Source: Carpediemonas membranifera BICM (taxonomy: Eukaryota > Protista > Fornicata). Taken from it: a DNA stretch of 64,000 bases. Made by a program: the position numbers and the translations under genes. Under the pieces are notes generated by a model. That model searched no databases and was not told the origin of the DNA. It saw only the letters and a list, made by a program, of their open reading frames with translations. Of this stretch, positions 1 through 64,000 are shown in pieces. Position 1 is the first letter of the stretch. Each line of letters opens with the position of its first letter. The stretch spans positions 62,001-126,000 of the forward strand of contig JAHDYR010000064.1 in NCBI GenBank assembly GCA_019828565.1. The letters are read 5' to 3'.

Positions 1-462
1 CATCTAGGCCGGCTTCATCGATTAGGTGGGTGGCTACCCATGCCCTGGCCGTGGAATCCGGTACGTATTTGACGCTCGTGAGGACACTTCGTTCAGCTTC
101 CACCCCTTTGGCAGTCAGGTGGATGAACGCGTTATGGTGTCCTTCGAGACGCCGGAGGGCATCGATCATTTCCGCGCACCATGTGGTGCTGTTTGGGAAT
201 GTGCTTTCGAATCCCTGGGGGCCTGCCCAGTGGTGATGTCGACGAAGGTGGCTGGGGGGCAACCGTGGAGAATTCTTGAGCTCATCAGAGCCTGGTCGAG
301 GTCGGCCACCCGAATATCTTCGCCTAACATCCCGTGCAGACTGGCGACGATATTCCCGTTGGCGGGGTCAAAGACTATGACCGCCCCTTCGCATATGACG
401 GCCTCATCCCCCGCCTTGGATGCGGGTTTGGACGCTTCGAAGTCAATGCACCCGATCAGCAT
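1..462 (-). pseudogene. DEDD/DnaQ-like 3'-5' exonuclease-like ORF, frameshifted, runs off window start
   Basis: CIDFEAS...ICEGAVIVFD resembles Exo I, followed by ILHG. After a shift near the G6 run (~216-221) a second frame is open to position 1 (FESTFPN...LTAKGVEAERSVL). Confidence 0.4.
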
Positions 463-3400
463 CCTCTTGCCCTGCGGGTTGGTGAGCGGGCAGGACGGGG
501 GAGTCTGCTGTTGGCTGACAGTTCTCTACCCCTTGGCGGGTTGACGTCACTATCACTGCCAGGGACTCTTCTGGCCGAGTCGTCGGCGTTGGGCCGGGGG
601 CCATCTTGGGTACCCCCGGTCTCCGAGCCCGCACTTTCGCCGCTGGGCATGGTGGCGGGGTTCCCCCGCTAGTTGGGTTCCAACCTGCTTCGCCCCCAAT
701 GAACGAGGGGGCGACTGGATCGCCCATGTTGGGTTGGCCAGTGGTCGGGTCGCCGCCGTTGTGCGGGGCAACCCCCAGGTTGCCCCCTGGTGGGTGGGTC
801 CGTCCTTGGGCCGCCGTTGGGCGGGCTATCACCTGCACTTGCTCTGCCATTATTCGGTGGGGGGTGACCGGGTTGCCCTCGTGGGGTGGGTTGTCGGTTT
901 GCTCGTTGCCCTTGGGCGGGCCGTCCCCTGTGGATTCGGTGGCGAGCAGCTTGGTACCCTGGTCCGCCATCCAGATGTTTGCGATCCTGCTAACGAGGGT
1001 GGAAGCGTCGCAGAGGTCCGGGTGGATGAACTCAGGGGCCGGCATTGGCCGGGTAGTAGTATCCCATGCGGCCCACAGCTCTTTGAAGCCCGGAACCGTC
1101 CAGCGAAGCACTAAGTCTTCGGCCTCACTGCGCGCTAGCTCGTCGCCGGCAATGTTGAGGGCTGAATCCGTGGGTGTCCTGCTAACCAACACAGGTCTGG
1201 TCACCCCATCGGTCCTGCTGTAGACAGCTATCGCGGAGAACATGCCACCTTCCCAGGGCTTGACGGCCTGTCCGTCAAGGGGGGGGAAGCCTCCTGCTGG
1301 GGGTCTGGGGGCTAAGGGGGACGGGGGCATCCTCCCAGGCCCGACCTAGGGCCGCCCACTTGTTGTTGACGTTGTTGTGGGCTCTGTCCGCACCTGGCGC
1401 TTTCGCTGAGCCGGCTGTGGCTTGGCCGCCTGCCTTGAGGAGCCAGGCGGCGCTCTGCTGGCCGAACCTTGTCCTGATCCCAGGCCCTGTGAGGCTTTGG
1501 TGACCTGCGGCCTTGAGAGTGCTGGCAACTAGCTCGAACAGCAAGGATCTAGCCGGTGGCGGGCTTGATACCTTGAAGTTGGCGGCGTTATCCCTCGAGA
1601 AGATCACTGTGGTGTTGTTGCACTTGGCGAGGATGGAATCGGCTGCTCTTCGGACTTTTTGCCACTCTTCGGTCGTAGCTAAGCGTTTTCCAAGCTTGGT
1701 GAGCTCTGTTCCAGCTTCGTCTACATCATTCCCCCGGCCCATGGCTTGTTGGGGGAACTTTGTGTTTGTGGCCGAAATTGGTCTCGAAAAGTCGGAGGGG
1801 GAAAGTCGGCATGAATCCCCCGGAGGGTAGAGCCCTCCCTGCCCGCCTCGCCTGTAGGCGCCGTTGCCGGCGCTCGTAGGCTGGGAAACCCGGGGTCAGG
1901 GAGTAATCGGCCTTGGAGGTGAACATCACGAAGGCCGGCCCGCATCGGGGCAGTGGCCGGCGCTGTTGGTCCTCGCGGTGGATTTTCCAGGCCGCCTGGC
2001 TTACCCACCATGGCCTTCCGGTTATCAGGGCGTAGTGGTATAGCAGGATGTCATTTTCTAGCATTTGGGTAGCCGTTATTTCCCTTTCTCGGCTGGGATT
2101 CTGCCACCACTGTAGCTGGTGATCCACTCCTGGGGGAAGGGATCCTTTATCTTGCTATACCCTTTTAGGTCGCCGTACATCCGGATCAAGTCGGCGATTT
2201 TCTCGGTTCTCGTGCGCTCCTTGCGTAGAGGAGGCCCTATGGGATGCTCGGGGAGGAGATCTTCTGCTCGGGCAACGTACCCGCCCTGTGGGTTCCTGGG
2301 AAACGCGTCCATTGCCGGCCGGTGGCTCGGATGAGGAGTGTGCATTTTAGTGCTCCATCACCTGATCACACCATAGCCTTGTGGCGTTGCACGTTGGCCT
2401 TTCCGAGCAGGGGCGGGGAGGTGTGGCCTATTGCCTGAGATGCGGGGTCGGTTGCGAACCTTGTAGCCATAATATGAGTTCACCACATTTGGTTCCTGTT
2501 ACACCCATTAGCCCGCCTGGCGACTACCACCAAGGCCCAGGCATTGCCGCAGCTAAGGTTCAGCCTTCTAAGGTACCTGATTCCCCTCTTGGCCCTCATG
2601 CCGATCACCTCCAAGGCCCAGGCATTGCCGCGGCGGAGCCCCAGACCCCTAGAGAGGGCTGGGGGTCGGATTCTTCCACCACATCGTCCTCTGTGGAGGA
2701 GCTGCCCCCCGGGTCATTGGCATTGCCTTCCTCCCGCAGCGCCCGCGCCTCTGCTCCCCAACCTGGTGGGATGGGGCCTCAGGAGTCCTCAACGCCGACT
2801 CTTCCGCTCCTTCCAGGGGAAAGCCGTCCCCCGCCGCCTCCAGCTGGCCCGGTCCCCTGCTTCCCCCGGTCCTCACAACGGCGAGGGCGCTGCCCCGTTT
2901 GTCACGCCATTGGCTTCCTCCCCAGCTGGGGCTCGCACCGTTCGTCAGCCTGTGGCTCCACTTGCGTCAGCCCTCGACGCTCTCAGCACTTTGGATCGCA
3001 TCGCCATGGACTGGCACTCGTGTGCCTATGCCTTCGTGGACATGCTCCATGAGGGGACCGACGAGGATCAGCCTGTCGAGAACCTACAGGCCATTTTTGG
3101 CATTCCAGCGCACTTCTCAGTCCCAGATGGTTATGTATCGCAGCAGCAGGGGCGCTCTTGAGCGGGCCCTTAGGCAGTATGTCCCTTCGGTTTCCCATTT
3201 CCTTGCCGACGGAAGCCCCTCAGTGGAGTTCCTGGGCGCCGGGACTCCTCAGTAAACACCCAGGGTTGAATGGGGGGTTGAGACCATGTTGCTGCTGTTC
3301 CTTGCGGTATCTGCCTACCACTCGGGTTGCTGGGCCCCGGCATTCTCCCCTTCTCCCAGCGGGGAGCGCGGCCACAGGGCGCCATTTGGGTTTCCCTCCA

Positions 3401-4056
3401 GTTGCGCGTCATTCCTACTAAATTCATGAGTTCATACCTTGGTTTCGGCTTGGTTGCAGTGGTGAGGGCCCTTGGCATGTTGCTGGGGGCTCCTCTGGAC
3501 GTTCTTTGCCCTGTGGGTTGAGGAACGTCCGGGCGGTAAGCTTCCCTTGGTCTTTTGGATGGTAATATCCCATCAGACCGCTCACCGGGGGCTCCATGCC
3601 CATACGGGTTTCGTTGCCCCAGAGGGTGCACTTTAGGGAGCACAGAGAACCAACCCAAGCACAGCGCCCGTCCGCTAGCGGGTTATACAAGGCAGGCAGG
3701 GTGGTTTCAGGGGCGACGGCTCGTGCCTCCGGCGCTCGCATCTTCCAGTTTTCTGCCACCGGCCCGTTTCGCTTCCGTTTGACTTGGTCTCAGGCGATCT
3801 CATCGAGGAGGCTAGAGAGAGGCCTCGTGCGCCCTATGGGTAGAAGTGGTAAAGAGTTATGCTGTTCCTGCTGGTATTCCCCGAGCAGGAGAACTCCCGA
3901 TGCTGAATTGACCAAAATGTGGCATTCCGCGCTATAGGTCACCGCCGCTCTGTTTTGAGCTCTATAAACCTCGAAAGAATCGCCAATGGCTATCATTCCT
4001 CGGCGCTTGGCTTTGTTCCGGTTGGTGATTCCAACTTTCCATACCGGACATTTTAA
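1..4056. mobile_element. Unclassified degenerate multi-ORF element interrupting gypsy element E1
   Basis: Chain of frameshifted minus-strand ORFs (2345 to 1) diverging from plus-strand ORFs (2381-3161). Abrupt junction at TTTTAA|C (4051-4057) where gypsy RNase H coding begins mid-domain. Confidence 0.45.
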
Positions 4057-5692
4057 CTGATCCAAGGCCGACCCGACGCGCCGGACGCTGAAGTAGTGGC
4101 ATTCTTCGCCAAGAGCTTCACGACCACACAGAAGGCATGGTCCACATATGAGCAGGAGTTATATGGAATCCTACACGCCCTCTCCTCCTCCGAGTTGACG
4201 CCGCTCCTGAAGTGCCATCCCAAGCTCCACGTCCACACCGATCACCGTAACCTGGTATTTATCCGGAAGAAGTACCCTCAGAACGCGAAGATCGCTCGCT
4301 GGCGCATTACGATGAACGAATTCACGTTTACTCTCGAACATGTCGCTGGCGAGGCTAACACGGTAGCAGACGCCCTATCTCGTGTCCTCCCCGACCTCAA
4401 CGTCGACACTGTCTACGCTGTGCACGTGAACGGGAGAGGCGAGGACTTCGTCATGATCGACCCACAAGCTGAGCTCACCAAGGTGCACAACACCGCGGTT
4501 GGTCATGTGGGCCCCCCCGAGATGATACGCCGTCTGCGAAAGGCGGGCGTCCAGTGGCCCGGCATGTGGGAGGATGCCCGAGCTTTCTTCACAACGTGCA
4601 CCGAGTGCCAGCGTGTCCGCCCAGGCCAGCGCTTGCCGGTCCCCCAACACCCAGACCTGCGGACAATACCCTTCCAGTCCGTCCAGGTCGACACCCTGGG
4701 CCCGTTTGCCCAGGACGAACACGGCCAGAAGTACGTCGTCGTGATCGTAGACGCGTTCTCTCGACACGTTTCTCTATTCCCGACGCACACTACGTCAGCA
4801 AAAGACGCCGCCGACGCAATCTACAAGTTCTGCGCCGCGTTCGGCGTGCCGGAGTTCATACAGACGGACCAAGGCTCGCAGTACAAGAACAGTTTAATCG
4901 AAGAGCTCACAAGAAGCCTCACGATCGAACACCGCTTCTCTACGCCGTACCACCCCCAAGCAAACGGAAAGGTCGAACGCATGAATGCTGAGATCGCCCG
5001 TCACATGAGGACGCTCGTAGATGAACACGAAGCCGCTTGGAGCGACATGCTCCCGCAAGTGGCCCTCATACTCAACTCGCGAGTACACCCCGTGACCCAT
5101 CAGTCCCCGTTGACCCTCCTCTTTGGTCACGACGGCTTCCACAAGGATACTCAGAGTCGGGAGGAGCGCTACACACGAGCCAGGAACTCTGTCTCCCGCG
5201 ACCATGCCAAGAAGCTCGGCCGTGTTGCGTCCACGACCTACCGAGCTTATACCAGCGGGAGCCTCGTACTGCTGGCCCCCCATCAAGCCGATGAAGCTGG
5301 CCATGAAGTGGCGCGGCCCGTTCCGCGTCATACAGGAGGGGAAGGTCAAGGGATCGGTCACCATTCAGTCCCTCACCGACGACGCCGACCAGTTCACCGT
5401 CGCGTCAGAGCGCCTCCGGCCTTTCCACCGCCGCCGAGGCCAGTCACTCGCAGAACTTCGGGCACTCGTAGCCCGCCAAGACCGTGAGTTCGAGGTCGAG
5501 TCCGTCAAGGACCTCGACATGAAGGGTCGCCGTCTCCGTGTCCGCTGGAAGGGTTATGAGCCCGAGGAGGACTCCTGGATCCCGCTAAACCAGGAGAACT
5601 ACCGCCTGCAAGCCCTGGACGCCTATCTACTGGATCACCCGACGGCTGTGGCACCCCTCGAGGCGCTGGCTCGTCGTCGCCGCTGGCGATGA
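4057..5692 (+). mobile_element. Ty3/gypsy chromoviral element E1, 3' part of pol (RNase H, integrase, chromodomain)
   Basis: WSTYEQE, TDHRNL, NTVADALSR; HHCC zinc finger; D..D35E (QTDQG...NGKVER); WRGPF; chromodomain FEVESV..VRWKGYEPEEDSW. Frameshift in the C6 run at 5276-5281. Confidence 0.93.
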
Positions 5693-6046
5693 TGATCCCC
5701 ATCTGATCGGGACCTTAGCACGTCCTAAACTATAAACTGCTGTCTGAGAAGCTTGATGTTGCTTAATTGAGACTAATGGACCGCTTGCGAGGAAGAATCC
5801 CGTCGAAGATCCGAAGCTTTCGTGAAAGTTCTTGTATCTCGCCAACGAGGGCCTATTGAGGCCAATGGAGGTCATTTTCAGCACCTAGGAGCTCTTTAGC
5901 TCAATAACCTCCTTCAATGGAGTTGTTCGTCTTCACGCTCAACTATCTAATCAAACCATCGCATTTGATGGGTTTCGGATGAAATATCATAGACCAGTCC
6001 TCGCCGCCGCGCCCGTTACTCGTGGTCGTTACCACTGGGAGGGAAG

Positions 6047-6176
6047 TGTCAGCGCGGCACTTCAATCAAATATTTATTTGATTGATGATCCGATCCGATC
6101 CCCGGGCAGGGTCCCGAATCGTCTTTTTGTTTTGCTTTTAAAGCTTCACCCCCCCGTTTCGTCTGCGAAACGAACA
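6047..6176 (+). repeat. Candidate 3' LTR of E1 (~130 bp)
   Basis: Polypurine tract GGGAGGGAAG immediately before TGTCAG. Ends ...GAACA where E2 pol coding resumes. The partner LTR is not in the window. Confidence 0.65.
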
Positions 6177-8865
6177 TCTGCCACAAGCCAACCCACGCGG
6201 CATCCGCGCCGACTGGCTTCCCGAGATCAAGCGACAGCCCCATGAAATGTACGAAGCCCAGCTCATCCGCGACGCACACGGCCCAGTCTCTAGCCCGGCT
6301 GTGATTGTCCAGAAGAAGCCCGACGCGGACGGACGCCGCCCACTACGACTTTGCGCAGACTACAGGGCCCTCAACGAGGCAACTGTGACTGACGCTTTCC
6401 CCATGACAGATACCCGCACGCTCATCCAGGACCTCGTCGGCAGCAAGTACTTCTTCGGTCTAGACCTTCGCCAAGGGTTTCACCAGATGCCATTGAAGGA
6501 TGCCCACCGTTACCTGTCCGCGGTGCGGGTCCCGGGCGAGTTTTTCGAATATATGGTCGCCCCGTTTGGCCTAAAGAACCTCCCCGCACAATTCCAGCGG
6601 GCCATCGCCAACGTCCTGCGCCCGGTATACTCAGAGGGCGTCAGGAACTACATAGACGACATCTTTGCTGGCGCGCCATCGCCCGAGGTACTCGTCATGC
6701 GCACCCAGCGCACGCTCGCTCTACTCAGTGACAAGAACATCAGGCTGCGCGCCGAGAAGTGTCATTTTGGCTACCAGACTCTCGACTGTCTCGGCGAGAT
6801 CGTCTCCGAACACGGTCGTCGCCCTCAGCCCTCACGCATTGACACGATCAAGAGCCTCCCACGCCCGACGACCACGCACGAGGTACGTCAGATCCTCGGC
6901 CACATCAACTACGTGGCAGATTTTATCCCTGACTGCCAGCGCATCCTAGCGCCCATCAATGGCCTCCTCCGCAAGGACGCCAAGGTCGTGTGGACTTCAG
7001 CACACCAAGAGGCTATCGCGGCTGTTCTGACACAGCTCGCCTCTGAGGAGTCACTCGCCATACCAGACCTCTCCAAACCCTGGCGCCTCGAGACGGACGC
7101 TAGTCTCCTCGGCCTAGGCGGCATACTGCTACAACAGCAAACGCCCACAGACTGGAGAGTCGTCGCCTACTTCTCCAAGGCGTTCTCGGACGTTCAACAA
7201 AGATGGAGCACCTACGACCAGGAGATGTATGCTCTGATATACTGTCTGACACGTCCTGACATGTACTCTCTCTTCCTGGGCCACCCCGATCTGACCGTGT
7301 TCACCGACCATAAGAATCTGATGGCACTCCACCGCATGGCCGCTCACAATCGGAAGCATCGCCGATGGCTACTGTCGTTCTTGGAGTTCAGACTCAAGAT
7401 CCACCACGTCCCGGGCGAGTCCAACGTCACGGCCGACTTCTTAAGCCGTTTCCCTTTCCAGACCCGCCCCGCAGAGATCGCCGAGGTCACGGCTAACACG
7501 CTAGAGTCGAGAGTGCTCGCCTCTCAGAAGGAGCACGCTGACGAGAGACCCTCCAAGCACACCATCGTCAACGGTGTCGTCAAGTATCACGGTCGCACAT
7601 TCGTACCCGCCGACGCGCGTCGCGACGTCCTAGCCGAGGCCCACCGGCTGCACTTGGGCGTCAAGAAGACCGCTCAGGCCGTGCGTGACTTGGGTTACGA
7701 CTGGCCACAGCTCGAACACACCGTATCCGACCTGATCAACGCCTGTTTGATCTGTCAGAAGACCCGTCTGGCGAACTTCATCAAGCTGAAGATGGGCGCG
7801 ACCCCGAGCAGCACACCATTCGAACGCGTAGCCGTCGACACGCTCGGCCCCATCTCAGAGGACTCGGCCGGCAACCGGTATGTCGTCGTGATTACTGACA
7901 CATTCACGCACTTTACTGAGCTCGTGCCAGCCCCCTCGAACAATGCAGACGCGGCTGCCGCCGCTATCTGGGCGTCTATCTGCCGCCACGGCATCCCGGC
8001 CATCCTGCACACAGACGGAGGCCCGGAATACGCCAACCGTATCATCACCGCTCTAACCGAGCGCTTATCGGTCACACACCACCGGACCACGCCTTTCCAT
8101 CCGCAGTCGAACGGTCACGTCGAACGCGTCAATCGCGAAATCAAGCGCCACCTACGTACCCTAGCGCTGGCATTTAACTCCTTCGACGCATGGTCCACGA
8201 CCCTACTGCCATATGTCGCGTGGATAATCAACAGCACGGTTCACAGCGCGACGGGGTTCACCCCGTTCGAGCTACTCTACGGCACACACGCTGCCGACCG
8301 GCAGATACCCCAGCCAGACAACAACGCCGAGGACGAGACCCCGCTTACCTCTGTCGCCGAATACCTCACCGTCATGGACGCGCTCCTGGCCAAGCTCTGC
8401 CGCAAGGCTCACAAACGCCAGTCCAAGACTCGTGAGGGGAGGGCAGAGACGCAGTCGGTTCCAGTCAAGCCCGGTGATTACGTCTTGCGCAAGAACCACG
8501 CTGAAAGCAAGCTCCACGGCCACACCGGACCGTTCAAGGTCATTGAGGTCAACCCGTTCACGGCAGTCGTCGTACCGCTCCTCGCCAACGAACCGCGACG
8601 CACAGTCCACCTGTCCCACCTCATTCCGCTCAAGTCCGACCTCTCTGAGGGCGAGCTCGCCTACTTCGCCGCTTCAGACCAAGAGGAATGGTACGTTGAA
8701 CGGATCGTCAAGTCCAAGCCCGGCTTCCTGCGCGTCAAGTGGCTCGGTAGCTCCGAGCTGTCCTGGGAGCCCATCGACGCCGTCCGCCACACTCCCGCCG
8801 CCAAGAAGTTCTTAGCCGCTCACCCCGAGCTGCTCAGGGAGGGCAGTGACGCATCACCTGATTAA
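6177..8865 (+). mobile_element. Ty3/gypsy chromoviral element E2 pol (RT, RNase H, integrase, chromodomain), 5'-truncated
   Basis: ORF 6247-8865: LRLCADYRALN, LDLRQGFHQ, PFGLKN, YIDD, TDAS, HHCC, HTDGG...NGHVER, GPF, WYVERI..VKWLG. The frame extends upstream to the E1 LTR (PQANPRGIRADWLPEIKRQ). Confidence 0.95.
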
Positions 8866-8899
8866 AACGAATTCTCGAATACCCGTCGTTTACGCCACA
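8847..8899 (+). repeat. Candidate 3' LTR of E2 (~53 bp)
   Basis: Purine tract AGGGAGGGCAG, then TG...CCACA. E3 integrase coding starts directly after. The E2 pol stop codon lies inside this segment. Confidence 0.5.
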
Positions 8900-10204
8900 G
8901 ACTGATCAAAGAGGAGGTCGGAAGTCAGCCGAACCTGTATAAGCGAGTCAAGGCGGCGATCAAGGCATGTCCAACCTGTCAGAAGGTTCGAGGGACTTCT
9001 GAGAGAGTCGTGACCAACCATCATAGGACGGCTGGTTACCGCCCCTTTGAGGTAGTCCAGATGGACACGATCGGGGAGCTCCCCTAGGTAGAGGGCATGA
9101 AGCATATTATTGTGGTAATAGATACATTCAGTAAGCTAGTGAACCTCTTCCCGTGCCCCACGACGGCCGCAAAAAGTGCAGCAAAGGCAATACTTGAGTG
9201 GTCAGCAGCGCTACGGGAGACCCAAGGAAATTCAGTCGGACAACGCGAGGCAGTTCCGCAACATGACGATTGAGCAGCTGACGAGAGAGCTGCAGGTTAA
9301 CCAGAGGTTTTCAACCCCGTACCACCCGGCCGGGAACGGCATAGTGGAGAGAGTGAATGGTGAGGTGGTCAGACATATTAGAGCGCTGAAGTACGATAAG
9401 GGCCGCAGCTCCACGTGGCTCGAGACCATCCGAGAGGTCCAATACATTGTCAACTCAACAGCGTTCGCTCGATCCGGACTCACGCCCTTCGAAGTCCTGT
9501 ACGGAAAGCAGCCTGAGAGACGGCCCGAACCATCGACAGAGCTTAGATAGTTCAGACGAGCAGTTGAGGCGACCAGACGAGCTCAAGAGAAGACGATAAG
9601 CCGGTCCACTGGAGGGAAGAGAGACGGTGTCGAAGACCTCGAGCCCGGAAGCTACGTGTTATTAGAGAGAGTGGACCGGGTAGCTAAGCTGCAGTCAAAG
9701 CTCAGGGGACCAATGGAGCTGGTGAGGAGAGCGGAGCACCCGAACACTTACGTCGTTAAGGATATCAACACGATGATCGAGATGACTGTCCACGCAGATA
9801 GATTGCGTAAGTTCGTGACGAAGGCGTGCAGGACGGAGCTTGAGAGGTTAGCAGCCAGCGAGGAAGAATACCATGAAGTCGGCGGTATTGTGGACCATAA
9901 GGAAGAAAGAGTTGGCCGGAAGAAGGTGTTGAAGGTCAGGATCCATTGGCGCGGTTATGAAGACGAGGAGGATACTTGGCAGCTGTTCGACGATGAGATC
10001 GACCAGTTGGAAGCAATAGATAGATACCAGTCAGAGAAGAACGTCACATGGTTGTTTGATAACTCCCGTAAATGTAGAAGGACTGTGGCTGCGCCACAGG
10101 AGGGAAGTGTGGTTTATGTAAACAGAATTCGTCCACAACAGCGGGGTCAGCTGGGTCGATCGGAGAAAGTTGGCTCAGGGCACGAACCAAGGTCTCAGAT
10201 GTGA
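8900..10204 (+). pseudogene. Ty3/gypsy element E3, degenerate integrase and chromodomain
   Basis: CPTCQK, QMDTIG, IQSDNA...GNGIVERVN, LRGPM, IHWRGYEDEEDTW, with in-frame stops and a frameshift. Confidence 0.9.
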
Positions 10205-10218
10205 GCGACCTGGTCACA
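10108..10218 (+). repeat. Candidate 3' LTR of E3 (~110 bp)
   Basis: AGGAGGGAAG|TGT start, matching E1 and E4. The end at ...GGTCACA is approximate. Confidence 0.5.
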
Positions 10219-10219
10219 C

Positions 10220-10940
10220 CAAGCTCCGCTGCGCGACTTGCGCGAACTAGTTTCATGGCCGAGAATGTCGGGTGCTTCGCGTCTACACTCTGAAGACCGT
10301 TGGCCGAACGCAGGCAGCAGTCAGCTGGAACCGCCTCGAACACTTCCTGAGGAATGTTGAGAGAGATTTTTTTGGTTCATCAGCTGGACAGCAGCGCCCA
10401 GGTAGGCCACAGGCCAGGTAAGCAACGGTGTGGCCCAGTTGAGCCCGCCTTGCTTGATGGAGAGGGCGGCTCGATCGAGAGTATGGGCGACCACGTCGAT
10501 GCCGAGGCACGAGGTCAGGAGAGGTAGTAAGGCGGCAGATTCGAACTCACCGCTAATCGCAAGCAGGCCCGGTAGCGGGGCCACATTATGGAATGTGTGC
10601 GTGAACTTGGCGAGCAAGCAGGCTCTGGTTATGTTGAGCCCGATGCTTGTGACCTGAGGGCCGAGATCGTCCACCATCAGCTGCGTGCAGCCCACGAGAT
10701 CGGAGACGTCGCCAAACTGGCGCCGGACCTCGCGTTCGACGAATGCCTGGTGACCAATGGGGGTGCCGAGCGCGGTGAAACACTCCCGGCGTGGCACAGG
10801 GGAGTTCTCAGACTCGGCGAGCCCGACGCCCGCAATGACGGTCTTTTGGTTGACCACCAGTCCCGCACGGTCAAAGACCTGGCGGGCGGAGGCGACAACC
10901 GCGTCAGCGAGAGAATCAGACGACCCACCGGGTAGGTCAG
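10220..10940 (-). mobile_element. Non-LTR retrotransposon RT C-terminal fragment (CRE-like early-branching clade)
   Basis: GLVVNQKT (RT domain 6), ALGTPIG (domain 7), RACLLAKFTH, and LSIKQGGL (thumb motif). The YxDD motif and upstream sequence are missing. Confidence 0.7.
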
Positions 10941-10942
10941 CA

Positions 10943-13360
10943 TTTAACGAGCCCCGGTTGAGGTTGTTCTTTATGGTTTGGGACTTCTCAGGATTGTTCG
11001 GTTCAAAGTTATCGGCAGAAGATGCCGCCGTCCTCGCGCGCACGGAAGGAAAGGCCCCCACGGAGCCCAACTGGGATCATGCTGCTTTGAAGGCCGAACG
11101 CTCGTACCCACTACCCCCTCCCGGCATCAGAAGCCTCCAGCTGTGGCTAATGTTGGATATCATCTCGCTCATGACAACCAGAAAGACCTTCACGCAGTCT
11201 GGCGACGGGGATCCGGTGGCGCTCAGCGAGTACCTCCGCCCCCTGACGGAGATTATGCTCGTCAGGGATGTCGAGGGGCCGACCCTCTCCGTCGAGGAGC
11301 TCCAGATCATCCGCAAGAAACTCGCAGCCACGTGCGACATCACCTCCAGTATGTTGCACGAGGTGCCCCTCTACCTCGCGCCGAGGAAGAAGAAGGCTCG
11401 CGTCACGAGCGGCGGGGGTGGCCAGCAGCCGAAGGCCCAGTCCGAAAAGAAGGGAAAGCCAGTGTCTATGAATAATAAACCTGGCAAGTACTCTCTTTCT
11501 GGTCCCGAGCGGCATTGTGCCCCCGATGTTCGTGGCGGCCCGACGCGGGTGCGAGTCTGTACCACAGCGGACGTCAGACACGGACAGGAAGCGACTCCCC
11601 GGCAGGTGGTACGCGCACACGGCGCGCTACCGGACGCCACCTCAGGCAGACCCAGTGCAGAACCGGAGCCCAGGACACCGGCGCCCCACACCGCACCCGA
11701 GGAGGTCTCCAACGACATCGAGGATGGATGGGACGAGTTACCAGCGCCCGGCAGGGTCATCGCCCTCACGTCGCCACGCCCTGAGGCCACGCAGGCCCAG
11801 TCACCGGCCCAGGTGGCATTCACGCCCACCCCAGGAGGAGACAACCCCAGCCCGGCCCCAGCCAAGACCATCCTTGGCATCCCCACCAGGTGGGTTGCGA
11901 CACCCTGCAAGAAGCGCCGCCCCAACCAGCTGGCCGAATTCCGCGCTCATGTCGCGGAAGTCCTCGGCCCCGTCAGGGTCCTTTGGAGCGAGACGCCTCT
12001 CGACTCTGTGGCCGACGCCTTGTCCCGCGACACTTCGATGGACACCGTGAGGGTCGATGGTACGAAGTTCTGGGTCCCCCACAACAGAGCGCCCCTCGTC
12101 ATCCCCGACTGGGTCCCCTGGGCCCACCAGGACGTGGAGTCCACGCCTCGTCTCGTGCCCCACCCCGAATGCCTGGGGAAGGTTCAGGCCTACAGAGGTA
12201 AGAGCCGTCGCCTGCTTCGGTGGGCGAAGGAACGTGCCGCCAATGACGACCCAGTCGCATGGGGCGACGATGCACCCGACTTGTCGAGGTGACTGTCGGG
12301 AAGAACTTCGCCGACTCTTACACCGCAGTGACAGCGGGCTCCACAACATCGCCCTCTCCCCGGTCGAGACGATCACGATCGGGGGCTCTCTCACCGTCAC
12401 CCCGCAGGGCTCCGTGGTTGATATCATCGCCAGGTGGCTAGCACTGCCGGCAGCGATCCGGCCCCCGTCACTCTCTTTCTGTGCGCCCGACTCGAAGTAC
12501 ATCCCGTACTTCTGGACAGTGCTGGGTGATCGCGGGATCCTCATAACGGAGAGAGACTGCAGATGGACCATGAGCTTCGACCTCGCAGAGGCTGACCAGA
12601 TTGAAAGAGCCGCTCGGACTGCAGCCTTGGCCAACCGCCTCGGTAGGTAGTCGGTCGAACCTGAAGCGGGGACCAGGGCCCGCAGGAACGCGGGCGAGGT
12701 CAAGAGAGCTGGCATATTCGAGCGGGACGAGCTGGCGAAACTGACGTCGGCTGTCCTCCGCCCTCAGAAACGACTACCCGGCGAGAACAGCTGCGATGAT
12801 CCTGATGATGATGGTCACCGGTGCCCGCCCCTCTGAGATGAAATGGCGGTACCAGCAGATCACCAACCTCAGCGGTAAGCAGGTTGAGCACGCGTTCAAA
12901 GTTACGATTGACCAAGTCCAACAATGTTTCCCTCGCGGAGAAGAGCATTACCGTTGATCTCCGCACGTGGGCCTCCGACGTTGGCAGGGCTATCAAGAGG
13001 TACATCACGCTCCTGGAACAGCACTACAGACGGAGCGAAGAGAGGCCTCATGCATTGACGCCGGTATTCCCACCGGTCCATCCCGAAGCTGATTTTCTGT
13101 CTAGCGATATCGCTGGAATGATGAACAGGTTACTGCACGACATGAACAAACAGAAGACCGCGTACTCCGGGAGGAGAACCTTCGTGACGCGCTTCTCTAA
13201 CGAGGGGAAGTCGCTCGAGGAGCTCCGTCGTATCCAAAACTATGGCTCGGAGAGCACAGTAGTTGGTTACATAGAGAAAGGCGCCGAAACACAATTCCTG
13301 GAGGGAATTAGCGATTTCCCTGACTCCCCAGAGAGTCAAAGAACGTCCGAATCCGAGTAA
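10943..13360 (+). mobile_element. Non-autonomous DIRS-like element: gag-like ORF, collapsed pol remnant, frameshifted tyrosine recombinase
   Basis: Gag-like ORF from ATG 10973; remnants ADALSR and LVIPDW; YR motifs TGARPSE (~12810-12840) and YSGRRTF...GY (12884-13360). Confidence 0.7.
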
Positions 13361-13511
13361 GTAATCGGCGTCATGCAGCCTCGCACTCGGTCATTCATGG
13401 GCTACCGGGCACTCCTCCCCTAGTGCCCGGACCCGACACGAGGCTGTCCCGGCACCCGAGATAAACGCTGACCCGCGGTGATTTGACTCTACCTCGACTG
13501 CTCCACAACAA

Positions 13512-14591
13512 ATGAGGACGCATTTCAAACGGTGGACGAAGTATCAAGCATGGAAATGGGCTGCAAACCATCCGTGGCATGCAGGATGCAACTATACGCC
13601 TCGGTACGCGATCAACCAGATCGAAATGTGGCATGAAGCTACATTCAACCGTTTGGTTATCGCAGAGGAGCTCGACTGGCTTGTGAAATGCGGCCTAACT
13701 GGCGTTCGTGTCTATCTCCACGATCTCCTTTGGAAAAACGACGCTGAGACGTTCTTCGCAAACATCCGCGCCTTCCTTGATCTTTGCGGCGCTCGCGGCA
13801 TCTCCGTGGTCTTCACAGTCTTCGATGACTGCTGGTACGACCGTGCTACATACGGCATCCAGCCTGCGCCAGTTCCAGGTCTTCACAATTCAGGCTGGGT
13901 GCAATCTCCTGGCGATCGTGTGCTTGCCGACCCCGACCATTGGAGCTATCTCGAAGCGTATGTCCGTGATCTGATGAGGACGTTCGGGGACGACCCCCGC
14001 ATTCTCATGTGGGACCTATACAACGAGTGCGAGAACTTTTATCTGCCAAGCCTTTCCCAGCCCAACCCTACCAGCCTCTTCACCAAGGCCAAGGTCCTCG
14101 CGCGGAAGTTCACGGGCGGGTACAACTCGGAGCTCCTGCTGATCAAAGCTTTTGAGTGGGCTCGCACCGAGAATCCTTCCCAGCCACTCACATCGTCTGT
14201 TTACTTGCCCATACAGCGCCTCAAGGCGACCGTTCTTCAGCTCAGTGACGTTATCACCTTCCACAACTACTCCGGCGCAAAGAGTTTAGTGAAAGACATC
14301 AAGAAATTTAAGCAGCTGGGTCGACCGGTGGTTTGCACCGAGTGGCTGGCACGGCCGTCCAAGTCTCTCGTGCAGACTCACTTGCCCATCTTCAAAGAGC
14401 ACGCAGTGTCCTGTTACAACTGGGGCTTCGTCGACGGCAAAACTCAGACCAAGTTTACTTGGAAGGATCGCCAGTCCGGAGATGAACCGAAGGTGTGGTT
14501 CCATGACTTGCTCAAGAGTGACGGGACACCGTATGATGCTGAAGAGATCAGGGTCTTCCAAGAACTTACTGGAGGCAAGTCGAAGAGCTAG
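13512..14591 (+). CDS. Bacterial-type clan GH-A (GH5-like) glycoside hydrolase
   Basis: NYTPRYAINQIEMW, VRVYLHD, WDLYNE (acid/base), FHNY, CTEW (nucleophile), NWG. Confidence 0.85.
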   Translation: MRTHFKRWTKYQAWKWAANHPWHAGCNYTPRYAINQIEMWHEATFNRLVIAEELDWLVKCGLTGVRVYLHDLLWKNDAETFFANIRAFLDLCGARGISVVFTVFDDCWYDRATYGIQPAPVPGLHNSGWVQSPGDRVLADPDHWSYLEAYVRDLMRTFGDDPRILMWDLYNECENFYLPSLSQPNPTSLFTKAKVLARKFTGGYNSELLLIKAFEWARTENPSQPLTSSVYLPIQRLKATVLQLSDVITFHNYSGAKSLVKDIKKFKQLGRPVVCTEWLARPSKSLVQTHLPIFKEHAVSCYNWGFVDGKTQTKFTWKDRQSGDEPKVWFHDLLKSDGTPYDAEEIRVFQELTGGKSKS

Positions 14592-14710
14592 ACGTCTGCC
14601 GTGTAAAATAATTGTAAAAATAAACTCGTCCCGTTGAGTAATAAGCGTTTAATCGAATCAAACGAAAGTTATGTGCATCGATACATATATACATGGCATG
14701 ACATAATTCC

Positions 14711-17700
14711 TCACATCATCAGTATGTCCATGAGCTGACTATCAGTCGCCCTCTTCCGGTTGTCCAAGTGCGGCGTGCGAGGTGGCTCAACAGCCTCGAT
14801 ATTATAAATCTTGCGGCTGGGAGCGGCACTACGGGACCTCACAGGCGTGGTCGTAAATTCCATAAGAGCACTCGGCAGGGGTCGGGCCGACCGGGGTGGG
14901 GTGGACGGCCGCTTGGGCGTCGAAGCCTCGGGTGTGGCGGGGACAGCTGTATCAGGCCCGGCGGGGACCTGGTTGACTTGTTCAATGTCGCCTGAACCGT
15001 GCTTGGGTGGCTTGCCCTCCTTCTCAATCTTTGTATCTTGAGTGAATTTCACAGCAGACTTCTTCACTGAATCCTGCGGCCACGTTTTCTGCCCGAAACT
15101 CCCGAGATGTTTCCCGCCAAGAGTCCAGAGCTTGACCCGCGTATCCTTGCTCCCAGTCAAAATGAAAGGCTCATCTGACCCTGATGGGGTGGCTAAGTAG
15201 TCTACAGTAACAACAGCGCTGCGGTGGGCCGGGAACGACCGCATCCTGGCCACAGGCGCTGTACAGGGCTCTATGTCCGCGTGGACGGGGTTGTCACGCA
15301 GGAACTCACTTAGTGCGAATGTCGACCATGTTCTTACCCTGCCGCTGGAATGGCCCGTGATGAGGACCTCGTTCGACTCGGATAGAGTAACAGACGTGAC
15401 ACTACGAGCGAGCCTGGCGGTTGCAATGAGGATAGCGCCCTTCTTGACGCTTTGGTCGTGACTGATCGACCAGAGTCGGAGATAATCATCGTCACAGACA
15501 GTGAGGAGATGTCCGCCAAGGTGTTCTGCGAAGAACACGCTTACAACACCAAGAGACTCATCGACCTTGTCGAGATACCCGTCTGTGCCTGCTGGGGTTG
15601 AGTTCGCAGGGACGCCGAGCCTGACTCTTTTGCCGGTGGCATCGAATATGAAGCGGAGGAAGGTTGAATCTGAGTTCCAGACGTAGAAATGGCCGCCGTA
15701 GACGCCGGTCACGAGGATATTGGGCGGATGGAAGGCCATGCAGGTTATGTCGTCGGCGTGGGGGCCAATAACACGCATGGGCGGGATTACTTTGGCGTCG
15801 TGGTTCGCCTCGTTGTCTGCGTAGAGGCTGACGTGACGGTCCCAGCCCGCCACGGCGAACAGCGGAGTAGTGGGGTGCTCGATGTATAGAGCAGCGGCAC
15901 ACTCGCCAGGGTAGACAGTTTCGAGCGTGTTAATCTTCTGCCCGTTGTGAAAATTCCAAACATGCCGCGACCCGTCACTACCTGTGGTGAGCAGACGCCT
16001 GCACGTCCCGTCAAATGCAATAGCAGCAAGCCTGGCGTCTCCATGGGCCTCGCTGTACCTGAACACTAGCCGACCGTCGCTATAATCCCATACGAAGACG
16101 CAACCTGCCGCATCAGTGCTTACTACAACGTCAAACGCAGTGTTAAACAGCGCCTGGGTGATCGGCGCTGAGTGGAGGCTCACCGACTTCTCCTGCTCAG
16201 GGTCTATACGCCAGACGTGTGGGCGATTGCTCGTGGCAATGATCGATGGGCCGTGGCTGTCGAAGAGAAGAAGACCGAGGCGGTCTTCAGGAGCACGGAG
16301 AGGCTTGTCGTGGATGACTTGAGTCACCTGATGAGTTACAGCACTCCAGATCACAATGTCTTTCGTGCCGGGGCAGAGACCAATCAATTGATTAGTTCGG
16401 TCGGCAAATGAGATTGAGCCGACGTGGTGCGTCCTGTCATCGTTCAGGGTGGCAGTAGGCCGGGGAAGATACGGGTTGAAGATCGTGACCACCCAGTCAG
16501 AGGAGCAGGCCGCGATTAGGCGATTGCGGATGCTATAAGACATAGATACGATATTCCGACCAGTGCTGTTGAACACGCGACGTACACCGGTGCACGTGGG
16601 GTCGACCGCCTTGATATGACCGTCAAAAGATGCGGTGATGACCATATCTATATCAGATACGTATACAACCTCCGAGATCCAGTCTGAGTGCAGGTTAAGG
16701 GCGCTGATCATGAGAAGCCTGGCAGCAGCGTTACAGAGCTTGTTTCCGTGCGGAGTGGCTCTCTTCTGCTGCTTTAGGGATGTCTGAGTGACTATGGCCT
16801 GCGAGGCGATGACAGTATTGACCGATCGCCTAAGCGCCGCCAGAGCGTTGCTGTGGGCCTGAGCTGTAGGGCCTTCAGAGTCGGCTGGCACGTCTTCCAG
16901 GGCGAAGTTCGCCTTCTTGGTAATGATCTTGCCCTTCGGCTTGACGGGTGAGCCGCCCCCGCCTGTGGAAACTGCAGCAGTGGTCTTCGGTACGAAACGG
17001 GCGAACGTATGGTTACACAAGCGGGTGTACAGCGCCCTGCTCGCATTCCGCAGGCCCTCAGGGTCGTGGTTGACAGTGGTTCGCAGGTTGTCGATGCTCG
17101 TCTTGTGGTAAATCCACTCGCCGATGTGATTAATACAGACCAGAGTGCCTGCGTCGTCGCCTACCAAGAGTGCGGCGGGCTGGGTGTGGCTCAGAGCTGG
17201 GCGATACGACAGAGAAAGAGGGCTGCTCTCCATGGACGAAATCGACCCGACCGTCTCCCATATCCCGATATCGACAAAATCTATAGATCTATTCACCCGA
17301 CCAAGTGCCAGAATATACACACCGCCGGGCAATGGGATGACGGCCATGCTGCATATCCAACTGGATCCGATTTGCAGTGTCTTGAGCGGCGCCATCGACT
17401 CCTGGGACCAGACTCGGATAGTTCCATCATGTGCAGCGGTAACCAGCCGCTTTCCAGGGAGCACAGTGATGCATTCGATGGCCTCGCGGTGATAAGCAGA
17501 GAGTGAGACGCCCTCGATGTCTGGATTTGGGGTGGGGGTGAATGCGACGTTGCCCTGGCCCATGCCGTCTCTCCCACCCTCCTGGAAGACCATGTAGTTG
17601 ATGAACTCCTCCCAGTCGACGTTCCCGTCGCTGTTGGCGTCGATCTTCATGAAAAGTTGCGTGAGTTCCTTGTCTGACAGACCCTCGCCAAGGATGGACT

Positions 17701-18048
17701 GAAAGGCCTCGACGAACTCCTGTTGGTCTAAGTCGCCGCCACCATCGACGTCTGCACTGTCGAACATGCGCCGCTGAGTGAGGTTGTTGAGGTTGAACGT
17801 ACCAATTCTTGCAGGTGCTGCAAATTCAACTTATCGTCGACGGTTTGCGTCTGAATGTGGAGCGCTTGTGCGCCTGAGAAGGCTTGAACAGCACCCCGTG
17901 TTGAAACACCGCTTCTACTCCCGGAACGGAAGGAGGTGGCCGGGGATTGCCCGAATGAGCGAAAGGACTGCGCGGATACGCCTTCGCGTTGTGTATCCAT
18001 GTCGAGTTTGAGTGCGAAAGAGGTCTCATCAGTGTCGTACTGCTCCAT
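14711..18048 (-). CDS. EF-hand plus WD40 protein (WDR49/CFAP337-like); intron 17774-17802
   Basis: EF loops DVDGGGDLDQQE and DANSDGNVDWEE, then many WD repeats. A phase-0 GTACGT..CAG intron joins ORF 17728-18111 to ORF 14711-17767. Confidence 0.85.
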
Positions 18049-18196
18049 TTCGTCGCACGACACCAGATGCACTTTTCGTCGGTAGTTGCGAAAAATGGCG
18101 ACCCCGATCAACGTAAATCATGTAATTTCGCCACACCGCCTACCCAGCCATGCCAGACATATGCAAACACACCTCATACCATCTCTCACTCTCTCT

Positions 18197-19434
18197 TTAA
18201 TAGTCGTCGCCGGCCGTCAGGATCTCAATGCTGTCCGGAAGTACCATGAACGTATGCTCGTGCTGGGACGTGTAGCTGCCAGCCACATCAGCGAGCGGGG
18301 GATAAGCGTTGACGACCTCGTTGTCCACGAGGTTCTTGAGCCCAATCTGCCAGTTGGTCTGGCCGTCACGCTCGATCCATCGGGGGCACCAGGCAAGCGT
18401 GCTATACTGCTTGCGGAGGAAGCCGAACAGCTTCTTCGCGCTCTGCATACGAATGGCAGGAGGGTTGTCGACGTAGTAGCCGTGGCACATGTAGTGCGAG
18501 CAATCGCCAACTGGGCCGTTCGCGACATCGTGGACAAGGCCCTTGCCGGTAGACGCGAAGGTCTCAAGAGCATACATCTCGCCGACCTTCATACGGTCGT
18601 GGATACCGCTGTTCTTGCAGTTGGGGATCGAACGACCAGCATGCACTTGATACTTGCCGACAGTGTGGCCGAAGAGGTTACGGATTGGCTGGAGGGGGTA
18701 TGTCTTGCCGTCAATGGTCACCTCGTAGGAAGTGATGATCTCTTCGACGAGGTCACCAATATCGGAGAGACAGACCTCCGCGCCGGCCATACGGGTCGCC
18801 TGAGTGGTGGCATCCTTGGATGCGAGGGAGAGGTTGTCGAAGTGGGGCTTCCAGTGCATCGTGCAGGCTGAATCGATGACGTAGCCATCGACGTGCATGC
18901 CGATATCGTACTTCATAATGTCTGATGACTGGATCACCGTGTCATCTCCGGGGTTGGGGGTGTAATGAGCTGCAACCTCGTTGAGGGAAACACCGGTGGG
19001 GAAGGCGATGCCCGTGAAGCCAGAGTGCTTGCCGTCGGAGCGGAGGAGGTCGCGGGCACGCTCCTCGACGTCAACGCAGAAGTCCCAAAGCTTGACACCG
19101 GGCTGGGCCTTGCGGCGAGCGTATTGGCGGATCTCGCGGTGGACTTCAGCGCCCTGACGGAGCTTGTTGAGGGTCTCATCGTACATGCGAGCGTCAAGCT
19201 CGAAGGCCTGTGAGTTCTCGCGAAGCAAAGCCTTTCTTTCCTCGCTGTAGGGGATAACAAGGCCCTTGGGGAACTCGTTGTTGGGGTAGAGCTCGTCGAC
19301 GGGCTTGCTGGGGGGCGTTGTCTGTCCTGTGTGAGAAGGAGGAGAGAAAGCGAGGTCAAACCGTTGGTATACAGAGGAGTTGACTTCTTTTTCTTAGCCA
19401 CTGTGTGAGATTACTGGTGGGTTCAAAGCATACT
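18197..19434 (-). CDS. METAP2: Methionine aminopeptidase 2; introns 19401-19433 and 19327-19361
   Basis: FPTGVSLN.VAAHYTPN, DIGMHVDG..IDSA, GH, ETF, QHEHT. Splicing restores the conserved QTTPPSKPVDELYP..FPKG segment. Confidence 0.95.
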
Positions 19435-19752
19435 GTGTTTCAGGTCGGTCGCGCTCAATGACTCGAGGCGACTTTGTGGCCCATGACGCATGTATGAATC
19501 TCCCAAGAAGCCAACGTCGTGCGAGTCAATATATGGGGTATACTGTTGCTGTAACAGCCGATGGTGGTACGACGGTTGTTTGCCGGAATCTGATCAGTGT
19601 TTGATTGAAAAGTGAAAATGGACAGCCGCATGGCATTCGGATGACACTACACCCTGCAAGACTGTTCTAGCCACGTTCTCTCTCGTGGCTGTCAACCGCT
19701 CGAAAAAAAGATATCCTGCGCGTTGAAGACCCTGGTCTCACAATATCAACAT

Positions 19753-20050
19753 ATGGCCCTCCAAGAGGATTTCGAAGCCGCTGCTGAGGCTGTCCACCAG
19801 ATGACGAAGCGCCCGTCTAACGAGGAGTTCCTCAAGATGTACGCCATGTTCAAGCAGGCAAAGTTCGGCGATAACGATACCCGTACGTCCCTACTAGCCT
19901 TCAAGTAACACAGCCAAGCCCAAGATGCTCGCAAACATCAAGGACAAGAAGAAGTGGGAGTTTTGGATGAACCTCAAGGGCAAGTCGCAGGAGGATGCGA
20001 TGAAGGAGTACATCGAGTTCACGCAGGGTCTCATCGCGAAGTATACTTAA
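19753..20050 (+). CDS. ACBP: Acyl-CoA-binding protein; intron 19883-19913
   Basis: LKMYAMFKQAKFGD in exon 1 and KKKWEFW..LKGKSQEDAMKEYI in exon 2, joined by a 31-nt GTACGT..CAG intron. Confidence 0.92.
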
Positions 20051-20224
20051 TAAACGCATTAAAACGAGTGAAATGGTTGTGATTGGCAGTCTAGAGTGTT
20101 GGCGAGGGAGTGCATCGATGGTATCATGCCATCCTCTACGATTGGCAGGCACACCCTGCCAACCCACACTCAATGATGCACGTTTTCCGCCATTACCGCA
20201 CTGTGTATTTACCCGTCAAGAGGC

Positions 20225-20794
20225 TCACTGCATGCCGCTCGTGATCGTCGCCCGCATACCCCGGCTCGACCGGTTCTTGGGCGCCTTGCCCGCAGTCTTA
20301 GCCTTCTTAGGCCTCTTCTTCTCCGCGGTGGTGATCTTATCCTCATCGATATTGAACTTCTCGCTGATGAGCTCGATCACTTCGTCGGTGAGGTCGCCCT
20401 GGATGTCAATGGACTCTTCGCCGCCCGCAGCCTTGACAGTAGACGCACCGCATGCGAACTTCTTCCTAAAGAGGGTCGCTGCCTCACCAAGGTCGACACC
20501 GAACTCCTCGAGACCGATGACCACGGTGACGAACTTCCTGGAGCCCCGTTTGGACCTAAGGACCTGGATCTGCGAAGCCATCTTCACCTTCTCCTTCTTA
20601 GATGACTTCTTGGGGGCAGATTCGGCGTCCTTCTCGCCTTCCTCGCCCTCCTCGTCGCCTTCTTGCTCAGGCTCCTTGGCAGCGCTGCATTCATTGGGAA
20701 AATCTCCCCAATCACAGTACTCGTGAGGAAGACCGCAAATTTCGCACAGCTCTACCTCCTTGATGATCAGTGTCTCCTGTTCGGAATCGCTCAT
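20225..20794 (-). CDS. DENR: Density-regulated protein / Tma22 (SUI1 domain)
   Basis: CEICGLPHEYC at the N-terminus; KFVTVVIGL..F, KKFACGASTV, IDIQGD. Confidence 0.92.
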   Translation of the reverse strand: MSDSEQETLIIKEVELCEICGLPHEYCDWGDFPNECSAAKEPEQEGDEEGEEGEKDAESAPKKSSKKEKVKMASQIQVLRSKRGSRKFVTVVIGLEEFGVDLGEAATLFRKKFACGASTVKAAGGEESIDIQGDLTDEVIELISEKFNIDEDKITTAEKKRPKKAKTAGKAPKNRSSRGMRATITSGMQ

Positions 20795-20939
20795 CGCTTC
20801 TAAACGATTTACGGTTTAATCGAGCACACATAAATGCTCCAGTCTTGCACTTAGTGCCTACCCGGACAGTAGACTCGGTCTACATGACCTCAGTGAGCCT
20901 AATTAGCCATCCCGCAGTTTACGCAAGGTGATTGGGCCA

Positions 20940-22478
20940 ATGGCGAAGAAGAGAGCAACTACGCGTCAAGAGGACTCCAGCAGCGGCTATTCCTCTTCAT
21001 CTGATTCAGATATTGAGCATGTTATGACGGAGGAGGTTCAGGAGCAGTTCAAACGCACTCTGGAGGCTATCAAGCGCAAAGATCCTGCCATTTACGACGG
21101 AAAGCTTGCTGGTGGCAAGGCATCCATCCTTCAAAACAAAAAACCTGCCTCCAGTGACAAGAAGATCTCATTCGCGGACTGGCAGATGCAGAGCTTCCAC
21201 CATGCCGCCCAAGAGAAGGGGCACTTCGACAGCGACGACGACGACCTCGACGAGGACCTCAGAGGCCTCCCCAACGCTGTTCAGGAGCAACGTCTTGCGG
21301 AGCAGCTTATGGGCCTTGATTCAGACGACGACGAGGGCGACGGAATGTTCATGACTCGGGAGCCTGAAGGTCGGACCAGAGCTTCTGCCGACGAGGAGGA
21401 GGCGGCAGCACAGTTTATCAAGGATGTCGTGACGACAGACAGTGTGAAGGTAGAGGTACCAGCCACTGCCCGGTCCGAGGGTGTCAATGAGGACGCAAGC
21501 GACGTCCAAACAACCATCGTCGAAGGCTCCCGGCTTTCCAAGAAGGAGCTGAAGAAGATCTCTATGTTTAGACACGAGGAAGCTGGGGCCGATCGCCTAG
21601 TCACTCGCATGCCTGAGGAAACTCTCAGAAAGAAGAAGGAAAAGAGAAAAGAGAAGCGGCTGCGGCAGGAGGCTCGCAAGGAAGAAAAGCGCAAGCAGCA
21701 GCTAGTGGAGCTCCGCAAGCTCCGTAAGGAGAAGCGTGCCGAGCTTGTTGCCCGCCTCAAAGAGCTCGTGAAAGAAGGCGATGTCGACCCCGCCACGCTC
21801 ACCACGCACCCACTCCTCCGCGAACTTGGTGATATCGGCCTGGACGACCTGGACGAGATCATGGGGGAGGTGTATGACGATTACTACTACGGAGACGACG
21901 GAGTAATGGAGAAACCCGTGTTTAGTGACGACGATGAGATGATGATGAATGATGGCGATGAGGAGATGGAAGAAGAGTCGAACGCCGATGCAGACGCAGA
22001 CGCAGATGCCGATGCAGAAGACGCGGCCCGTGCAGCAAGGAAGGAGCGGGCACAGGTGAGAGAGTACAGCAAGGTGCAGCTCGACACCATGTTGGCCGAG
22101 CTGAACTCCATTGAGCACGAGGATGTTGTCGGTGGGATCCCCTGCCGCTTCCACTATGTCCAGGTCGCCCCGGAGTCGTACGGCATGAGTGCTGAAGAAA
22201 TACTCGACTCCGATGAAAGAACACTGAACTCTAAGGTCCCCCTTGCTATGCTTGCACCCTATGCTGCGGGAAAGAACGACAGAGAGCTCAAGGCACATGC
22301 TAAGAAGACTCTGGTGGACAGGCGCGTGCGGGAGAAGGCTGCGAAGAGGCGGGAGAAGATCAAGGACGGTAAGGTCATGGTCAAGGCAAAGGCCAAGCGC
22401 CTGGGCGATGGACGGAAGGTCAGTGCGGCGAGAATGGACGCTTATGGCCTGACTAGCCAGCGGAAGGGCAAGAAGTGA
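20940..22478 (+). CDS. KRI1: KRI1-like 40S biogenesis factor
   Basis: TLEAIKRKDPAIYD, FRHEE, charged coiled coil, and RFHYVQV.PESYGMSAEEIL...LN..VPL..LAPY. Confidence 0.88.
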   Translation: MAKKRATTRQEDSSSGYSSSSDSDIEHVMTEEVQEQFKRTLEAIKRKDPAIYDGKLAGGKASILQNKKPASSDKKISFADWQMQSFHHAAQEKGHFDSDDDDLDEDLRGLPNAVQEQRLAEQLMGLDSDDDEGDGMFMTREPEGRTRASADEEEAAAQFIKDVVTTDSVKVEVPATARSEGVNEDASDVQTTIVEGSRLSKKELKKISMFRHEEAGADRLVTRMPEETLRKKKEKRKEKRLRQEARKEEKRKQQLVELRKLRKEKRAELVARLKELVKEGDVDPATLTTHPLLRELGDIGLDDLDEIMGEVYDDYYYGDDGVMEKPVFSDDDEMMMNDGDEEMEEESNADADADADADAEDAARAARKERAQVREYSKVQLDTMLAELNSIEHEDVVGGIPCRFHYVQVAPESYGMSAEEILDSDERTLNSKVPLAMLAPYAAGKNDRELKAHAKKTLVDRRVREKAAKRREKIKDGKVMVKAKAKRLGDGRKVSAARMDAYGLTSQRKGKK

Positions 22479-22594
22479 GCTTGCCGCGGATAAATGGAGC
22501 TTCAGTGTCGATGGGGTTGTTTAAAAAACAAAAAATTGAAATCAATGAGCTATTTATAACCGATCGAACTTGAATTGTTAACAACACAGGGTGT

Positions 22595-24775
22595 TCATGC
22601 GGCAGGCACCGTAGCGCTGCGCTTGAGCTGCTTCTCGAGCATCTTTCGTGGCTTCCGCGGCAGCTGGGCCGCGATGACATCAGCCAGCTCCACCGCGCGC
22701 CCGTGGACCTCAGGCGGCGAGGCCGAGAGCAGTACCTCGAGCCGGGCAGCCACGGCTTCAAAGTCAATGGGGGAGTTGCGGTCAGTTTTCCCCGAGGCCA
22801 ACGCAGTGTCGCGAATGATTGCCATGCATCCGACAGAGACACGCTCGCTCCTTGATGTAATCATCGAGGTCAGCTTGCTGAACACAGCGGGTAGCCCATG
22901 CATTCTCCCCTTATCCCGCGAAAGCGTCGCGACAAGGTCCACTACGGCCTCAGTCATGCCCGAGTACTGTCCATGTCGGCCTAATAACTCGCACAGGTAG
23001 GAGTCGGCCGACCCGACTGAGTGCCAGAACTCACCGCGGCCGTCTTGGTCGACTCGGAGAAGGGCCGCCAGTGACCGAACGATCTGGGCACCGACACGTT
23101 CGTCTCTGAACCTATCTAGAAGCCCCATGAGGGTGATTACGAGCTCCTTGCTGAAAGAACTGGTCTCTTGGGCCGTATCGTGCTGGAACATCGACTCTAA
23201 AGACTGAGTCACGCCTTCGACTTCTGTGCGAGTCAGATTAGGGTCCATGGCGTATCGGATCACGGCGCTTGGTGGCAGGAAGAGGTAGCTCGGTCCGAAT
23301 ATGGTGTTCGAATGAATCTGGCAGAGCGCATGGATGGCTCTCGTGACGAGCACGTGCTCTTGCGGGGCGACCCCTGATGCTAGTGGGATGAACACATCGC
23401 TCGGTCTGATGAGCGCGATGTAAAGGCTACAAGCTGATCGTGCGACGTCTGGCGCTGAGCCGTGGGTTTCGATGACCATCCCGAGAGCTGACCAAACATT
23501 GGTCGCAACCTTGCGTGGGAAAGCCGAGAACACGGCGGCGAGGCAATCCATGACGGCACGCACGGCCTTGGCGTGAGGCAGCGCGACCGGGATTTTTGCA
23601 ACCGCCGTATCAAGGATTCCCAGGTTCAAGAGCTGGGAAGCTACTATATCGAGACCGGAGGCCATGTTGGTCAGTGCCGATGCAGTGGACATGACGACGA
23701 AAGAATCCTTAGACTGCGAAAAAAGACGGAAGAGAATGGGGACAAGACCCGAGTCGAAGGCGATCTCACGAAAGTCGGGGGAGAGGCAGATGTTGGCAAT
23801 AGCACCAGAGATGAGCGCTGCCACGTCGTCCGAAAGCCAGTCGGAGAGGGCGTCGATGCAGACTTGGAATAGGCCGGCGTCAACCAGGCTGCGCGCGTAC
23901 AGACTCAGTGGAAGCACTCCACTCGGCTCTCTAGCGACATATGTGTGGTTAACCAGCTGTACGGCCGCTTCCTTGGCCGCCTCCACCGACGTGGCGGAGG
24001 AGAGACTCTGCAGGGCTCTAAGTGGGTCCCTTTCCGAGCCAAAGACGAGGCTGGCTATAGCTGGCTCAGCTTCTACTGCCTGCTTGGCCTGTGGGTGTCG
24101 GATGAGGATCTCTAGGAGAGTGGTGATGAGGTCGACAATCTTCGAGTCAGCATGCTCGGCGAGGTTGACGATTGCTGGGATCCCGCCGACGTCTAAGAAG
24201 TTGTCCACGAGGTTCTCTGAGAATGCGATGATGTGGCGGAGACAGGTGAGTGTCGTGGCATCGGGCGCGTCGGCCGCCAGAAGCTCTGTGAGGACGCGGA
24301 CGAGACCTGGTCCATCTAGGAGCCCGATTGCCGGCGTCTTGTTCTGCGATAGGTTGGCTAGAGCAACACAGATCGGGGCAGCCAGGTGGGGCTCTGAGGC
24401 GTAGGCGAAGAGTGCTTCTTGGACCATGACGGTGATTCCATCAAGCCCGCACTTCAGAGTGACTTGGGAAGACGTATCGTAGTAGCTGAGCAGTGATATG
24501 CACTCCACGACGGTGATGATGTCGGAAGAGTTGCCGCTGTCCAGGGCGGTACGGAGCGTGACGCTCAATAGGGGGATGATGCGGCTGCCAAGCAGTCGGA
24601 GGACTACTTTCTCGTTTAAGCAGTTGTCTGTGATAATATGTACGGCGCTAAGCAGTTCGTCGAGCGATCGTGAGTTGGAAACCGCCTGGTCGAGGATGCG
24701 GATCCCCTTCTCGGCAACGGACGCGTGGTGTTCTTCATTTGAGTCCAAGAGCACTCCTTCACCAATAGAAGTCAT
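22595..24775 (-). CDS. Armadillo-repeat protein
   Basis: Repeated ARM-like motifs ALANLS, GGIPAIVNL, GAIANIC, GLVPILFRL, ALTNMA. Confidence 0.75.
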   Translation of the reverse strand: MTSIGEGVLLDSNEEHHASVAEKGIRILDQAVSNSRSLDELLSAVHIITDNCLNEKVVLRLLGSRIIPLLSVTLRTALDSGNSSDIITVVECISLLSYYDTSSQVTLKCGLDGITVMVQEALFAYASEPHLAAPICVALANLSQNKTPAIGLLDGPGLVRVLTELLAADAPDATTLTCLRHIIAFSENLVDNFLDVGGIPAIVNLAEHADSKIVDLITTLLEILIRHPQAKQAVEAEPAIASLVFGSERDPLRALQSLSSATSVEAAKEAAVQLVNHTYVAREPSGVLPLSLYARSLVDAGLFQVCIDALSDWLSDDVAALISGAIANICLSPDFREIAFDSGLVPILFRLFSQSKDSFVVMSTASALTNMASGLDIVASQLLNLGILDTAVAKIPVALPHAKAVRAVMDCLAAVFSAFPRKVATNVWSALGMVIETHGSAPDVARSACSLYIALIRPSDVFIPLASGVAPQEHVLVTRAIHALCQIHSNTIFGPSYLFLPPSAVIRYAMDPNLTRTEVEGVTQSLESMFQHDTAQETSSFSKELVITLMGLLDRFRDERVGAQIVRSLAALLRVDQDGRGEFWHSVGSADSYLCELLGRHGQYSGMTEAVVDLVATLSRDKGRMHGLPAVFSKLTSMITSRSERVSVGCMAIIRDTALASGKTDRNSPIDFEAVAARLEVLLSASPPEVHGRAVELADVIAAQLPRKPRKMLEKQLKRSATVPAA

Positions 24776-25151
24776 GCTTTTGATAGTCGTTTGACGAAAT
24801 TCGTAGGTGCCTTGATGTCATTCGCGGGCATTGGTTCGCAAGACATCAAAATGTTTGTCTGATTAGCAAGAGCCTCAGTGGGCCCTGACGGCACGCATGC
24901 CCGTATCACTGATGCCATAAGGCCACTGACCGGTGAAATTCCGAGTTTGACCGTTGTTGACTGCCGTAGTGAGAATTGTCACGGTCAACGACCATGCCCA
25001 CGGCATAATGGTGAACACACCGCGTGGTTGGGTTGTTCATGACCTGGCCCTCCTCCCAGAGAGGCGCAGAATCAGATTTACGCATTATTTGACGGAGTCG
25101 GACGTCGCTTGACTTTCGGCAGAACTCGCTGCGTTCCAGCACTGCTTACAT

Positions 25152-27746
25152 ATGCTCTCTACACTTAGCAAAACCGTCGCAGGCAAGCTTGTGACCGCTC
25201 AGAACCTCGCTGTGTTCCCCACGATGGGCCTCCGCACACTCAGCACCGAGACGAAGGCCCGTCTTGCTGAACACCTTGGCTACAACCCCGTGGCTATCCC
25301 GGACGCCGGCTACAAGTACACTGACACGGAAAGCATCATTGACCGTGCCAATCTTGTTCAGTACTCCGTCGATCCCGCCGTCCGCCCCACCGAAGTTCTT
25401 CCCAACACCAAGAAGATCGACGCCATCCTCGAGCGTGCTCTCCACCGCACCACGAAGTACCTGCACGAGCACGAGGCCTACGAGGTTCTTGCTGCGGCAG
25501 GCGTGACCATTCCCGAGCACTACTTCCATCCAATGACCGATACCCTCGACATGCTCAAGAAGAAGCTTGACCCCAAGAAGAAGTACGTCGCCAAGGCCAT
25601 GATCCCCGGCTGCATCCACAAGACGGATGTCGGTGGTGTCGCCTTCAACATCACCCGCGACAACTGCAATGAGACGCTCAAGGACTTCGCCAAGAAGTTC
25701 AACACCGACCCCGCTGGTATCGACGGCGTGCTCTTCGCTGAGCAGCTTGACTTCAAGAAGGGCGGCCTGGGCGGCGGCGAGATGCTCCTCTCTTCTTACG
25801 AAGACCCCTTCTTCGGCCCCACCATCGCCTTTGGTGTCGGCGGTACTGTCGTCGAGTACGCCAAGGACGTCTTCCGTGACGGCAAGAGCACGTTCTTCGT
25901 GCCCGCCTTTGTGGACATCGACACTGTTCAGGATGAGTTCCGCAAATTCCCCATCGTAGAGCAGCTCGACGGCAAGGTCCGCGGCGTTTCTAAGACCGTA
26001 GACTTCGATAAGGAGCTCCTGCCTACTATCCGCGGCATCCAGGCACTTGTCCGCCAGTATTCGAAACACAACCCCCAGTCGAAGTACGTCATCGAGGAGA
26101 TTGAAGTCAATCCGATGGTTGCTGGCGCCAATGGCGGCCTCTTCGCCCTCGACGGTGTTCTTTCCGTCCGTCTGAACGAGAACTACGGCAAGGAGCCCGA
26201 GAAGCCTCTGTATCACGCCAACAAGCCCCTCGAGCAGGTTGACGCCCTCCTCCACGCCCGCTCTGTCTGCGTCGTCGGCTGCTCCACCAAGAACGCGTCC
26301 AACCCATGCAACGTCATCATGAGCAAGTTCAAGGACAACGCCAACGTCCCTGACGAGGCGATCTACCCTCTACACAAGTCCGCTGACGCCATCCAGGATG
26401 TCCCTGCCGTCCCGAGCTTCGATGCCCTCCTCGAGGCCCGTAACGGCGACCCCGTGGACTGCCTCGTCGTCGGTGTGCCCGCCGCTGCTGCCCACGGCGT
26501 CATGAAGGAAGCCATGCTCAAGAACGTTGCCCGCTCCATCCTCATCATCTCCGGCGGCTTCGGCGAGACTGAGGGCGGCAAGGAGTGGGAGGAGGACCTC
26601 AAGCAGACCCTCGCCAGCCTGCCCCACGACAGGCGTCCCGTGATTAACGGCCCGAACACCCTTGGCTGCAACGCCGATGGTTGGGAGACCATCTTCACCC
26701 CCGGATCCAAGTCCAGTTGGACTGGCCGCGGTGTCCCACATGCTGCTGTCATCTGCCAGTCTGGCGCCTTTATGATCACCCGCCGCTCTGACATGGCCGA
26801 CACCGTGGCCCCCAGAGTGTCAGTGTCCACTGGTAACCAGCTCGACCTCTCTGTCACCGATTTCCTCGAGCACATGCTCAATGATCCCCAGTACGAAGAT
26901 GTCTCGACCTTTGGGCTTTACGTGGAGGGATTCCAGGACACTGACGGACTCCGGCTCATGAAGCTTGTCTCTGAGGCCGCTCAGATGGGCCGCTATGTTG
27001 TTTTGTACAAGGCTGGCCGCACCAAGGCGGGTCAGGATGCCACTGCCGGCCACACTGCTTCGATTGCCGGCGACTACTCCATGATCAAGCACATGGTCGA
27101 GATGGCGGGCGGCATTGTCGCTGACGACGTCACTGAGTTCGAGCAGACGATGATGCTCACCACCATGATCGGAGACGAGCTCCGCGCCGGCATCAAGGCC
27201 AAGGGCGACCGCGCCAAGGTCCGTGTCGCGGGTCTCTCCAATGCCGGCTTCGAGAAGTGCGCCATCGCCGACCATCTCGCCGAGGGTGGCCGTACTGATC
27301 TCGTGGACTACACTCCCGAGGGGATGAAGCTCATTGCCGACATTTACCAGAAGAACAAGATCGGCTCCATCGTCGACATCGACCGCGTGCTCGACACTAC
27401 CCCCATGTTTGGCGATGTCGGCTACGATGAGCTCTTCCGCACCCTCCTCTCGATGCCTGAGGTCGACGTCGGCTTCTTCTCCATGGTCCCCGAGACGGGC
27501 AACCTTCACACCCTCCCCCCAGGCTGGTCCGACTTCGACGAGGACCTTGCCCGCGAAGACTCCATTGTCCAGAAGATTCTGAAGATCCGCACAGAGTCCC
27601 ACAAGCCTTTCCTCGTCGTGGCTGAGTCTGGCTGGAAGTACGAACCGATGGCTGCCATGCTCAACCTCAGCGGCGTCCCCACGTTTAGACACGCGGACCA
27701 GGCGGCTAAGGTGCTCAGCAAGGTGATCAACAGCATCCGTGTGTAG
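25152..27746 (+). CDS. ADP-forming acetyl-CoA synthetase (acetate-CoA ligase), ATP-grasp-first fusion, with putative organellar presequence
   Basis: HKTDVGGV and EIEVNP (ATP-grasp), then ISGGFGE, GPNTLG, QSGA, STGNQ.D, GHTASIAG (phospho-His). N-terminus MLSTLSK. Strong codon bias. Confidence 0.93.
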   Translation: MLSTLSKTVAGKLVTAQNLAVFPTMGLRTLSTETKARLAEHLGYNPVAIPDAGYKYTDTESIIDRANLVQYSVDPAVRPTEVLPNTKKIDAILERALHRTTKYLHEHEAYEVLAAAGVTIPEHYFHPMTDTLDMLKKKLDPKKKYVAKAMIPGCIHKTDVGGVAFNITRDNCNETLKDFAKKFNTDPAGIDGVLFAEQLDFKKGGLGGGEMLLSSYEDPFFGPTIAFGVGGTVVEYAKDVFRDGKSTFFVPAFVDIDTVQDEFRKFPIVEQLDGKVRGVSKTVDFDKELLPTIRGIQALVRQYSKHNPQSKYVIEEIEVNPMVAGANGGLFALDGVLSVRLNENYGKEPEKPLYHANKPLEQVDALLHARSVCVVGCSTKNASNPCNVIMSKFKDNANVPDEAIYPLHKSADAIQDVPAVPSFDALLEARNGDPVDCLVVGVPAAAAHGVMKEAMLKNVARSILIISGGFGETEGGKEWEEDLKQTLASLPHDRRPVINGPNTLGCNADGWETIFTPGSKSSWTGRGVPHAAVICQSGAFMITRRSDMADTVAPRVSVSTGNQLDLSVTDFLEHMLNDPQYEDVSTFGLYVEGFQDTDGLRLMKLVSEAAQMGRYVVLYKAGRTKAGQDATAGHTASIAGDYSMIKHMVEMAGGIVADDVTEFEQTMMLTTMIGDELRAGIKAKGDRAKVRVAGLSNAGFEKCAIADHLAEGGRTDLVDYTPEGMKLIADIYQKNKIGSIVDIDRVLDTTPMFGDVGYDELFRTLLSMPEVDVGFFSMVPETGNLHTLPPGWSDFDEDLAREDSIVQKILKIRTESHKPFLVVAESGWKYEPMAAMLNLSGVPTFRHADQAAKVLSKVINSIRV

Positions 27747-27965
27747 ACATAAAGACGTTAATTCAGTGGTAGACGATGGAAGATAGGGTATAAGGTATTC
27801 TGTGGTGGTCGCGGTTGGGGCGAGTGGAATTCGATGAAGAGGCAAGAGTGAGCGATGGCTATCATGAAGACCAACTACTGGCCGTTGGTCGAGCTCTTAC
27901 GCATCACCCGCGGCCTTCGTGATAAGCTGCACAATCACGAACGAACTCGGTAGCCCTCGACAACC

Positions 27966-28562
27966 ATGCCAAAATCCGAACAACCAACGCTCGGGCCAGT
28001 AGAATTACAGGGCATGTGGACCAATGTCGTCAACGAACTCCACGATCTCAACTCCAATCCAGCGTTCCCATCGACATTCGGCACAACTGCTCAAACCCCA
28101 CCGGAATGGTATCAAAGACAGATAGATCAGGCAAAGAAGCTGAAAGAGGTGTATATTCGTCAAAACGGCATCATTAACCAGCAGCTCAGGACGCTCTACG
28201 TCAACTTCATCTCCAAGAAACAGCATACCGCCCTTTCACCAACCAAGACCGCCCCTCCAAGAGCCCGCAATCCCTCCTCCACCTTTACTCTACCAGAAAT
28301 CCCCACCTATGACCACCACACCAAGTGCTGCCACAGTGACTGCACACAACGAGCTCTCCCACTGTGCCAGTACTGTCCAGCCCACATGGCGGCGGACAAG
28401 GGCCAGCACATGTACACCCAGTGCGTCCACATGGAGCTGGGCAGGCGGTGTCAGCGCACAGTCCATGGTCGTGGTCGGTGTGTGGAGCACCAGCCCACGG
28501 GGGCGAGCGAGCTCGCGTTGGGGGAACCGGAGGGGAAGAGGGATGCGATATTGCTGTGGTGA
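27966..28562 (+). CDS. zf-C3Hc3H protein (KANSL2/INO80D-like)
   Basis: C...C..RALPLCQYC..H...D..Q.MY.QC...C...C..H. Confidence 0.7.
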   Translation: MPKSEQPTLGPVELQGMWTNVVNELHDLNSNPAFPSTFGTTAQTPPEWYQRQIDQAKKLKEVYIRQNGIINQQLRTLYVNFISKKQHTALSPTKTAPPRARNPSSTFTLPEIPTYDHHTKCCHSDCTQRALPLCQYCPAHMAADKGQHMYTQCVHMELGRRCQRTVHGRGRCVEHQPTGASELALGEPEGKRDAILLW

Positions 28563-28804
28563 GATGCGTGTCGGATGTTTATGACAGTTTATGAGAGTTT
28601 AGGCCTGCTTTAGGAATGACCCGGGCATGCAAGGCCCAAACAGGACTGCAATTGAGCGCACTAAGCCGATAAACGTGTGCATGGTCATCAATAAGCTCGT
28701 TTCATACCATTCTCGTCTCTATTTGCCTGGATGGGCGAACATGGTGAGCGCGCACTTTCCATGTCGTGGCGCCACAACCTACTGTAGATCCACAAGCACC
28801 AACA

Positions 28805-30517
28805 ATGGAAGCTCCGCGGAGGATTGAACGAACAACACAAGACGGCTTCTATCTTGTTGCAGCAGCGAGATTTAATCGATTGGAGGATGTTCTATCAGCG
28901 TTGCTTCTCAACTCTGTCGAAGAGGGAGCATCATCGGTTCACATTGCCTGGGAGGACGAATCAGGTTCAATGTTTGTCTCTGATAATGGTGGAGGCTTTC
29001 CTGAAACAGTATTACGGTCTCTCGACCAGCGTCGGGCCACATCTACGAAACCCGCCAAAGCCGGCCAAAGTCTCCTGCTTATATCAAGCGTCGCAAGGAT
29101 CACTATCGCACACAACGGCCGCCCCGTACTCGCCCTGGGTGGCCAGCAAGGCCCATTTATCAATCGGGAGCAAACTTGCGTCTCGGTCACGTCTCTCTTC
29201 GCCCGGACCCCGGTAAGGCTGCGAACAGTCGACCCAGCAATGATCAGACCCACAGTAGTCGATATGGCAGTCGCATATCCATCCGTGCGCTACACCGTCG
29301 AGATGCTGGGTCAGGTAGAGACTGTAGGTCCGTTTCTTGGTCGGCCCGCAGCCCTGAGGTGGGCAATCGGTGTGCCTGAAGAGGAGCAGGTGGTCGAGGC
29401 AGGGCACAGGGGTCTGTACGTGCTGATGGTGACTGTACCAGCGAGTGTTCGGTGCCAAATCTGTCTTTATAATGGGAAAAGATTTGATGATCCAAAGATA
29501 CGAACAGCGGTAATCAACCAGGTCAAGGATCGTGGCATGTTGAAGAACGCGCACCTGGCAACCAGTGGCCGCTTCGTCACCTTCGTAACTTGCTCAGATC
29601 AACCTGTCGTCCCCGCAGAAAAAGTGGCCGAGCTCGTCGATGCTTGTCTTGATGCTCTCTCCCCCGAATCGGAGTCGAGCGATGTCCCAGACGCCACTGC
29701 TGGGGATAGCGATGATGTACTTGGTGACCAAAGACCTGGGCACTCTCGCGCGTCCATACTGAATGGGATGAATCTTTTTGGAAACAGCTTCAAATCTCAT
29801 GGAAGGTTGACCCAGTCTTTAGGGAGCAAGGAGCCCCGTCTGACACAACAGCAGCGGGCAGACATCATCCCTTCTATGCCCTCGAATCCGATCGACCGTG
29901 TCTCCCTCAGCGACCTCACCGCCGTCGGCCAGTTTGCCGATTCATTCATCGTCTGCTCCCATGCTTCCAAGTTGTTCTTTATCGACCAGCACGCTGCGGC
30001 CGAGCGGGTTAACTTGGAGCTTCTTCTCGACGAGCTCCTCGCGGCCAAGCCAATAGTAGTTCCTCGGTCAGAGGCCACACCGTTGCGGGTCGGCCACTCA
30101 TTGTGTACGCACTGTGGAAGTGGTCAGATTGTGACCAGGGTTCGTCGACCGCTGGGTCAAGTGACACTCGACACACCGTGGCTCATTGACCCAGTCTTGG
30201 CACGCAGGTCGGCGTACTTCGAGCGGTGGGGGTGGCGTTTCGATAGAGACACTGTGACCGCAGTGCCTGTGATATATGGCGTGATCTTAGATCGGGTAGC
30301 GTATCTCCAAGATTCGCTCCAAGATTCTGGAGTCCCCTCCATCATCCATCAAATCGTGCTGAGTCGCAGTTGTCGCATGTCCATCAAGGCCAATCAGCCA
30401 CTCACGCTTGCGGACTGCGCCAAGGTTGTTGCTGACCTGGCCGACTGCCGCTGCCCGTGGTACTGTGCCCACGGGCGGCCGACCATTGTACCTGGTCCTG
30501 CTGTAAAGGTGGAGTAG
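28805..30517 (+). CDS. MLH3: MutL homologue, MLH3-like
   Basis: N-terminal GHKL remnant (DNGGG). C-terminal GQF...DQHAAAERVNLE, SCRMSIK, CAHGRPT. Confidence 0.8.
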   Translation: MEAPRRIERTTQDGFYLVAAARFNRLEDVLSALLLNSVEEGASSVHIAWEDESGSMFVSDNGGGFPETVLRSLDQRRATSTKPAKAGQSLLLISSVARITIAHNGRPVLALGGQQGPFINREQTCVSVTSLFARTPVRLRTVDPAMIRPTVVDMAVAYPSVRYTVEMLGQVETVGPFLGRPAALRWAIGVPEEEQVVEAGHRGLYVLMVTVPASVRCQICLYNGKRFDDPKIRTAVINQVKDRGMLKNAHLATSGRFVTFVTCSDQPVVPAEKVAELVDACLDALSPESESSDVPDATAGDSDDVLGDQRPGHSRASILNGMNLFGNSFKSHGRLTQSLGSKEPRLTQQQRADIIPSMPSNPIDRVSLSDLTAVGQFADSFIVCSHASKLFFIDQHAAAERVNLELLLDELLAAKPIVVPRSEATPLRVGHSLCTHCGSGQIVTRVRRPLGQVTLDTPWLIDPVLARRSAYFERWGWRFDRDTVTAVPVIYGVILDRVAYLQDSLQDSGVPSIIHQIVLSRSCRMSIKANQPLTLADCAKVVADLADCRCPWYCAHGRPTIVPGPAVKVE

Positions 30518-30655
30518 GCGAGTAACGGTGTTGGTCTGGCCATGTACGCACAATATGCGCTTCAGAGTGGGTCAAACGAGCTTTGAATGTCCATTCATTT
30601 TGAATTAATCAGTCGAGAATATGTGCAGATTACGGCAAGACCGCAAATATTTCGC

Positions 30656-33433
30656 ATGTGGGGCAGAAGGATTCTGCTCCTGGCCATTATGGTGGCGCTA
30701 GTGGCTTGCCACGACTATGATGGACGCTTGCTCCGTGTTACTTTTACTTCCACCCATACGGACTATCCGGAAGCGCTCAAGAACGCCGGGCTCAAGCTGT
30801 ACGGGATCAACAGCTCTCGACACTACTTCTTCTACTGCGAAACGTTCAATGAAACCATTCAAGCTCTCTCGTTTGTGAATACCATCGACATTGAGCCGCC
30901 TGTCATTGGAGATGATATCCTCGCCGACGAACCCGCCCACCGCGAGCTCCACACCTTCGGACTGAGCGGTGATACCTATCCTGAAGATGCTCTGTCTTAT
31001 CCCGCGTTTGAATATGTTGTTCTTGTCCTCCACAACACCTTGGATCGCGAGGGCTTCGACGCCTTCGTCAGCATGGTTCTCGATCGTCTGCTTCCCATCA
31101 CATCAGTTGAGCACATCGGCAGACAGGGGCCCGGTGACGTGTTTATTCTCCTCCCGCCCTCGGCAAGGCCGTCTCATGTCGCTGGGGTGCTGGCCGACCT
31201 TCCTTTCGTCCGCGCCATCATTCGCCCGCCCAAATATGAGCTCCACAATGCCTATGCGTCTGCCAACATTCAAAGCACTGCCGAGCCTGACAACACCACT
31301 GTTTCTATGCACGACGCGCGTCTCTTTTCTGACCTCGGCGTCAACGGCACCGACATCATCATAGGTCTCGGCGACACCGGAATAGACATGAACCATTGCT
31401 TCTTCCAAAACTACACGGGGCCCATGCAGTATGGCAAGACTCTGGACAACCACCGTAAGTTCGTCATGTACGACGATCGCCTGCATGGCCACACCCCTGG
31501 CGTCCACGGCACGCATGTGGCCGGCACAATTCTGGGCAGCCCCGTGGTGCAGGGTGCTGGGTCGATGTACCAGGGCATGGCCCCAGGCGCTAAGCTGTTC
31601 TTCATCGATTTGGGCACGAACATGTACCCTCCTGCAAATTTGAAGACGTCATATTTCGGTAACGGTGCTGTGGCGGGTGCAACTGTGTTTTCATCGTCTT
31701 GGGGAGTATATGAGGACTACAACTACCCCACTAATTCCTGGGATGCCGACTGGTCAGCGAAAGAGAATAGGCACATGACCATCGTATTCAGCGCTGGTAA
31801 CGCTGGTGATGTTAACGGACCCTGGTCTGTCGCCGCACCGGGCGGGGCGAAGAACGTTATCGCCGTCGGGGCGGCACAGAGTGGGCTGCGGGCGACGGAG
31901 GACGAGTACTGTACCAACCGGACCAGGGTCCTGGAAGGCGATCTCATTCCTCAGTGGGCTTATGACGCATACCACTGGTTTAGTTTCCTTCCAACCTTTG
32001 GATTCCAGACTACGTGCAATGCTGCGAAGAACAAGGATCCGTTCTTCGCCGCTAACTCGATGACGTCCTATTCATCCCTCGGACCGACCTTTGATGGCCG
32101 GATTAAGCCGGACTTCGTCGTCCCTGGCAACATGATCGTGTCTGCCAAGGCTGGCAGGCGAGGCGAGGCTACATGCAACCTGGCCAAAGACTTCATGGCC
32201 AAAGAGGGTACTTCCCAGGCGACGGCAGTCTTGGCTGGCCAAGTGGCACTCTTTCAGCAGTTCGTGAAGGAAGGCCGCTACGGCAACGGTGCGAAGGGCT
32301 CGGCCCCAGGCTTCCTCCCGACCTCCGCGCTCGTCCGCTCAGCTTTTATCGCGATTGCACAAGACATGGACGGCGTGCACCCCTTCCCGCTCAAGTCCAA
32401 GCACAAGACGAGTAGTAACGTACCAATTGCTCCTGGCCCTAATTGTGTGACCGGCTGGGGCAGGGTTGGGCTGGGGAATCTGCTGAAAGAAGGTCATTCG
32501 GTCATCTTGCAGGACGAGAAAAACGCATATATGCTGACAACGAGCAAAGATCACTACTCCTTCACCTTCACCGGCAGCCACGCCAACCACGACCTCTCTA
32601 TCGCTCTTGCTTGGATTGATGTGCCAGCAGGGCATGATCAGGGCAATGCCCCACACGGCTTCTCCCTTAACAAGCTCGTGCTGTGGGTGCAAGGACCCAA
32701 CGGAGCATGGTACACTGGCAACCACGCGGGCACTGCCACCCTGGACGATGAGGATGACCGCAACACTCAAGCTCGCGTCCGCATCCCAGCCGACCCGACT
32801 GCCCCTGCCAGCGCTACGTACACGGTTTACGTCAAAGCCCGTGAGCTTTATGAAGCCTCTCCGTTCGCCCTGACTGTGTGGGGTCAGGTTGACCGTGGCT
32901 CATGGGCTCCTTCGCCTGCTATACTGCCCGCCCGCCCTGGAGGATGCAAGCACGGCCAACCCGCAGAGCTTGACACATGCAAGTGTGAGGCCGGCTTTGC
33001 TGGACATTCGTGCTCTCAAGTGCTAATCACGGGCGAGAGCAAGGACAACGAAGGCAAGGTCTCGCTTGTTGTTGATTCATTCACACTGTCTCCGTGGGAG
33101 ACGTACCACATCCTCGTCCCGGACAACGTCACCGAGGACATAACCTTCAAGATGAAACGCACATCAACCATTCCTCGCGGGTTGACTGGGGCCCTGATTG
33201 CTGGGGCTCAGGTCGACTTCGATGTCACTGTCAACGGTCGTGAGCGTGAGCGGTTGAACGCCACAGCCACGTCGACGAGCCAGAAAGTCGAACTTGCCGC
33301 TTGGGAAGACGGAGTTGTCATCGCTCTTATGTCGCGTGACGGGTGGAATAACGTCACTGTGAGTGTCAATTCCTCGCTTCGTGTCGGACTTAGCTCTGTT
33401 TTGCTCGCACTCCTCATGTTGCTGTTGATCTAA
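30656..33433 (+). CDS. Secreted or membrane-anchored subtilisin (S8, KP-43/TagC-like)
   Basis: Signal peptide; triad GDTG, HGTHVAG, GTSQA; SAGN oxyanion motif; DGRIKPD; EGF-like cysteines; hydrophobic C-terminal tail. Confidence 0.92.
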   Translation: MWGRRILLLAIMVALVACHDYDGRLLRVTFTSTHTDYPEALKNAGLKLYGINSSRHYFFYCETFNETIQALSFVNTIDIEPPVIGDDILADEPAHRELHTFGLSGDTYPEDALSYPAFEYVVLVLHNTLDREGFDAFVSMVLDRLLPITSVEHIGRQGPGDVFILLPPSARPSHVAGVLADLPFVRAIIRPPKYELHNAYASANIQSTAEPDNTTVSMHDARLFSDLGVNGTDIIIGLGDTGIDMNHCFFQNYTGPMQYGKTLDNHRKFVMYDDRLHGHTPGVHGTHVAGTILGSPVVQGAGSMYQGMAPGAKLFFIDLGTNMYPPANLKTSYFGNGAVAGATVFSSSWGVYEDYNYPTNSWDADWSAKENRHMTIVFSAGNAGDVNGPWSVAAPGGAKNVIAVGAAQSGLRATEDEYCTNRTRVLEGDLIPQWAYDAYHWFSFLPTFGFQTTCNAAKNKDPFFAANSMTSYSSLGPTFDGRIKPDFVVPGNMIVSAKAGRRGEATCNLAKDFMAKEGTSQATAVLAGQVALFQQFVKEGRYGNGAKGSAPGFLPTSALVRSAFIAIAQDMDGVHPFPLKSKHKTSSNVPIAPGPNCVTGWGRVGLGNLLKEGHSVILQDEKNAYMLTTSKDHYSFTFTGSHANHDLSIALAWIDVPAGHDQGNAPHGFSLNKLVLWVQGPNGAWYTGNHAGTATLDDEDDRNTQARVRIPADPTAPASATYTVYVKARELYEASPFALTVWGQVDRGSWAPSPAILPARPGGCKHGQPAELDTCKCEAGFAGHSCSQVLITGESKDNEGKVSLVVDSFTLSPWETYHILVPDNVTEDITFKMKRTSTIPRGLTGALIAGAQVDFDVTVNGRERERLNATATSTSQKVELAAWEDGVVIALMSRDGWNNVTVSVNSSLRVGLSSVLLALLMLLLI

Positions 33434-33754
33434 ATGTCATTTCTACACTGTTCGTAGCTTTCGGGAAACGAATCTGATTGTTATGATATCGATCAGTTGC
33501 ATATTGGACTGCCTGGCGTTGCGAGCTTGTCGTTGTCAACCAATTCTGGTCGCAGAAAAATTTTCTCGACTCCACTTCGAGTCAAGAATCTTTGAATACA
33601 CGTATGTTGACCATCGTGGCACTAGAGTGAATGGGAAGATGAAGGAGATACTTCACGTTACCGCAAAATAGCTGTCGCTTTCTTTTGAGCGAGAAAACGA
33701 CACATTTTTTGCACCTCACCATGCCATCCGAGAATTTCTGCTCTAACACAGACA

Positions 33755-35095
33755 ATGAGAGAGATCGTCCACATTCAGGCTGGTCAGTGCGGTAACCAGA
33801 TTGGTGCCAAGTTCTGGGAGGTTGTCTCCGACGAGCACGGCATCGACCCCGCTGGCAAGTACAACGGTGACTCCGAGCTCCAGATCGAGCGCATCAACGT
33901 GTACTACAACGAGGCTACCGGCGGCCGCTACGTCCCCCGCGCTGTTCTCGTTGACCTCGAGCCCGGCACCATGGACTCTGTCCGCGCTGGTCCCTTCGGT
34001 CAGCTCTTCCGCCCCGACAACTTCGTTTTCGGCCAGAGCGGTGCTGGCAACAACTGGGCCAAGGGCCACTACACCGAGGGTGCTGAGCTTGTCGACGCCG
34101 TCCTCGATGTTGTCCGCAAGGAGGCTGAGGGCTGCGACGCCCTTCAGGGCTTCCAGATGACCCACTCCCTTGGCGGTGGCACCGGTGCCGGCCTCGGCAC
34201 TCTTCTGATCGCTAAGATCCGTGAGGAGTACCCCGACCGTATGCTCACCACCTTCTCTGTCGTGCCTTCCCCCAAGGTTTCCGACACTGTTGTCGAGCCC
34301 TACAACGCTACTCTCTCCGTTCACCAGCTCGTTGAGAACTCCGATGAGGTCTTCTGTATCGATAACGAGGCCCTGTACGACATCTGCTTCCGTACCCTCA
34401 AGCTCACCACCCCACCTACGGTGACCTCAACCACCTCGTCTCCCCTCGTCATGTCCGGCGTCACCTGCTGCCTCCGCTTCCCTGGCCAGCTCAACTCTGA
34501 CCTCCGTAAGCTCGCTGTCAACCTGGTCCCCTTCCCCCGTCTCCACTTCTTCCTCGTTGGCTTCGCTCCCCTGACCTCCCGCGGCTCCCAGCAGTACCGC
34601 GCCCTCTCTGTCCCCGAGCTTGTCTCCCAGATGTTCGATGCCAAGAACATGATGGCTGCCTCCGACCCCCGTCACGGCCGCTACCTCACCGCCTCTGCTC
34701 TCTTCCGTGGCCGCATGTCCACCAAGGAGGTTGATGAGATGATGCTCAACATCCAGAACAAGAACTCTTCCTACTTCGTTGAGTGGATCCCCAACAACGT
34801 GAAGGCTTCCGTCTGTGACATCCCTCCCAAGGGCCTCAAGATGTCTGCCACCTTCATCGGCAACTCCACCGCCATCCAGGAGCTCTTCAAGCGCGTCTCT
34901 GAGCAGTTCACTGCTATGTTCCGTCGCAAGGCCTTCCTTCACTGGTACACTGGTGAGGGCATGGACGAGATGGAATTCACTGAGGCCGAGTCCAACATGA
35001 ACGATCTCGTTTCCGAGTACCAGCAGTACCAGGAGGCCACCGCCGAGGAGGAGGGTGAGTTCGACGAGGAGGAGGAGGAGTACGCTGACATGTAA
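33755..35095 (+). CDS. TUBB: Beta-tubulin
   Basis: [24 protein letters not shown], acidic tail. An 11-codon out-of-frame patch lies at ~34409-34446. Confidence 0.99.
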
Positions 35096-35154
35096 GCGTT
35101 TCACCACCAATAAACGTTCTTGAGCAAGTCATCTTTATCAAACACCAATCAAAA

Positions 35155-35939
35155 TCACTCATAAGTCTCGCTGTACATCAGATCCTCGTCCTCATCCGTC
35201 AGATCCGTCTCACTAGGGAGCTCCCGCATGCTCGCTGGCGTCATCCTGGCCCGACCCGATCTGAGCTTCATACCGGCGCTGCTGAGCCAAGAAGCAACCA
35301 GATTGTCGGTCGATATGAGCTTGACAATGGCCTCAGGTGCCTCTGATCCGTCTGGGTCGGCTACGTTGTCTACAACAAGCATAGTTTGAGCAAGTGCGTT
35401 CGTCAGCGCCGTCTTGACTGTGAACCCAGATAACTCTGCATAAAAACTTGTAAGAAAGGAAACAACATACTCATAAGCGAGTCGTTGATCTCACTGGTAC
35501 ACTTAGCCCTGTAATACTCCAGGTCGCCAGCAAGTGAGGTTGAGTCGCCCAAGCAGGAGAAGGCGCGGTCAAGCTCCCCCAGCCGACTCGCCTGGTCTTT
35601 GAACGGACCGAGCTTGGTCCGTGCGGTGATGATTGCTTGGGTGTGGTCACCGGCGGCCAGGTATTCGAGGAAAAGGAGAAGGGCGGAGTAGAAGGAGACG
35701 GCGGGCTGCACAAGGACGTCGCCGTGGGTGAGTTCGAGCGTTTCGAGTGCTTGAATAATGTATCCACTGTCTATATCATTCGAAATGGTGCTCTGTAGCG
35801 AGATTAGGTCTTTCAAAGCCTCATCGTGGGAAAATTGTTCAAGCGTCGACGAATACTGATGTTGCGCAAGGTAGGAGCGAACAATGTGATTCAACGTGGA
35901 TCTATGCATAGAGTAGATCTCAGGCTGCCCAATATGCAT
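35155..35939 (-). CDS. LisH-CTLH-CRA protein (GID/CTLH complex subunit-like); intron 35436-35470
   Basis: LNHIVRSYL...YSSTLEQF (LisH), I.SG.I.QAL, FLEYL..G...QAI..AR..L.P, EIN. A 35-nt GTATGT..CAG intron joins the 35155-35382 ORF. The start codon is uncertain. Confidence 0.75.
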
Positions 35940-36052
35940 CGCGCCATGCTCTCTTTTGACATCCTCCACCTTGTCACACAAACCGCCAGTTTAGCGACAC
36001 CCACACCATCACACCAACATCGTTAATGTTCAGCATTTACATTATACACTGC

Positions 36053-37460
36053 TTAAACGTGGTCGGAGTGGGCCTTCCCGTCACTGCGCTCAGTCAAGAG
36101 CTCGTCATCGAGAGGATGGTGCTTCCCGAGGATTGTCCTCATACGAAGCTCATCCTCCTCAGTAACAAGCTCAGCCGGCTCGTAGTACTTGGTGATCATG
36201 CCCTCGAAGTTACGGAGGGTAACCTCGCCGGGCTTGTAGTCGAGCAGCATCTGGGGCTGGAGGACAATTTTGCCGCCGCCACCGGGTGCGTCGACCACGA
36301 AGCTGGGGACGGCGTAGCCGCTGGTCCAACCACGCAGGTTCTCGATGATCTCGATTCCCCGGGCGACGGGGGTCCGGAAGTGGTAAAGGCCCTCGCTGAG
36401 GTCGCACTGGTACTGGATAAGAAGGGGGTGGACTGGGACATACGATGTAGTACGGGCGGACGCGGTTCTTGAGCAGCTCGTGGGTGAGCGTCTTCATCTT
36501 CGCGACGTTGTCGTTGATGTGACGCATGAGCACCGTCTGGTTCCCGAGCGGGATGCCGGCGTCTGCGAGCATAGTGAGTGCCTTGCGGGCCTGGGGGGAC
36601 ATCTCTCTGATATGGTCAAAGTGGACGGAGAGCCACACCGGCGAGTGCTTGTTGAACACGGCGATGAGGCCGGGGGTGACCCTGTAGGGCATGGCAGACG
36701 GCACGCGGGACCCGATACGGACGAACTCGACGTGTGGGATGGCCCTGATTGCGGTCAGGATCTGGTCGATTCGTTGGTCCGAAAGGAGGAGGGAGTCGCC
36801 GCCGGAGATCAGGACGTCGCGGATCTCCGTATGGTTGGTGATGTAGTCGATGGCCTGTTGGAAGTTGTTCTCGTCGGCGAAAGGCGCAGGCTTCGCGACC
36901 ACGCGATTGCGGGTACAGAACCGGCAGTACATCGAGCAGACCGTGCTGCAGAGGAAGAGCACGCGGTCGGGGTACCTGTGCACCAGGCCGGGCACAGCCA
37001 TGTCGTGGTCCTCGCCAAGAGGGTCAGCCTCGTTCTCGGCGTGGGTCTCGAGCTCGGCGGGGGTGGGGATCGACTGAATCCGGAGGGGGTCGGACGGGTC
37101 GTTGAAGTCCATGCGGACGGCCCAGTAGGGCGTGATGCTCATCTTGAGGAGGCCTTCCATGTTGTCCAGTGCCTTGCGCTCTTCGGGCACGAGGTTCACG
37201 CCGAGGGCTTCGAGTTCATCCTTGGTGCGAAGGGAGTGCTTCATCTGCCACCGCCAGTCCTCCCAGTCTTCCTGGGAGACGTTGGTGTACAGGGGGAACT
37301 TCTGGCAATTTGGCCAAACGCTGGGATCGGTTTCGGCATCGTAGGCCGTCGTAGTCCACTTGGAAGCGACATTTGCGTAGTATTTCTCCATATTTGCTGA
37401 GCTTTGCTGAATGGATCGTTCTAATGACTCGAAAAAAGTGGCTTTCAGAGTCGAATTCAT
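36053..37460 (-). CDS. kamA: Lysine 2,3-aminomutase (radical SAM, PLP); intron 36413-36443
   Basis: [37 protein letters not shown]. Splicing gives RPYYIYQCD...HFR...[15 protein letters not shown]. Start is 37460 or 37391. Confidence 0.93.
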
Positions 37461-38189
37461 TTGGCTTTCGTCCGTTCGTGTCACGAAAAACGGTCGTCAT
37501 CATTTTTCTCGGATGATTGGCTGGCAAGGAGGGGCATGCGGCGGCCAAATGGGACCAATAGTCCACTTTAGGGTCTTTTTGTTCCGAAAGCTCGAGGTCG
37601 TCATGCACTCAATTTTGGAGATTAGGGTCGAAAACAAAGCTCATTCGCTACTGTATACGGTCCTGCCTCGGGCCTCTGGTATTTAGGGTCCTTACGGCAG
37701 GCGGAGGCGATATTAGAAATGTCGTTCGATCCCGTTGCGCAGCGTTTGACGAAGTCATTTTGTGGACCCGAATACACGTCACTGAAGACGATGACGGAGA
37801 AATGAAACTTACAGCGACCTTTACGCTATGTCTAACTACAGGATAGACCAGTTTGCATTCCGCCATGCGCCATATTTGCCAAGAATTCCCGCTTTTCATT
37901 TTCGGCGACGGGCCATACCATCACCGTCAATCTGAGAACTGTAAAACGTGGCTATCTTGTTCTAGTGACTATATAGATGCTTTTCCGCCCAGAATATGCA
38001 AACTTGTTTTGGATTGCATCTCTTCGTCCCCTGTCGTCTTCAGATCCGAAACAAGGTTGTGAGCCAAATATGCTACACAGCGCCTGCTAGCAGCCCTAGG
38101 ACCAGTGTTCCTAGCCGCTGGCCCGCGCTTTCGAGAACTGGTTTCAGCAAGATCATGGCAAAGAGAGGCGCAAGGGTGGCACTGCAGTA

Positions 38190-39248
38190 GTGTGTCAAGG
38201 CGCAGAAACTCACACCTGTCCCTTGCACAGACTTCGCCACCATTCACCGCCATTCAACATTGGTCCACGCGTGACGTCGCAGTTTTGCTTCCAGACCGAC
38301 AATCCTCGATGCAGCACACAAGCGAGCACGCACTTGTACGTATTCTGGTCGCATCAACTGACAAAGCTTTCTACTGAGCTGAACAAGCTGTTCTACTACT
38401 CCTGGCAAGCTCCTGAGATCGCGGCCATCATCAAGGACCGCAGCAAGATCAAAGTCGGGAAGAGCATCTTCGACACGGCGATTGATATGTGTATGGCTGC
38501 TGAGGACAAGCTCCATGACCAAAAATGGCACCTGGAATCCGTCCGAAACGGCCTCCCTCAAGTTCTCAAAGAGAAGCACTTCCCTCACTGCGCTGCCTTG
38601 GGAGAAGGCTTCTTTGCCTTCATCTATGCCCATGCTTCAGAGACAAACTCGCTCACTCCGGTCATTTATTTTGCAGAGCAGTGCATTGCGGGCAAGTCCC
38701 ACATTCCCACGCCCACCACGCCCCAGCCCATGGAGCCGTTCGAGAGGGAGATGGCTCAGATGTCGGTTGGCGGTGACGACAGCTTCTTCAATGACCCGCC
38801 AAGCGATGATATTGATTTGCCGATCCCGAAGCCGTCGGCCTACCCAGACCACCTCCCTGACGATGGAGCGACCGAGGCGTCGTTTAGTGATATTACTGGA
38901 CTCTCGTCAATCTCGCAGAGGCCTCCGATGGGGGTCCACCTTGCGTCAACTCCAAAGAAAATCGGCGAGAGCGTTGAAATATCCGCGAACCCAGAGCTCT
39001 ACATCCAAAATATGAACTACAAAGGCGTGCTGAACGAGTACTCTCAGCAGAACGCCACGTCCCCGCCCGAGTATCGGACCGACAGAGTGTTTAGGCCAGG
39101 CCACCCTGACCATCTGCCGCTTTTCAAATCTGTGGTGGCCATGCAGTGCAATGGGCAGGACATCACGGCGGTGGGGTATGGGAAGACAAAGAAGGAGGCT
39201 GAGTCGCGAGCAGCGTTTGTTGTGTGTAACAGATTCTTTAGTGATTAG
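38190..39248 (+). CDS. Protein with a C-terminal double-stranded RNA-binding domain
   Basis: NYKGVLNEYSQQ...PEY...PDHLPLF......GYGKTKKEAESRAA. The true start is uncertain. Confidence 0.8.
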   Translation: MCQGAETHTCPLHRLRHHSPPFNIGPRVTSQFCFQTDNPRCSTQASTHLYVFWSHQLTKLSTELNKLFYYSWQAPEIAAIIKDRSKIKVGKSIFDTAIDMCMAAEDKLHDQKWHLESVRNGLPQVLKEKHFPHCAALGEGFFAFIYAHASETNSLTPVIYFAEQCIAGKSHIPTPTTPQPMEPFEREMAQMSVGGDDSFFNDPPSDDIDLPIPKPSAYPDHLPDDGATEASFSDITGLSSISQRPPMGVHLASTPKKIGESVEISANPELYIQNMNYKGVLNEYSQQNATSPPEYRTDRVFRPGHPDHLPLFKSVVAMQCNGQDITAVGYGKTKKEAESRAAFVVCNRFFSD

Positions 39249-39828
39249 TAATGAGACAAAAATGGTTGGGTGCTGGTAATATATGGTTGATGTTGTTATC
39301 AAATGAACGATTGGACGTCAAAGGCCCGAGGAATGGACCCTTTGAGCTGTGTGAGATGAATAATGGTTGGCCCTCATAGTAACTATGACTGTATACGTGC
39401 TGCAGCAACCGTAGTTCTCCGCTGTATTCATTATAATCATAGGAAGCCCAGAGACGAACCTTTGAGGAGGGGAGGCAAGAGAATGACTCGAGAGCGACTT
39501 CAGTGATTAATTCAACGGCAGAGATGGACGCACGTACCACACGGAGAGAATCTACGCTGACGTTCTCATGTCCAGCTATGAGAGCAAGCCCACTGAAGAC
39601 GGTGTACAGGATGTCGTCAACGAGTTCATCTTCACCAAGGCGAACGATCCTCATGACTCCGGCATGTGGGTCAAGGCCGGTCTTCTCGCCGTCCTTCTCG
39701 CCCTGGCCCTGGCTTAAGGCTGAGTCTGCTAATGTAAACACAAGAGTGTGAGATGCCGTTAAAACGCTGAGGCAAAGCGACTCACCACAGTCAGAATGCA
39801 AGACGATGCTCGCACATATGAACTTCAT
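39238..39828 (-). CDS. Hypothetical protein
   Basis: About 196 codons of protein-like composition in a gene-dense block, with no recognised motif. Confidence 0.35.
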   Translation of the reverse strand: MKFICASIVLHSDCGESLCLSVLTASHTLVFTLADSALSQGQGEKDGEKTGLDPHAGVMRIVRLGEDELVDDILYTVFSGLALIAGHENVSVDSLRVVRASISAVELITEVALESFSCLPSSKVRLWASYDYNEYSGELRLLQHVYSHSYYEGQPLFISHSSKGPFLGPLTSNRSFDNNINHILPAPNHFCLITNH

Positions 39829-41045
39829 TGTTGCGGGGTTCAGAGCTGTTATAGCTGCTACTGACACCTCCAAGAGGGTCGCAGTGCGTTGCGGTGGGCG
39901 GTGGGCATGTTTCCGCAGGATATGACTCGCGACTTTTCCACCACACAAAACTCTATTCGTCCATTATTCATGGGAAACGTACAATCTGCGCATGGACCCG
40001 GTTTAGGTCAAGGTAATCCTATTCCGGATACTCCTCCCGAAGAACCTGGTGCCGATGGCGGTCCCTTCCCCGGCGCTTTCTTCTTCGTGAAGGGCGGCGG
40101 TTTTTAGACAACAGAATGTAGGAACGCGAAAAGGTAGCTGCGTAAATCACCTGTGAGCGCCAGCTTTTCCCTCTGATTGTTGAGAGTCGCACGAGTTTCT
40201 GGTGACAAGTGAACACCAGGACTGGCATTCGGAAAACAGCTCATCCAGGGCATACGACCAAGCCCAGTTCCGCTCGCTGCTGAAGACAGAGCATCACCGG
40301 TCATCTTTGCATGCTCTGTATACCCGTCTGGATTGGGAACGACGAAGAGATGCCCAAACCATACATGCCCAGGGGGGTGAGGGATAGCATACGGCGGCAT
40401 TGTAAACCATCAACACTTCAGGTTCTGTCACGTATTGGGTGATTGTCAGCGAAAATCGTTTCTGCCAACCAAACTGGTTGTCCAAAAAACGCTCAAAATG
40501 AACCAATGAAACGTTCTATGTACTAATTTACAAGAGACTAAACGATTCTCTACATTGTAGGGCCGCCGGCCGAGGTGGTGTCCGTGTAGTTGTCATAAGG
40601 ACAATCATAGCCGCCGTTACCGATTTCGTCCATGAACTGTGTGGCAGCATCATATAATTGACCGATAGTGATGTTATTGTTGTCGAAGGGCCAGCCCATG
40701 TCGTGTGTGTTCGTTTCTAATAATCTGCCGTAAGCTGCGCGAATCTGAGATGTGAGATCTCAATTCAAGTCAGCAGCGACTGAGTGGGCGCATTAGAAGT
40801 GAAGCTCCCGGTATCACTACTGGGCCTAGTTTCTTGGCGTCACATCATATAGCGACTTCTACCAATCCAGAGGCGACGGCGTGCAGCCGGGTACAACCTC
40901 CCCTACCGACATTGCCTAGACTATGACTGACGCTGCTCCGTGGCTCCTGAGGTCGTGTTGTTCGTCCGAAGACCAATGAAGATCGATCTCTGCGAACCCG
41001 GATGAAGGCACCAACAGAGCAGAAAGCGTTCTCTTAGCGTGTATT

Positions 41046-42026
41046 ATGTCATCACAGAACCCCATAGAGGCACTCCAGCCGACGCAACGAAGGCGGCGAC
41101 GCGGATCCATCCATTTCGCGGATCACAATGCTCCCAAGTCCGTTTGGGAAATCACGGGGCCAGATAAGCCCCCCTACGTCGCAAAGCTCGCCACAAGGCC
41201 CCTTTCTGAGATCTTCAGCGGCCTTCTTCTCTCCAAGTTCAACTTTCAACAACTCATCTACGGTGTTCACAAGCCCGGCTCCGACTCAGCCGAGCAAATC
41301 ATCGAGCGTATCCACAGCCCAGTACCGCAAGGCCGCGTGGTGCTCGAGATGGCCCTGGTTACCGGCCGAGCGATCAACAACTTTCGACAAACTGGCACTG
41401 AGAGCGCTGCCCAGCAACTCGGCGCCCTTGCTGTCCTTGACGCCGTACTCAACAACACAGACCGCCTACCCACCATCACTGAGCACGAGGGCAACTGGAC
41501 GAACATCCTCGAGACGGGCACACGCATCGTCCCCATAGACAATCAGATTACCCTCCCCGACCCAGAAGCCAAGCAGGGGTACCTCGACCGACTCACGAGG
41601 CTAGCTGAGGATGTACTATCTGACGGTGAGCTTTGTGGGCCGACCCCCATGCCCACTGTGAAGAGGCTGCAGGGGCGAGTGGCTAGGCTCGGAAGGTTGT
41701 CGCATCCAATGGAAAGACTCGTCACCGCACTCCTCCCGCACTTCTCGTTGCAAGAGGATGAGCTGGAGAGGTCGGTCAGGGTGGGTGCAAGACGCACGTT
41801 GTTTGGCTTCATCGCGTGGAAAGAGATTGACTTTGATAAGTTTCACAGAGAGATAGTCAAGAAGACAGGCGCCGCGACCTTCCCGGGTGAGAATCTAGAC
41901 GACTACATCACCCACCTCCGGGATGTTCACGGTCAGCTCGTCGCCGTGCGGAACTCGCTCCAGCGCCACAGTTATCTCAGACGGGTGTCGGCGAGAGAGG
42001 TGTTCAGCACTGTTGACATGGCCTAG
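41046..42026 (+). CDS. Actin-fragmin kinase / PI3-PI4-kinase-like atypical kinase
   Basis: LG.L..LD..LNNTDRLP......GNWTNIL......IDN. Confidence 0.7.
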   Translation: MSSQNPIEALQPTQRRRRRGSIHFADHNAPKSVWEITGPDKPPYVAKLATRPLSEIFSGLLLSKFNFQQLIYGVHKPGSDSAEQIIERIHSPVPQGRVVLEMALVTGRAINNFRQTGTESAAQQLGALAVLDAVLNNTDRLPTITEHEGNWTNILETGTRIVPIDNQITLPDPEAKQGYLDRLTRLAEDVLSDGELCGPTPMPTVKRLQGRVARLGRLSHPMERLVTALLPHFSLQEDELERSVRVGARRTLFGFIAWKEIDFDKFHREIVKKTGAATFPGENLDDYITHLRDVHGQLVAVRNSLQRHSYLRRVSAREVFSTVDMA

Positions 42027-42112
42027 TCGAGGAGTAAAAAGATAAGTAGAAATCTTTACGCTACTCCATATACATGATATATTACAAATTACAAATCAAA
42101 TTCTCGAGTCAA

Positions 42113-44587
42113 TCAAATCGTATCATACTCCAAAGTCAAGTCACAATAGTTGACACAAGCCGAGTTCTGACACACCTTGTCCATGCTCACGCTGCCCTTA
42201 CTAGCCCTCGACCAGCTCTTGCCGCTAAGCCAATACATGCCAGAGAACCCTGACGTGGCGAGGAAGACGTTCTTGCCGTCCGTGCCGAAACGAGAGTACG
42301 TCGACGCTCCATGATCGCGGTAAGAGTGGCCAATGTGAGCCACTAGATTCACTTCGAATATTTGGAGTTCATCTGTGCCCCGGTCGACCTTGTAACAATG
42401 CATGTGACTCTCGTTCCCGTCAGCCCTTTTAGCGAACGAGAACATGTACAGCGTGTCCATCGTTTCGACAAGGGAGACGGCGATAACTCTATAAGGCACC
42501 GAGACTTGGCGTATCGCCTTATCAGTGATGATCAGCGCATGGAATACATCGGGCTCGTTCATAAACACGTCTGCTGTCTGATAATAGCGGGGGGTGCGGG
42601 CGAAAACGAGCATGTTAGGGGTTGAAACCACCTGGCCGATGCTGCAGAACGAGGGGAGTTTGGCCACTGGAAGCTTGTTGCCAATAGAAAGTGGGCGGCC
42701 GTTTTCTTTTGGAAGAGTGGGAATCTGCTTGCCGCGTGCTGCGATGACAGTTTCACTCTTAGCTGAACCGTCGATGAGGTATTTGACTGAACGTCTCGAG
42801 TCTGTGTCCTTCACGACTGCCCAGAGCGATCCTACCGGCACGAGGGAGTATCTGACCCCAGTCTCGAATGACGGAGCGAGTCCCAGTGCCTTGGGTACGT
42901 TCTGCATGCCGTCGCCGCAGATTAGTACCTGGCTGTCAGCCGTGATGAACGCTGATCCATGCAGACCGGTGTACAGAGGCTCTCGAGACTCTGGCACTTC
43001 TAGAAACGCTGGGGTGACTGTCGGCCTGCGTTCATGCTCAGCAGTGGCCACCCCGGCCAAAAATGTGCGGTCCTCGTCGCCGCCCAGGACCCTGATGGCG
43101 GTGTACCCCACGCCCGTATGGACTGTGTCGATCTCAAACCCGTCTGGGGCAGTGAAGGCGAGGGTGGGGGTCTGGATGCTGGCCACCGCGGTCTGCGGGC
43201 ACAAGGGATCGTAATGGGGGAAAGTCAATGGAAGGCCGAGTTGTCCAAAGGAGTTGGCTCCCCAGCAGAAAACCTGGCTCTTAGTTGACGCGTAGAAGCT
43301 CATATACCCCCGCACGTGGGCGTAGAAGTGGTAATACTCTCTCGGGTCCAGGTGTAGTCTGCCGTACTTGAACGTGCCGTATCGTGTCACCCACTCCTCC
43401 CCGGGGATGTAGCTAGGTGTGTTGTTGGTCAGTAGATAGTGGCGTGCCTTGTGGGAGACTACAGCGACGAATGGTATACCGTTGAGCTGTAGGAGACGGC
43501 AGAGAGCCTCGTCCGTCTGTAGAGGGGCTGCAACAGCGCTGAGACGGGGGAATAGGAACGCCTCGAGTCCGCCTAGCTTAGCGATAGGCGTGGCGCACAT
43601 CAGGCGGCGTAGTAAACCGTCGGACAAGTTGTGGAGCCCCATCATATCGAGTGGGACTGGAACGTACTGGGCTAGGGTAGCACTGTCCACAGAGGGCATC
43701 AGACGCATCACCACAGACCTGGGGTAGTCTGCTCTGATGTCAATCACCTGATTAAGGTACATGCCGAGGCGGGTGGCCTCACCGTGAGCGAGGACTCGTT
43801 TCAGAGCTGCTCTATGCTTGGATGTGAGTTCAGTGGGGAGGTCGACTTCAACTGTGATCTCTAGGTCTCCCCGCTGGCCCTGGGAATTGACGTACCCTTT
43901 GCCGTCGAGCTTCCGAATCGCACCATCGCGGGGGAGTCCGGGGATACGAACGTTACGCCTCTTCTGCGGGTTGAACGTAGGGAGGGAAAGCTCCATATCT
44001 GTCTGGAAGAACTTGGTCACCGGTGCGAGTACAGTGTGGCAGAGGTTGTTCCCTTGGATGGTAAAGTGTGGGTGTGGCTTGTATTTCACAGTGATATGAT
44101 AACTCCGCATGCCCACCGTGAAGGCGATAAGCTGCTCATGCTTGGAACCGGCTGGAACAGTCACGCTGACGGTGGTTCCGTCGGTCAGCACGGCCTTGAA
44201 AGAACCTCCGACAAAACCCTGCTCCAGGGTGATCTGGACTTCGCCGCGGACGAGGACTGGTTCTGCGCGCTTGGGGGGAGGTTGGGCAGACTGGGGGCGG
44301 GCGGATCCGGCCCGCTTGGGCTTCATGCTGCTTGCGCTACGGACACGCTGGGCCCGCTTAGTGTCGTAGGATGCTCGTCGGGCGGGAGAGGAGAGGATTT
44401 CATATGCCATGGAGATCATCTTGAACTTCTCGCCATCATCTCCGTTCTCCATCCGATCAGGATGGCACTGTTTCGCCAATCGGTAGTAAGCTTTCTTAAT
44501 TTCCTGCGCGGAAGCACTGTTTTCGACTGCAAGTAAGCGATAGAAGTCGGGAGCGCTGCTTGATGCGTACATCCTGTTCCCAGCCAT
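42113..44587 (-). CDS. DnaJ (J-domain plus C-terminal domain) fused to an RCC1-like region
   Basis: DFY.LL...IKKAYYRLA..CHPD, PHPHF..QGNNL, GKG...RGDL, then VFCWGANSFGQLG. Confidence 0.8.
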   Translation of the reverse strand: MAGNRMYASSSAPDFYRLLAVENSASAQEIKKAYYRLAKQCHPDRMENGDDGEKFKMISMAYEILSSPARRASYDTKRAQRVRSASSMKPKRAGSARPQSAQPPPKRAEPVLVRGEVQITLEQGFVGGSFKAVLTDGTTVSVTVPAGSKHEQLIAFTVGMRSYHITVKYKPHPHFTIQGNNLCHTVLAPVTKFFQTDMELSLPTFNPQKRRNVRIPGLPRDGAIRKLDGKGYVNSQGQRGDLEITVEVDLPTELTSKHRAALKRVLAHGEATRLGMYLNQVIDIRADYPRSVVMRLMPSVDSATLAQYVPVPLDMMGLHNLSDGLLRRLMCATPIAKLGGLEAFLFPRLSAVAAPLQTDEALCRLLQLNGIPFVAVVSHKARHYLLTNNTPSYIPGEEWVTRYGTFKYGRLHLDPREYYHFYAHVRGYMSFYASTKSQVFCWGANSFGQLGLPLTFPHYDPLCPQTAVASIQTPTLAFTAPDGFEIDTVHTGVGYTAIRVLGGDEDRTFLAGVATAEHERRPTVTPAFLEVPESREPLYTGLHGSAFITADSQVLICGDGMQNVPKALGLAPSFETGVRYSLVPVGSLWAVVKDTDSRRSVKYLIDGSAKSETVIAARGKQIPTLPKENGRPLSIGNKLPVAKLPSFCSIGQVVSTPNMLVFARTPRYYQTADVFMNEPDVFHALIITDKAIRQVSVPYRVIAVSLVETMDTLYMFSFAKRADGNESHMHCYKVDRGTDELQIFEVNLVAHIGHSYRDHGASTYSRFGTDGKNVFLATSGFSGMYWLSGKSWSRASKGSVSMDKVCQNSACVNYCDLTLEYDTI

Positions 44588-44789
44588 CCAATGACCTGGA
44601 ACGGACCACAGTTCACAGTTTGACTATCAAATCGAAAATTTGATCGATCGGGTCAGAAAACGGCACCAGCGAGCTGAGGGTAGAGTATATGGACGTTGTG
44701 TCGGCGCTACTAACGCTGGTGGAGTCAGGAGATCAATTCGCAGTTTAAGTTTGGACGTCAGGAAGCTGTCGTGATTGCAGCAACTGCCG

Positions 44790-45854
44790 ATGGACAAACC
44801 TCAAATTGTGGCGGCCTGTCGCCAATCTGTACCATATACAGTCTTTTCAGCGAAGTGGATTCCCGGAAGTTCGCGCATTGTCGTGCTTGGCAGCCGTCCG
44901 AAGGGAACTGGTGTCATCAGCGTCTGGCGCTACCATGCTGGCGAGCTAGAGCTCGTAAAGGAGCATGATAAGAGCCATGCACTCCGCTGTGGCACGTTTG
45001 GCGCCTCCTCCAAGGCACCTCGCACCTTTGCCACCGGCGATGCTGACGGCCGCATCTGCATCTACGATGTGGAGCGCTGGGACACGCCCACATACATGAC
45101 ACGCGGCCACACGAAGGCTATCGCTGCCATGGCTGGTGTCGCCGGCTCCAACCCTGCATGTGGCGCGCCCGAGCTCGTCACAGGGTCCGAGGACGGATGC
45201 GTCCATGTCTGGGATCCCCGCCAGAAGGGCCGGCCTGTAGCCAGCCTCGTAGCAGAGGGAGATGATGCCCCGCAGTGCTGGTCCGTTGCTTTCGGCAACG
45301 CCTTCAACGCAGATGAACGGTGTGTCGCAGCAGGCTATGCGAGTGGAGACATCAAACTCTACGACCTGAGGATGAACACCGTTACATGGGAGACTAACGT
45401 GTCCAATGGCGTCGTCTCCCTCCAATTCGACAGGCCTGATATCCCCATGAACAAGCTCGTCGCCGCCACTCTCGAGGGTCATCTCCACACTTTCGACATG
45501 CGCACGTTTAACCAAGCGCAGGGATATGCTGGGCTTGATACGCACTTTAAGGACAACTTTACGGTATGGGACGTTGCTCATATGCCCCAAGACCGGGATG
45601 TACTCATGACTGGCAACGGCAACGGGTCCATGAGTCTCTATCACTACAAATACCCCTCCCAGCGCTGGAGAGAAACCGATGCTGGCAAGATTGGTGTAGT
45701 GGGCGAGATGGAGAAGCTTCAGAACATGGCCTTCTCGAGCCAGCCAATCAAAAGCCTCGACTGGTCACCTGACAAGCGAGGGGCACTGCTCTGGACTTCG
45801 TTTGACCAGACGGTGTCTGTTGGCGTCGTCACCAGACTTAAGGAGGTCTGGTAG
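44790..45854 (+). CDS. WDR92: WD repeat protein 92 (dynein axonemal assembly factor)
   Basis: MDKPQI, KWIP.S, CGTFGAS, GAPELVTGS.DG.V.VWDPRQ, FDR.DIPMNKL, SFDQTV. Confidence 0.93.
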   Translation: MDKPQIVAACRQSVPYTVFSAKWIPGSSRIVVLGSRPKGTGVISVWRYHAGELELVKEHDKSHALRCGTFGASSKAPRTFATGDADGRICIYDVERWDTPTYMTRGHTKAIAAMAGVAGSNPACGAPELVTGSEDGCVHVWDPRQKGRPVASLVAEGDDAPQCWSVAFGNAFNADERCVAAGYASGDIKLYDLRMNTVTWETNVSNGVVSLQFDRPDIPMNKLVAATLEGHLHTFDMRTFNQAQGYAGLDTHFKDNFTVWDVAHMPQDRDVLMTGNGNGSMSLYHYKYPSQRWRETDAGKIGVVGEMEKLQNMAFSSQPIKSLDWSPDKRGALLWTSFDQTVSVGVVTRLKEVW

Positions 45855-45900
45855 AACGCTAAATTTTGTATTTATTTTGTTTGTGAACAGAATTGTGCTA

Positions 45901-46113
45901 ATGAGTGAGGGGAGGCGCTATGCGGTCCCTGTTCCGTATCCTAACGATAATGACCTTTTTTTGAGTGTCAAGCAGGAGTATGACGCGAATCGGGCTGCTC
46001 AGGCCGCCAGGATGAACCAACCGCGTGCTCCCTCGCCGCCACCGCAGCCTATCTACCTAGAAACTCCGAATCCGCGGTGGATACGTGATGATCAGATAGT
46101 TTTCGAGCTTTGA
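45901..46113 (+). CDS. Small hypothetical protein (70 aa)
   Basis: ATG-started ORF after an AT-rich spacer, with no recognised family. Confidence 0.3.
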   Translation: MSEGRRYAVPVPYPNDNDLFLSVKQEYDANRAAQAARMNQPRAPSPPPQPIYLETPNPRWIRDDQIVFEL

Positions 46114-47137
46114 CGGTGAGAAAATGAACTTCACTTAATTCTTACCGGTTTCCGCCATCACTAACGATGCTGCCAGACGGCCCCACGGCGGCATTCAAGC
46201 CTATTGTATGGAATATGTGGTAAAATAAGCCACTTGCGTCATCGTATTGACGTTTGATACCACTGGTAAAGCTATTCTGGTGAGCTTTTCTCAGAAATTG
46301 GTAAGTCTAGTCAATTTTCTCAGTAACACGGAGCCGGTACGCAATTCAGTAGAAGAATCTGAAGTTCCTGGCATGTTTCCTCTAGTGTCGTCTATAAGCA
46401 TTAAAAACGTTCCGTACTCAGGTGCGTCGCGTAGGGACGAGCCAACCGTCAAGGTTGGTCAAATGATTGGATCAATTCGGCTGGCCACAATTTGGTTTCG
46501 CCGCCACAGCATGACGTAAATATTCTTCCCCCCGTGTGTTTTCTGGTTCCGCAGGGGACCTGCAATTTTCGAAAATCACGTGCCTTGCACGAGTCCAACG
46601 GACTAATCGACAATATTGCAACAAGATGTTTAATACAGCCGGTGGCATCGGCTTCTTCGAGGAGTTCTGAAGTGAACTCGTCAAACCCATAAACTGGGCC
46701 GAATTTCCCCGGAGGCGAAAATCGTCCCAGGGCCACCGCCGGCGCCCAGAAGCCTCATGGTGGCTTCCTGAGCGGGGTTGCGCGCGTGGCTGCACCGGGC
46801 CACGGATGCCCGCAGTCTTGGCTCCGTAGTGCCGCCCATTTGGTCGACGATAATCGACTATTCCAAATTGATCTAATCAAATTTATCTCCGTTTGGTGGC
46901 CTTGGCCCGTCATCCGCGTCGCCTTCGGCCATCCTCACGGTTTCTGCTGGAGGGATACGATCTGCTCGCGATCGGGATGGATCAAGACCGTATCCACAAT
47001 CATATCTTTCGAGATTTTCTAAATATTTTGACCATCTTTCTCGTGTCCCCGGAATCCTGTTCTGACACACCCTGACCCAGCAGTGTCAGGGCGTGAGCCA
47101 CGCCCGAGGCGTGATAGCTTACATATCGATGATATGC

Positions 47138-47493
47138 GTCAGACAGGCTGACGATCCGGTAGACTCCGTCCATTCCCACAGGGGGGGGTAGGTAATTTAT
47201 TGTGTCGCGTTCTCGCATCGTCCCGGGTCTATCTCTGTGTAAGCCGGAGTAAATTACCTCGCTCGACCTTACGTAATGCCGAGCGTCACCCTCCGAAGGA
47301 GGGGATCGGGAGCAAGGCTGCCCCGCGGTTTCAGTTCGCTCTTGAACAACTGAACCGCCCTTATGAGACGCACGATCCCGTCTTTGAGATCGTATCGAAT
47401 CATCCTCGACCTCTCGCGCCGAAGTTTTGGCTCCGCTGGCCTTGCCAGTCAGACAGGCTGACGATCCGGTAGACTCCGTCCATTCCCACAGGG
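47138..47493. repeat. Perfect 46-bp direct repeat pair (47138-47183 and 47448-47493)
   Basis: GTCAGACAGGCTGACGATCCGGTAGACTCCGTCCATTCCCACAGGG occurs twice, 310 bp apart. Confidence 0.95.
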
Positions 47494-47849
47494 AACCAGT
47501 CGCCGCCCAAGCGATTGCAGCCGATCGGTGCACTTTAAGACACTCTCGATGTCTTTCATGCAAGCTGTGCCCCGGCTGCAATTCATTGCATATGCCAACA
47601 CAAAGAGCTCAAAACGAGGTCTATAGCCCTCAACGGCGCTTCGTTGAGGAGTTCTAGCGATTTTTCACTTTTGTTGCGCAATTTCTTCTTCTGATGCGCA
47701 AATATTGAACCATCGAGCCTAAAAGAGACTCTAAAGCCTTAACGGCTTCCAAATAGCCAATATCACCTTGTCCATCAAGGTTTATGATTAGCCTCACTAA
47801 GGCCCACAATCATACCCCTCGCAGCCACTCCTCAATGGCTTTGAGGGGC

Positions 47850-48716
47850 TTATCTCTTCTTATCCTTCTCTAATAAGGCTCTGAACGGGGCTACGGACGT
47901 GCTGTAGTCCAGGCGAAGCACGTCTTCCACATAACGGATCAATGAGTTCTGGTCAGCCCATGTGCCCTTCGCCGCAACAACCGGGATAGGGATACCCATC
48001 AGAACCAGGTCAGCCGCGCTCCCGCGGCGCAGACCGTGCAGCCGAGCCTGCGTGGAGATGATGCCCTTCACCTGGTCCTCAATGACTGAGTAGGGGTGCG
48101 ACCAGAGAGGGTCTTCGGCCACCGCGCCTGCATCTATCCTATTGACTAGGACCTCAGATAGCCAGTGAGCCGGGTCTAGCTCCCCGTCGACTCTCGGGAC
48201 GAGCTTCTCAACGACCACTCGCCGGGTCTTAGTGCCGTGGATGGAGATTCTTAGCCCGCGGCGCGCGCTCTCCGCTCTAACGTCACCAACATGCAGGGCA
48301 TAGATCTCTCCTGGCCTGGAGGTCGTGGCGTAGGTGGTCAGTGCAAAGGCGAAAGCCTCCTTCCAAAGGTCGTCGTCTCGAGACTGAGGGTGGGCAGCCC
48401 GAAGCCTGTCAACCAGAGTGTGCGCGCGAATCGGGAGAGCAGGCCCTCTAAGCTTCCCAAGAGCGTTCCTTGCCTGCTCTTTGATGACTGCGTCGGCGTC
48501 CAGCGGTGGTTCCCATGATGACACCCGGCCGAAGAAGCGACGGATTAGGCTCCACTTCGAGGTGATTGTATCCTTGGTGACCCTCGAGGCTTGGTCCTTG
48601 GCCCATGCTCTTATGACTTCGATGCTGCTAGTGTCAGGTGGAAGGACCCCCCAGAAACCCGAGAACTGTTGGAGCACACCCGCGACGTGGCGCTTGTCTA
48701 CGAATCCACTTAACAT
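47850..48716 (-). CDS. Tyrosine recombinase of DIRS-type element
   Basis: TSRPGE (R), GTKT (K), HGLRRG (HxxR), GTW, RY (catalytic Tyr). Confidence 0.92.
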   Translation of the reverse strand: MLSGFVDKRHVAGVLQQFSGFWGVLPPDTSSIEVIRAWAKDQASRVTKDTITSKWSLIRRFFGRVSSWEPPLDADAVIKEQARNALGKLRGPALPIRAHTLVDRLRAAHPQSRDDDLWKEAFAFALTTYATTSRPGEIYALHVGDVRAESARRGLRISIHGTKTRRVVVEKLVPRVDGELDPAHWLSEVLVNRIDAGAVAEDPLWSHPYSVIEDQVKGIISTQARLHGLRRGSAADLVLMGIPIPVVAAKGTWADQNSLIRYVEDVLRLDYSTSVAPFRALLEKDKKR

Positions 48717-48744
48717 GTCACCCTCGAGGGAGATGGTGAAGATG

Positions 48745-50829
48745 TCACTCCCACAAACAGGGCCGCCAATCGGTATGTGCCGTCCGCCTGCAGGGGGTGA
48801 TCGCTGATAGGTCCGCGTCCTCCGCTTTGACTCTGAAGAACATGCGGTGCGGAGTCAGCTCTCTCAGCGCAACTGCCGTCGGCGATCTGCAGTCGGACAC
48901 TAGCAGGACGAGGGCACTTGGTAGGGATCTCGGCTGTGTGGTCCTTGCAATGTGGAGGTGGCACAGCTTTGCATATACTGCTGATAGGAGCGCGAAGGGT
49001 GTCACTGCTAGCCACCTTCCTGTCGACCAGTCCATGTCTATGAACCTGCTGTCGTCGACCGTCGACGGGCTGTGTTCTACTCGAGCTCCAAGCCACTCGG
49101 AGGGCCAGATCTCTTTCTGCATGGGACCCCACTCGGCTGTGATCCTGTCGATGATCCGACGAGGCGCTGAGAGCGTTTCGGACCTCGACAATGCGTCGGC
49201 TTGGACGTTCAAGTGACCAGAGACGTGAAGGAGCCTTATCCTGAGGGCCCTTTCGCTCAGTGTGGGTAGCAGGTCCCGTATGACTGAGTCTACAAACTGC
49301 GGAGCCTTGGTTGAGCCTTGCTTGTTCCACCAGCTGACTGCTGCCACCGAGTCGGAGTAGATGGTGACCTCCGCGTCTGTCAACGGCTCTGCTAGGATCA
49401 GTCTCACTGCTTGTTCCACTGCTCGGAACTCGAGCAATGTGATGTGCTCGTCCACCGGGGCCGGCCTGGTGAAGGTGAAGGGTTGACGGCCCGGGATTGT
49501 GATCACTCCGCCGAGTCCTGAGTGAGAGGCGTCTGTCATCGCTGTGATGTGGAGCGTCGGAGACAGACCCCACAGGTGAAGCAGCTCTTGGAAGGACCTT
49601 ATCGGAGATGGCCGTGATAAGCGGCGCTCCCATTGGATCAGTGCTTCTCTCGCTTCGCCGGATATGAGTGTGCGGTAGCGGTCCTTCAGTTGGGCTCTCT
49701 GGAGGGGTCTGATAGCGGCTCGGCCCTCCGGCCAAATGATGGCTGCAAAGCCGAGATTGCCCAACAACCGCTGCATGCTGTGTGTCGTGGCCCCCGATGC
49801 CAAGGCCTCCCTGACTCGTGAGAGGTACTTCTGCCGCTTGCTGTCCTGCAGAGCGATCCCCCGCCGGCCAGAGTCCATGACGAAGCCAAGGAAGTCGGTC
49901 TGCTGCGTGGGTGAGAGCTGCGATTTCTTCCTGTTGATGACCAGGCCGAGGTTCTCTAGGAGCTGTAGTATGCCGGGCATCGCAGCGGTCAGTGTCTTCT
50001 TGTCCCCGGACAGAAGCCAGTCGTCGAGATAGATGGTCAAGTTGATGCCTGGGAACATCCGTGCTACGATCTGCGCTGCTGTCAGCATCACCCTTTGGAA
50101 GAAGAATGGCGCTGGGCCCCAGCCGAAGGGTAGGACGTTGAAGGCATAGGGTCTCCCGTCGACCACGAAACCCAGCAGCGGGCTGTCCGAGGCCCTGACC
50201 CCTAACTGGTAGTAGCCCTTGACTAGGTCCAAGCGTGCCATGTAGTCTCCTTCGCGAAGCTGGGCCATCGCTTGCTTGACTCCCTTCAGCCGAAAGGTTC
50301 GATGTTCCGTTGACACTGCGTTCAATGCCCTTAGGTCGTGGATCAGACGCGTCTCTGGTGGCGTCTTCGGCACAGTGAAGATAGGTGAGATCAAGCTGGG
50401 AGACCGGCATGGGCCTGCCGCGCCCAGGCTCAGGAGGGTTTTCAGGTGGTCGCGGAATGCCTTGCGGTCCTTGGCGCGAGTTGGTGGTAGGCGCGGATGA
50501 CGAGGGTGCGCTCTTAGGGATATCGGGACGCCCTCGCGTAGCCACGTAACCACCTCTGATGGCGCGCCCAAGTGCCTCCATAGGCGCCACTGCCTGTTGA
50601 TGCAGGGAAATGGTGGAACTGACGGGGGAGGAGGTGCTGTGGACGGGGGAGGAGGAGGCGTCGGTGACAGGGGAGGAGATTGAGGAGTAGTGGGATTTGT
50701 GGTTGGATGAGGAGTTAGGACCTGTGGACCGGGGCGAGGATCCTTGATGGGTGGTTTCTTTTGACTTAGTTTGAGTTCTTCGTGCCGGCGCGCTTCGGCT
50801 TCTTCCCGTGAAAACCCCGGTTGCCGCCG
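48745..50829 (-). CDS. DIRS pol: RT, RNase H and degenerate adenine-methyltransferase-like domain
   Basis: RLIHDLRALN, LDLVKGYYQ, LPFG, YLDD; TDAS, LE, SDS, NVQADALSR. The frame is open from 50829 with no ATG before the RT core. Confidence 0.92.
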   Translation of the reverse strand, partial: RRQPGFSREEAEARRHEELKLSQKKPPIKDPRPGPQVLTPHPTTNPTTPQSPPLSPTPPPPPSTAPPPPSVPPFPCINRQWRLWRHLGAPSEVVTWLREGVPISLRAHPRHPRLPPTRAKDRKAFRDHLKTLLSLGAAGPCRSPSLISPIFTVPKTPPETRLIHDLRALNAVSTEHRTFRLKGVKQAMAQLREGDYMARLDLVKGYYQLGVRASDSPLLGFVVDGRPYAFNVLPFGWGPAPFFFQRVMLTAAQIVARMFPGINLTIYLDDWLLSGDKKTLTAAMPGILQLLENLGLVINRKKSQLSPTQQTDFLGFVMDSGRRGIALQDSKRQKYLSRVREALASGATTHSMQRLLGNLGFAAIIWPEGRAAIRPLQRAQLKDRYRTLISGEAREALIQWERRLSRPSPIRSFQELLHLWGLSPTLHITAMTDASHSGLGGVITIPGRQPFTFTRPAPVDEHITLLEFRAVEQAVRLILAEPLTDAEVTIYSDSVAAVSWWNKQGSTKAPQFVDSVIRDLLPTLSERALRIRLLHVSGHLNVQADALSRSETLSAPRRIIDRITAEWGPMQKEIWPSEWLGARVEHSPSTVDDSRFIDMDWSTGRWLAVTPFALLSAVYAKLCHLHIARTTQPRSLPSALVLLVSDCRSPTAVALRELTPHRMFFRVKAEDADLSAITPCRRTAHTDWRPCLWE

Positions 50830-51143
50830 TCATGTCCGGTGCCGGGCTTGGTGTTCTTCTCGGTCAGGCGGGGGATCTTGGACAGGGTGCGGAGGACGAG
50901 AGTCTCGATCTCCGTCTCGTTCATCTCGTGACGCTCGGCAAGGGCGGCCATGCCCGCGGTGGAGACAGCAGAGGCGGCTAGGTAGCCGTAGCGGTCCTTC
51001 ACCCATAGGACTCGGTGACGGAGGAAGATGCGAGCGAGTACGGCGAAGCCACTGATTCGATTGAACTTGAAGCTGCGGTAGATCTCCTCGAGGAACTCCG
51101 CCTCTTCGCGCATAGTGGATGAAGCAGGACGCTTCCAAGTCAT
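50766..51143 (-). CDS. Gag-like ORF of DIRS-type element
   Basis: Position upstream of pol, helical core and basic Gly-rich tail. Confidence 0.6.
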   Translation of the reverse strand: MTWKRPASSTMREEAEFLEEIYRSFKFNRISGFAVLARIFLRHRVLWVKDRYGYLAASAVSTAGMAALAERHEMNETEIETLVLRTLSKIPRLTEKNTKPGTGHDGGNRGFHGKKPKRAGTKNSN

Positions 51144-53635
51144 GGTGGTCTCTTGCCGACATACTGTTAAAAACGGGGTTTCGATGCCTGAGGAAATCAT
51201 GAGGAAGTCCGTTTTCACGAAAAAAAATGGTGAAAACATTAGATTCAGTGAAATCTTTTCACCATTTTCACAAGGCGCAAGAAAACGAAAGAGATGGCAC
51301 TGAACACCCCTGGATGTACAGGACATCACTATACATGCTTTCCATGCATCTGTGAGCTTCTGCATTTTTCACACATTTTCACGAAATGCTTCTCTGCACT
51401 GAGACCACTGTTCGCCAAGAGAATCACTGATGTTGTCGATAAATGCTATCCATAAGGTATTCCTGTCTTTATTTCCGCTGCTGCTTCCCTCGTAGCGACG
51501 CACAGGTAGCTGTCGCAAAATGCACTTTAAGACCGAATTTCGCACAGCTACCTGTGCATGGTGTTTGAGCTTGATTGAAAGGCACTGAACAATACAGGGC
51601 TACTCTGCAGGTAACAGTAAGCAAAGCTTGAGCGACTTTGGGCCTCGAATGTGGTTGTATCTCATCAATGTTTATGACCCACCCTCGCATCATCCTGATC
51701 AGAACTTCACGCTTACTCACATGCTCAAATACTATCCATATGTCCTCCCTGTCACCGATGTAGTCGTTGTCGACCGTGTCTCAGCCTGGATACTCCTCCT
51801 GTCGACCGCACTGTCGTCTCCAACGTCTGTTAGGTCGACCCTGGTGTCCAACTCAGTTATATTAGTCATCTAATGCAGGCTAAATTCTTTATACATGACC
51901 ACGGAGTTGTTCAATGCGACTTCAAGTCTCACAATTTTCTTTTCCGCTCTGAACAGAATGTATAGGTGACTGAATATGGCTCAGCGATGACTAGAATCAC
52001 AACTAATTGTCCTCTCTGACTCTTTGAAAGCTATTCGAGTGTGTCAGATCATTCTAATCTTTCCAGTCGCGCCATAATGTTAAACGGGAAGCCAAATCTC
52101 GCGATTGAATACGCATAGTCGACGCAGAGAAGCATTAAATAGCCAAGAACGTCTTATTGAACATGAGAGTATTGTTGACGTGACTCCAACATTAGTCCTC
52201 GGATTGATATTATGTCGAGACAGGAAGATGGGAGGGATGCACCACGACTCATGAGACTAAATGTCTCCCAAACCATCTCCTAAACCATTTGATGTAGTGT
52301 GATTGAACTTGTACTGTGTTTACCTTGAAGTGCGCCCCATGTATTTTTTTGTTTACGTATATCAACATAAATACGCCAATTTATTATCGTAAAATTGCTG
52401 GGCCCGGGTCAGCACAGTCTAAGGACCCGCCATATCGCTTTTCAGGTAGAAGTAGTCTGAACCCTAAATTTGCTTTACGTATATCTCGGTAAATAGACTC
52501 GAACGATATGTAAAAATCTTGGATCCGTCCTAACATATCAAATACTACACATATACCAAGTTTCAGCCAAATCCAAGCCGAGAAGATCACCCCCGTCAAG
52601 CCCATGGACAATGGTAGGTCAGAGTGGTTTTGGCGAAAATAACAGTGCATTGCTGTATTCCAAATGTATGACTTATAGTGCAATGCACTGTTATTTTCGC
52701 AGAGCCGAACTTGGAGGTGGCCAGAAACTGACATCGCTGAAAAGCTCAGAGACGTCGTTATATCATCTATAACGGCATCTCTGAGCTTTTGGGCGCACGG
52801 TTTCATCCTGGCGGGGAGATCGATGCTTGTGAAAATGAAGAATCGACTAGGAGAGCTCTACGCTTGCATGCAGCCTTCTATTAGGTTGTTGATGTTGGTT
52901 ATATGCTTCTTTTTCGTTCTCGATGCGTGTGGATGAGTATTCTGTTGCAAGATTCATTTTGATGGACTGATGTTGGTTATAGAGGATAAAGGCACCAGAA
53001 TGGATCATATGCATGCTATAAACCCGTTCTGTGCCGTTGGAATAGCGTTATTCGATAGTCAGTAGCACTTGTTGTTCGTTTCACTCGTTGCAATCATTAA
53101 AGTGCACATGGAGAAATGATAAATCCTGGCCCATCTGTGCATGTGACAGCAACAAGGGGTCTCGGGGTAAGAGCAGGAACAAGAATTGGGAACAGCGAAT
53201 TCCAGGCTGCCTGTCAAAGCGCTAAGAACTGACCCCAGCCAGGTGAAACAAAGGGAACTTCTCAGAATGTCATAATATTCGCTGGTGTATGAGACTCACT
53301 GCCTCCCCTGCTCACCCCAATTAGCGATATAGGGACTTAGGGATGTGCAGTGCAATGACCGTGATAAATGCGGACGCAGAAGAGGCAGACCAGCACTTGT
53401 GGGGAACACTCACACCCCCGCTAAATCACACGCAAGGTCACCGGAGAAGACACAAGTCTCATAGAGTCCACAGATAGGAAGTTTTGAGGTCATAACTCTA
53501 TGGTCCATGCTGGGTGCCTCGGCAATATTGAGATAGTAAGTGCAGAGGGTGCGTGCTGGAGCCCCTATAGGCTTTAGAGCCCTTCTCGTCATCATTCAGA
53601 GGATGATGTAGCGCCCAGGCCGGGTGGAGAGTGGC

Positions 53636-53729
53636 TGTCATGACGACCTCATTTAATGATCAGTCTTATTTGGTCAATGATCTCAAACCTGCTTCTAAAT
53701 TTCACTCTCTCAATTGTTTGGGTACCACA
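53636..53729 (+). repeat. 5' LTR of E4
   Basis: TGTCATGACG...GGTACCACA, identical to 57878-57971. Confidence 0.97.
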
Positions 53730-53740
53730 GTAATTACTGC

Positions 53741-56700
53741 ATGCATTTACCTGAAACAAAACTCAACAACGCCCCGTTCCTGCGAAAGGCCACCACCAAG
53801 TCGTGGTATACTTTCCGTCAAGACTACGAGCAGTATGCTGCCCGTGAAGCCGATCCGATCGTTGCCTTTGACCTAATCGAAACGCAGGTCCTAGAGGTTC
53901 TTAAGATCCGAATCCCTGAACTTGAGGGGTTCCTTGAGTACGCTAACGAAACGCCGGATGAAGAGCCGGCCGATACCTCTGAACTCAACGAGGCCTTTAT
54001 CACCATGGTAGACGAGCTGATGCAGCCTCTGGATGAGGTGGACGCTTTAGATCGCTTTAAGGACTTGTCGTGCGGCTCTGAGGGTAACCTCATTGACAAC
54101 ATGGCCGCGTATGCCCTGGCGTATAAGCGTCAAGTTCGTAACTGTTGTAAGGTTCGGCCCACGGAGAAGCTCATCGTCGATGCATTTGTTGCTGGCATCA
54201 GGTACGGTCGCTTGAAGGAGCGAGTGAATGCTAAGAAGGCGAAGACGCTTGACGAGACGATCGCCGAGGCATTCATCCAGGCCACGGAAGCAGAGAAGGC
54301 TCGCAGAGAGCACCAGCGTGTGGAGCGAGAGAGTGCGACCTCCGCAACGATGACTAAGGCTAAGGAGAAGTCGGAAACTGCTTGTGAGTACTGCCAGCGC
54401 AAGGGTCACACTGCTGATACGTGTTGGAAGCGTAAGCGTGACGAGCGTGAGGGAGTAAAGGGGCAGAAGTACGTTCATCTTAATGCTTTGGTCGCGGAGG
54501 ACCGCGACAACAGACCCATTGGCGAGGTGGGCATCCTGGGGAGAGTGTTGGCGTTCCTTTATGACACAGGGGCCTCTGCCGACTTTATATCCCAATCCCT
54601 CGTCAAAGAGCTCGGCCTAGTCGTCGAGCCCGACCATGCTAAGGTTAAGCTGGCCACTGGTACGATTTACAACTCACCCGGCATTGTTAAGTTGAGTGCA
54701 GATTTTGGAGTGTTGCCATCTACTGGGCGGAGAACTCAAGCTGCTCTCAATTTGCGGGTGCTACCCGGGCTGAAGCCGACATTAGTTATGGGAATATCGA
54801 CATTAAGTGCGTTGGGGCTAATCACGATCGTCAAGCCGACGATGGAGAATTCTGGAGAGCCACACTTCGCGGAGCTTGATGAAGATGAAGTAGACGAGAC
54901 GTTATTTACCCTTGCTGAAGCGGAGCACGAACTACAGATACGTAGCTTCCCTGAAGAGACTAATACCATCCTAAGCAAGTACAAAGACGTTCTCGGCGAC
55001 ATTTCGCAGCCAGCAGACGTTCCACCCTTCGAACTGGTTCTTACAAACCAGAAGGTTATCAACATCCCTCCATACCACGTCTCGGCTGAAGAAAGAGAGG
55101 ATATGCAGCGCCAGACGGCGCAGCTGGAGGATCTGAATGTGATTGAGGAGTCTACGAGCAACTATAACAATCCTACGGTGCTTGTATGGAAGCGCGATCG
55201 CACCCGCAGGCTCTGCTTGGACTTTCGGCGCCTTAACGACGCGACGGAGGACTTCGATCACGACCTCCCTATCATTGACGATCTGGTAGCAAGACTAGAG
55301 GGTAAGACCCTCTTCGCTAAGCTGGACCTAAGCAAGGCCTTTCACCAGATTCCTATGACCAAGAGCTCACGCAGACTAACGGCGTTTACAGTTGGGAAGC
55401 GTAAGTACCAGTACAAGCGTTTAGCTTTCGGACTCAAAGGGGCCGCAGCCTTCTGTCAGAAGACCCTCGAATCCGTACTGGGCGATGCACTGTGGACACG
55501 GTGTCTCGCATATGTAGACGACATAGTAATATTCGGAGAGAACCAGAGAGAGTACCTCGACAATCTGGACTATGTCTTGAGAAAGCTCAACTCGGCCAAG
55601 TTGAAGCTGAATCTGTCCAAGTCTGAGTTCGGACTGACAGAAATAGAATACTTGGGCTGGCTTGTGAATGGCGACGGCAAGCGAATCGCGCCTGACCGCC
55701 TAGAAGGCATCGACCGCTTAACCAGCCCGAGAGATGTTGCCGGAGTCAGAACCTTACTCGGGTTCACGAACTATTTTAGCCATATGATTCCGAACTACGG
55801 CAATATGATGGAGCCAGTCCTGGCTCTGACGAGAGCCAAGGAAGAGTTCCGTTGGGAGAAGGCCCAACAAGATGCCCTAGTCGACATCAAAGCGACCCTA
55901 TCTCAGAACAACATGTTAAGTCACCCCAAGCGTGGCTGCCAATTAATCCTACAAACCGACGCGAGTGACTACGCTGTCGGGGCAGTTTTGTTACAGATCG
56001 AAGACGGGGAGGAGCGTCCGATTGCTTTCTATTCCAAGACACTATCGGATGTTCAAAGAAGGTGGAGCACCTATGAAAAGGAAGGCTTCGGCATTTATTA
56101 CGCTATGATCAAGGCCGAGCGGTTCCTAGTAGGCAGGCCGTTTACTGTGAGAACGGACCACCGGAATTTGCTGTATATCGCGACAAGCACGAACGCTAAG
56201 GTAACTAGATGGCGCATGGCACTGGAAAGGTTCGACTATTCCGTCGTACACGTGCCTGGTCAAGCGAACGGTGCTGCCGACGCGCTATCTCGCCTATGCG
56301 GTGCAACAGTCGAGGCAGATGATCACGCCACGTGGATCTCCGAGGTTCACGGAGGCATACACGGCCATCTCGGAGCGAGAGCGACGGTGAACAAGCTTAT
56401 ATCGCTCGGTAGGAGGTGGAGGGGCATGTATAAGGACGCAGAGGAGTTTGTCCAGTCGTGTCCTGTGTGCCAGGTCACGCGCAAGACGGCCAAGCCCGTC
56501 CAACACTTGCGCCACCGTACGGCAGGTCGCCTGCCGTTTGATGTCGTGCAGGTAGACACGATCGGACCCATCGCGGAGAGCGAGGGTCTGCGGTACGTGT
56601 GCGTGTTAATTGACACGTACTCGAAGCTAACTATGCTGGTCCCCACGCGTTCGACGGACGCAGATGCCGCGGCAGGGGCAATTTTGGCCTGGGTGGGTCA

Positions 56701-57568
56701 CTACGGAATTCCCCGGGTGATTCACAGCGACGGGGGCAGCCAGTATAGAAATAAGCTGATTGACGCTCTAATGGAAAGGCTCGGGTCGCAACATCACGTC
56801 GGCACGCCTTACCGCCCGGGTTCTCAAGGAAGGGTCAACGCCGAGGTTAAGAGGCATCTAGAGACGCTAATGCTCGATCTGCAGGAGTTTAGATGGACGC
56901 GGCTACTACCTTTGGCTCAGTACATCATTAATTCAACATCTGTGGCCAGGACAGGCCTATCGCCACTGAATTTGCTTTATAACCAAGACGTGGTCGTAAG
57001 ACCAGAAGAGATCATGAGCAATGAGAGCAAGATGCCATTTGAGGCCTTCAAGCGCAGCCTGGAACTACAGGGAGTCATCCAAGACCAGGCGCTGCAACAA
57101 CAAACACCATCAGAAGCATCACACGTGGCCCTATCGAACAAGCCAGTGCTGGTAACGACCACTGTCGGCCGCCGCACGAAGCTGGCTGGGCCAATGTGGT
57201 GCCAGGGACCCGCAGAGTCGCCGAACGTTTACTACGTGGAGAACCTGACGACAGGCGTAGTGGCTAAGGTCCATGCCGAGCGTCTAAGACATTTTGAGTC
57301 TGACGCGACAAGGGCTGAGTTGACACGGCTCGCGGCCCAGAGAGTTGACGAATATGTCGTAGAAGCGATCGACTCTCACAAATTTGAGGACGGCGTCCTT
57401 CACCTACATGTGCTGTGGGAGGGGTACCTCGAGGAAGAGGCGACATGGGAACGCTTCAACGCCGACCTTGATGAACTTAGGGCGTTTGAGGAGTACCTCG
57501 CAGACAAACCGAGTTTGCGCAGAAAACTCCGAGGTCAAAGGAAATTAGCTTCCTATAGGCAGCGCTAA
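53741..57568 (+). CDS. E4 gag-protease-RT-RNase H-integrase-chromodomain polyprotein
   Basis: CEYCQRKGHTADTC, YDTGA, YVDD, TDAS, HHCC, integrase core, YVVEAI..VLWEGY..EATWE. Confidence 0.96.
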   Translation: MHLPETKLNNAPFLRKATTKSWYTFRQDYEQYAAREADPIVAFDLIETQVLEVLKIRIPELEGFLEYANETPDEEPADTSELNEAFITMVDELMQPLDEVDALDRFKDLSCGSEGNLIDNMAAYALAYKRQVRNCCKVRPTEKLIVDAFVAGIRYGRLKERVNAKKAKTLDETIAEAFIQATEAEKARREHQRVERESATSATMTKAKEKSETACEYCQRKGHTADTCWKRKRDEREGVKGQKYVHLNALVAEDRDNRPIGEVGILGRVLAFLYDTGASADFISQSLVKELGLVVEPDHAKVKLATGTIYNSPGIVKLSADFGVLPSTGRRTQAALNLRVLPGLKPTLVMGISTLSALGLITIVKPTMENSGEPHFAELDEDEVDETLFTLAEAEHELQIRSFPEETNTILSKYKDVLGDISQPADVPPFELVLTNQKVINIPPYHVSAEEREDMQRQTAQLEDLNVIEESTSNYNNPTVLVWKRDRTRRLCLDFRRLNDATEDFDHDLPIIDDLVARLEGKTLFAKLDLSKAFHQIPMTKSSRRLTAFTVGKRKYQYKRLAFGLKGAAAFCQKTLESVLGDALWTRCLAYVDDIVIFGENQREYLDNLDYVLRKLNSAKLKLNLSKSEFGLTEIEYLGWLVNGDGKRIAPDRLEGIDRLTSPRDVAGVRTLLGFTNYFSHMIPNYGNMMEPVLALTRAKEEFRWEKAQQDALVDIKATLSQNNMLSHPKRGCQLILQTDASDYAVGAVLLQIEDGEERPIAFYSKTLSDVQRRWSTYEKEGFGIYYAMIKAERFLVGRPFTVRTDHRNLLYIATSTNAKVTRWRMALERFDYSVVHVPGQANGAADALSRLCGATVEADDHATWISEVHGGIHGHLGARATVNKLISLGRRWRGMYKDAEEFVQSCPVCQVTRKTAKPVQHLRHRTAGRLPFDVVQVDTIGPIAESEGLRYVCVLIDTYSKLTMLVPTRSTDADAAAGAILAWVGHYGIPRVIHSDGGSQYRNKLIDALMERLGSQHHVGTPYRPGSQGRVNAEVKRHLETLMLDLQEFRWTRLLPLAQYIINSTSVARTGLSPLNLLYNQDVVVRPEEIMSNESKMPFEAFKRSLELQGVIQDQALQQQTPSEASHVALSNKPVLVTTTVGRRTKLAGPMWCQGPAESPNVYYVENLTTGVVAKVHAERLRHFESDATRAELTRLAAQRVDEYVVEAIDSHKFEDGVLHLHVLWEGYLEEEATWERFNADLDELRAFEEYLADKPSLRRKLRGQRKLASYRQR

Positions 57569-57877
57569 TAACCAACGGCTCATCAAAAAGCCATTTTGGG
57601 GTTTTGCCCAGTTGGTGACCGCAGCCTAGGGGGGGAAGAGCAGAACGTTGGAATCTAGTTACTGATATTGGTTATTTCTTATGTTCTACACCATTCTGTG
57701 CGCTATTTGTTCGTTTAGAACAGCGTTCTTCAGACTATTGTGCTCAATTGCGTTTTTGACTTCACTGGAGTCGGTCTGGCGGGTTTTGCATTTCGCCGGA
57801 CTTGAACCGTTAGAATTTTTGCTGACGGTTGGGAGGCACGTTTGAGCTTGTGGACGGTTTGGGATCATGGGGGGAAG

Positions 57878-57971
57878 TGTCATGACGACCTCATTTAATG
57901 ATCAGTCTTATTTGGTCAATGATCTCAAACCTGCTTCTAAATTTCACTCTCTCAATTGTTTGGGTACCACA
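57878..57971 (+). repeat. 3' LTR of E4
   Basis: Preceded by the PPT and followed by the TSD. Confidence 0.97.
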
Positions 57972-58372
57972 GTGGCGAAAATGGTCATTCACGAGCTTGG
58001 GCAGTTACCCGCGTCTCTCGGCTGTGGGATAATGGGATACCGGACCTGTCCATGACCGAACACCAATCGACCTAAAATTATATTTAATGCGAATAAAAAT
58101 TTACGATGGTGTCTCTGACCTCCTGCCATGATACAGGTGCGAGAGGTACAAAGTTATTCTTTTTGATGTTTTTCTCCCGAGACCATTTTGTGCCACCAAG
58201 AAAAAAAAAGTGGCACAAATGAGTTTGAAGTTTGTGTGCTGCAGAACTACATTCTGAGGTGTTCAGGGGATGTGTATAGTGTCTAATAAAGTACCCAGTG
58301 CAAACCACCAGCGGCATGATCATCACAATAGCGATTACGAACTGGGAAATTTCACATTTTCACATTTCACGG

Positions 58373-58480
58373 TGTCAGCCATTTATATATGAGATACGTA
58401 TTTGATACGGTCTTGATCCGTCCAGCTCGACACCCTTGTGTCGAGCTCTCTTTGTAAAGTCTTTTTCCTTAGTGATCACA
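58373..58480 (+). repeat. Candidate 5' LTR of E5 (108 bp)
   Basis: TGTCAG...ATCACA, 20 nt upstream of the gag ATG, with the same junction architecture as E4. The 3' LTR is not in the window. Confidence 0.7.
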
Positions 58481-58500
58481 GTAAGCTTACTTCCAAACTA

Positions 58501-61500
58501 ATGGATAAGGGACCTTTATGTACACAGCCTGAGATTCACGCAGTCCTCTCATTTGCCGAGAAATTGGATAAGCATGTTCGCGCGGGCGGAAAGAGGCGCT
58601 TGCTTAAGCGACTCGGACCCGCGGTGACCTCATACTGCAAGGCGATGGGTACTGATATTACCAGAAAGTATCAGGCCGCAAAACATCACGATGATGGTTC
58701 CAAAAGAACGAAGCACGAGCGCGAGGACATCGTATTCCAGGCGATTGTGGACATTGTTAAGCCCTCCGATGCGATCCTTGAGCGCCGCCTTTTCGACCTA
58801 TCGACCACTGGTATCGATATTGGCCGCCTATCTCTCTATATCGACCGCTTCGCTTCCCGCCGCCGTCTCATTGCACCCACGGGCAAGGATTCAGTCCTTC
58901 GCGGCCAGTTTTTGCGCGGAATCCAAGACGAAACGCTCAGAGAGGAGGTTTCTCACGCCTCCAAGGGTCTGTCACTTGATGCGACCTTTTCGACCGCCCT
59001 CCTGACATGTAAGCGTCTGGAGGAAGCAATCAAGCTCACTTCAACGTCCAAGCCTGCCCCTGCTCAAGAGCGCGAACGCTCTAAGCAGTCCGCTGTCCGC
59101 AAACGCCCCCCGCGTGAGCAGCGCGAGCCTCAGGATCAGCCGCGCCAAGACAAGCGGCAGCAACACCAGCCCCGCCAGTATCAGACGCACTTCCACCAGC
59201 AAGGCCAACGTCACGGTCAGCGTCAGCAGCAGACGCAACACCACGGTCACCAGCGAGACATCGTATGCTTTAACTGCGGCAGGCCGAACCACCGCGCTTT
59301 CGAATGCACCAGAGAGAAGGCCGTGTGCGCGAAGTGCGGCAAGTCGGGGCACCTAGACAAGTTCTGTCAGGTAAACCCCAGATCATGCTTCTCTGTCTCT
59401 GTTTCTACGTCGGCGGCTGAAGGCCAGCGCTCCCTACCCGTCGTGAGTGCCGTCGTCCCTATGGGTAGCGACGAATCTACCACATGGCACCGTGTCTTAT
59501 TCGACTGTGGTGCTGACATTTCTCTTGTCAACCCGGCTTCCGCCAGAGCGGCCGAGCTCATTCCGACGAAGCTCGCTGCACCCATTAAGATCAAGACTCC
59601 GGGTGGAACGATCGAGACTGATACGTGTTATGAGGTGCCGTTGAAGATGTGTAAGTCACCTTTCACCCCGAAAGGTCTATCCACCACAGTCTCCGCGTAT
59701 GGGGTTGACTGTGCTTATGATCTCCTCTTGTCATATCAGACCATGGTCGAGTGGGGTATTCTCCCCAGCTTGTGTGAACCGTCTCAGTCTGACAATGAAG
59801 ACGCCTTGGAGCCTTTCGTGCCAGAGCCTGAGCCGCTCCAGGCGTATACTCTGTCTTCGGACTACACTCTCACTCATGACCGCATCCTCGCAGCTTATGC
59901 TCATTGCTTTGATGCTCGAGAAGGGTTCTCAGCATTAGAGCCATACGACCTCGTACTCAAGGAGGACCGCGTCGTCGCCACGAGATCCAATTACATACCA
60001 GAAGCAGGGCCTGTTCGACGAGCACGTCAACGAACTACTGTCGAAGAAATACATCGAGGCCAGCTTCTCGCCATACTCTTCTCCAGCATTGCTCGTCCCC
60101 AAGGGCAAGGACAAGACCAGGATGGTCGTAGACTTCCGCAGAATCAATGATTTGACCACGCCATTCGACTATCCGATCCCCGAGGTTAACACGTGCTTGA
60201 CCAGGCTTGCTGGTGCCAAGGTCTTCGCCACTCTCGACCTCTCGAAAGGGTATCACCAGGTCGAGCTGACCGAGCGTTCTAGGCAATACACGGCGTTTAT
60301 GACCCCCCGTGGGAAGTTCCAATACACCGGAATGCCGTTCGGCCTGAAGAACGCTGGCGCGCACTTTCAGTACGCGATTGAGCGCGGGTTCCAGGACCTC
60401 TTAGGCGACGCCTGCATTATATATATAGATGACATTATCATCTTTGGACGCTCGGAGCAGGAATATCTGGCCAACCTCGCTAAGGTGCTCCGCCGATGTG
60501 ACGAGCTCAAGCTATCGTTGAACAAGGAGAAGTCGCATTTCGGCCTAGCCGAAGTGGAGTTCCTAGGATGGGTTGTGTCCGGCTCGGGTTTCCGGATTGC
60601 TCCAGACAGGATCCGCGATGTAGAAGGCCTGCGGCTACCGAAGACGAAGAAGGCCACGCAGGCCCTTATGGGATTCCTCAACTTTATGAGAGACTTTGTT
60701 CCTAACTTCTCCGAGCTTATCCGACCGTTAGCCCGGGCGGCAAGCGGCAAGGAGGCTCCGGACGGATTACCTCAGGCAGAGGCGCTGGCCAAGGTTAAGG
60801 ACCGCCTCTGCCACGCACCGGCACTCGAGCACTTTGACGTTTCGAAGGATCATGTGGTCATGACAGACGCGTCTGATCTCGGGATCGGGGGTGTTCTCCT
60901 CCAGGACGGCAAGCCGGTGTGTTATATGTCCCACGCGTTCTCAGATGTGCAGACGCGTTGGAGCACGATCGAACAGGAAGCGTATGCGATTGTCACCGCC
61001 CTCCAGAGGTGGCGCCGTTTCCTGTGCTGGACGTCGTTTACTCTCCTCACTGACCACCGGAACCTGGTCTACATGTCACGATCGTCTAACGCAAAAGTCC
61101 AGCGTTGGTACGAGTCAATCGCAGACCTAGACTTCACAGTGAAGCATGTGGCCGGGGTTGACAACGGAGCGGCGGACGGGCTGAGTCGAGTCTTCTCCGC
61201 AACTGCCAGACAGGCAACAGCTACCGATGACGAGATCCAGGCAGCTCATATGCACGGCCAGGCCCACCTCCCGGTTTATACGACGGTAGAGTGGCTGAGA
61301 TCTAACGGGCTCCGGGCTCCAGTGGATAGGGTAGCGCGGGTCATGGATCGTTGCCCCGTGTGCCAACTTACCGCCAAGCCGGCCGAGGCGTCCAGACCGT
61401 ACCTCCACACGGCGAGCCTGCGACCGTTCCAGCGGGTAGCCATGGATACTATTGGCCCCCTACCAGAGTCTCGCGGGTACAAGTTCATCTTAGTTATTAT

Positions 61501-62458
61501 TGATATGGCCTCGCGGTGGACCGAGCTCGTCCCACTCAAGTCCACAAGGGCGGACGAAGCTGTGACTGCCTTCGTCAACGGATGGATTCTCCGGTACGGC
61601 GTGCCCAGAGTTCTACAGACAGACGGTGGCAAGCAGTTCGTCAACAAGCTATTCACAGATCTATCGGTGCGCGTAGGGTTTGCTACTCACGTCACCACCC
61701 CGTACCATCCACAGTCAAACGGCATTGTGGAACGGGCGAACAGCCGCATTGAGCGCATTTTACGCAACAGGCAATACCAGCTTCGGAGCGAGTTGTGGTC
61801 AGACTCCCTCCCTGTCGCGCAGTATATCGTCAACGCGTCTCCCCACACCGCGACACGCTTAACACCGGCCGAGGTCATCTTCGGTAGCGATTTCCGTGTC
61901 CCGGCAGACGTGATGATGGCAGACGTCCAGAGTATGGCTGGACAGCCCAGCAGTAATGTTCAAGCAGCTCAGTTAGCCCGAGACTTGGCAGAGGCGAGAA
62001 TCAAGGTCATGCACCAAGATGCGCTAGACAAAGTGTCAGCAACGACACCTATCTCGTCCGACTATGTGTTGGTCAAGTACCCGAATGGACCGCCGTCCAA
62101 GTTGGCGTCAGGATGGCGAGGGCCTATGAAGCTAGTGCGTCCTATCGTGAGGCAGAACCTCACGGTGGGCTATGTCGTCAAGGATGTCAACACAAAGAAG
62201 GAGTTCCAAGTCGCCTCGGAGAGAGTTCGCGCCTTTATGGGTGAGTTGTCCGAGCAACGGGCTCAGGAACTCGCGGCAGTCACGCTCGGTGAATATCTGG
62301 TCGAGTCCATACTAGAGTCGACGAGTGAGGCCAGGATGAGAGACAGGAAGTTCCGGGTTAGATGGCTGGGATATGAGCCGTCAGAGGACACATGGGAACC
62401 ATATGGGAATGTCAAGGGTTGTGAAGCACTGGATGTATTCCTGGGAAGGGCCAAGTAA
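58501..62458 (+). mobile_element. Chromoviral Ty3/gypsy element E5 gag-pol, frameshift at ~60000
   Basis: Two CCHC knuckles, FDCGA protease, YIDD, TDAS, QTDGG...NGIVER, WRGP, YLVESI..VRWLGYEPSEDTWEP. Confidence 0.95.
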
Positions 62459-62487
62459 ATGGCGCCCAGAGAGAGTCACAATCTGAT

Positions 62488-63816
62488 TTATTCAATGGCA
62501 CCAAGGCTGTCACCAAGCTCAAAGAAGATGCCGTCATGCTCCCAGCGCCGACGAACACGACGCCATAAGTTATGCTCGTTGAGATAACGAGTGACAGGCA
62601 TGGTGCGGCAAAGATCCTGGGTCAGGAAGGTCAGTGACGGCAGCGGATAGCCCGAAAACTGGACGAGCAGGATGAACGACTCCTCCTGGCGGGCGTTCTC
62701 GTAGAGCTCGATGTGCTCTTTGACCTCCACCACACCGTACGCGGCGGACGTGTCCGTGAGCTGGAGCGTGAACAGCTCCTTGTTCATGGCAAGCTCCATA
62801 GCCGGGAGATGCTCAAGCCGGACACAGGTCCAATAGGCCCGAACGAAGTCGCGGGAGCGGGTGGCGGTCAGGCGCGAGGCACCGCGGTTCTCAGCCGCCA
62901 TAAGCAGCGAGAACATGGCTGGGTGTCGGCCTGCCATCACCACGCGCTTGAGGAGGTCCACCACCACATCACGAGAGACCGTGGCACCCGGCTCTCGAGT
63001 GCGCTTCAGCGCCAGGAGGGCTCCCTCAGCTGTGGCGACGTGGTTTGTGGCAAACCGGTCGCTCGTCCCGCCCTGGACCAGAGCCGCGGCTACGGCGCGA
63101 GTGTCTTGGACACCCTCCATGGAGCGCTGGAGAGCGCACCCGATGGCCGTCACCTCCGCGAACCGACGAAGGATGTCGGCAGAGACGTAAGCAGCCGTGA
63201 CCTCGGTCATAGCGCTGCCGAAGAGCTTCCCGGTCTGAACTCGGTCGAGGAGGGCTGTGAAATTGACTTCGAAGCAGTTGGAGAAGCGAGCAGTGCTGAT
63301 CTCCGCAAAGGTGGTGCGGAAGGTCTCGACCTGACGCTGCTCGCGTGCCGGAAGAGGTTCGGCGGGCTCGGTCGGCTCGGCGACGGTCACAATAGCCCTA
63401 GGGGTTTCGACATTGGCGCGGTAGCGGGTCTGTCGGTGGAATGGGCGGACAGGGACCTCTACGACACGCTGGTTGAACTCAGCGCCCAGCTCACTCGTGC
63501 GGGTGATTGTGGTCTGAGCAGATTCGGGATGGCAGTCGGTGATGTGCCGTCCGGAGCGTCGAGGTCGGAGAACGGTGCGATCGGGAGCTGAACCAGCTTC
63601 TTGGTGCGAAATGGCATCACCATCGGTGTTCTCAGCGGTGTTTTCAGTGGATGGAGGCGTGTGAGAACCTTCAGTAGCTTCCTGGGAGCCGTCACCATTC
63701 AGCAGCTCGACATGCTTTCGCTTCAAGGCCTGAAGATCGGAGATGAGCACACCAGTAGGATTGGCCGTCATATACTGGTCGATTGCAGCAAAGAGTTCCT
63801 CCTCTACGTTTGTCAT
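62488..63816 (-). CDS. Antisense ORF (~442 aa) with a C-terminal chromodomain-like segment
   Basis: Convergent with E5 pol (29-bp gap). YGVVEVKEH...LLVQFSGYP.PSLTF...V..YL. TATA-like sequence at ~63872-63880. Confidence 0.65.
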   Translation of the reverse strand: MTNVEEELFAAIDQYMTANPTGVLISDLQALKRKHVELLNGDGSQEATEGSHTPPSTENTAENTDGDAISHQEAGSAPDRTVLRPRRSGRHITDCHPESAQTTITRTSELGAEFNQRVVEVPVRPFHRQTRYRANVETPRAIVTVAEPTEPAEPLPAREQRQVETFRTTFAEISTARFSNCFEVNFTALLDRVQTGKLFGSAMTEVTAAYVSADILRRFAEVTAIGCALQRSMEGVQDTRAVAAALVQGGTSDRFATNHVATAEGALLALKRTREPGATVSRDVVVDLLKRVVMAGRHPAMFSLLMAAENRGASRLTATRSRDFVRAYWTCVRLEHLPAMELAMNKELFTLQLTDTSAAYGVVEVKEHIELYENARQEESFILLVQFSGYPLPSLTFLTQDLCRTMPVTRYLNEHNLWRRVRRRWEHDGIFFELGDSLGAIE

Positions 63817-64000
63817 AGCGCCGTTTGAAATCTGGGAGGCGTCCCAGATTTGATTTACATGTATACATGAGTTATATAATCTCAGGAGGACACCCACCGC
63901 GCAAGTTACAGACGCTGAGCACGCCTGTATAGCCAATACTGGCCAAGGGACAGCCGTTCACGTATTCTCTCGCGCGTTTTATGCCGAGACGAGATCTCGA

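Follow-up and report, generated by a model that had tools for sequence, protein, structure and literature searches.

What starts reverse transcription in an LTR retrotransposon whose 5′ LTR runs directly into a perfect palindrome? Acquisition of the first primer is a defining step in the life cycle of LTR retroelements. Gypsy-type elements normally bind a host tRNA at this position to start copying, and the only established solutions known to us are host tRNAs and fold-back of the Tf1 type. The question is raised by two elements, E4 and E5, in a 64,000-nucleotide stretch of the Carpediemonas membranifera genome, which is referred to here as the window.

Structure of E5 and its LTR junction

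E5 belongs to the Ty3/gypsy chromoviruses (Metaviridae) and is young and present in multiple copies. It encodes a CCHC Gag, protease, reverse transcriptase (RT), RNase H, integrase and a C-terminal chromodomain in the order that defines chromoviruses (Pfam), and the best solved relatives of its pol product are Ty3 Gag-Pol (7q5b, 8e-78) and the Ty3 RT (4ol8). The ends are likewise those of Metaviridae, with direct TG...CA LTRs, a duplicated target site and a purine tract; this tract, ATGGGGGGGAAG, directly precedes the LTR in every E5 3′ copy. The LTR contains a predicted hairpin, the outer pairs of which carry compensatory changes in the families E5c and F080, while its loop is variable. TGTAAA, AGTAAA or CGTAAA is present at a comparable distance from the LTR end in most family LTRs (Table 1).

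The first-pass annotation had placed a palindrome at the candidate LTR end, 9 nt before the ATG, and both the sequence and the LTR copies agree with this. At least 14 3′ or solo LTR copies match positions 1-108 alone of a query that starts at 58373. The 3′ LTR belonging to this copy of E5 was found beyond the window (G000:C63:131249-131356, corresponding to 69249-69356 in window-extended coordinates) and ends at the same CA, which confirms the boundary at 58480. The predicted duplication CACGG has to be corrected to the 4-bp ACGG; the length is 4 bp in all nine paired copies of the family. No different LTR end was seen, and no TGG lies between the LTR and the ATG.

The palindrome is the same in 14 of 14 full copies. 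The order at the junction is GTGATCAC (58472-58479), AGTAAGCTTACT (58480-58491), a 9-nt spacer TCCAAACTA and the gag ATG at 58501. These 9 nt are not conserved and leave no room for another site, and the 20 nt upstream of the ATG contain neither TGG nor an alternative candidate site. Because the LTR ends one base inside the palindrome, minus-strand DNA synthesis should start there, opposite 58480. The 8-bp palindrome GTGATCAC just upstream was also considered as a feature and was rejected; E5b and E5c lack it, and chance could account for it.

The same arrangement is found in E4, where the junction reads CA|GTAATTAC (53728-53737). Its palindrome is unchanged in 20 of 21 copies and reads GTGATTAC in the remaining one. 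The E4 target-site duplication is GTGGC, and a length of 5 bp was observed in all five paired copies. When scanned for other palindromes of the junction type, the window yielded none besides those of E4 and E5; the elements E1-E3 in the window are 5′-truncated.

Table 1. Positions of E4 and E5 features in the window.
Feature	Position	Strand	Basis or remark
E4 5′ LTR, 94 bp	53636..53729	+	exact repeat of 57878-57971
E4 palindrome CAGTAATTACTG	53728..53739	+	10-bp core AGTAATTACT begins at the LTR-terminal A
E4 3′ LTR	57878..57971	+	purine tract GGGGGGAAG (57869-57877) directly before
Left target-site duplication copy of E5, ACGG, 4 bp	58369..58372	+	ACGG again from C63:131357, after the 3′ LTR
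E5 5′ LTR, 108 bp, TG...CA	58373..58480	+	3′/solo LTR copies match query 1-108 only
Hairpin in E5 LTR: AGCTCGACAC, loop CCTT, GTGTCGAGCT	58424..58447	+	predicted fold; conserved
TGTAAA, candidate poly(A) signal	58453..58458	+	22 nt upstream of E5 LTR end; putative function
U5 strand of predicted helix around palindrome	58454..58473	+	pairs with 58497-58519 in the minimum-free-energy fold
E5 perfect 12-bp palindrome AGTAAGCTTACT	58480..58491	+	first A is the final base of the E5 LTR
Operational primer-binding site, 11 nt directly 3′ of LTR	58481..58491	+	assigned by position; putative role
Leader/gag-start strand of predicted U5 helix, including gag ATG (58501)	58497..58519	+	minimum-free-energy fold, shuffle test
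E5 gag-protease frame (CCHC zinc knuckle, aspartyl protease)	58501..60150	+	Pfam zf-CCHC, RVP_2
E5 pol frame: RT, RNase H, integrase, chromodomain	60089..62458	+	Pfam RVT_1, RT_RNaseH, rve, Chromo

Junction palindromes in related families

To follow the palindrome beyond E4 and E5 we used 17 family representatives, 16 from the Carpediemonas genome and one from a public contig, with LTRs of 43-108 bp in this lineage. In all 17, the LTR end is overlapped in one and the same register by a perfect palindrome that takes in the final A of the LTR. The LTR end is confirmed by 3′ or solo copies in 12 families (E5, E4, an element with a 43-bp LTR and nine others), and in every related family with a definable LTR end this end sits one base inside the palindrome. 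Palindrome length is 10-12 bp, and the sequences differ between families, yet they are always perfectly self-complementary. Altogether, at least 11 different sequences are in use, some of which differ between close relatives; that of L071, for example, is AGTACTAGTACT. One further LTR, L066, proved to be the 3′ or solo LTR of E5c. A second public contig (PPCM01003333.1, L087) has a palindrome identical to that of L086; this contig is without a 3′ LTR, and two extra bases may lie between CA, the candidate LTR end, and the palindrome.

Perfect palindromes of at least 12 bp occur in the window at a background of 2.3e-4 per position (15 in 64 kb), and a chance origin of the junction palindromes is excluded. 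From E4 and E5 it had been proposed that a conserved symmetry with changed sequence reflects selection on base pairing, and the covariation analysis across families supports this more strongly than two families implied. In the aligned 12-mers of 14 families, 84 of 84 pair cells are Watson-Crick, with zero G-U, and four of the six pairs show two-sided compensatory changes. None of 500 shuffles reached the observed values, and slid registers drop to 20-66% paired. In three close relatives of E5 the central dinucleotide alone varies (GC, CG, AT), and all three palindromes are self-complementary. Thus, the palindrome is very probably a selected cis-element at the position of the primer site.

As RNA, the E5 palindrome is predicted to form a homodimer (dG -15.5 kcal/mol) and no monomer hairpin. 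Predicted homodimers across the families range from -10 to -16 kcal/mol, with unfolded monomers.

Candidate primers and a predicted helix around the palindrome

TGG is absent from the site in all 17 families, as opposed to the tRNA-primed type. The E5 10-mer GTAAGCTTAC has 29 sites in the genome, 14 of which are E5 junctions, and none falls within the coordinates of the 63 listed tRNA genes used for the comparison, out of about 497 tRNA candidates. Distant chromoviruses served as a positive control: elements with 31-34% identity (WLWD01) carry a normal TGGTGGCAGCGGTGG site 2-3 nt past the LTR. In other metagenome relatives (28-35% identity) the palindrome is absent at the expected place, and a tRNA-type site is present where the LTRs could be resolved.

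A partner within the element itself was not found either. In the LTR and the next 70 nt downstream, no complement to the site reaches 7 nt. Within the family LTRs the longest complements run to 5-6 nt, as in shuffled sequences. No complementary partner is thus seen for a fold-back of the Tf1 type or as a second copy of the kind described for fungal GalEa elements. With the LTR offering no complement to the site, pairing would have to take place between two molecules.

A further feature, newly seen here, is a predicted helix between U5 and the gag start, which tends to enclose the palindrome. For E5 the calculated U5-leader duplex has a dG of -15.9 compared with a shuffled mean of -8.2 (p=0.008). 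In 12 of 17 families the duplex is more stable than in shuffled sequences, and the combined value (Fisher p = 3e-9) is optimistic because the families are related. RNAalifold analysis of five E5-clade leaders returned only the short hairpin of the palindrome itself and no shared or column-conserved flanking helix, so that the evidence for the U5-to-leader helix comes from the per-family shuffle tests alone. With the palindrome tending to lie at its tip, the predicted helix would resemble the U5-leader and U5-IR stems around retroviral and Tf1 primer sites.

A possible role in priming

A site that is complementary to itself alone would most likely find its primer in the same site on a second element RNA. 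The best reading of the sequences, held at even odds, is that the palindrome is the primer-binding site and is used in this manner, paired with another molecule of the element RNA that would be cut about 11 nt in. Two genomic RNAs would pair through the palindrome to give a 12-bp duplex, one strand of which would receive a nick between palindrome positions 11 and 12; the element's RNase H is the probable nuclease, by analogy with Tf1. This nick would leave a 3′-OH annealed over 11 bp, from which synthesis could proceed over the final LTR base and on into U5 and R. Plus-strand copying of the primer would rewrite the site in every cycle, which would explain why G-U pairs are absent and two-sided changes arise readily. 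Some considerations speak against such priming. A primer that consists of the whole 5′ leader hampers termination of plus-strand strong-stop DNA, and an extra, unproven cut would be needed. In addition, trimming by integrase could mask a priming point deeper inside or past the palindrome.

Other functions of the palindrome have to be weighed against this one. It might act in dimerisation or packaging only, with another, unrecognised primer or site being used for priming. In retroviruses, self-complementary stretches in or close to the primer site, such as the MMTV PBS-Pal, that of HIV-2 and the DIS, promote pairing of genomic RNAs and aid dimer formation (PMC5874298), and the predicted fold places the E5 palindrome DIS-like at the tip of a stem. 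The retroviral sequences are either 6-nt palindromes within an ordinary 18-nt site complementary to a tRNA or part of a hairpin loop of their own, and a tRNA is still the primer. In the Carpediemonas elements, however, the LTR end lies inside the palindrome in all verified families, so synthesis begins there, and just 9 variable nt without TGG or a conserved motif precede the ATG; we consider a role confined to dimerisation or packaging unlikely. A function at the DNA level, as a binding or modification site of a dimeric protein or in snap-back of single-stranded cDNA for strand transfer or end processing, is less likely again. Strict Watson-Crick pairing fits a symmetry of DNA, and the total absence of G-U in 84 cells counts to this extent against the priming model too; the cores are like classic 6-bp recognition sites (AAGCTT, AACGTT, ACTAGT, TCTAGA, AGATCT), and adenine methyltransferases have been reported in carpediemonad retrotransposons (bioRxiv 10.64898/2026.05.21.726589). 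A single protein site does not fit at least 11 sequences that sometimes differ between close relatives, a loopless 12-nt hairpin is unstable (monomer dG 0), and the register fixed to the LTR end points at the priming step.

It is very improbable that the primer of each family is a small RNA of the host, or a fragment of one of its tRNAs, with complementarity to the site. Internal tRNA fragments are used by copia-type elements, for example by FunCo1 (PMC5445492), but here a separate RNA would be needed for each of the at least 11 sequences, every one a perfect palindrome; a gapless 12-nt palindrome is unsuited to a cloverleaf arm, and the search of the listed tRNA genes gave no match for E5. 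The first-pass annotation had also pointed to the resemblance of CA|GTAAG to a 5′ splice donor, in this case of the element transcript. GTAA, GTAC or GTAT does directly follow CA in E4, E5 and six other families. In 9 of the 17 families AT, TT or GA stands there instead of GT after the LTR-terminal CA and the palindrome is kept, and the splice donor is thereby refuted as a general explanation. Moreover, a donor does not require the conserved 3′ half, and the gag ATG 9 nt downstream would be removed by splicing.

Comparison with known systems

Tf1 and Tf2 of fission yeast (Tf1/sushi group) are Ty3/gypsy elements with a chromodomain integrase, no tRNA primer and a U5 stem by the primer site. Tf1 uses as primer the folded-back 5′ end of the transcript that is copied, and its site is non-palindromic. 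A stretch of 11 nt of the Tf1 RNA pairs with the primer site, and the cut made by its RNase H in an RNA duplex falls between bases 11 and 12 (PMC7175516). The Carpediemonas elements share with Tf1 the Ty3/gypsy type, the chromodomain integrase and the lack of a tRNA primer, and their operational site of 11 nt has the Tf1 length; unlike in Tf1, the LTR contains no segment complementary to it.

The nearest precedent in the literature for the site itself is GalEa, a fungal Ty1/copia element from Pezizomycotina that has a 'Conserved Hairpin Site' and no tRNA-type site (Donnart et al. 2017, PMC5445492). The sequence directly after its 5′ LTR forms a perfect palindrome together with the final A of the LTR, ACTGATCAGT or ACTAATTAGT; a complement in U5 was not found and no model fitted according to the authors (PMC5445492). 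This palindrome is 10 bp long and nearly invariant, and an inverse-complementary CHSeq2 located 12-41 bp downstream allows a hairpin (PMC5445492). A post-LTR palindrome that includes the final LTR A is common to GalEa and our elements (17 of 17 representatives). In contrast to GalEa, the latter are metamonad gypsy chromoviruses and not copia elements, as seen from their domain order and Ty3 affinity; their palindromes, 10-12 bp in length, are not the same in all families, and the 70 nt downstream contain no second copy of at least 7 nt. We found no description of such a palindromic site for gypsy elements, and these LTRs are undescribed in the public annotation of the Carpediemonas genome.

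A site that pairs only with itself implies a different solution to the primer problem, one that couples genome dimerisation to initiation. We suggest tentatively, and with somewhat less than even confidence, that a branch of the gypsy chromoviruses has merged RNA dimerisation and priming in a 12-nt palindrome, the primer being the cut, co-packaged sister RNA. If such trans self-priming is true, one genome would be spent on copying the other, and each cycle would renew the sequence of the site from the primer. It would also be a third priming route of LTR retroelements beside tRNA and Tf1-type fold-back, and it may account for the unexplained palindromic site of the GalEa elements. The elements are tiny, young and multi-copy, which makes the priming question directly testable.

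LTR-finding software that requires a tRNA-type site will overlook elements of this lineage or assign them wrongly. They share with the tRNA-primed chromoviruses (WLWD01, Ty3) the gene order, the chromodomain, the TG...CA LTRs and the purine tract. LTR length is about 400 bp in chromoviruses of the WLWD01 type, which carry a TGG... site, whereas it is 94-108 bp in E5 and E4, where TGG is missing.

The E5 element and its long terminal repeats

We searched the 24.2-Mb assembly that holds the window (G000:C63:62001-126000) with positions 58373-58600, the start of the LTR element E5. Fourteen copies match the query in full length, and at least 14 further loci match only query positions 1-108 (some runs to 111) and represent 3′ or solo LTRs. 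Since these copies stop at query position 108, the E5 LTR comprises 58373-58480 and has the form TG...CA. ATGGGGGGGAAG is located immediately upstream of each 3′ LTR copy. The first-pass annotation had placed the LTR boundary at 58480, and the 3′ LTR of the window's copy indeed ends identically. The palindrome takes its first base from the end of the LTR and its other 11 from the start of the internal region, and the gag ATG (58501) follows after nine nucleotides; TGG is absent from the 20 nt upstream of this ATG. The target-site duplication had been predicted as CACGG (5 bp) but is ACGG, with a length of 4 bp in all nine paired copies. The second element, E4, has a duplication of 5 bp in five of five pairs, thus duplication length differs between two chromoviruses of one genome.

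The first frame of E5 encodes a CCHC knuckle and an aspartyl protease, the second RT, RNase H, integrase and, at its C-terminal end, a chromodomain. This domain content, together with the closest solved relatives, Ty3 Gag-Pol (7q5b, 8e-78) and Ty3 RT (4ol8), identifies E5 as a Ty3/gypsy chromovirus. The window's copy exceeds the usual 6.4 kb by approximately 4.5 kb, because a chromovirus with 43-bp LTRs, which has its own 10-bp palindrome at the LTR end, is nested inside. Behind E5 pol lies an antisense frame of 482 codons without a Pfam match; since intact copies are approximately 6.4 kb long, this frame is apparently a standard component of E5 and not an insertion. Elsewhere on the contig, one E5 LTR is immediately preceded by the purine tract and immediately followed by the palindrome and gag, which means that two tandem E5 elements have this LTR in common. 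Most families carry a TGTAAA, AGTAAA or CGTAAA motif 22-30 nt upstream of the LTR end, a candidate poly(A) signal; with this signal, U5 would have a length of only about 10 nt.

Self-complementary junctions across families

The 5′ junctions of further families were located via RT matches in the assembly, and short pieces were fetched. Every junction collected contains a perfect palindrome starting with the LTR-terminal A. For nine families the fetched pieces included a second LTR copy, which in each case diverges right after the same CA; E4, E5 and the nested element bring the families with verified LTR ends to 12.

Features of the E5 and E4 elements and palindromes at the junctions of related families. 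Positions are window positions; "extended" means the same numbering carried past 64 kb.
Feature	Position	Strand	Sequence	Remarks
E5 target-site duplication	58369-58372		ACGG	
Candidate poly(A) motif, E5	58453-58458			
E5 junction	58472-58491	+	GTGATCAC then AGTAAGCTTACT	palindrome AGTAAGCTTACT
Antisense frame	62488-63936	-		
E5 3′ LTR, window's copy	C63:131249-131356 = extended 69249-69356			same end as 5′ LTR
Nested chromovirus (F43)	extended 64252-68802 (L064 from 8253; L019 1012-1054)	-	AGAAGCTTCT	43-bp LTRs; inside E5 copy; duplication AGCCG (5 bp)
E5 tandem, common LTR	G000:C63:645537-645764 (L001)	-		
E4 target-site duplication	53631-53635		GTGGC	window copy
E4			AGTAATTACT	12 bp including flanking C and G
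E5b			AGTAACGTTACT	RT 85% identical
E5c			AGTAATATTACT	RT 75% identical
F067, F070, F081			AGTACTAGTACT	
F068, F072, F080			AATACTAGTATT	
F069			ATTAACGTTAAT	
F073, F074			ATTTCTAGAAAT	
F079			ATTAGATCTAAT	
F083			ATTAGTACTAAT	
Public contig, other assembly	PPCM01002410.1		AGTATTAATACT	pol 61% identical; same place, 6 nt (5 intervening bases) upstream of ATG
E4 copy with single change	G000:C26:1202029-1202293 (L048)		GTAATTAC -> GTGATTAC	1 base in 265
Region of a further palindrome	46535-46576		ATTTTCGAAAAT	preceded by 30-bp TG...CA stretch (TGTGTTTT...CCTGCA)

The 64-kb window contains 15 perfect palindromes of at least 12 bp (2.3e-4 per position), which equals the random expectation; the E4 and E5 junctions are two of them. 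We aligned the 14 twelve-mer junctions and counted their six self-pairs. All 84 pair cells are standard and all are Watson-Crick, and four of the six pairs show two-sided changes (20 cells); invariance is confined to two pairs, that of the LTR-terminal A with its T and that at the third position. Neither the observed pairing nor the covariation score was reached by any of 500 shuffles, and when the 3′ partner was shifted by 1-3 columns, pairing fell to 20-66%. Members of the E5 clade differ only at the centre (GC, CG or AT, each self-complementary). E4 and E5 are as dissimilar in LTR and Gag as originally described (BLASTP of Gag, E = 0.17; LTRs barely alignable), and their pol sequences are 39% identical. 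The E5 feature is confirmed, and its interpretation as conserved symmetry with changed sequence, reflecting selection on pairing, is well supported.

One E4 copy carries its single change inside the palindrome, which turns an A-U pair into G-U in the RNA. The palindrome within 46535-46576, near a DIRS-like element, could be another miniature LTR junction, although its register is one base off.

Proposed priming at the palindrome

Behind CA, E5 continues with GTAAG and E4 with GTAAT, which the first-pass annotation had weighed as a possible 5′ splice donor. In 9 of the 17 representatives AT, TT or GA takes the place of this GT, which refutes the donor reading as a general one; the likeness is a clade-specific accident. 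TGG, the mark of a tRNA-type site, is found in none of the sites. The E5 10-mer occurs 29 times in the genome, 14 of these being E5 junctions, and in none of the 63 tRNA genes listed by an Rfam search (63 scored of about 497 candidates, a partial test). As a positive control, the same pipeline was run on distant chromoviruses (31-34% identity, contigs WLWD01...) and recovered LTRs of approximately 400 bp ending in CACA and followed 2-3 nt on by TGGTGGCAGCGGTGG, an ordinary tRNA-type site. Their source, a large eukaryotic assembly among the metagenome contigs (pieces L101-L162), contains dozens of such chromoviruses. Fold-back of the Tf1 type would require a complement in the LTR; in each family LTR the longest one to the site is 5-6 nt, and shuffles do equally well. 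A second copy as in GalEa was not found at 7 nt or more in the 70 nt downstream. We class E5 with the LTR retroelements that lack a tRNA primer site and propose a mode of priming for it.

The LTR end is by definition the point where the 3′ end of the minus-strand primer anneals. Because this end falls one base into the palindrome in all verified families, 58481-58491 (11 nt) would be the operational primer-binding site, which requires a primer whose 3′ end is formed by the first 11 nt of the palindrome itself. Among known RNAs, this sequence occurs only in the transcript of the element, at this very site. The most likely working of the site, which we infer throughout, is priming between two RNAs: the palindromes of two genomic RNAs would pair, and a nick in one strand between palindrome positions 11 and 12 would free a 3′ end for extension into U5 and R. 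Predicted palindrome homodimers have a dG of -10 to -16 kcal/mol, and monomers do not fold. The retroviral plus strand copies the tRNA primer. If the plus strand here likewise copied its primer, the site would be rewritten from the partner in each cycle, which would explain why G-U pairs are wholly lacking and why changes on both sides come about easily. In this model, strong-stop synthesis of the plus strand would have to be halted on a long leader primer. Integrase trimming could mask a different start point, and the palindrome may also act at the DNA level.

A precedent within chromoviruses is Tf1, in which 11 nt of its own RNA pair with the primer site and whose RNase H cleaves between bases 11 and 12 of an RNA duplex (PMC7175516). 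Among described cases, the fungal copia elements GalEa come closest: their "Conserved Hairpin Site" is a 10-bp palindrome that likewise includes the final LTR A, with no tRNA-type site and no accepted mechanism (PMC5445492). This site differs from the Carpediemonas elements in being nearly invariant, in belonging to copia and in having a second copy downstream. The palindromes of MMTV and HIV-2, which aid dimerisation (PMC5874298), differ in that they are embedded in normal tRNA sites. Full-text searches yielded neither a gypsy element described with a palindromic primer site nor an account of Carpediemonas LTR elements.

Predicted RNA structures around the junction

In the minimum-free-energy fold predicted for the E5 leader (z = -3.1), U5 (58454-58473) pairs with the gag-ATG region (58497-58519), which places the palindrome at the tip of the predicted helix. 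This resembles the U5-leader or U5-IR stems flanking retroviral and Tf1 primer sites. In 12 of 17 families such a U5-to-leader duplex exceeds shuffled controls in strength (p < 0.05; Fisher 3e-9), and its strands vary by family (CCUUAG/CUAAUGG in E5, UUGUUCUCA/UGAGGACAA in E5b). Because RNAalifold found no column-conserved U5-to-leader helix, we regard a helix enclosing the palindrome as suggestive only.

A conserved hairpin is also located inside the E5 LTR (58424-58447), and L061, L065, L080, L067, L068 and L073 have it at the corresponding LTR position. Its core, CGACAC/GTGTCG, is invariant, the loop varies and the outer pairs are compensatory (AGCT/AGCT in E5, GACTT/AAGTC in E5c, GGATT/AATCC in F080). 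This hairpin is probably an RNA structure of the R region.
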